Shown here: piece by piece, positions 1 to 40,477 of the stretch | Position numbering within the stretch: position 1 is the stretch's first letter | How the letters are laid out: the number at the start of each line of letters is the position of its first letter | IMG/VR virus record: IMGVR_UViG_2778261450_000004 | Reading direction: 5' to 3' (one strand) | From: a virus | Lineage: Duplodnaviria > Heunggongvirae > Uroviricota > Caudoviricetes | DNA: 40,477 nt | The notes under the pieces: model-generated | The model's input: only the letters and a program-made list of their open reading frames with translations | What the model was told of the DNA's origin: nothing | Database searches by the model: none | Position numbers and translations under genes: made by a program

Positions 1-10236: not shown

Positions 10237-11352
10237 TTAAATCCCTGCGTTTCTGAATGCCTGAGCATCACGCTCCCGGAGTTGCTTCAGTGTCAACCAT
10301 TCGCCTTTATCGGTGTAAAATTCATCTGGCGACATACCGCCATCCCGAATCAGCTTTGCCCGGTTTTCCCCCACAATCTGTTTTTGTCTGGTGTAAGGCT
10401 GGCGCAAAAACCATTCCCTGTAGGTTGTATCTCCGGCTACCACGCCATCCATGCTGGCCCGCTCAGCCGGGGGAATATCACGAACATCAATACCCAGTTC
10501 CTTCGCTGATTTCAGAATGAACGTTTCCGTTGAGCGGCAGCAGAAATGAATTTTTCCCGGTCCCTGCAAATAAGGTACGCTGTGACCTACAGGTTTATTA
10601 TCCAGCGTATATTTGAGGCGATCCCTGATTCGACATTGTGGCGTAGTACGATTATCAAGCGTTGATAACCATTGCTTACCCTTAATCAAATCATTATTCG
10701 CGCTGGCAAAACTCTCACGGGCAGTAGCAGCAAGATGTCCAACAGCTGTTTTTGCAATGCTGGCCGCATTAGCCCGACTCATCTGCAATGCACCATCCTG
10801 AAATCCCTTACTGACATGTCCCCGAATTTTTCTTGCGATCTGCTCATTGGTATCACCCAGCAAAAAACCCTGACGTACCGTATTTGTAATGCGTCTGAGC
10901 CGATCCGCCTCAAGATCTGAGGCCCACTCACTGAGCAGTCGCCCCTGGAATGGTCGCGCCATTGCAGCGGCATAAAGTGCATCTGGTGAGATACCAATCA
11001 GCGGATGAACATCAGCAACAAAATCAGGTAGCAGAGAATCAAACAGACTTAACTGATAACCTGCCTCATAAATTGCCAGCTCGTTCAGCTCTCCGGAGAG
11101 ACTGGTAAACATGCTGTTAATAGCCGCACGGTTAACCTCTCTGACACTCGTCAGAAGTGATTCCAGGCGCGTAACGGTGAAACTACCTGGATCGAGGCTG
11201 TCCAGTGCCACCAGCAGCCGAGCTGTAAGCTCCGCATCGCTGTCGTTCAGAGTTTTCACCATTCTGGCAGCCACACCAGTGCTATAGCGAGATATCCAGA
11301 CTGCATGAGCAATTGATTCATCACGCAGCCGTTCATTCACTGTTTGCATCAT
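10237..11352 (-). CDS. Head morphogenesis protein (SPP1 gp7 / Mu F-like minor head protein)
   Basis: 371-aa ORF after the portal gene; contains the TTPQCR motif I associate with this family. Confidence 0.65.
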   Translation of the reverse strand: MMQTVNERLRDESIAHAVWISRYSTGVAARMVKTLNDSDAELTARLLVALDSLDPGSFTVTRLESLLTSVREVNRAAINSMFTSLSGELNELAIYEAGYQLSLFDSLLPDFVADVHPLIGISPDALYAAAMARPFQGRLLSEWASDLEADRLRRITNTVRQGFLLGDTNEQIARKIRGHVSKGFQDGALQMSRANAASIAKTAVGHLAATARESFASANNDLIKGKQWLSTLDNRTTPQCRIRDRLKYTLDNKPVGHSVPYLQGPGKIHFCCRSTETFILKSAKELGIDVRDIPPAERASMDGVVAGDTTYREWFLRQPYTRQKQIVGENRAKLIRDGGMSPDEFYTDKGEWLTLKQLRERDAQAFRNAGI

Positions 11353-12739
11353 TGATATCCATCAGCGTTACGCCCTGGTTTTTTAATTCGTCGATCACTT
11401 CCTCTGGACGGGAATCCTGATCGATAAATTTCAACGCCTGCAACACCCGAACCGCATCAATCTGACGTATATCACCGCCCTGACGCAATGACTGAACAGC
11501 CAGCGCGGAGGATGAGTCAAACACCTGGGCAGATACATCCAGTTCAGTCCGCACATCCACATTGCCGCCGCAACTCTCGCCGATCCACTCCGCCATTATC
11601 TGGAGAATATTATCAAGGGCATCTTCGAGGGAGTTCGCCATTGTATAAAGCGGCGAGTTTTCCTGCATCCGCTCTTCATTGGTCTGATCAACAGATTTGG
11701 TGGATGTGTTTTCAGCACGCAGAAGTTTAGCGCCGGCATGACGCATCTGATTTTCCAGCTTCTCCAGTGATGTTTCGCCAGATTCTATCGCTGCGCCACT
11801 ATGTTCAACATATTCGAGGCCATTTTTTGTTCTGTCCTCAAAAATCGTAGCGGTGGATGCACCAACCGTCAGTTCTTCATTCCTGTCCAGCCCGTAGGCC
11901 ACCAGCAATGGAACGCGGGCAACATGAAGAATATTGTCCTGCTCACTCTGGCTTTGCCAGTGCTTGATATTCAACAAGCCAAGATTAAGCAATGGCGGTG
12001 TACCACGCATAAAGCCTGTTTTCTTTGTATACAGTGTTACCAGGGGAATATCATCACGGCTGGTATTCCATGACTCGTGAAGGGTCCAGACAGATTCGCC
12101 ATTAGTACCTTCGCTGCGTCGATAAATTTCAACGCAACGGGGCATAATATGGCGGATCTGCTCCACCTTCTTCTGCCCGAAATCATCACCATCAACAATG
12201 ATGATCTCTTTTATACGCAAATCAGTGAGAACGACTTTCCCTTTTTCAACTTTCGATTTCCATCCAATAACCTGGCGTGGATTCAACATCGTAACGTATG
12301 GACGACCACCAGCCGCATTTTCATCGGCTTTTGTCCGGATCTCGTTCACATCCGTTCGTGGATAATCCACCAGCGCATGTGCCACACCATACTGAAATGC
12401 GAGGCTGAAAAATTGCTGCGCCCACACATCCAGTCGGCTCCCCTCCATGTCGATATTTTCTGCATATTCCCTGATTTTTTCCGGCGTTTCCTCACTCAAT
12501 ACTGTCGGCTCTGCAAATATGCGCCCAATATTTTGCTTAATGCTTTCTTCATACACAGGAAGTAGCGTAGCCACGGACAGGCGTTTTTTATAAGCGTCTT
12601 CATCTTCGTTAGGCCATTTTGGGAGATAATTTTCTCCCTGCCTGCGCATTTCAAGCGTACCGCCCATCAGTGCGTCGTTAATATCCCACGCCTCCAGCAT
12701 ATCGTTATAGTCGAGGTTGGGTGTTGATATATCAGCCAT
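11333..12739 (-). CDS. Portal protein
   Basis: 468-aa ORF immediately downstream of the large terminase (4-bp gap), acidic C-terminus. Confidence 0.7.
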   Translation of the reverse strand: MADISTPNLDYNDMLEAWDINDALMGGTLEMRRQGENYLPKWPNEDEDAYKKRLSVATLLPVYEESIKQNIGRIFAEPTVLSEETPEKIREYAENIDMEGSRLDVWAQQFFSLAFQYGVAHALVDYPRTDVNEIRTKADENAAGGRPYVTMLNPRQVIGWKSKVEKGKVVLTDLRIKEIIIVDGDDFGQKKVEQIRHIMPRCVEIYRRSEGTNGESVWTLHESWNTSRDDIPLVTLYTKKTGFMRGTPPLLNLGLLNIKHWQSQSEQDNILHVARVPLLVAYGLDRNEELTVGASTATIFEDRTKNGLEYVEHSGAAIESGETSLEKLENQMRHAGAKLLRAENTSTKSVDQTNEERMQENSPLYTMANSLEDALDNILQIMAEWIGESCGGNVDVRTELDVSAQVFDSSSALAVQSLRQGGDIRQIDAVRVLQALKFIDQDSRPEEVIDELKNQGVTLMDINDANSE

Positions 12740-12741
12740 AA

Positions 12742-14052
12742 TTAAATCCGAAGTGATGTGACTCTTCCGGTCGGTTTGACAATAGGGAATTGTTTAACGA
12801 TGAAATAACCTCCTGCATCATTCGGGTGATCGTTGCCAGATTTTTTATCAGGCTCCCCCTTATCATCCCAGACCTGTTGCTCCAGAGATTCGGCATATAC
12901 CGGACAACGCTTCACATTAACTTTATAGCGACGCTCGCCATTGGCATTGCAGAACATTGCATTCATTGAGTTAACGCGATCTTTTACTGGCGGGTTCGAA
13001 CTGTTCACCACAACGTTAAAACCGGCCTGTTTAAGCTGAGCAATATCCGTCGCACTTGCATTATTTGATTTTCGGGAATCCCCGGAGGCATCAGGATAAA
13101 TATAAATTTCTCTCACCTTCCGGTAATCATTTCCGTCATACAGCCAGAAGCGTTCTTTAATGATACGGATCATATCCGGCGTATCGTAGGCATTGATGAT
13201 TTCAGTTACCGCACATGGAAGACCCAAACGCAGCACATGGACGATCCCCGCCATCTTTCCAACATTAAAATCCATCCCGATATAAATCGGCTCCCCAGGC
13301 TGCTCCACTTCTTCGCAATTATTCAGTTGCCGGTCAAACTGATGGTAAACAGTACCACTTGTCAGGTTCGTAAACTGTCCACGAAGATAGGCTTTAATCA
13401 GCTCTGGAGGGTATGATTCAAGAAGCGAAGGAATGTAATCTGCTGGCAGGTTCTTTTCATTATCGAAAGTAGATGCCTGCACCAGACCATACAGTGAGGA
13501 CAACTCTGTTTTTTCACGCACGGCTTTAACAAACTGCTCGTAGACAAATTTGAATCCTTCTGGCGTGGTTGTAACGTCAATACCGTTGCGAAGTCCATCA
13601 ACCTTATAACGCATACGCGCAATTATCTTGCGCCACGCAGTTCTGGCTTTTTCCTTCGGCAAAATGTCCAGTTCATCCACCAGCGCATTACCAATTTTGA
13701 AACCGACGATCGTTTGCGGCTTCTCCATCGATCTGCAGATGGTGGTTCCCCGATACTGGCGTCCGTAATAAAAATGAACCTCTTTATTTCCCTCATTAAT
13801 TTTTACGTTCAATCCCCAGTCAGCAGCAACTTCTTCCACTGTAGGGTAAAAAATATCGCGTATTTGGGGATACGTTGGCGCAAAATATCCCTGATTTATA
13901 CCAGGATGCTCCCAAATCCCCTTGCATATGCCGCCACACCCCACCCATGTTTTGCCCGAGCCAAAACCAGCAATATAGGCTTTAAATTTATGAGGCATGG
14001 AAAGAAATCGCGCCTGAGGCACATTAAGCGTCGGAGAGATCATCTTCATCAC
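12742..14052 (-). CDS. Terminase large subunit
   Basis: Walker A-like AGFGSGKTW near the N-terminus; 436 aa; overlaps the small-subunit gene end. True start may be an internal Met. Confidence 0.85.
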   Translation of the reverse strand: MMKMISPTLNVPQARFLSMPHKFKAYIAGFGSGKTWVGCGGICKGIWEHPGINQGYFAPTYPQIRDIFYPTVEEVAADWGLNVKINEGNKEVHFYYGRQYRGTTICRSMEKPQTIVGFKIGNALVDELDILPKEKARTAWRKIIARMRYKVDGLRNGIDVTTTPEGFKFVYEQFVKAVREKTELSSLYGLVQASTFDNEKNLPADYIPSLLESYPPELIKAYLRGQFTNLTSGTVYHQFDRQLNNCEEVEQPGEPIYIGMDFNVGKMAGIVHVLRLGLPCAVTEIINAYDTPDMIRIIKERFWLYDGNDYRKVREIYIYPDASGDSRKSNNASATDIAQLKQAGFNVVVNSSNPPVKDRVNSMNAMFCNANGERRYKVNVKRCPVYAESLEQQVWDDKGEPDKKSGNDHPNDAGGYFIVKQFPIVKPTGRVTSLRI

Positions 14053-15118
14053 TCCTTACCCTGGCATCAACTACATTAATATTGATCGCCACAGGCAGGG
14101 GATGTTCATTACCCTCCACCGTTTCGATCTCTTTGCGCAGCTTCTGGTTTTCCATTCTGCGCCGCTCAATTTCCAGTTCCTGTAGCCGCTTATCTGCACA
14201 TAATGCCCCGCCAGCAGAAAGCAAACGCAACAATTCACGCCGGGCGGCAGCTTTATTCTCCTGCAGGATCTCAACACCGAATTTTCCGAGCTTTGCCCCT
14301 GCATATAATTGCCGTACATCCCCATCAAGCAGAGTGGTATCGGCCATATAAAGCTGCCCTGTTCCCTCACCGCAGCACTTCGGGCAGTCCGAATTGGGTA
14401 TGGCGTTATCAACAAACCCGAGGCCACCATATTCAGGTTCAGGTTTGCCATCTCTGGAGGCCTGTGCCGCTGCCTTGTCGAATTCTGCTATATCGCGCCA
14501 CTGGTAGAGGTGATTCTCGCCCCAGCAATAACGGCAGTTAACACGGCGAAATTGTGCCAACTGATTGGGGTCGGCCTGAACAATGGCCATCAACTGACTC
14601 ACCAGTAAATCCAGGTCTGCGGTATAGCGTTTCTGGTACTGATTGCGGAAGTAGCTGATGGCACGAAAAACCCTGGCATTTCTAAGCATACGACTGGCGT
14701 TGCTGTTAGCTGTCGCACCTTGCCCTTCATAACCGGCCAGTCGGTATGCCTCTGTCGGCTTTTTACCCTGAGCAACCAGCATGGCGAATTTTGCCTGCTG
14801 GTCAGAAATGCCGAATTCATCGGGACAGAATGAAATCTCCTCCGCGCCACTCTTAATCAGGAAGGCATCGGATACCGTCTTTTTTTTCTGAGATTTTCTG
14901 TTCCGCTTTTGCGCAGTCTGCGCAGATTTTTTCTGCGCACTTTTTTGCGCAGTTTTGCGCACTTCTGTCTGCGCATTTTTCGGAGGTTTTTTGATGTAAC
15001 GACGGGCTGTTGCGTAATTCAGTCCCCTTGCTTCACACCATGCAACCGGAGATATACCGGAACGGGTGTATTCAGCAATATATTCCTGCTGCAACGCCCC
15101 CCAGTCCGGTCTGTTCAT
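14024..15118 (-). CDS. Terminase small subunit (putative), with basic low-complexity linker
   Basis: N-terminal HTH-like region, lysine/glutamine-rich repeat (KSAQKKSAQTAQKRNRKSQKKK), position just upstream of terL. Confidence 0.55.
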   Translation of the reverse strand: MNRPDWGALQQEYIAEYTRSGISPVAWCEARGLNYATARRYIKKPPKNAQTEVRKTAQKSAQKKSAQTAQKRNRKSQKKKTVSDAFLIKSGAEEISFCPDEFGISDQQAKFAMLVAQGKKPTEAYRLAGYEGQGATANSNASRMLRNARVFRAISYFRNQYQKRYTADLDLLVSQLMAIVQADPNQLAQFRRVNCRYCWGENHLYQWRDIAEFDKAAAQASRDGKPEPEYGGLGFVDNAIPNSDCPKCCGEGTGQLYMADTTLLDGDVRQLYAGAKLGKFGVEILQENKAAARRELLRLLSAGGALCADKRLQELEIERRRMENQKLRKEIETVEGNEHPLPVAININVVDARVRSDEDDLSDA

Positions 15119-15121
15119 CAG

Positions 15122-15373
15122 TTAGTCCTGATTTTTATCCACCCTGAGTAACTCACGCAGAGCAAAGGCATCCCCTTTTCTGGCAAGCTTAAACAATGCG
15201 GCTCGTAGCTCGGCTTCACCTTTCGCTCTGCCCTTACGGATGGATGCGTAAAAATTTGTCATTGCTTCCCGATTTTCTTTCAGTCGGTTCAGATCAACAT
15301 CCAGAACATCAGCGATTTGTTGTGCGGTCATCCGGCACGCAGCCAGAGACTCGACTTTCGAATACGGAATCAT
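15122..15373 (-). CDS. Small putative DNA-binding protein
   Basis: 83-aa ORF (MTAQQIADVLDVDLNRL... looks HTH-like) between the DxD protein and terS. Confidence 0.4.
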   Translation of the reverse strand: MIPYSKVESLAACRMTAQQIADVLDVDLNRLKENREAMTNFYASIRKGRAKGEAELRAALFKLARKGDAFALRELLRVDKNQD

Positions 15374-16241
15374 TTGTCACCCCCATTGGTATGCAGGGTG
15401 TCTTCTTCCTGTATTTTTCGTTAAGGATTTTTACTGCAGCGTTGTTCCAGGTGACCTGATGGTGAATGCGTTTATGGCTGGCCCCCATCAGTGAGATTTT
15501 TACGCACGAGGGCGCATACATGACGGAGTAAAAACTTTTAACGTAGGTTCCGGAATCCAGATACAGCTCGGTCATTCCGCCGCTGTTTTTCTGCGTCTGT
15601 TTCTGTCCCAACTGGACAGCACCAATCGTCATAAACAATTCACCACGGCGACCGAGATTCGTGTAAGTATTCACATCCTCGTTAATGCGCCCCATGAATG
15701 AGAACGGTCGCTCAACCGAACAGATAAAGCTGTTCATTGCCTTGCGTTTCACCCATGAAGCATGGCCGCCATTGTCACCAAGAAAATCCCCGCCCTGCGA
15801 CATAGCGATGGAAAGCGCAGGAATTGATTCGTAATACGCCAGCATTTCAGAAAGGATTGCGTCCAGTTTCCTTATCGGGAAATAGGCCTGGTCATAGTTG
15901 TGATCCACCCGAAACTGGAACTCATGATAATCATCATCGAACTGAATGAAGTATTTACACCCGACCTGTTTTGCCAGGTCGAAGCAGGCATTACGTGCGT
16001 AAAAAATTGAGCGACGGTCACCGAAATTATCGGCTTCGTCAAAACGACTGGCGATATCGGCTTTAGAAAACACCAACACCTGTTTACCAAATTCAGCTAT
16101 GTACTGATGCCGGGTTTTATCTTCATCATCAACGACGATAAAAATTTTACCGGTATAGCCAGCTCGACGTAATGTCCGGTAAGTCAGAACTTTGTCCGGT
16201 CGCCCGTGAGTCAGAATAAAGGCGCAAAAATCATCACGCAT
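15309..16241 (-). CDS. Hypothetical protein with acidic DxD-type motifs (FIVVDDED, QFDDDYHEF); possible transferase
   Basis: 310-aa ORF overlapping the ParB-like gene by 8 bp. Motifs read directly; fold assignment is a guess. Confidence 0.45.
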   Translation of the reverse strand: MRDDFCAFILTHGRPDKVLTYRTLRRAGYTGKIFIVVDDEDKTRHQYIAEFGKQVLVFSKADIASRFDEADNFGDRRSIFYARNACFDLAKQVGCKYFIQFDDDYHEFQFRVDHNYDQAYFPIRKLDAILSEMLAYYESIPALSIAMSQGGDFLGDNGGHASWVKRKAMNSFICSVERPFSFMGRINEDVNTYTNLGRRGELFMTIGAVQLGQKQTQKNSGGMTELYLDSGTYVKSFYSVMYAPSCVKISLMGASHKRIHHQVTWNNAAVKILNEKYRKKTPCIPMGVTNDSVFESRVSGCVPDDRTTNR

Positions 16242-17022
16242 ATTCCTCCTCCCCGCCGTGCATGATCTCCACCATGCGTTGCGTCATCCGGACAAATCCA
16301 TTTTCAATGGCCTGCTGATAATCAATGATCACCAGCGCCGACTCCTCAAAAAGGTGCTGAATTTCAGCGGGGGCGTGAGCGTAATAGTCCGCAATTCTGC
16401 TGAAATCAAACACCGTGTGACGCTCTGCTGCACACAGGAGGAATTTTTCGATATCAGGATCAAGGGACGCCGCACGTATCCGGCTGACCAGCTCCTGAGT
16501 TTTCGTATTGTCGTACAGTTCGCCGATATCCGGTTTATCGCCTGACGGCTCATAAACAGGCGTATCAATTTTCGTCGTGTACGGCTCCTCCTCAGTTCCG
16601 GTGCCCGGCAAAACTTCCATCAACAGTTCGTCAATTTCTGTTGGGCTGAATCCTGTCAGGGAGATATCAAAATCAGCATTGATTAACTCTGAAACTTCCA
16701 TCCGTAACAGCTCTTCATCCCAGCCAGCGTTAAGCGGCAGACGATTATCTGCCAGGCGATACGCCTTTTTCTGATCCTCCTTCAGGCCAGACAAAACAAT
16801 GACCGGAACGGAATCCATTTTGAGCACTTCAGCCGCCATAACGCGACCGTGACCAGCAATAATTTCGCCCTTTTCGTCAATCAGCACTGGATTAGTCCAG
16901 CCAAATTGCTTAATGCTTTCTACCAGTTGAGCCACCTGCTCAGGGCTGTGGGTCCTGGCGTTGTGCGCATATGGAGACAGTTTTTGTAACGGGCGATAGA
17001 CGATCTTCAATTTCTCGCTCAT
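16234..17022 (-). CDS. ParB-like nuclease (ParB/Srx N-terminal) domain protein
   Basis: N-terminus KIVYRPLQKLSPYAHNARTHSPEQVAQLVESIKQFGWTNPVLIDEKGEIIAGHGRVMAA resembles the ParB N-terminal domain. Confidence 0.65.
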   Translation of the reverse strand: MSEKLKIVYRPLQKLSPYAHNARTHSPEQVAQLVESIKQFGWTNPVLIDEKGEIIAGHGRVMAAEVLKMDSVPVIVLSGLKEDQKKAYRLADNRLPLNAGWDEELLRMEVSELINADFDISLTGFSPTEIDELLMEVLPGTGTEEEPYTTKIDTPVYEPSGDKPDIGELYDNTKTQELVSRIRAASLDPDIEKFLLCAAERHTVFDFSRIADYYAHAPAEIQHLFEESALVIIDYQQAIENGFVRMTQRMVEIMHGGEEEYA

Positions 17023-17041
17023 ACAGCCTCGCTTTATATAT

Positions 17042-17097
17042 AAAAAAGCTCACCAGCAGCCAGTGCGCTGGGTGCGCGGCGGGTGCTGCTGGTGAGC
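17042..17097 (-). terminator. Rho-independent terminator (13-bp stem)
   Basis: GCTCACCAGCAGC ... GCTGCTGGTGAGC inverted repeat, followed on the - strand by TTTTTTATATA. Confidence 0.55.
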
Positions 17098-17139
17098 CTG
17101 GCATTATCGCAGCCCCTCGCTGAAGGGCTGCTGTAATAC

Positions 17140-17319
17140 CTAACCATCCTGATGTTGTTGTGATTTCGCATTAACTAAGTCAATGAAGTCCTGACACATT
17201 TCAAGACGATGACCATGATCATCGACAAAGTTATAACGCCGAAATATATCAATAATTTCATTGGGACTTTTCCCCACAATATGAGGATATTGTTTTGATT
17301 CGTAATTATGTTTCATCAT
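17140..17319 (-). CDS. Hypothetical small protein
   Basis: ORF MMKHNYESKQYPHIVGK...; its 5' end overlaps the divergent KTSC gene, so it is uncertain. Confidence 0.3.
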   Translation of the reverse strand: MMKHNYESKQYPHIVGKSPNEIIDIFRRYNFVDDHGHRLEMCQDFIDLVNAKSQQHQDG

Positions 17320-17507
17320 CAAATCTCCAGTCTGTTGGGTATGATTCAGCAACTCTCACACTGGAAATAGCCTTTCACAATGGAGGTATCTATCAATACT
17401 CTGGCGTTCCATCCAGGATCTATCAGGGGCTTATGAATGCCAGTTCAAAAGGTCAGTATTTTCACCAGTTCATAAAGAATGTGTATCCATACCGTAAGGT
17501 AGGCTAA
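17295..17507 (+). CDS. KTSC-domain protein
   Basis: SSNLQSVGYDSATLTLEIAFHNGGIYQYSGVPSRIYQGLMNASSKGQYFHQFIKNVY fits the KTSC pattern (IGYD...LEV.F..G..Y.Y.GVP...Y). Confidence 0.6.
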   Translation: MIRNYVSSSNLQSVGYDSATLTLEIAFHNGGIYQYSGVPSRIYQGLMNASSKGQYFHQFIKNVYPYRKVG

Positions 17508-17631
17508 CTTTCAGTGGGGGAGAACTTCCCCCACATTCATATATCAACCAGATTAGATAACAGAATTTTATGCTTTCCGGACGCTGGAGCACTCTTCATT
17601 TTTCAGCAAAATATTCTGCTCTGGCAGGCGA

Positions 17632-17919
17632 TTAGTTCTGCACACGCTGCCGAACATTGTCGACAATTTCGCAGACCTGAGAGGCAGCACCGAAAAGCTG
17701 GCGAGCTTTATCCAGGCTGACACAACCCACAAATAAAAAAGGCACCAGTATCGCTACCAGTGCCCATTTCGCGGCATTCTGTATGTCCTGTGCTTTCGCG
17801 TCATGTCACCACCAACGCACAGCCCAAATCATAATAGCGACCGCCACAAGGCGAATCGCAAAGGCTGCAGCCCTTGTTAGATCAAGGCTCGCGGGAGTTT
17901 CCACTTCTATACCTTTCAT
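17632..17919 (-). pseudogene. Small membrane/lipoprotein-like ORF interrupted by an in-frame TGA at 17806-17808
   Basis: Hand translation: MKGIEVETPASLDLTRAAAFAIRLVAVAIMIWAVRWW, then TGA, then in the same frame HDAKAQDIQNAAKWALVAILVPFLFVGCVSLDKARQLFGAASQVCEIVDNVRQRVQN. GAGG SD before the ATG at 17919. Confidence 0.3.
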
Positions 17920-18040
17920 AATGGACAACCTCAAAAAGAATCTTTTATACTTTCCCACGAGGATTTTCTCCGTGCTTACTTATCACAATTTCCTCTCTGA
18001 CGTCCCCCCCGGACTGTTCCAGCAGCCGGGGTTTTACTGT

Positions 18041-18250
18041 TTATTCACTGGTATAAGTACGACATCGGGTTATTTCATCCCGGGCTATACTGTCGCCGCG
18101 ACAGATGCAATGCGCCGTATCGCCGTTCAGCGTGGTGATATAAGCCTCATCCGTTTTTTCTACCTGCAGACATTGAATATTCCCGTCCCGGAAATACTCC
18201 ACCTGAGCAGCAAGGTCAGTGTTGCGCGGATAATATCCCAGACGGTACAT
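18041..18250 (-). CDS. Hypothetical protein
   Basis: 69-aa ORF on the late-operon strand; no motif recognised. Confidence 0.3.
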   Translation of the reverse strand: MYRLGYYPRNTDLAAQVEYFRDGNIQCLQVEKTDEAYITTLNGDTAHCICRGDSIARDEITRCRTYTSE

Positions 18251-18495
18251 ATTCCCCAGAACATAAACCTCCTCGACCTGACGCCCGTCTGCCGTTAATC
18301 GGCGAACAATGACAACATTTGTCCCGTTTCGTCAGCAAGCACCGTATTCGACCAGCCGAATTCGCTTTTAGAAAAAACTCCGCATTAATAATCAAGCCAG
18401 GACACTAAATGCAGCCAGATATTAAAATACACAACACATTCATACAATTTAACACCTTCTAATACTCAACAAACCCCAATAAAAACTACAATTAG

Positions 18496-18864
18496 CTATT
18501 CCGCTGCTAATTCAATTGCCCATACGTGATTAGGAGTATATGCTTCGCTCGCACAGATATTTACCCTAACATTAGAAAGCACCGCAGCCATTGCTATTTT
18601 CCTCATCTCATTGCTCAGATAATTCTCGGGATAGTACTGCCCCCCAGGAATGAATCTGGTTTTTCCTGTAGAATCGGTTATATAAATACCCTTACTGTCC
18701 CTGTTGGTATCAGATGCTAGTTTTACCAACTGAACACTCTGTACAAGTTTGGCCGTAGTAGAAGCGCATTTATCCTTAAAAGTTTTACTTACGCCAGCAT
18801 ATGTTGGTAGTGATGCAATATTTAAGGCAATAAACAACAACGCAATTGACTTTTTAAAGTTCAT
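18496..18864 (-). CDS. eltB: Type II heat-labile enterotoxin (LT-II) B subunit precursor
   Basis: Signal peptide MNFKKSIALLFIALNIASLPTYA; mature part ends EMRKIAMAAVLSNVRVNICASEAYTPNHVWAIELAAE, closely matching LT-II B chains as I recall them. Start overlaps the A-subunit 3' end. Confidence 0.85.
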   Translation of the reverse strand: MNFKKSIALLFIALNIASLPTYAGVSKTFKDKCASTTAKLVQSVQLVKLASDTNRDSKGIYITDSTGKTRFIPGGQYYPENYLSNEMRKIAMAAVLSNVRVNICASEAYTPNHVWAIELAAE

Positions 18865-27998: not shown

Positions 27999-28238
27999 TC
28001 AGCCTCTCTTGTTTTCGTTATTTCCAAAAACGACCGTTTGATTATTTTTTGAATGACTGCCACTTTTTTGAATTATTGTATGCCCTGAACTTGTTTTATT
28101 AACAATAAACGTACCCAAAAATGTTAGAAGAAAGCCACCAGAAGTAAACATCAATGGCACACTATTGAAGTGATATGCAGCAAAGCCAGCGCAAGCAACG
28201 AATGTCAGAGAAAATATTCTAATCATATTTCGGATCAT
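27999..28238 (-). CDS. Small two-helix membrane protein
   Basis: Hydrophobic segments IFSLTFVACAGFAAY and GGFLLTFLGTFIV; ATG at 28238 with an AGGA SD; stop 2 bp before the next start. Confidence 0.45.
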   Translation of the reverse strand: MIRNMIRIFSLTFVACAGFAAYHFNSVPLMFTSGGFLLTFLGTFIVNKTSSGHTIIQKSGSHSKNNQTVVFGNNENKRG

Positions 28239-28569
28239 AACCACATCCTGTAAGTACTGTTGTCATCTTTTGGCGGTTCTTGAAACCCATACTATACAAA
28301 AGCTTATCCATCTTTTGTACAAACTTCCGCTTTGAAAGTGACATTATAAAGTAACTGCAACTTAGAGTGCATCCCCCTAAATATCTCCGATGGCGATAGT
28401 TGCTGGCGACAACTTACTTCCATAATCAACTGACAGGCTTGCTCCGCGTTGATTAGTGCATAGGAATGTCAGCATTGCCCGCCCCTGGCACAAAACAGAC
28501 AACCACGCTAGCCGTATCCTGTGCCATGAAACTGTCAATTCACATATGAATTAATGGTCTTTAATCTCG

Positions 28570-28992
28570 TCACTTCAATAAATACCGAACATTTCCCTGA
28601 TAAAATGCTAATACACGCTGCATAACATCGCTCTTCCAGCAGTCGCGACAAATAGTGTTTAGACGCCTGTCGTAACGACGTATTTCTCCGTCTGGTAATG
28701 ACCAAATAAGGTCCGGATCAACCACAACTGGTTTCTTCACCTTTGCCCTCGATAGTTTTTTGCGGGCGTTTTGCCAGTCTTTACGTGCCTGCTCAGAAGG
28801 GAATAACCCGTAGCCAGAGTTGTATACATCACCACTCGCAACCAACTCTCTGGCAAGAACGCTTATCAGATATCTTGTCGCCCCCGTTTTAGCTTCCAGT
28901 TGTCGTAACGTCTCTCGCCCGCTCTGGCGTACGAGATCAACAATCTGCCCTTTAATTTTTTCTCGCTCTTCCTGTGTTAATACTTTTGCCAT
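28570..28992 (-). CDS. Hypothetical phage protein
   Basis: ATG at 28992 preceded by GGGGAGGG; 140-aa basic protein downstream of the replication genes. Confidence 0.45.
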   Translation of the reverse strand: MAKVLTQEEREKIKGQIVDLVRQSGRETLRQLEAKTGATRYLISVLARELVASGDVYNSGYGLFPSEQARKDWQNARKKLSRAKVKKPVVVDPDLIWSLPDGEIRRYDRRLNTICRDCWKSDVMQRVLAFYQGNVRYLLK

Positions 28993-29008
28993 AAGCCCTC
29001 CCCTGGAA

Positions 29009-29735
29009 TCACTTTTCCGACACAATACGACTGGAGGAATCGACAATCTGACGGACAATATCCTGGTGCTTGTTCAGCTCCCGCAGCGCGGCGCAGACTC
29101 GCTCCCACTTCTGGACATGACTTTTCGCCCGGCGCAGTTCGCGGTTTGCCATTTGCAGCGATGGTAAAATCAGGTCATTGGCTCGCGTTTCAGTGAACGA
29201 TGGTAGTGACTGCACAATGTCCCCCACAGTATCTGTTTTAATTTCTTCCTGTGTTGCCGCTTCCTGTACTGGTAACGCAACACCGGCTGGCTGAGAAAAG
29301 CCTTTACCAGGTGTTTTAACTACCGATACAACTTTCGGCTCTGCTGGTAAATTACCGTCCGGCAGGCAGTAACGAAATTTACCGTTCTGATTTACGCGAA
29401 TCAGACGACCTTTGCTGATGGCCATAGCCAGCGATGAGTTCACCCTGCGGGAAGTAATTCTGAATATCAGTGCAAGTTCATCAGCCGCTTTAGGGCCATG
29501 CTGTTCAATCGCCTCGATCAGCATTTGCGCTGTCACTTTAGAAGCCTGTGCTACAGATGCGTTTTCGTCGGTTTGAGTCAACCACCACATCGGGCCCTTG
29601 TTATCAGCTTCCCCACGACGCTTCAGTTTCCACAGCTCGTTAATCGCCTCATCCCGGGTCATTCCCAGACGTGCTGCCACTTCCTGGGAAGAGGCTTTTC
29701 CCATTGCTTTCAGTGCGTCAAAAACGGTCTCCATT
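29009..29735 (-). CDS. YdaW-like replication-region protein (putative)
   Basis: Position after the DnaC-like gene; N-terminal METVFDALKAMGKASSQEVAARLGMTRDEAINELWKLKRRG looks winged-helix-like. Confidence 0.45.
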
Positions 29736-29756
29736 AAAATTTCCTCCCGGTAAAAA

Positions 29757-30503
29757 TTACTTCTCAATTCCTGGCTGACCAACATTCGGGCGCCAGCTCT
29801 CCCAGTTAAAATTCACCCATCGCCCGCCGTTCATGGTCATCCGATCCATAATCCTCTCGCCGAGCAATGTTTTCATGGCCTCATAGTTCAGGTTTGTCAG
29901 CATCCCCACGCTGCGGATCGACGCTGTCCGGCGATCAACAATCTGGTGCAGTACCACCTGCTCGTTTTTTGTCTCGCGCTGAATGCCAATTTCATCAAGA
30001 ACCAGCAGATCCACTTCGCACAGTTCCCGCAAAAATTTTTCGCCTGATTGCCCGTCGTCATAGCTGGCGTGTAGAGCACTCATAACATCAGCCACGGTAA
30101 CCACAATCACTGTCTGACCGTTTTTCAGCAGGCGATTCCCGATAGCCGCCGCCAGATGGTTTTTTCCGGTACCAGGTTTTCCGCTAAACGCAAAATTTGT
30201 ACACCCGACCATCAGTTCATCGGCGATGGATTTCGCCTGGCTCAACGCGTATCGCTGGCCGTCGTTCTGCACCTGGTAATTCGAAAACGAGCATTTGCGG
30301 TGCAACGGCTGGATGCCGGAGCGATTCAGAATTTTTTCCACCCGCAACTGACGATTCTGGCGATTGATCTCCTCGCAACGTTTCTGGCCTTCTGCAAGTT
30401 GCCACTCGCGCCACTCCGCCACCGTCCTGAATGGCGCGGTTACATGTGGCGGGGCCAGTCTGCGGATACGTTCCAGAACGCCGCCTGTCGCAATATTTTT
30501 CAT
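29757..30503 (-). CDS. DnaC/IstB-like replication ATPase (helicase loader)
   Basis: Walker A GKPGTGKNHLAAAIG and Walker B-like DLLVLDEIG. Confidence 0.8.
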   Translation of the reverse strand: MKNIATGGVLERIRRLAPPHVTAPFRTVAEWREWQLAEGQKRCEEINRQNRQLRVEKILNRSGIQPLHRKCSFSNYQVQNDGQRYALSQAKSIADELMVGCTNFAFSGKPGTGKNHLAAAIGNRLLKNGQTVIVVTVADVMSALHASYDDGQSGEKFLRELCEVDLLVLDEIGIQRETKNEQVVLHQIVDRRTASIRSVGMLTNLNYEAMKTLLGERIMDRMTMNGGRWVNFNWESWRPNVGQPGIEK

Positions 30504-30509
30504 GGTCAG

Positions 30510-31298
30510 TTACCCCCTGAAGCCTGGCGGGATCGCACTGTCCGGAAACGAGACAGTGTTAACCTGTCGGAGCAACGTCTCAGGCCGAACACTTTTCGGC
30601 GCGAACAAGCCCTGGTATTCATTGGCGATGCTGTGTCGAATCACCTGCTCAGGGGTAAAACCCTGCTGGCGGAATTTTTCCAGTTCCCGTATCGCCCCGT
30701 TAGCGCCCTGCTCCGTTCGAATCGGTTTTCGCAATGCCTGCCTGAACTGGACCCACTCATTCCAGAGTGTTTCTGGCAACCAGTCGGGCAGAGCAATGGC
30801 CTCCGGCTCGAATTGTTTAGACGCTCGTTTTTGCCGAGGGGGATTTAGGGGGAGATCAGTATTTATATCTTCCTCTTCCTCTTCCTCTGGTAACGCTTTT
30901 TGATCCGTTTGTGTAACGCTGGCAGCGTTACCTTTTCGCTTCAGTTCGCGTATTTTTGTAACTCTCTCGTTTGTAACCGCCCGTTTTTTCGAGCTTTTTC
31001 CGTTATGACGCTCAAAGTTTGGTAGTGAAAGCACTCCATCACTTTCGACCAGCCATCCAACCTGAATTAACGCATCAGCAAAACCAGCCATAAAAGTGAT
31101 ACGGTCTATTGCACTTTTTGTAACGCCTCGAGCGTTACACTCTGCGTTACCATCAATCATTTGTTGATCCGCCCATGCCCAGAATCGAATGACCTTCCCT
31201 AATGCGGCATCTGGATCAATATTAAGAATCTCAGCAATCCTGAATATTTCCGGTTTATCCGGCGTAATAACTTCGAGCTTTATCCAGTTTGAAGCCAT
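30510..31298 (-). CDS. Replication initiation protein (YdaU / O-like, putative)
   Basis: ATG at 31298 (MASNWIKLEV...) with an AAGGTGA SD; acidic EEEEEED stretch; directly precedes the DnaC-like gene; contains palindromic repeats. Confidence 0.6.
   Translation of the reverse strand: MASNWIKLEVITPDKPEIFRIAEILNIDPDAALGKVIRFWAWADQQMIDGNAECNARGVTKSAIDRITFMAGFADALIQVGWLVESDGVLSLPNFERHNGKSSKKRAVTNERVTKIRELKRKGNAASVTQTDQKALPEEEEEEDINTDLPLNPPRQKRASKQFEPEAIALPDWLPETLWNEWVQFRQALRKPIRTEQGANGAIRELEKFRQQGFTPEQVIRHSIANEYQGLFAPKSVRPETLLRQVNTVSFPDSAIPPGFRG
30913..30931. repeat. Palindrome GTAACGCT-GGC-AGCGTTAC (copy 1)
   Basis: Read directly from the sequence; lies inside the O-like gene. Confidence 0.8.
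31119..31139. repeat. Palindrome TGTAACGC-CTCGA-GCGTTACA (copy 2)
   Basis: Read directly; inside the O-like gene; an extra GCGTTAC half-site follows at 31144-31150. Confidence 0.8.
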
Positions 31299-31311
31299 AT
31301 TGTTTTCACCT

Positions 31312-31332
31312 TGTAACGCTCGCAGCGTTACA
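31312..31332. repeat. Palindrome TGTAACGCT-CGC-AGCGTTACA (copy 3)
   Basis: Perfect 9-bp arms; sits 14 bp upstream of the O-like start codon, between ydaT and the O-like gene. Confidence 0.8.
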
Positions 31333-31376
31333 TTTAACTGATACCGAACAAAACGCTCCGGCACGATTAATTTCAA

Positions 31377-31799
31377 TCAATGCACTACGACAGAATCGCC
31401 GGATGATCCGCCGCGGCTGAAATGCGCTTTCCGGTAAACGGCCTGGACTGCATCATCATGCGCATCAATTGCCGTATTCAGCGCTTCCTGAGCCGCCAGT
31501 AATGCGCGACGTTCCAGGGTGTCAAAAACGCTGAGGCGGTGTCGCAGTTCGCGCGGAAGAATTGCCAGGATTGCAGGAATCAGCTTCTGGATTTTTTCCC
31601 TTTGCGCCTCTGTTTCACCTTTTAACCAGCGGTGATAGATGTTTTGCTGATTGTTCCAGTCCTTGCCTGGCGCCAGGGCTAATTCACTCTCCCCCTGGCG
31701 CAAATATTCTTCAGTAATTGCGTTGGCAACCCACGCCTGACCTTTTTCGGCAGCCAGAGCTAACAACACTGATTCAATGTGCTCATGCCTGATTTTCAT
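31377..31799 (-). CDS. ydaT: YdaT-like protein
   Basis: 140 aa from MKIRHEHIESVLLALAAEKGQAW...; position after the Cro-like gene matches Rac ydaS-ydaT. Confidence 0.6.
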   Translation of the reverse strand: MKIRHEHIESVLLALAAEKGQAWVANAITEEYLRQGESELALAPGKDWNNQQNIYHRWLKGETEAQREKIQKLIPAILAILPRELRHRLSVFDTLERRALLAAQEALNTAIDAHDDAVQAVYRKAHFSRGGSSGDSVVVH

Positions 31800-32010
31800 G
31801 AATACCCTTACCCGCCCGCTTTGCCTTACGATATTTGTCATAGATATTTGAGTCGTACTGAAGCTCCCCGCCAGATGCCTCTTGCAGACGCATCGCGCGG
31901 CCTTCAGGAACCAGTTCCCCCCATTGAGAAACAGCAGATGGATCAACGCCAGCAGCTTTCGCCACTTTGGCTTTCGTGCCGTAATAATTAATTACGTCTG
32001 ATTTAAACAT
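31783..32010 (-). CDS. Cro/YdaS-like small HTH protein
   Basis: MFKSDVINYYGTKAKVAKAAGVDPSAVSQWG... is HTH-like; ATG at 32010 with a GGAGGTG SD; divergent from the repressor gene. The track start at 32037 is a TTG. Confidence 0.55.
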   Translation of the reverse strand: MFKSDVINYYGTKAKVAKAAGVDPSAVSQWGELVPEGRAMRLQEASGGELQYDSNIYDKYRKAKRAGKGIHENQA

Positions 32011-32020
32011 TGCACCTCCA

Positions 32021-32037
32021 ATATTGAGTTTTCTCAA
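32021..32037. promoter_or_regulatory. Operator: 16-mer ATATTGAGTTTTCTCA containing palindrome TTGAG-TTTT-CTCAA
   Basis: Exact 16-mer repeated at 32557-32572; lies between the divergent Cro-like and repressor genes; further CTCAA half-sites at 32047 and 32057. Confidence 0.55.
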
Positions 32038-32066
32038 TGTTAATCACTCAAGGAATCTCAAGTCAA
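32037..32066 (-). promoter_or_regulatory. Putative promoter for the Cro-like gene
   Basis: On the - strand: TTGACT (32061-32066), 18-bp spacer, TAACAT (32037-32042); the operator overlaps the -10/+1 region. Confidence 0.3.
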
Positions 32067-32087
32067 GGGTTATTAAGATATCTAAAT

Positions 32088-32495
32088 ATGAACGAGAAAA
32101 CTTTAGGTCAACGAATTAGAGAAAGACGCAAGCAGGTAGGCTTAAGTCAAAGTGGTTTAAGCAAAGCTGCTGGCGTTTCTGGCTCATCAATTTCATTATG
32201 GGAAAGTGACCATACAGCCCCGCGCGGGCAAAATTTGCATAGACTCGCCGAGGTATTACAATGCTCACCGACCTGGATACTGTTCGGTGATGAGGATAAA
32301 ACTCCGGATGCCCCAGTTTCACTCAATAGCACCTTAGACTTATCGGAAGATGAACTGGAGATGTTGCGACTGTATCGCGCACTTCCAAAATCCGAACAAC
32401 AAGCACAAATCAGTGAACTCAGCGCTCGAGTTGAGAATTTTAATCGCCTATTTACTGAGCTATTAGAAGCTCGCAAGCGTAACAAACATCAATAA
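32088..32495 (+). CDS. XRE-family HTH repressor (CI / RacR-like)
   Basis: MNEKTLGQRIRERRKQVGLSQSGLSKAAGVSGSSISLWESDHTAPRGQNLHRLAEVLQCSPTWILFGDED is a classic XRE HTH. No SD, so possibly leaderless; an alternative upstream ATG is at 32037. Confidence 0.7.
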   Translation: MNEKTLGQRIRERRKQVGLSQSGLSKAAGVSGSSISLWESDHTAPRGQNLHRLAEVLQCSPTWILFGDEDKTPDAPVSLNSTLDLSEDELEMLRLYRALPKSEQQAQISELSARVENFNRLFTELLEARKRNKHQ

Positions 32496-32556
32496 TCACC
32501 CCATCACAAATTTTTAAAGCCTTACATTTCAATGTATTGGCTTTATCTTGAGTCAA

Positions 32557-32606
32557 ATATTGAGTTTTCTCATCAAAAACACTTGACCAAAAACAATGAG
32601 AAAACT
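32557..32606. promoter_or_regulatory. Second operator cluster: 16-mer ATATTGAGTTTTCTCA (32557-32572) plus inverted copy TGAGAAAACT (32597-32606)
   Basis: Exact repeat of the 32021-32036 16-mer; located downstream of the repressor gene and upstream of the rightward early operon. Confidence 0.5.
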
Positions 32607-32682
32607 AAATTACATCCCATCAAAACACCGCACGGTGTTCTCAGCAAACAGTTCCGCCACCCGGCGTTAAGGGGATACGAAG

Positions 32683-32961
32683 ATGATCGCAGATGAAAAG
32701 CAGGGACTGGTGTTAAAAATAGATACCAGCCCCCTGAGACATCAGATTGAGAAGTTATACAAACTACTTGTTCCTGCGGTTTTTAACTGTCCGGATGATT
32801 TTATTGATTGTTTTATTAAAGTGTTCACTGAAATCAGAATCTTTGATTTCCGCAAAACAATCACCGCAGATAAAACGATCATTGTCAGAGCCAGAGTGCT
32901 CATCGATCTCAATGTAGCGAGATCGGCAATGAGGACAGCGAAATTTAATATCCATAATTAA
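32683..32961 (+). CDS. Hypothetical ORF at the ydaG position (uncertain; overlaps an antisense zinc-ribbon ORF)
   Basis: 92-aa ORF with an AAGGGG SD about 8 nt upstream; on the same strand as the rightward early operon. Confidence 0.3.
   Translation: MIADEKQGLVLKIDTSPLRHQIEKLYKLLVPAVFNCPDDFIDCFIKVFTEIRIFDFRKTITADKTIIVRARVLIDLNVARSAMRTAKFNIHN
32764..32955 (-). CDS. Putative zinc-ribbon protein (CPHC-x17-CGDC)
   Basis: MDIKFRCPHCRSRYIEIDEHSGSDNDRFICGDCFAEIKD...; TAAGGA SD 8-9 nt upstream of the ATG. Confidence 0.4.
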   Translation of the reverse strand: MDIKFRCPHCRSRYIEIDEHSGSDNDRFICGDCFAEIKDSDFSEHFNKTINKIIRTVKNRRNK

Positions 32962-32995
32962 TATCCTTACAGCAAATTACCATTTGTAAGGATAT
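32961..32995. repeat. 11-bp perfect inverted repeat ATATCCTTACA / TGTAAGGATAT with 13-nt loop
   Basis: Read directly; overlaps the SD of the - strand zinc-ribbon ORF and abuts the stop of the + ORF. Confidence 0.75.
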
Positions 32996-33050
32996 CACCT
33001 CACCTGATGTGGTTAAAAGCAGGTCGTAGGCTCCACGATACGGAGCAACT

Positions 33051-33248
33051 ATGAAGCCAATTCCCCCAGCGTTAAGGGAAAATGAGGTCAACATGGATAC
33101 TATCGATCTTAGCAACAACGAATCCCTGGTGTGTGGCGTGTTCCCCAACCAGGATGGAACGTTCACCGCCATGACGTATACCAAAAGCAAAACGTTTAAA
33201 ACCGAAGTTGGCGCGCGTCGCTGGTTGGAGAAGTACACAGTAAGCTAA
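33051..33248 (+). CDS. ydaF: YdaF-like small protein
   Basis: ATG at 33051 with a GGAG SD (alternative ATG at 33093); protein-like sequence at the Rac ydaF position. Confidence 0.45.
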   Translation: MKPIPPALRENEVNMDTIDLSNNESLVCGVFPNQDGTFTAMTYTKSKTFKTEVGARRWLEKYTVS

Positions 33249-33700
33249 CGATTAAAACGTCTGCTCCTACTGTTCCAGAATAACTTCATAAAGTGGGAGT
33301 ATTTTTCGGTGACGAGATAATAAGAACAGTTTGCGCCATCACTCTGATGTTGAATGATGCCCTTCCGTTCTAATTTTTTCATAACCGGGTTACGGCAAGG
33401 AGAAGTGATAATAAGATTTCCTGTTTTAAGGAAATCTTTAAATACAGCGATTTCTTTCTCAGATAAACGAAGCAATACTCGTTGCTCTGGTAGCAATGAA
33501 TAATGTTTTTGAATATGTGCTCGCAATCTTGAGAAGGAAATGGCAACCACGAAAGAAAAGGCAAAAACTATAATCTGAAAGAGCCAGGTTATTTCAGTAT
33601 AAGCATTAAATACGACAGCAAACTCTTTCGGTATCAGCCAGAGAGTGAGGCCAAAAATGATAATCGTGTACATAAGTCTTTCGATGTGGCTCTTTAGCAA
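33245..33700 (-). CDS. sieB: Superinfection exclusion protein B-like membrane protein
   Basis: Two N-terminal hydrophobic helices (IIIFGLTLWLIP..., WLFQIIVFAFSFVVAISF); opposite strand to kilR, as sieB is in Rac. Confidence 0.5.
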   Translation of the reverse strand: MLKSHIERLMYTIIIFGLTLWLIPKEFAVVFNAYTEITWLFQIIVFAFSFVVAISFSRLRAHIQKHYSLLPEQRVLLRLSEKEIAVFKDFLKTGNLIITSPCRNPVMKKLERKGIIQHQSDGANCSYYLVTEKYSHFMKLFWNSRSRRFNR

Positions 33701-34091
33701 AAAGTTTCAACAATGGAGTAAATACATCCAACATTTCAATAACTCTCGACTGTAAGGGTATTGAAATGTTAACACAAGCTCTCGCTGTAGGGGTATAGCC
33801 GAGACCACCGAAGCCCGGAGGTGGTGAAATAAAACCGGGCACAACACGAAGGCGCATTTCCGATATCCATAAAGAGTCGGTCTTGTCTGTTAAATATAAA
33901 TGGTGGGAGTGCGCCTCCGGTTGTGAATAACGACATTGCTGTGTGTAGTCTTTGGCGGCATCGGTTTTTTCTTGAAGTTCGGCTGATGTCCGCCCTTTTT
34001 AAAGTGAATTTTGTGATGCGGTGAATGCGGCTAAGCGCACGCGGAACAGTTAAAAAACTCTATATTAGTTTGGGTGGTATTTGTATCCGGT

Positions 34092-34113
34092 GTTAATTGT
34101 TAACTGGTTAACG
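34092..34113. promoter_or_regulatory. GTTAA-repeat element GTTAATTGTTAACTGGTTAACG with two GTTAAC palindromes
   Basis: Lies about 60-80 bp upstream of the kilR start; read directly. Confidence 0.3.
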
Positions 34114-34172
34114 TCACCTGGAGGCACCAGGCACCGCATCAACAAAGTTCATTTGAAAAAATGGAGATGATT

Positions 34173-34394
34173 ATGATTGCGCATCACTTCGGAACTGATG
34201 AAATACCACGTCAGTGTGTAACCCCTGGCGATTATGTTCTTCATGAAGGTCGGACATATATCGCCTCGGCAAACAATATTAAAAAGCGAAAACTTTATAT
34301 TCGTAGCCTGACTACAAAAACATGCATTTCTGACTGCATGATTAAAGTCTTCCTCGGTCGTGATGGTTTACCTGTAAAAGCGGAATCATGGTGA
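34173..34394 (+). CDS. kilR: KilR (FtsZ-targeting killing protein of Rac)
   Basis: [44 protein letters not shown]...[16 protein letters not shown] matches Rac KilR as I recall it; 73 aa from the internal ATG. Confidence 0.8.
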
Positions 34395-34564
34395 TGGCTA
34401 AGAAAATCAAATGTGCTTACCACCTTTGCAATAAAGAAATTCAAGAAAGCAAAAGTATTAAAATACCACTTCATTTCATGCGTGGAGTTATCCCAACGAC
34501 GGAAATGAAAAAATATTGTAGTGAAAGTTGCGCCGAAAAACACCAGATGGCACACGAACTTTAA
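34394..34564 (+). CDS. ydaE: YdaE-like small Cys-rich protein
   Basis: Hand translation [56 protein letters not shown] (56 aa); start overlaps the kilR stop (TGATG); too short for the track. Confidence 0.6.
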   Translation: MAKKIKCAYHLCNKEIQESKSIKIPLHFMRGVIPTTEMKKYCSESCAEKHQMAHEL

Positions 34565-34638
34565 TTAACTGACTACTCGAAACTGAATTTATGCCAACAA
34601 TGGCAGGGATTCGCTCAACCTTAATTAAGGAGAAAAAC

Positions 34639-34914
34639 ATGATTACCAATTATGAATCCACTGTTGTTACTACTGATAACATTGTTCACGAGGTTTATCT
34701 GGAAGGAAAACGCATTGGCCACGTGATTAAAACACAAAATAAAGAAACCCCATTCACTGTGGTTGATATCGATGGTCCATCAGGCCACGTTAAAACACTT
34801 AACGAAGGTGTCAAAAAAATGAGTCTGGTGCACATTGGTAAGAATCTGCCCGCAGAAAAAAAAGCCGCATTTCTGGCAACGCTGATTGCAATGAAATTAA
34901 AAGGTGAAATCTGA
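34639..34914 (+). CDS. racC: RacC
   Basis: MITNYESTVVTTDNIVHEVYLEGKRIGHVIKTQNKETPFTVVDIDGPSG...LATLIAMKLKGEI; AAGGAG SD; 91 aa. Confidence 0.75.
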   Translation: MITNYESTVVTTDNIVHEVYLEGKRIGHVIKTQNKETPFTVVDIDGPSGHVKTLNEGVKKMSLVHIGKNLPAEKKAAFLATLIAMKLKGEI

Positions 34915-35015
34915 AAGAAATAGCCTGCGTATGGCGCAGGCTATGAACAGTGTGTATCCGGCAAGATCATTCACTGAACAAAACGAATTTTAATCTGAGT
35001 TGAGGTTAAAAAACA

Positions 35016-40477: not shown

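Follow-up and report, generated by a model that had tools for sequence, protein, structure and literature searches.

The stretch of DNA analysed here (hereafter the window) is a viral contig of 40,477 nucleotides that carries a DicA-type repressor gene, a DicC/P22-Cro-type gene, a YdaT/cII-like gene, a gene for a replication initiator, and ydaV, which encodes a DnaC/IstB-type helicase loader (Table 1). Genes for DUF1627 and DUF977 proteins come after ydaV on the minus strand. Near-identical DNA was found in Rac-like Escherichia coli prophages, beside recET, kilR, sieB, and racC, and in MN652886 ("Escherichia phage Rac"). The region between the DicA- and DicC-type genes has palindromes of its own (TTGAG-N4-CTCAA), and the spacer upstream of the initiator gene, together with the gene itself, holds the repeats that are the subject of this analysis.

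Table 1. Genes, dyads, half-sites, and compositional elements at the initiator locus, in window coordinates; offsets with a plus sign are counted from the initiator ATG.
Feature	Position	Strand	Remarks
DicA-type repressor gene	32088-32495	plus	
pR-like promoter (predicted)	32066-32037	minus	
DicC/P22-Cro-type gene	31783-32010	minus	
YdaT/cII-like gene	31377-31802	minus	
Upstream dyad, TGTAACGC-TCGCA-GCGTTACA	31312-31332		perfect; in the 78-bp ydaT-initiator spacer
Initiator gene, 262 aa	30510-31298	minus	phrog_2509, structure model, BLASTP against K-12 YdaU
Extra half-site, GTAACGC on the coding strand	31144-31150	minus	direct repeat, 12 nt 5' of the left arm of the middle dyad
Middle dyad, TGTAACGC-CTCGA-GCGTTACA	31119-31139		perfect; +160
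Distal dyad	30912-30932		one mismatch; perfect 7+5+7 core GTAACGC-TGGCA-GCGTTAC at 30913-30931; +367
Terminal half-site, GCGTTAC on the coding strand	30890-30896	plus	1 nt from the purine tract
Purine-only tract, AGAGGAAGAGGAAGAGGAAGA, (GAGGAA)3	30868-30888	minus	codes for EEEEEE
AT patch, TATAAATA, 8 nt	30860-30867	minus	follows the purine tract
ydaV, helicase loader gene	29757-30503	minus	directly 3' of the initiator gene; PF01695, E = 1.4e-19

The start of the initiator gene was assigned to the ATG at 31298 by homologue alignment and from the annotation of near-identical genes. The entire encoded protein aligns to phrog_2509 ("replication initiation protein", E = 1.6e-89), with residues 1-262 covering profile positions 1-277, and a match to phrog_678 ("replication initiation O-like") is confined to residues 85-237. 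A search of the protein against Pfam returned no family at E <= 0.01, hence no Phage_rep_O, DUF1376, or Rep_3. Residues 139-262 are 78% identical to K-12 YdaU over 124 aa (BLASTP), and with both hhalign and BLASTP the alignment to YdaU was restricted to these residues, the N-terminal domain being unrelated to DUF1376. The label "O/YdaU-like" given in the first-pass annotation is thus apt for residues 139-262, which are YdaU-like, but not for the N-terminal domain, which belongs to a different family without a Pfam match. Compared with the DnaT tail, the C-terminal domain scored only 16.6 bits, below the cutoff of 201. In the structure model, the N-terminal domain is predicted with confidence (pLDDT 84-97 over approximately residues 10-100) as a winged-helix-like arrangement in the order helix, helix, loop, helix, helix, beta-hairpin, and is followed by a basic helix (residues 103-122), a disordered acidic linker, and the C-terminal domain (residues 139-262). 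Fold searches with the N-terminal domain yielded mostly winged-helix DNA-binding domains, with weak scores and a likeness at the level of the fold, and the family profile had no match at E <= 1 among the sequences of solved structures.

The first-pass annotation had reported three copies of a palindrome about 200 bp apart, two inside the initiator gene and one just upstream of its start codon, with extra half-sites. Direct reading and pattern searches located all of these, and the dyads conform to GTAACGC-N5-GCGTTAC. The dyad starts are 207 and 193 bp apart (pattern search, plus strand), and the upstream dyad ends 13-14 bp before the initiator ATG, adjoining the Shine-Dalgarno sequence. Short-range repetition at the dyads consists solely of half-sites, at a distance of 12 or 16 nt. 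A motif search over the window, the check that the annotation had proposed, found 3 full dyads where 0.11 were expected, a number that none of 100 shuffled sequences reached, and 15 GTAACGC heptamers where 3.2 were expected and the shuffle maximum was 8. The repeats are therefore far above chance, and they cluster at the initiator gene, with 8 of the 15 heptamers falling in 30890-31331. Within the N-terminal domain, the middle dyad is translated into the loop C54-T60, which connects helices 2 and 3; the disordered linker begins with residues specified by the distal dyad, which lies, with the terminal half-site, at codons 123-136. The model has low confidence for the loop at residues 49-60, and in some relatives insertions in this loop carry extra half-sites. 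With one dyad in a low-confidence loop and the other in a disordered linker, both lie where the protein would tolerate a constraint on the DNA.

To place these elements in a wider context, relatives were collected from E. coli genomes and from IMG/VR, where 80 loci gave 67 different N-terminal sequences with protein identities of 50-100%, and more distant homologues were gathered by tblastn. A dyad lies near +148/+160 from the ATG in all 67 IMG/VR relatives, with no more than one or two mismatches. The linker dyad was present in every relative examined, lying at +357 to +424 in all IMG/VR relatives but the disrupted copy L038. In nearly every member, the distal cluster has the same layout, namely zero to three direct half-sites with an 11-12-nt period, the dyad, and a last half-site in right-arm orientation, and in nearly every member examined this last half-site stands 1-2 nt from a purine-only tract. 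In the window, the coding strand reads GCGTTAC-C-AGAGGAAGAGGAAGAGGAAGA-TATAAATA (30860-30896). In epsilon15, BUCT711, phiPSA1, RPZH3, Raharianne, CP2, QkW1, and CBW1004C, whose proteins are 31-49% identical to the N-terminal domain encoded in the window, the half-site that abuts the tract carries the local motif (GCGGAC, GCGACTAC, or CGTTACC) and the tract itself is nucleotide-identical (AGAGAAGAGAAGAGAAGAGA..., (AGAGA)4-5). PAN70, Carin1, and a Vibrio phage have a shorter, interrupted tract.

The (AGAGA)n tract translates to REEKRREE, and all 24 of the Arg codons inside it are AGA, compared with 30 AGA or AGG codons among the 143 Arg codons elsewhere in these genes (G+C 0.52-0.65); the Fisher p-value of 2e-14 overstates independence, as the genes are related. 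In the E. coli clade, the peptide has changed to EEEEEE and the tract is still purine-only and repetitive. The tract of the window is 21 nt long with approximately 50% A+T. The G+C content of 30860-31380 is 0.33-0.50, below the 0.55-0.70 of the flanks, and this interval has no 40-bp AT-rich block. The window shows no enrichment for DnaA-box-like matches, and no DnaA box within one mismatch was found in 30400-31500. The purine tract with the AT patch (30860-30888) is a candidate unwinding or loading element. Homology to K-12 YdaU, and to relatives whose C-terminal domains differ, stops immediately past the tract; the N-terminal domain and the sites thus exchange as one module, and the C-terminal domain and the loader as another. 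A terminator flagged by a scan on the plus strand, composed of the distal dyad and CTTTTCGCTT, was rejected, since the T-run is not conserved in relatives.

We consider that the dyads are on balance probably the initiator's own binding sites and that, with the purine tract, they form a replication origin inside the initiator gene. If they were instead purely operators of the replication operon, bound by the initiator or by another repressor, the origin would lie elsewhere. Inverted repeats serve plasmid Rep proteins as autoregulatory operators, and the position of the upstream dyad beside the ribosome-binding site would suit such a role. That copy, however, is dispensable. It occurs at -32 to -44 in the window clade and in eight further IMG/VR loci (L040, L042, L045, L046, L052, L053, L067, and L075), is confined to loci with an intergenic spacer, being absent if the upstream gene runs up to or past the initiator start, and about half of the lineages do without it, even though it is the copy closest to the promoter. 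The universal cluster is the one deepest in the gene, abutting the conserved purine tract at the module junction. Furthermore, no promoter was predicted near any dyad and no sigma-70-like site was found at the upstream one; the sole promoter-like sites in the scan were the pR-like promoter and one on the opposite strand. Autoregulation, which the first-pass annotation had offered as the alternative to an origin, is accordingly conceivable for the upstream copy, but as an account of all three sites it fits poorly, the conserved cluster being the promoter-distal one, and we regard operators alone as unlikely. The upstream dyad itself appears optional, and an accessory role, whether autoregulatory or as a third anchor, suits it better than a place in the core of the origin.

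If the dyads are binding sites, any sequence-specific protein could in principle be their partner, including a host regulator or the YdaT/cII-like, DicC/Cro-like, or DicA-like regulators of the phage. The genes around the dyads were therefore compared among loci with identical dyads, and the N-terminal domain of the initiator was the sole constant partner. Upstream, the window has YdaT and other loci have unrelated small ORFs; the C-terminal domain of the initiator is of several types among relatives; and the gene that follows is DnaC-like (window, L042), lambda-P-like (L004, L005, L053, L073, L082), or DnaB-like (L081), or there is no loader. The dyad sequence also differs between subfamilies of the N-terminal domain. 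Members of subfamily A (loop DGNA..VT), which comprises the window, CP2 (Xanthomonas), PAN70 (Pseudomonas), QkW1 (Ralstonia), and CBW1004C, carry the GTAACGC dyad at approximately +150 and +370. In subfamily B (MAGDWIKMRADLHTHPKV...), represented by epsilon15 (Salmonella), BUCT711 (Klebsiella), phiPSA1 (Pseudomonas), RPZH3 (Ralstonia), and Carin1 (Cobetia, distal dyad only), the dyad is (T)GTCCGCA-N5-TGCGGAC(A), located at +65 and at +341 to +365. Two single phages have further versions, Raharianne (Ralstonia) with GTAGACG-N6-CGTCTAC at +153 and +369, and Vibrio phage 1.211.A with TGTCACA-N7-TGTGACA at +357 and half-sites also at +164 and +197. The distal cluster is thus found in all, and the middle dyad throughout subfamily A, with the proximal dyad at +65 instead in subfamily B.

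Subfamilies A and B are both present in Ralstonia phages and in Pseudomonas phages, and the subfamilies mix in enterobacterial hosts. As far as these sequences tell, the dyad tracks the N-terminal subfamily of the initiator and not the host genus or the flanking genes: phages of the same genus differ in dyad by subfamily, and phages of distant genera share the dyad with the subfamily. On this evidence, the main reader is not a host regulator. Among the IMG/VR matches listed, 103 of the 120 viral contigs with an exact GTAACGC dyad encode the N-terminal domain, 166 of the 187 exact dyads lie in or no more than 150 bp from its gene, and every one of the 52 contigs that have at least two dyads encodes the domain, a co-occurrence that is partly trivial because the dyads lie within the gene. 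The first-pass annotation had noted that its proposal would fall if the motif proved to be a common host regulator site; what we found is a dyad that varies with the initiator subfamily and that, among the matches listed, is nearly restricted to the initiator gene in viral contigs. We know of no E. coli regulator with a GTAACGC-N5-GCGTTAC consensus. Operators of YdaT/cII-like, DicA, or DicC proteins were rejected because these genes are missing at many loci that keep identical dyads and because the palindromes of the immunity region are different. A partner other than the initiator is hence quite improbable, and we have good confidence that the initiator is the reader of the dyads.

Whether the dyads are maintained as DNA was examined with an alignment of 510 nt from 19 representatives (nucleotide identity <88% in each pair and 63% on average). 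No 7-mers of the alignment are better conserved than the four intragenic arms (0.99, 0.985, 0.947, and 0.94), with the arms of the middle dyad ranking as the top two, and third-codon positions are conserved at 0.95-1.0 within arms compared with 0.60 overall, statistics that overstate independence given the kinship of the representatives. The 5-nt spacers of the dyads, by comparison, differ freely among relatives, and the direct half-site 12 nt from the middle dyad is present in 11 of the 19 representative lineages. The strongest single point is the distal dyad, where the DNA stays constant while its frame and peptide change: the window has GGT AAC GCT GCC AGC GTT ACA (G-N-A-A-S-V-T), and the clade of L055-L064, L073, and L080-85 has GTA ACG CTG GCT GCG TTA C (V-T-L-A-A-L). 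Perfect dyads also persist at four loci where the gene seems to be frameshifted (L039, L041, L043, and L066), and the upstream copy is non-coding. These comparisons indicate that the dyads are under selection as DNA.

Selection on an RNA hairpin, with the palindromes acting in the mRNA on stability, processing, or translation, could be suspected given that each dyad is able to fold into a 7-9-bp stem and that the upstream one is just 5' of the Shine-Dalgarno sequence. This explanation is nevertheless highly implausible. What is conserved is the sequence of the arms and not pairing alone; the rare changes in arms are one-sided, and none of the 67 distinct relatives shows a compensatory one, which speaks against selection on an RNA stem. 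The fold of the leader is not unusual (z = -1.4), and the unpaired extra half-sites are likewise conserved. That the dyads are a by-product of coding for a conserved peptide, N-A-x-x-V-T being present at both intragenic sites and conserved in homologues, or else a chance repetition, is barely credible when synonymous arm positions are nearly invariant, the same DNA is kept in the frame that codes for VTLAAL and in a third copy outside coding sequence, other subfamilies have other dyads and peptides at equivalent places, and frameshifted genes retain the dyads intact.

The first-pass proposal of an origin built from initiator-binding repeats in the initiator gene therefore draws support from selection at the DNA level, from the co-variation of dyads with subfamilies, from the specificity of the motif for this gene, and from the layout at the module junction, all of them properties read from sequence. 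A mechanism can be proposed on this basis. After derepression, read-through from the pR-like promoter would yield the initiator, dimers of which would bind each dyad through the N-terminal winged-helix-like domain, the centres of the half-sites being 12 bp apart, and additional protomers could sit on the flanking half-sites. Binding at the distal cluster (30890-30932) would set the initiator directly against the (GAGGAA)3 tract and the AT patch, where the duplex would be distorted or opened, and the C-terminal domain would then recruit YdaV, its presumed partner, as a DnaC-type loader with host DnaB. The middle dyad, approximately 207 bp away, would provide another anchor point, perhaps for looping or wrapping of the DNA. 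At the upstream dyad, beside the ribosome-binding site, the initiator may damp its own expression or steady the looped or wrapped complex. We infer each of these activities, namely initiator binding, tract melting, loader recruitment, looping, and autoregulation, from the arrangement of the elements.

A more specific version, which we put forward tentatively and think somewhat doubtful, is that an invariant purine-only tract of short repeats, (AGAGA)4-5 or (GAGGAA)3, at 1-2 bp from the last initiator half-site, is the site of melting or loading rather than an AT-rich element, and that a second dyad some 200-280 bp away, in the part of the gene that codes for the DNA-binding domain, is needed for looping or wrapping, which would make this a hitherto undescribed design of origin. 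Melting or loading at such a tract could proceed, for example, through a triplex-prone structure or strand-specific binding by the initiator. If this design is true, the REEKRREE/EEEEEE and NA..VT peptides would be mere translations of origin DNA.

The analysis provides a specific candidate origin and a putative code for site recognition by initiators of a widespread family that is without a Pfam domain and on which the literature searched contains no experimental work. Older work on oriJ aside, that literature was found to contain no account of the dyads, nor of the purine tract as part of a phage origin. The family ranges over Rac-like and Sp10-type E. coli prophages, TL-2011b, epsilon15-like phages, and phages of Xanthomonas, Pseudomonas, Ralstonia, Vibrio, and Cobetia. 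The retention of the same DNA in different reading frames suggests that origin DNA can dictate conserved "protein motifs", which bears on annotation and on how conservation is read. In recoding or synthetic-phage projects, synonymous changes in the arms would probably abolish replication. The purine-only tract adds a possible unwinding element.

Among known systems, K-12 Rac is a prophage of the same type in which repressor, cro-like gene, ydaT, initiator, and ydaV follow one another in the same order. Its YdaU (DUF1376) has the closely related C-terminal domain described above; the N-terminal domain, in contrast, is unrelated, and K-12 lacks GTAACGC dyads. K-12 ydaU has repeats of its own, three copies of TGTTCAAACA, at the equivalent linker position, and these are candidate iterons of the Rac origin oriJ. 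DnaT offers a second point of comparison, as the same N-terminal domain is joined in many relatives to a C-terminal domain of DnaT type (PF17948; RefSeq names and a note in the epsilon15 annotation). DnaT, however, is a primosomal protein with a C-terminal ssDNA-binding domain and has no sequence-specific origin-binding domain.

We also propose a likeness to the Rep proteins of iteron plasmids, such as pPS10 RepA, R6K pi, and RK2 TrfA, in which a winged-helix initiator acts on repeated sites beside an unwinding element and an inverted-repeat copy near the start of the rep gene is autoregulatory. The differences are that the initiator of the window has no match to Rep_3 or another Pfam family, that its sites are dyads and not direct 17-22-bp iterons, that the candidate origin is within coding sequence, and that no promoter lies over the upstream dyad. 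Rep proteins are also described as contacting one of the strands of the unwinding element (PMC4081077).

The closest parallel in layout is with phage lambda, whose origin occupies the central part of the O gene, where iterons with dyad symmetry adjoin an AT-rich tract (PMC7466680). As in the origins of lambda, lambdoid phages, and Stx phages, the candidate origin is within the initiator gene, between the regions that code for DNA binding and for loader binding; the sites have internal dyad symmetry with a compositionally skewed tract on one side; and the N-terminal domain and sites exchange as a module apart from the C-terminal domain and loader (for lambda, PMC7466680). Unlike lambda, which has four to six adjacent 19-bp iterons, the initiators described here have two or three dyads approximately 200 bp apart with flanking half-sites, one of the sites is upstream of the gene, and the adjoining tract is a purine-only short repeat rather than AT-rich. 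The N-terminal domain of the initiator, without a Pfam match, is outside the lambda O family. By analogy, this would be functionally a lambda-type design with the origin in the initiator gene, yet one whose initiator stands outside the lambda O family and, in its N-terminal part, outside DUF1376/YdaU, with phrog_2509 as the closest formal family.

Half-sites beyond those of the three GTAACGC-N5-GCGTTAC dyads in and upstream of the initiator gene were found around the middle and distal dyads. In two lineages, represented by relatives L042 and L081, the middle-dyad loop (about +150 to +250 relative to the ATG) contains a 15-codon insertion that itself bears additional GTAACGC half-sites. At least three direct half-sites with a 12-nt period are located 5' of the distal dyad in L067 and in CBW1004C. 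The window carries a pair of TTTGTAAC sequences (see table), which on the coding strand read GGTTACAAA and AGTTACAAA; these are only partially conserved in relatives and may be degenerate half-sites.

In four IMG/VR relatives (L039, L041, L043, and L066) the initiator gene appears frameshifted after about codon 105, yet its dyads, at +160 and +366 to +368, remain perfect. In another relative, L038, the initiator gene has a disruption near codon 123 and the distal dyad is gone. Such copies may reflect recent decay or sequencing errors. The (GAGGAA)n purine tract differs in length between the near-identical relatives L027, L029–L031, L034, and L037, with the encoded peptide in the window and these relatives being EEEE, EEEEEE, or EEEEEEEE. 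This variation looks like repeat slippage and shows that a change in tract length is tolerated.

Coordinates of repeats, palindromes, and a promoter in the window and in related loci
Feature	Position	Strand	Remarks
TTTGTAAC, two copies	Window 30955-30962 and 30970-30977		15 bp apart, between distal and middle dyads
(GAGGAA)n tract	Window 30868-30888		
TTGAG-TTTC-CTCAA palindrome and repeated CTCAAG motifs	Window 32024-32037, 32046-32070		DicA/DicC-type intergenic region
pR-like promoter	Window 32066-32037	minus	Predicted
TACCGAAC-AAAACA-GTTCGGTA palindrome	O157 Sakai Sp10 (L003) 2982-3003		Perfect, 8-bp stem; just upstream of upstream dyad
(G)TGTTCAAACA, three copies	K-12 MG1655 Rac (L002) about 4010-4080		Linker-coding DNA of ydaU, +390 to +460 from ATG

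Two other palindromes were identified. The one in the intergenic region of the window differs from the initiator dyads and, together with the CTCAAG motifs, presumably represents the immunity operators. The Sp10 palindrome has its window equivalent at about 31340-31362, where it is degenerate.

The extreme C-terminal tail of the initiator occurs in types that seem to track the type of helicase loader. The tail ...PD(S/N)xIP(P/D)GF(R/T)G is found in the window, K-12 YdaU, and L042, all with a DnaC-type loader, but is also present in L040, L055, and L085, where the downstream loader gene is absent; the match of this tail to the DnaT C-terminus is weak and sub-threshold. The tail ...VPHWNSPEGWxxFI is found in L053 and L073, both with a lambda-P-type loader.

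The N-terminal module of K-12 ydaU is DUF1376, unlike that of the window initiator. Its (G)TGTTCAAACA repeats are direct at +392 and +425 and inverted at +449, and an additional ATGTTCAA is located at +147. Because the linker repeats occupy a place equivalent to that of the window distal dyad, immediately before the shared C-terminal module, they are candidate iterons of oriJ.

Follow-up and report, generated by a model that had tools for sequence, protein, structure and literature searches.

Does the repeated sequence that flanks the repressor gene of this viral DNA serve as the binding site of that repressor, and what kind of control would it then provide? The window, by which is meant the whole stretch of 40,477 nucleotides that was analysed, carries the 16-mer ATATTGAGTTTTCTCA exactly at both 32021–32036 and 32557–32572, and the repressor open reading frame lies between the two copies at 32088–32495, as an earlier note on this DNA had described. 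The repeat is very probably the binding site predicted for that repressor, as judged from the sequence and its relatives. With considerable confidence, the repeats can be read as operators belonging to a lambdoid immunity switch, one of the P22 immC or Qin dicA-dicC type with a recognition sequence of its own. Such a switch is an ordinary phage on/off device of the textbook kind, and no new mechanism is revealed.

The exact direct repeat is 17 nt long (32020–36 and 32556–72) and belongs to a wider one, 32017–36 and 32553–72, in which 19 of 20 bases are identical. The inverted 10-mer TGAGAAAACT at 32597–32606, previously described as a partial copy, is the exact reverse complement of AGTTTTCTCA and lengthens to a 15-nt arm (32596–32610) that is 93% complementary. 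The palindromic core TTGAG-TTTT-CTCAA occupies 32024–37 and, as had been proposed, overlaps the best minus-strand −10 hexamer, TAACAT (32042→32037). The 16-mer had also been taken as the functional unit, and this did not hold. The conserved unit is instead an 18-bp pseudo-palindrome, xATTGAG-N4-CTCAATx, as in P22; it reads TTGAGTTTTCTCAAT, since the ATA at 32021–23 is hypervariable among relatives.

An exact 16-mer repeat is not significant as evidence by itself, since at least one is found in 53% of random 40-kb sequences generated from a Markov-2 model; two further direct runs occur in the window besides this one. The repeat could then be a functionless relic or a chance duplicate, as many such prophages are cryptic, or it could act as a small RNA hairpin in the cro leader, TTGAGTTTTCTCAA being able to form a hairpin of 5 bp. 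Over the whole window the motif TTGAG-N4-CTCAA with up to 2 mismatches is not enriched (17 found, 22.8 expected). Its matches are clustered in a nonrandom manner, with 5 of the 17 lying within the 264 bp of the two intergenic regions (binomial p = 7e-8). For the 16-mer itself, when up to 3 mismatches are allowed, 5 matches were found where 0.61 would be expected (0 of 100 shuffles). Sequences at 26209 and, upstream of kilR, at 34050 agree with the 16-mer at 13/16 bases; they are non-palindromic and were taken as chance. Sites of the YdaT type, TTGATT-N6-AATCAA, were also considered (9 found, 5.1 expected), and none is in the control regions. A literature search with the motif string returned no match.

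The 135-aa repressor, encoded on the plus strand, belongs to the DicA subfamily and has a helix-turn-helix like that of P22 C2. It matches NCBIfam NF007257 over residues 1–135 of 135 at 231.6 bits (cutoff 101), is 55% identical to K-12 DicA, and has the N-terminal domain of P22 C2 as its best PDB match (1adr, E = 2.7e-16; 2r1j, E = 1.3e-15). Pfam finds HTH_3 only and no peptidase domain, and alignment with C2 shows the S24 (LexA-like) autocleavage domain of C2 to be missing. On the minus strand, the gene at 31783–32010 encodes a 75-aa Cro-like protein of the DicC/P22_Cro family (Pfam PF14549, 66.5 bits, cutoff 30.2) that is 59% identical to K-12 DicC; its Shine-Dalgarno sequence, GGAGGTG, lies at 32019→32013. 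Downstream of it in the operon equivalent to the rightward (PR) one, a YdaT-family gene (31377–31799, minus strand; Pfam YdaT_toxin PF06254, 44.1 bits, cutoff 21) occupies the position of the CII gene, and RefSeq names it ydaT in an identical locus (L001).

The divergent side had earlier been read as Cro/YdaS-YdaT. The YdaT family member is indeed shared, but the similarity to YdaS is 33% over 43 aa (E = 1e-5; Pfam YdaS_toxin 21.7 bits, below the cutoff of 30), and the pair is a Cro of the P22_Cro/DicC type with a repressor of the DicA subfamily. K-12 Rac has the same prophage backbone and position and a divergent repressor/Cro-like pair; as in the window, ydaT, ydaU and ydaV lie to one side, opposite ydaF, sieB, kilR and recET. 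An identity with K-12 racR/ydaS was nevertheless rejected. K-12 Rac matches the flanks only, comparison of the window repressor with RacR gave nothing significant (E = 2.9), and the proteins of the two modules are at most distant relatives.

The cro-like and repressor genes are separated by 77 bp (32011–32087) with back-to-back promoters, PR on the minus strand and PRM on the plus strand; all promoters and transcription starts given here are predictions from consensus and P22 homology. PR, the promoter of the cro-ydaT operon, was returned by the promoter scan as TTGACT-18-TAACAT. Its −35 (32061–32066) corresponds to the annotated P22 PR, and the AGTCAAG there is invariant in the window, Buttiauxella, C. 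braakii and P22. In its −10 (32037–32042) only positions 3 and 4 vary freely, with 1, 2, 5 and 6 fixed, as relatives have TACTAT, TAGCAT, TACCAT, TAGTAT and TATCAT. OR1 (32022–32039, TATTGAGTTTTCTCAATG) contains the first copy of the 16-mer, has ATTGAG in both half-sites around a TTTT centre, and lies across both the −10 of the cro promoter and its predicted start, at about 32030. OR2 (32046–32063, ACTCAAGGAATCTCAAGT) is a weaker match of low variability, with half-sites TCAAG and TTGAG and the centre GAAT. Additional CTCAA half-sites had been noted at 32047 and 32057. Both are present, and the one at 32057 is part of OR2; the one at 32047 overlaps the weak left arm of OR2 and was rejected as an independent half-site, as it is not itself conserved, being replaced by TTCAA in many haplotypes of E. 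coli and by CGCAA in Buttiauxella.

A further site, OR3 (32071–32088, TATTAAGATATCTAAATA), was absent from the earlier note. It adjoins the repressor start codon, has the P22-like half-sites TTAAG and TTTAG, and was also recovered as a palindrome by the repeat search. The centres of OR1, OR2 and OR3 (32030.5, 32054.5 and 32079.5) are spaced by 24 and 25 bp. PRM is AGGAAT-17-TAAGAT, with a weak −35-like hexamer at 32051–32056 and the −10 at 32074–32079. The predicted mRNA start at about 32085 would make the repressor message nearly leaderless, without a Shine-Dalgarno sequence. A possible fourth site at 32090–32107, a direct repeat where the repressor coding region begins, is absent from Buttiauxella and was set aside as a coincidence.

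On the 3′ side of the repressor gene a terminator-like hairpin lies on the plus strand at 32515–32545 (AAAGCC...GGCTTT followed by a T-rich tail); its RNA fold has −11.3 kcal/mol with z = −2.96, and it is among the most conserved non-coding blocks. It is followed by OLa (32558–32575, TATTGAGTTTTCTCATCA; half-sites TTGAG and ATGAG), which contains the second copy of the 16-mer and stops 7 bp short of the PL −35, and by OLb (32594–32611, CAATGAGAAAACTAAATT; half-sites ATGAG and TTTAG), which contains the inverted partial copy and covers the PL spacer and −10. The OL centres are at 32566.5 and 32602.5. PL is TTGACC-17-TAAATT on the plus strand, its −35 (32583–32588) being the same as the P22 PL −35 and the Qin dicBp CACTTGACC, and its −10 (32606–32611) the same as that of P22 PL; transcription is predicted to start at about 32619, at the A in CCATCA. 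The proposed second operator cluster is present, at a promoter that reads away from the repressor gene, with two convincing sites and not three. A third candidate, the TTGAG at 32548–52, is without a partner arm, and relatives have TTGCA or TTGCG in its place.

The non-coding DNA of P22 immC can be aligned with the immunity region of the window, and the experimentally annotated OR1, OR2, OR3, OL2 and OL1 of P22 coincide with the five sites. For instance, OR2 matches P22 OR2, ACTAAAGGAATCTTTAGT, column for column; OLa aligns with P22 OL2, ATTTAAGTTTTCTTCAAA, and OLb stands at the position of P22 OL1. The site bound by P22 C2, ATTTAAGATATCTTAAAT, is 18 bp long and combines TTAAG half-sites with 4 uncontacted central bp (PMC5175364; PMC4267663). 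The sites of the window share with the P22 operators the length of 18 bp, the 5+4+5 geometry, the 4-bp A/T centre and the positions. The promoter hexamers are also the same in both, namely TTGACT for the PR −35, AGGAAT and TAAGAT for PRM, the former annotated in P22 as part of the promoter for transcription of the C2 gene in the lysogen, and TTGACC-17-TAAATT for PL. In P22 the RM transcript begins 4 nt ahead of the c2 ATG, so that both repressor messages are nearly leaderless, and the 5′ end of the P22 early-left RNA is annotated at the same A in CCATCA. The placement of the repressor gene between two operator clusters, the OR/OL layout suggested earlier, is thus borne out by homology and conservation as a predicted arrangement.

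Differences from P22 are nevertheless clear. The half-site is TTGAG in the window and TTAAG in P22, a G in place of A at operator position 5, and the recognition helix is SGSSISLW in place of SNVAISQW; the P22 Val33, which packs against the thymine methyls of TTAA, is a Ser in the window repressor. This repressor of 135 aa ends in a short helical tail, whereas P22 C2 carries the S24 autocleavage domain. There are two clear OL sites in the window and three (OL1–3) in P22, a YdaT-family gene stands at the position of c1, and no analogue of P22 gene 24/N was identified in the window.

Conservation speaks for the sites as well. Among 51 distinct haplotypes, the five sites have a mean column entropy of 0.047, the other non-coding columns one of 0.311 (Mann-Whitney p = 1.8e-9) and third codon positions one of 0.259. 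OR1 is almost invariant between variable flanks, OR3 shows zero variation, and OLb is almost invariant next to 6 hypervariable bp on its left. The Buttiauxella prophages, whose repressors are 74–75% identical, share the repressor recognition helix S(G/D)SSISLWE and the Cro helix DPSAVSQW. In these prophages OR1 and OLa retain ATTGAGTTTTCTCAAT and OLb retains TTGAGAAAACTAA, although the surrounding DNA has otherwise diverged; OLa is kept in the relatives and is perfect in one Buttiauxella prophage (L006). The site cores are also identical in the functional temperate phage mEp460_ev081, OR1 included. Strong purifying selection on cores amid hypervariable flanks, retention in Buttiauxella and in a functional phage, and positional homology to the P22 operators all make a relic or chance duplicate extremely improbable. 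The RNA hairpin shares this fate. It fails to explain all the sites, because OLa precedes its promoter and OLb has little self-complementarity, and an Rfam search of 31700–33400 was without matches.

Whether all five operators are repressor sites is a separate matter, for which Qin is instructive. Its dicA-dicC region has a repressor of the same subfamily (NF007257) and the same length of 135 aa, the same gene order, the same CACTTGACC promoter of the PL type and the same conserved leader. The operators occupy equivalent positions, but differ in sequence and arm spacing (TGTTAG-N6-CTAACA in Qin, TTGAG-N4-CTCAA in the window). The Qin operator sequence (Oc, TTGTTAGTCATAACTAACAA) is not present at the corresponding positions of the window, and immunity specificity therefore presumably differs from that of Qin. 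Oc, at the OR1 position, overlaps the dicC −10 and is bound by DicA in vivo, whereas Yun et al. found that neither of the weaker OR sites, Om and Oa, bound DicA alone (PMC3441716). By analogy, the true repressor sites may be only OR1, OLa and OLb, with OR2 and OR3 conserved for reasons of promoter, transcription start and translation start; OR would then be effectively a single-operator switch, as reported for Oc. OR2 and OR3 each match the consensus at only 8 of 10 positions, and OR3 overlaps the PRM −10, start site and ATG, by which its invariance can be explained. In C. braakii, moreover, OR3 is almost unchanged although OR1 and the OL sites differ. Against this, both coincide exactly in alignment with the established C2 sites OR2 and OR3 of P22, and the spacing of 24 and 25 bp agrees with that of P22 (23 and 25) and Qin (25 and 25). 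Occupancy of weak sites normally comes about through cooperative binding, which an in vivo assay of single sites would miss. A restriction of the repressor to three sites is thus a genuine but unlikely option, and a switch with operators at all five positions is preferred.

Similarly, the Cro-like, DicC-type protein could be the sole or main reader of the sites, with the repressor using some other, unrecognised sequence. The Cro recognition helix DPSAVSQW is common to every locus that retains TTGAG sites, Cro proteins of the same family bind the equivalent intergenic DNA in related systems, and sequence alone does not distinguish the repressor from Cro as the reader. However, the repressor recognition helix co-varies with the sites likewise, no other conserved repeat was found at both OR and OL, and the operators are common to repressor and Cro in every characterised relative, namely P22, lambda, Qin and CP-933P. 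We regard exclusive or predominant reading by Cro as very improbable. The paaR2/ydaS/ydaT region of CP-933P in E. coli O157:H7 is a bistable switch of the CI/Cro type in a cryptic prophage (PMC8630535), and it resembles the window in that OR operators separate the divergent genes, PL/OL forms a second set, the repressor message has no leader and YdaT takes the role of CII. It differs in the family of its repressor, in a toxin-antitoxin pair within the repressor operon and in its repeats, of consensus GTTTAGTAA, with four inverted repeats at OR.

With shared operators, the proposed switch may work as follows. A dimer of the 135-aa repressor would bind the 18-bp pseudo-palindromes of consensus xATTGAG-WWWW-CTCAATx, and a dimer of the Cro-like protein probably binds the same sites. 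As in P22 C2, the helix-turn-helix would read the outer bases and leave the A/T-rich central 4 bp uncontacted. Occupancy of OR1, which lies on the PR −10 and start, would turn off cro-ydaT together with the replication genes. The weak PRM is overlapped by OR2 and OR3, which could provide autoregulation of the repressor and shut-off by Cro; the order in which the sites are occupied and the activation of PRM are presumed. OLa and OLb, 60–120 bp past the repressor stop codon and beyond the hairpin, would silence ydaF-kilR-recE-recT-ralR-xis-int. In Qin the corresponding dicBp, repressed by DicA, serves dicBF, whereas PL drives Rac-type genes (ydaF, kilR, recET, xis, int) in the window.

Since the repressor is without a RecA-cleavable domain, induction probably proceeds via an antirepressor or through spontaneous switching driven by Cro. 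A candidate for the former is the Rem-like 86-aa open reading frame at 24342–24602 on the minus strand, which has 59% identity to K-12 Qin Rem (tblastn, E = 7e-28). In Qin, repression by DicA is relieved by Rem (bioRxiv 10.1101/2023.04.14.536235). No LexA box was found near the Rem-like gene.

The module was found in 797 of 5426 complete E. coli genomes. An operator sequence, a promoter map and a likely route of induction can thereby be assigned to the immunity type of about 15% of these genomes and of mEp460_ev081. The predicted targets of silencing are kilR and recET in the window and the cell-division inhibitors dicBF in most relatives, and because the switch would silence such genes, the map yields predictions of homoimmunity among prophages and of the mutations that would derepress toxic genes. 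It also offers a clean natural counterpart to P22 for the evolution of repressor-operator specificity. One may go further, though doubtfully, and see in the module a naturally occurring variant of the P22 repressor/operator pair with switched specificity, in which position 5 changed from A to G (TTAAG to TTGAG) and the helix from N32-V33-A34...Q37 to G-S-S...L with loss of the valine that packs on the TTAA methyls, on a short DicA-type scaffold controlled by an antirepressor. OR3, on account of its P22-like half-sites (TTAAG, TTTAG) and its invariance, could be read preferentially by Cro, the helix of which remains like that of P22 (SAVSQW), or even by heterologous proteins of the P22 type; if true, this would allow cross-talk between heteroimmune prophages. 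Most relatives of the module sit in Qin-like prophages, upstream of ydfABC-dicF-dicB.

The exact 16-mer ATATTGAGTTTTCTCA, reported in the earlier note as an identical operator on both sides of the repressor gene (32088–32495, plus strand), was found at 32021–32036 and 32557–32572. The exact repeat extends to 17 nt; a 20-base alignment of 32017–32036 with 32553–32572 has 19 matches. Its inverted partial copy at 32597–32606 was likewise found, TGAGAAAACT being an exact inverted 10-mer of the repeat. An exact 16-mer repeat alone is not unusual for 40 kb; at least one occurs in 53% of Markov-2 random sequences of that scale. The motif TTGAG-N4-CTCAA, with up to two mismatches, is not enriched over the whole window (17 found, 22.8 expected). 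The non-random feature is the clustering of the matches, 5 of the 17 falling in the intergenic regions on either side of the repressor gene, which together span 264 bp (binomial 7e-8).

Reading the sites as 18-bp units, after the P22 C2 model, gives five candidate operators. Three lie between the divergent cro-like and repressor genes with a regular spacing of 24 and 25 bp: OR1 (32022–32039, TATTGAGTT/TTCTCAATG), OR2 (32046–32063, ACTCAAGGA/ATCTCAAGT) and OR3 (32071–32088, TATTAAGAT/ATCTAAATA). Downstream of the repressor gene are OLa (32558–32575, TATTGAGTT/TTCTCATCA) and OLb (32594–32611, CAATGAGAA/AACTAAATT). The ten half-sites yield the consensus xATTGAG(W)(W), in which A6 and G7 are shared by all ten, T4 by nine and G5 by six. 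CTCAA half-sites had also been claimed at 32047 and 32057; both are present, but the copy at 32047 is not conserved and was dropped as a site, as was a TTGAG at 32548, also not conserved. The convincing OL sites are two, not three. By promoter scan, the predicted cro-ydaT promoter PR (TTGACT-18-TAACAT, minus strand) overlaps OR1 with its −10, and the predicted early promoter PL (TTGACC-17-TAAATT, plus strand) has its spacer and −10 covered by OLb; a gap of 7 bp separates the end of OLa from the PL −35 downstream. In the interval from the repressor stop codon to OL is a conserved hairpin, AAAGCC..GGCTTT at 32515–32545, followed by a T-rich tail (−11.3 kcal/mol, z = −2.96), which probably terminates the repressor transcript. 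Qin and an E. whittamii locus have analogous hairpins.

The window is a Rac-like prophage with the gene order ydaV, ydaU, ydaT, cro-like (minus strand), repressor (plus strand), ydaF, sieB, kilR, recE, recT, ralR, xisR, intR. Over the 2 kb around the site clusters (31300–33300), the sequence matches E. coli E21845/O/A with 100% identity. Identity of the immunity genes with those of K-12 Rac was rejected, as K-12 DNA aligns with the flanks only, and no similarity was found between the repressor and RacR. The 135-aa repressor belongs to the DicA subfamily (NF007257, 231.6 bits against a cutoff of 101), is 55% identical to Qin DicA and has no C-terminal peptidase domain; the solved structure closest to its N-terminal HTH is the P22 C2 DNA-binding domain (E = 2.7e-16). 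The divergent 75-aa product, assigned to the YdaS side in the earlier note, is instead a P22_Cro/DicC protein that is only distantly related to YdaS. Of 5426 complete E. coli genomes, 797 carry the same module (~90% identity), in most cases within a Qin-like prophage and upstream of ydfABC-dicB; the functional temperate phages mEp460_ev081 and HannyBb carry it too. A 40-nt imperfect inverted repeat (31920–31959/32163–32202, 70% complementary) links the cro-like and repressor coding regions. Since both arms encode an HTH segment (AKAAGV..S..S.W), the probable explanation is common ancestry or a common motif, not a regulatory role.

P22 C2 binds six 18-bp operators of consensus ATTTAAGATATCTTAAAT through TTAAG half-sites, with the central four base pairs uncontacted and A/T preferred (PMC5175364; PMC4267663). 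The annotated P22 immC region can be aligned with the window as DNA. P22 OR2 ACTAAAGGAATCTTTAGT and OR3 ATTTAAGATGACTTAACT, the latter directly followed by the c2 ATG, align with OR2 and OR3 of the window; at the positions of OLa and OLb, P22 has OL2 ATTTAAGTTTTCTTCAAA and OL1 AATTAAGAAGTCTTAAAT, respectively. Common to both are the PR −35 TTGACT, the hexamers AGGAAT/TAAGAT of the repressor promoter PRM and the entire PL. By this homology, the repressor message, which has no Shine-Dalgarno sequence, should start about 3 nt before the ATG, and PL transcription near 32619. The operators differ chiefly at half-site position 5, which is A in P22 and G in the window. The recognition helix reads SNVAISQW in P22 and SGSSISLW in the window, with Ser, among other changes, in place of Val33, which in P22 lies packed against the four thymine methyls of TTAA (PMC5175364). 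We infer that the two changes are linked. Judged from sequence, the module belongs to a textbook class of phage switch, with a distinct operator specificity.

Conservation was assessed in 84 loci of the same immunity type, giving 51 distinct haplotypes of 31951–32690. Mean column entropy is 0.047 in the five 14-bp site cores, 0.311 in other non-coding columns and 0.259 at repressor third codon positions; the cores are less variable than the other non-coding columns (Mann-Whitney p = 1.8e-9, 51 haplotypes). Directly next to the cores the bases are hypervariable, among them the 6 bp to the left of OLb and the ATA that opens the 16-mer, which stands as a repeat but not as the unit of the operator. 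Variation in the PR −10 is confined to two middle positions (TAnnAT). OR3 invariance may come as much from PRM and the start codon as from protein recognition. The cores are identical in mEp460_ev081. Two Buttiauxella prophages, whose repressors are 74–75% identical and whose repressor and Cro recognition helices are the same as in the window, retain ATTGAGTTTTCTCAAT at both OR1 and OLa, and TTGAGAAAACTAA at OLb, within DNA that has otherwise diverged. The OR/OL-like layout proposed earlier is supported by immC homology and site conservation, from which we infer binding itself.

The OR1-position site of Qin, Oc TTGTTAGTCATAACTAACAA, overlaps the dicC −10 and is bound by DicA in vivo; a single base change abolishes binding, and two weaker OR sites alone are not bound (PMC3441716). 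The Qin repeats share the positions of the window's sites but differ in sequence. The CACTTGACC promoter and downstream leader are common to both, and the predicted PL leader (32619–32680), containing the hairpin CACCGCACGGTG and the sequence GTTCTCAGCAAACAGTTCCGC, is nearly identical to its counterpart in the Qin dicBp (ydfA) transcript despite the different operators. This leader, without a match in an Rfam search, could be a processing or antitermination element. In a Citrobacter braakii locus (1416–1509 and downstream), the repressor, 66% identical, carries the hybrid recognition helix SHATISLWE. The sites there combine half-sites of the types TTGAG, TTAAA and GTTAG and have an additional outer G (TTGTTGAG...), OR3 being almost unchanged from the window. 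This locus may be intermediate between the Qin-type and the window's operator type.

In the proposed switch, repressor dimers at OR1 would block PR, and dimers at OLb, helped by OLa, would block PL. Occupancy would shut off cro-ydaT and replication in one direction and ydaF-kilR-recET-xis-int in the other, and OR2/OR3, overlapping PRM, would mediate autoregulation and Cro shut-off. By consensus match, affinity would be expected to fall in the order OR1 > OLa > OLb > OR2 ≈ OR3. In Qin, dicBp is repressed by DicA and the antirepressor Rem relieves this repression (bioRxiv 10.1101/2023.04.14.536235). An 86-aa ORF adjoining hokD (24342–24602, minus strand) is 59% identical to Rem (E = 7e-28); it gave no match in Pfam and NCBIfam searches, and no LexA box was found near or upstream of it. 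Since the repressor is without a cleavage domain, induction would probably proceed via this Rem homologue.

Two inserts were also observed. At 32680–33065, about 390 bp of AT-rich DNA is inserted relative to Qin-type relatives, bounded by two copies of a leader motif, CC(A/G)GCGTTAAGGG. Its plus-strand ORF (32683–32961) is hypothetical in RefSeq with no family match; the opposite-strand ORF (32764–32955) would encode a CxxC...CxxC zinc-ribbon protein weakly matching ECs_2282_CxxC (31.4 bits, below the cutoff of 37). Between hokD and the early genes, a low-GC (0.30–0.35) three-gene insert (25452–27996, minus strand), seemingly absent from the E21845 locus by its annotation, looks like an ABC-three-component (ABC-3C) conflict or defence system. 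It encodes a 574-aa P-loop ATPase (Pfam DUF2326; PADLOC PDC-M68B, E = 8e-40), a 78-aa MC6 middle component (PF20293) and a 198-aa protein with ABC-3C C-terminal domain 10 (PF20275).

Follow-up and report, generated by a model that had tools for sequence, protein, structure and literature searches.

Do both strands of one short stretch of prophage DNA encode a protein, or is one of two overlapping open reading frames (ORFs) merely the shadow of the other? The question is raised by a 40,477-nt Caudoviricetes sequence (IMG/VR record IMGVR_UViG_2778261450_000004; the whole stretch is called the window here), in which a 63-aa ORF with a zinc-ribbon motif (ZnR) lies within a 92-aa ORF on the opposite strand (AS, the antisense same-register ORF). 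Whether bacteria and phages have long antisense overlapping genes is disputed; the candidates put forward are mostly young and supported by nothing but expression data. The AS/ZnR pair is old and widespread, and AS extends beyond ZnR into a non-overlapping segment that allows a clean test of the second frame. Comparison of both frames across related prophages, set out below, suggests that the antisense overlapping gene pair is probably real.

Layout of the locus

The locus lies in the immunity region of an E. coli prophage, which is lambdoid and resembles Rac. Both ORFs were found where the initial annotation had placed them, each with a Shine-Dalgarno sequence (SD) of its own, and the perfect 11-bp inverted repeat (IR) that it had described beside them is likewise present and covers the ZnR SD. 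The features of the region, in window coordinates, are as follows.

31783-32037, - strand: P22-Cro/YdaS-like gene
32037-32495, + strand: cI/RacR-like HTH repressor gene, preceding the ORF pair
32559-32611 region, + strand: inverted operator-like pair (15 nt), ATTGAGTTTTCTCAT / ATGAGAAAACTAAAT, flanking the pL-like promoter
32583-32611, + strand: putative early-left (pL-like) promoter, TTGACC-17-TAAATT, between the cI-like gene and AS
32669-32674, + strand: AS SD, AAGGGG, 8 nt ahead of the ATG, within the conserved block CCCGGCGTTAAGGGGA
32683-32961, + strand: AS, 92 aa, ATG start, the first ORF past the early-left promoter
32683-32763, + strand: AS-only part, 27 codons outside ZnR, the sole stretch in which AS coding can be tested without ZnR constraint
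32764-32955, - strand: ZnR, 63 aa, ATG start, CPHC-x19-CGDC
32961-32971 and 32985-32995, both strands: perfect 11-bp IR, ATATCCTTACA / TGTAAGGATAT, with 13 nt between the arms
32969-32964, - strand: ZnR SD, TAAGGA, 8 nt ahead of the ATG, in the 3' arm of the IR as read on the - strand
ending at 33248, + strand: ydaF (DUF1391), after the ORF pair
33245-33700, - strand: sieB, the last of the immunity-region genes listed here

In RefSeq copies of the region that are 99.9% identical to the window, kilR, ydaE, racC and recE continue on the + strand, which identifies this strand as the early-left operon. The two ORFs share a single codon register, so that + codon positions 1, 2 and 3 face - positions 3, 2 and 1.

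The conserved block that holds the AS SD also occurs ahead of ydaG in the K-12 Rac prophage and ahead of the AS ORF in other prophages, and the first 36-39 bases of our query (32640-32675/8), which include it, match ~590 further E. coli genomes. AS had been assigned to the ydaG position of the operon, and this assignment stands for the slot, since the same SD block (GTTCCGCCACCCGGCGTTAAGGGGA) precedes K-12 ydaG, but does not extend to the protein: by direct reading of the sequences, K-12 ydaG (44 aa, MVHYEVVQYL...) shares with AS just the upstream SD block, and we rejected AS as a YdaG homologue.

The cassette itself occurs in 29 of 5,426 complete E. coli genomes, in all of them as a near-identical sequence. 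Distant-mode blastn across E. coli detected no diverged DNA relatives, and a metagenome scan returned three identical copies only, so that the window-type clade remains small. As a pair of ORFs, the arrangement is conserved in prophages of Escherichia, Salmonella, Citrobacter, Klebsiella and Enterobacter. In the two copies of the cassette inspected, RefSeq annotates the + ORF as a hypothetical protein (WP_001406915.1) and leaves ZnR unannotated. A copy with a ZnR nonsense allele (L009, O157/EHEC-type; TAA at codon 14 of the - frame, + frame open) is likewise annotated on the + strand; EHEC genomes of the serogroups O157, O145 and O111 contain its sequence as well, and it represents the sole allele in which ZnR is broken.

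The zinc-ribbon gene and its family

With cysteines at residues 7, 10, 30 and 33, ZnR has the motif CxxC-x19-CxxC rather than the CxxC-x17-CxxC initially reported. The accompanying judgement, that a frame this clean was unlikely to arise by chance, was borne out by family, profile and sister-sequence comparisons. ZnR aligned with positions 1-58 of the 60 positions of the NCBIfam profile NF047912 (ECs_2282 family, putative zinc-binding proteins; E = 1.3e-7), where its score of 31.4 bits fell short of the curated cutoff of 37 bits. Two diverged sister proteins (43-54% identical to window ZnR), encoded by the - frames of cassettes reached through a search with the + ORF, scored 38.3 and 47.1 bits and thus lie above the cutoff; a third subfamily, the L157 type, which was reached through the promoter block described below, scored 81.7 bits, and the namesake type 57.8 bits. 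Alignment of window-type with ECs-type ZnR profiles by HHalign gave a probability of 93% (E = 3e-7, 55 columns), and the - frames of the two types also aligned directly (BLASTP, E = 2e-4), whereas the + frames of the window type and the O157 ECs-type copy gave no BLASTP alignment at all. Across 16 diverse ZnRs the four cysteines are invariant (16/16) while their codons alternate between TGT and TGC, an alternation that switches the facing AS residue between Thr and Ala.

Window ZnR further shares with the family two CxxC knuckles, the ~60-75 aa size class, alignment over the full profile, and a genomic setting that is antisense in a lambdoid early region, beside a repressor gene and behind a promoter-like block. 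The namesake, ECs_2282 of prophage Sp12 in O157:H7 Sakai, is encoded on the opposite strand from the CI gene and the early genes. Likeness to this family (61-75 aa) extends to the pattern M-x-(I/V/L)-(K/R)-F-x-CPxC ... CxxC, to the slot antisense between a cI-like gene and the early-left genes, and to the same promoter-like block. Differences lie in the inter-knuckle spacer, which is 19 residues in window ZnR and 21 in the family, and in the C-terminal tail, which is acidic in the ECs type and basic (KNRRNK) in the window; identity to ECs-type and L157-type members is 17-25%, varying with the alignment. Read together, these sequence comparisons indicate that window ZnR is a divergent member of the ECs_2282 family, by transitive homology rather than by score cutoff.

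Substitution patterns in the ECs type are those of a gene on the ZnR strand. Among 39 unique sequences from prophages of E. coli, Citrobacter, Klebsiella and Enterobacter, parsimony changes in the overlap (65 codons) numbered 93, 24 and 57 at + phases 1, 2 and 3, which places the main wobble at ZnR position 3, and ZnR dN/dS was mostly 0.17-0.30. ZnR is thus very probably a real gene that RefSeq has overlooked in this cassette variant. PGAP annotates the ZnR strand wherever the protein passes the NF047912 cutoff, and the Sakai annotation also places ECs_2282 on that strand; here ZnR lies 5.6 bits below the cutoff and AS is the longer ORF, and for these reasons the pipeline keeps AS and discards the better-conserved frame.

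Searches of defence systems and Pfam and structural comparisons gave no match more specific than a zinc ribbon, and PADLOC reported nothing meaningful. An AF2 model of ZnR has low confidence (pLDDT 62), with strands at residues 15-18 and 27-30; the top Foldseek matches of this model are zinc ribbons (the TFIIB N-terminus, Brf1, Rpb9 and Elf1), at E values of 0.39 or above that are not significant. In PHROGs, relatives of ZnR match phrog_4852. No match was found by tblastn of ZnR against GenBank phages, and a search of genome contigs recovered only two unrelated zinc ribbons (Rhizobium and Bacteroidota). The Lar family (Rac restriction alleviation; PF14354, TIGR03655) also consists of small prophage zinc-ribbon proteins, and ZnR matches it weakly (PF14354: 19.6 bits, E = 0.0011); this lies below the gathering cutoff of 28.6 bits, however, and many unrelated zinc-ribbon models match equally well, which indicates a shared fold rather than membership, and Lar was therefore rejected. 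Literature searches found no report on ECs2282 and, for sieB, morons and hotspots, nothing specific.

Taken at face value, the RefSeq annotation would make the + ORF the only gene and the zinc-ribbon frame its shadow. PGAP does call the + ORF, and it stays open in L009, where the - frame is interrupted; substitutions in the overlap of the close clade of the window also lean that way, with 10 at + codon position 3 vs 4 at position 1, but this difference is not significant. A shadow, moreover, would not be expected to hold four cysteines constant across 16 diverged sequences while the coding frame flips between Thr and Ala, to match a curated family and a diverged profile, or to carry the wobble of the ECs type at its own third position, and ZnR in addition has putative expression signals of its own, from the promoter-like block through the SD to the terminator-like hairpin. 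We regard this explanation as disfavoured and very improbable.

Probable selection on the antisense frame

A second open frame opposite ZnR is, taken alone, unsurprising: window ZnR contains no Leu and only 5 Ser, and with the codon usage of the window the probability that the same-register antisense frame is open is ~0.35. It is the relatives that make the case for AS exceeding chance. Among these, 57/57 unique ECs-type cassettes have an open AS frame, as do the L157 type and all window-type copies, while the probability of an open frame, given each ZnR protein and window codon usage, is 0.05-0.35 per lineage. In the ECs-type overlap, TTA, CTA or TCA account for 0 of the 11 Leu and 24 Ser codon states of ZnR. 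As a control, the equivalent antisense frame of other cargo genes behind this promoter block is in most cases interrupted, by 1-11 stops. The openness of both ORFs across diverged relatives thus exceeds the expectation from codon usage. Open AS frames in a further set of relatives (L231-L236) are subject to ascertainment bias, because these were retrieved via the AS protein. In all cassette types inspected except one, the onset of conservation coincides with an ATG or GTG start codon preceded by an SD; the exception is the Enterobacter type, in which the AS frame continues from an upstream ORF.

In the ECs type, the larger sister subfamily, the part of AS that lies outside ZnR evolves as coding sequence. 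Parsimony changes in this part (24 aligned codons, 39 sequences) numbered 26, 19 and 52 by phase (chi-square P ~ 1e-4), dN/dS was mostly 0.1-0.5, and AS is the sole frame open in 39/39 sequences. Peptides encoded by the AS-only part of diverged lineages resemble one another solely in the AS frame (mean z of 1.48 vs 0.36 and -0.03), as in the window compared with L231 (z = 4.8) or L234 with L157 (z = 5.5). At AS wobble sites, the number of changes per site in the ECs type drops from 2.17 outside the overlap to 0.88 inside it, and ZnR wobble sites, at 1.43 changes per site, also change more slowly than the AS-only wobble sites. Such a drop at AS wobble sites, together with slower ZnR wobble, is what two-way constraint would be expected to produce.

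Evidence from the window type itself is sparse. Its close clade comprises about 5 distinct sequences, with changes by phase of 4/5/10 (overlap) and 3/6/6 (AS-only part), neither of them significant; the few counts in the overlap lean opposite to the ECs type (pN/pS of 0.34 for AS and 0.87 for ZnR), and in the AS-only part, again from few counts, pN/pS is about 1.1. Pairs within the wider window-type clade show about 28/12/26 differences in the overlap, a symmetric pattern. A comparison of synonymous sites between related prophages, which had been suggested as a way of deciding between the frames, therefore finds both frames constrained in the ECs type, but reaches no significance in the close clade of the window.

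Relatives of the AS protein at 38-50% identity exist; window AS has no match in Pfam, NCBIfam or PHROGs, and ECs-type AS is phrog_21318 in PHROGs. The AF2 model of AS has low confidence (pLDDT 48). Between AS subfamilies, HHalign aligned only 14 N-terminal columns (P = 0.034), so that AS may be mostly a passenger of ZnR within the overlap.

How much of this requires AS to have a function of its own? ZnR might be the only functional gene, with AS arising as read-in from the strong SD of the early operon and its residues serving no purpose; its translation may then still keep ribosomes on the early transcript and thereby limit Rho-dependent polarity. Several of the observations above fit such a passenger: ZnR is the frame conserved between subfamilies, at E = 3e-7 by HHalign against the 14 columns of AS; the + frames of the window type and the O157 ECs-type copy fail to align; an open frame opposite window ZnR is not improbable; the AS model is poor; and in the ECs-type overlap dN/dS of AS is mostly 0.4-0.8 vs about 0.2-0.3 for ZnR. 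Openness is not all that is conserved, however. The phase periodicity of the AS-only part, its low dN/dS and its frame-specific peptide similarity point to selection on the residues of AS, and the slower change of ZnR wobble than of AS-only wobble would not be expected if ZnR were the only frame under constraint. On this evidence AS does not look like a chance shadow of ZnR; we consider it reasonably probable that AS is translated and under selection, and somewhat unlikely that ZnR alone is functional. The suggestion of the initial annotation that both ORFs might be expressed is accordingly the one that the comparative data favour, with both frames kept across relatives.

The ZnR promoter-like block, the inverted repeat and the proposed use of the two strands

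Each ORF has putative signals of its own. On the + strand these would be the early-left promoter and the AS SD. On the - strand, the following elements accompany ZnR; the initial annotation mentions neither the promoter-like block nor the hairpin past the ZnR stop.

32989-33023, - strand: promoter-like block CCTGCTTTTAACCACATCAGGTGAGGTGATATCCT, conserved ahead of unrelated cargo genes
33016-33011, - strand: -35-like TTAACC, separated from TGa + TATCCT by a 16-nt spacer
32994-32989, - strand: extended -10-like TGa + TATCCT
32695-32736, - strand: terminator-like hairpin with a 10-bp G+C-rich stem, a 13-nt loop and CUUUUC, 28 nt past the ZnR stop
33024-33038, - strand: terminator-like stem followed by CCTGCTTTTA, directly upstream of the ZnR promoter-like block

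The promoter-like block occurs once in the window and in >120 IMG/VR loci, with the consensus CCTGyyTTTmACCACrTCAGGykmGGTGrTATyyT, that is, TT(A/C)ACC, a 16-nt spacer and TGn + TATCCT/TATCTT. The genes downstream are small and lie in a single orientation, 42-73 nt from block to ATG (mostly 49-59), and are mutually unrelated; among them are several zinc ribbons, ~105-aa membrane proteins and products 37-150 aa long. One of these genes is found in the lambdoid phage mEp460, with dicB on one side and the repressor gene on the other. The exact block sequence is absent from sieB of the window and from the K-12 Rac region. Its hexamers in the window match the consensus at 8/12 positions, plus TGn, and the block was not listed by the promoter scan because 8/12 lies under the scan's threshold of 9. 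From this consensus and context, the block is best read as a putative shared sigma-70-like promoter serving a variable cargo slot. Two other identities for it, a LexA box and a cI-type operator, were rejected after inspection by eye. On the - strand, TGCTTTTAACC resembles boxA, but this reading was also dropped, as no operon on that strand needs antitermination.

The hairpin past the ZnR stop was missed by the terminator scan because its loop exceeds the rule of the scan; the 86-nt segment that contains it folds at -22.1 kcal/mol (z = -2.5). The ECs-type gene has a counterpart of different sequence, ATGGCGCT-N13-AGCGCCAT, followed by a U-rich run. In the window the hairpin falls within AS codons 7-18, so that the AS N-terminus overlies it, a further constraint on that DNA. 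At the other end of the unit, the stem at 33024-33038 could halt - strand transcripts coming from sieB.

Given its block, SD and hairpin, the ZnR unit resembles a moron set antisense in the early operon. Phage morons are units of promoter, gene and terminator placed between phage genes. Compactness, a small gene and a cargo that varies between prophages are common to both. The ZnR unit differs in lying antisense to its host operon, the first ORF of which reads through it. As for the promoter and terminator that define a moron, the block is conserved but uncalled by the scan at 8/12 plus TGn, and the hairpin has its 13-nt loop.

Read on the - strand, the IR joins the -10-like hexamer, which its 5' arm overlaps, to the ZnR SD, which its 3' arm contains; on the + strand its first base is also the last of the AS stop codon. 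It folds better than shuffled sequences on either strand (z = -3.7 and -5.9; 0/200 shuffles as good). Of the two roles initially offered for it, that of an intrinsic terminator is rejected: the stem is A+T-rich (3/11 pairs are G-C), the bases that follow (CACCTCACC on the + strand, TAATTATGG on the - strand) form a T-run on neither strand, and the terminator scan did not list it. The other role, that of a translational occluder, fits better as a predicted function, the SD lying in the 3' arm and a -10-to-SD stem recurring with compensatory changes. In most of 36 distinct promoter-to-ATG segments with unrelated cargo, the predicted fold pairs TC(C/T)T, which begins in the -10-like hexamer, with A(A/G)GA, which adjoins the SD, through stems as varied as TCCTTAAAA/TTTTAAGGA, TCTTGG/CCAAGA, TCCTTGC/GCAAGGA and TCCTCT/AGAGGA. 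Such covariation speaks for a stem formed by nucleic acid and against a site bound by protein. Identical IR arms precede window-type and L157-type genes, and because the arms travel with the promoter module and not with the cargo, a cargo-specific operator is disfavoured. A search of Rfam gave only a snoRNA match at E = 0.83.

Predicted folds suggest how the stem might act. Without the 5' arm, the ZnR 5'UTR is unstructured (-1.5 kcal/mol, assuming a start ~7 nt after TATCCT), whereas a transcript entering from upstream is predicted to fold at -14.1 kcal/mol and to hide the SD. The transposase gene of IS10 is subject to fold-back inhibition, in which the ribosome binding site pairs with sequence upstream of its own transcription start, so that only transcripts from outside fold and are silenced. 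The ZnR IR would likewise pair the SD with the -10-like region, upstream of the putative start; it differs in that this start is placed by a consensus match and the stem is predicted on either strand. The strand is the point on which another explanation turns, namely that the IR serves the early-left (+) transcript, as a processing or stabilising stem past the AS stop, or acts as a protein-binding DNA palindrome. Of the 36 variants, 26 give a more stable stem on the operon strand, the average lean towards that strand being 1.2 kcal/mol, and in the window it abuts the AS stop codon; G-U pairs, with which we attempted to assign the strand, number 16 on each. Yet in every case the pairing draws on the -10-like TCCT and the cargo-gene SD AGGA, the arms move with the promoter module, which speaks against a cargo-specific operator, and the + strand lacks a T-run after the stem. 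That the IR serves the early transcript or acts as a palindrome therefore appears unlikely, and we favour the IR as an SD occluder that would insulate ZnR from read-through transcripts.

These elements can be assembled into a model of a small gene unit that lies within the early-left operon of the prophage, in antisense orientation, and is read from both strands. On the - strand, ZnR would be transcribed independently from a sigma-70-like extended -10 promoter, with its own SD and terminator-like hairpin, and would be expressed in the lysogen, like sieB; the same promoter block appears to serve many cargo genes at what seems to be the same slot in prophages from viral contigs. The transcript from this promoter, lacking the 5' arm of the IR, would be translatable, and one entering from upstream would fold via the IR and mask the ZnR SD, in the manner of IS10. 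On the + strand, the early-left transcript would read AS first and pass through the whole ZnR unit, using the same codons in reverse. AS would most likely be translated during lytic growth, given that its frame is kept open and its non-overlapping N-terminus shows coding-type evolution. Through convergent transcription, production of one protein would exclude that of the other, with ZnR made in lysogeny and AS after induction. We lean slightly towards this proposal as a whole, a dual-coding antisense unit with a lysogeny/lytic switch and an IR occluder. Its strictest form, a conserved two-way coding unit in which ~64 codons give a lysogen zinc ribbon and an early lytic protein, mutually exclusive and kept across at least three subfamilies with ZnRs just ~17-25% identical to that of the window, is offered more tentatively, as a possibility that we hold somewhat below an even prospect.

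Antisense overlapping genes have been described in E. coli O157:H7 (ano/ECs2385, asa, a further three in PMC9927249) and in Pseudomonas aeruginosa (PMC8850804). These cases are reported to rest on RNA-seq and Ribo-seq, and at least those of Pseudomonas are described as evolutionarily novel. The AS/ZnR pair resembles them in having a second coding ORF antisense to an annotated gene, of which pipelines discard one, and differs in that its support is comparative and that the pair spans the prophages of five genera.

For annotation, the consequence is that RefSeq names the less conserved strand of this cassette. For the debate on overlapping genes, the AS/ZnR pair is a good system in which to ask whether both products matter, as stops that are silent in the other frame can be introduced. 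The promoter block and the covarying -10-to-SD stem mark a variable cargo slot in Rac/Qin-like prophages, a likely place for superinfection-exclusion or defence genes. If the two-way unit is true, one stretch of DNA would supply a different protein in each state of the phage life cycle.

The zinc-ribbon/antisense pair in related prophages

The nonsense allele of an ECs_2282-type gene, the family of which the zinc-ribbon gene of the window is a divergent member, and a longer form of the antisense ORF were found at related loci, and complementary repeats were found inside the pair itself:

L009 2688-2888, minus strand: ECs_2282-type gene copy of strain E2865, with an in-frame TAA at codon 14 (CPECGG*)
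L013-L015, 2495-3019, minus strand: antisense ORF of a Citrobacter-type prophage, 174 aa
Window 32805-32816, 32854-32863 and 32870-32881: TGATTGTTTT(AT) and two downstream copies of (AT)AAAAC(A/G)ATCA

The antisense ORF is still open in L009 despite the TAA in the gene opposite, and it is this ORF that PGAP annotates in the TAA-carrying copy, as a hypothetical protein. The L009 sequence is common to many EHEC genomes: 521 E. coli genome records match this copy at ≥99% identity across all or part of the query; those full-length 100% matches that were sampled belong to serogroups O157, O145 and O111.

In two related loci (L011 and L012), the pair occurs on the opposite side of the immunity region, where the antisense ORF comes after cro as part of the rightward early operon, to which the zinc-ribbon gene is convergent. 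The pair thus travels as a single unit, always with its antisense ORF co-directional with an early operon. The extra N-terminal part of the 174-aa form carries a second LLVSIDTSKAV-like motif, resembling the N-terminus of the antisense ORF. This segment may have been duplicated in tandem, here with no zinc-ribbon gene on the other strand. Within the ORF pair of the window, TGATTGTTTT(AT) is complementary to both downstream repeat copies, over 10-12 nt.

The early-left promoter and its leader

Window 32559-32611, plus strand: pL-like promoter, TTGACC-17-TAAATT
Window 32624-32639, plus strand: small hairpin AACACC-GCAC-GGTGTT, early-left transcript leader

The inverted pair ATTGAGTTTTCTCAT / ATGAGAAAACTAAAT lies on either side of the promoter and probably represents the left operators for the cI-like repressor. 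The leader hairpin, found too in the O157-type locus L009 and in the L157-type locus, may be a boxB-like element, because its position corresponds to that of nutL in lambda.

Possible module joints and a possible variable gene slot

Window 32660-32675 and 33030-33080, plus strand: SD block CC(C/A)GCGTTAAGGG(G/A)A and hairpin-containing junction GGCTCCACGATACGGAGCAAC
Window 33051-33248, plus strand: ydaF as a mechanical ORF, start 33051, 65 aa
Window 33245-33735, minus strand: sieB, open frame of 151 aa, TTG start
Window 32989-33023, minus strand: conserved promoter-like block, TTmACC + 16-nt spacer + TGnTATyyT, also in loci L108-L227

The SD block is repeated ahead of the successive plus-strand genes, the antisense ORF and ydaF. 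RefSeq and the DUF1391 match place the ydaF start at M15, position 33093 (MDTIDL, 51 aa). The window's ydaF is preceded by the hairpin-containing junction GGCTCCACGATACGGAGCAAC, which in Salmonella loci lies on both sides of the zinc-ribbon/antisense cassette; the repeated SD block and this junction have the look of joints at which recombination exchanges modules. The window's sieB looks damaged: the gene spans 489 bp in K-12, and a RefSeq copy of 99.9% identity is annotated as frameshifted.

Many unrelated small genes sit behind the promoter-like block, in a single orientation throughout (window and L108-L227), and appear to occupy the same prophage slot. For one of them, a predicted membrane protein of 106 aa (MSQPPINPLKNMKIDYWYK..., in L198 and related loci), the same-register antisense frame is stop-free in most copies, which may point to another antisense pair or be no more than chance.

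The promoter-like block with its changing small genes has the appearance of a hotspot for variable cargo (morons) in Rac/Qin-like prophages.
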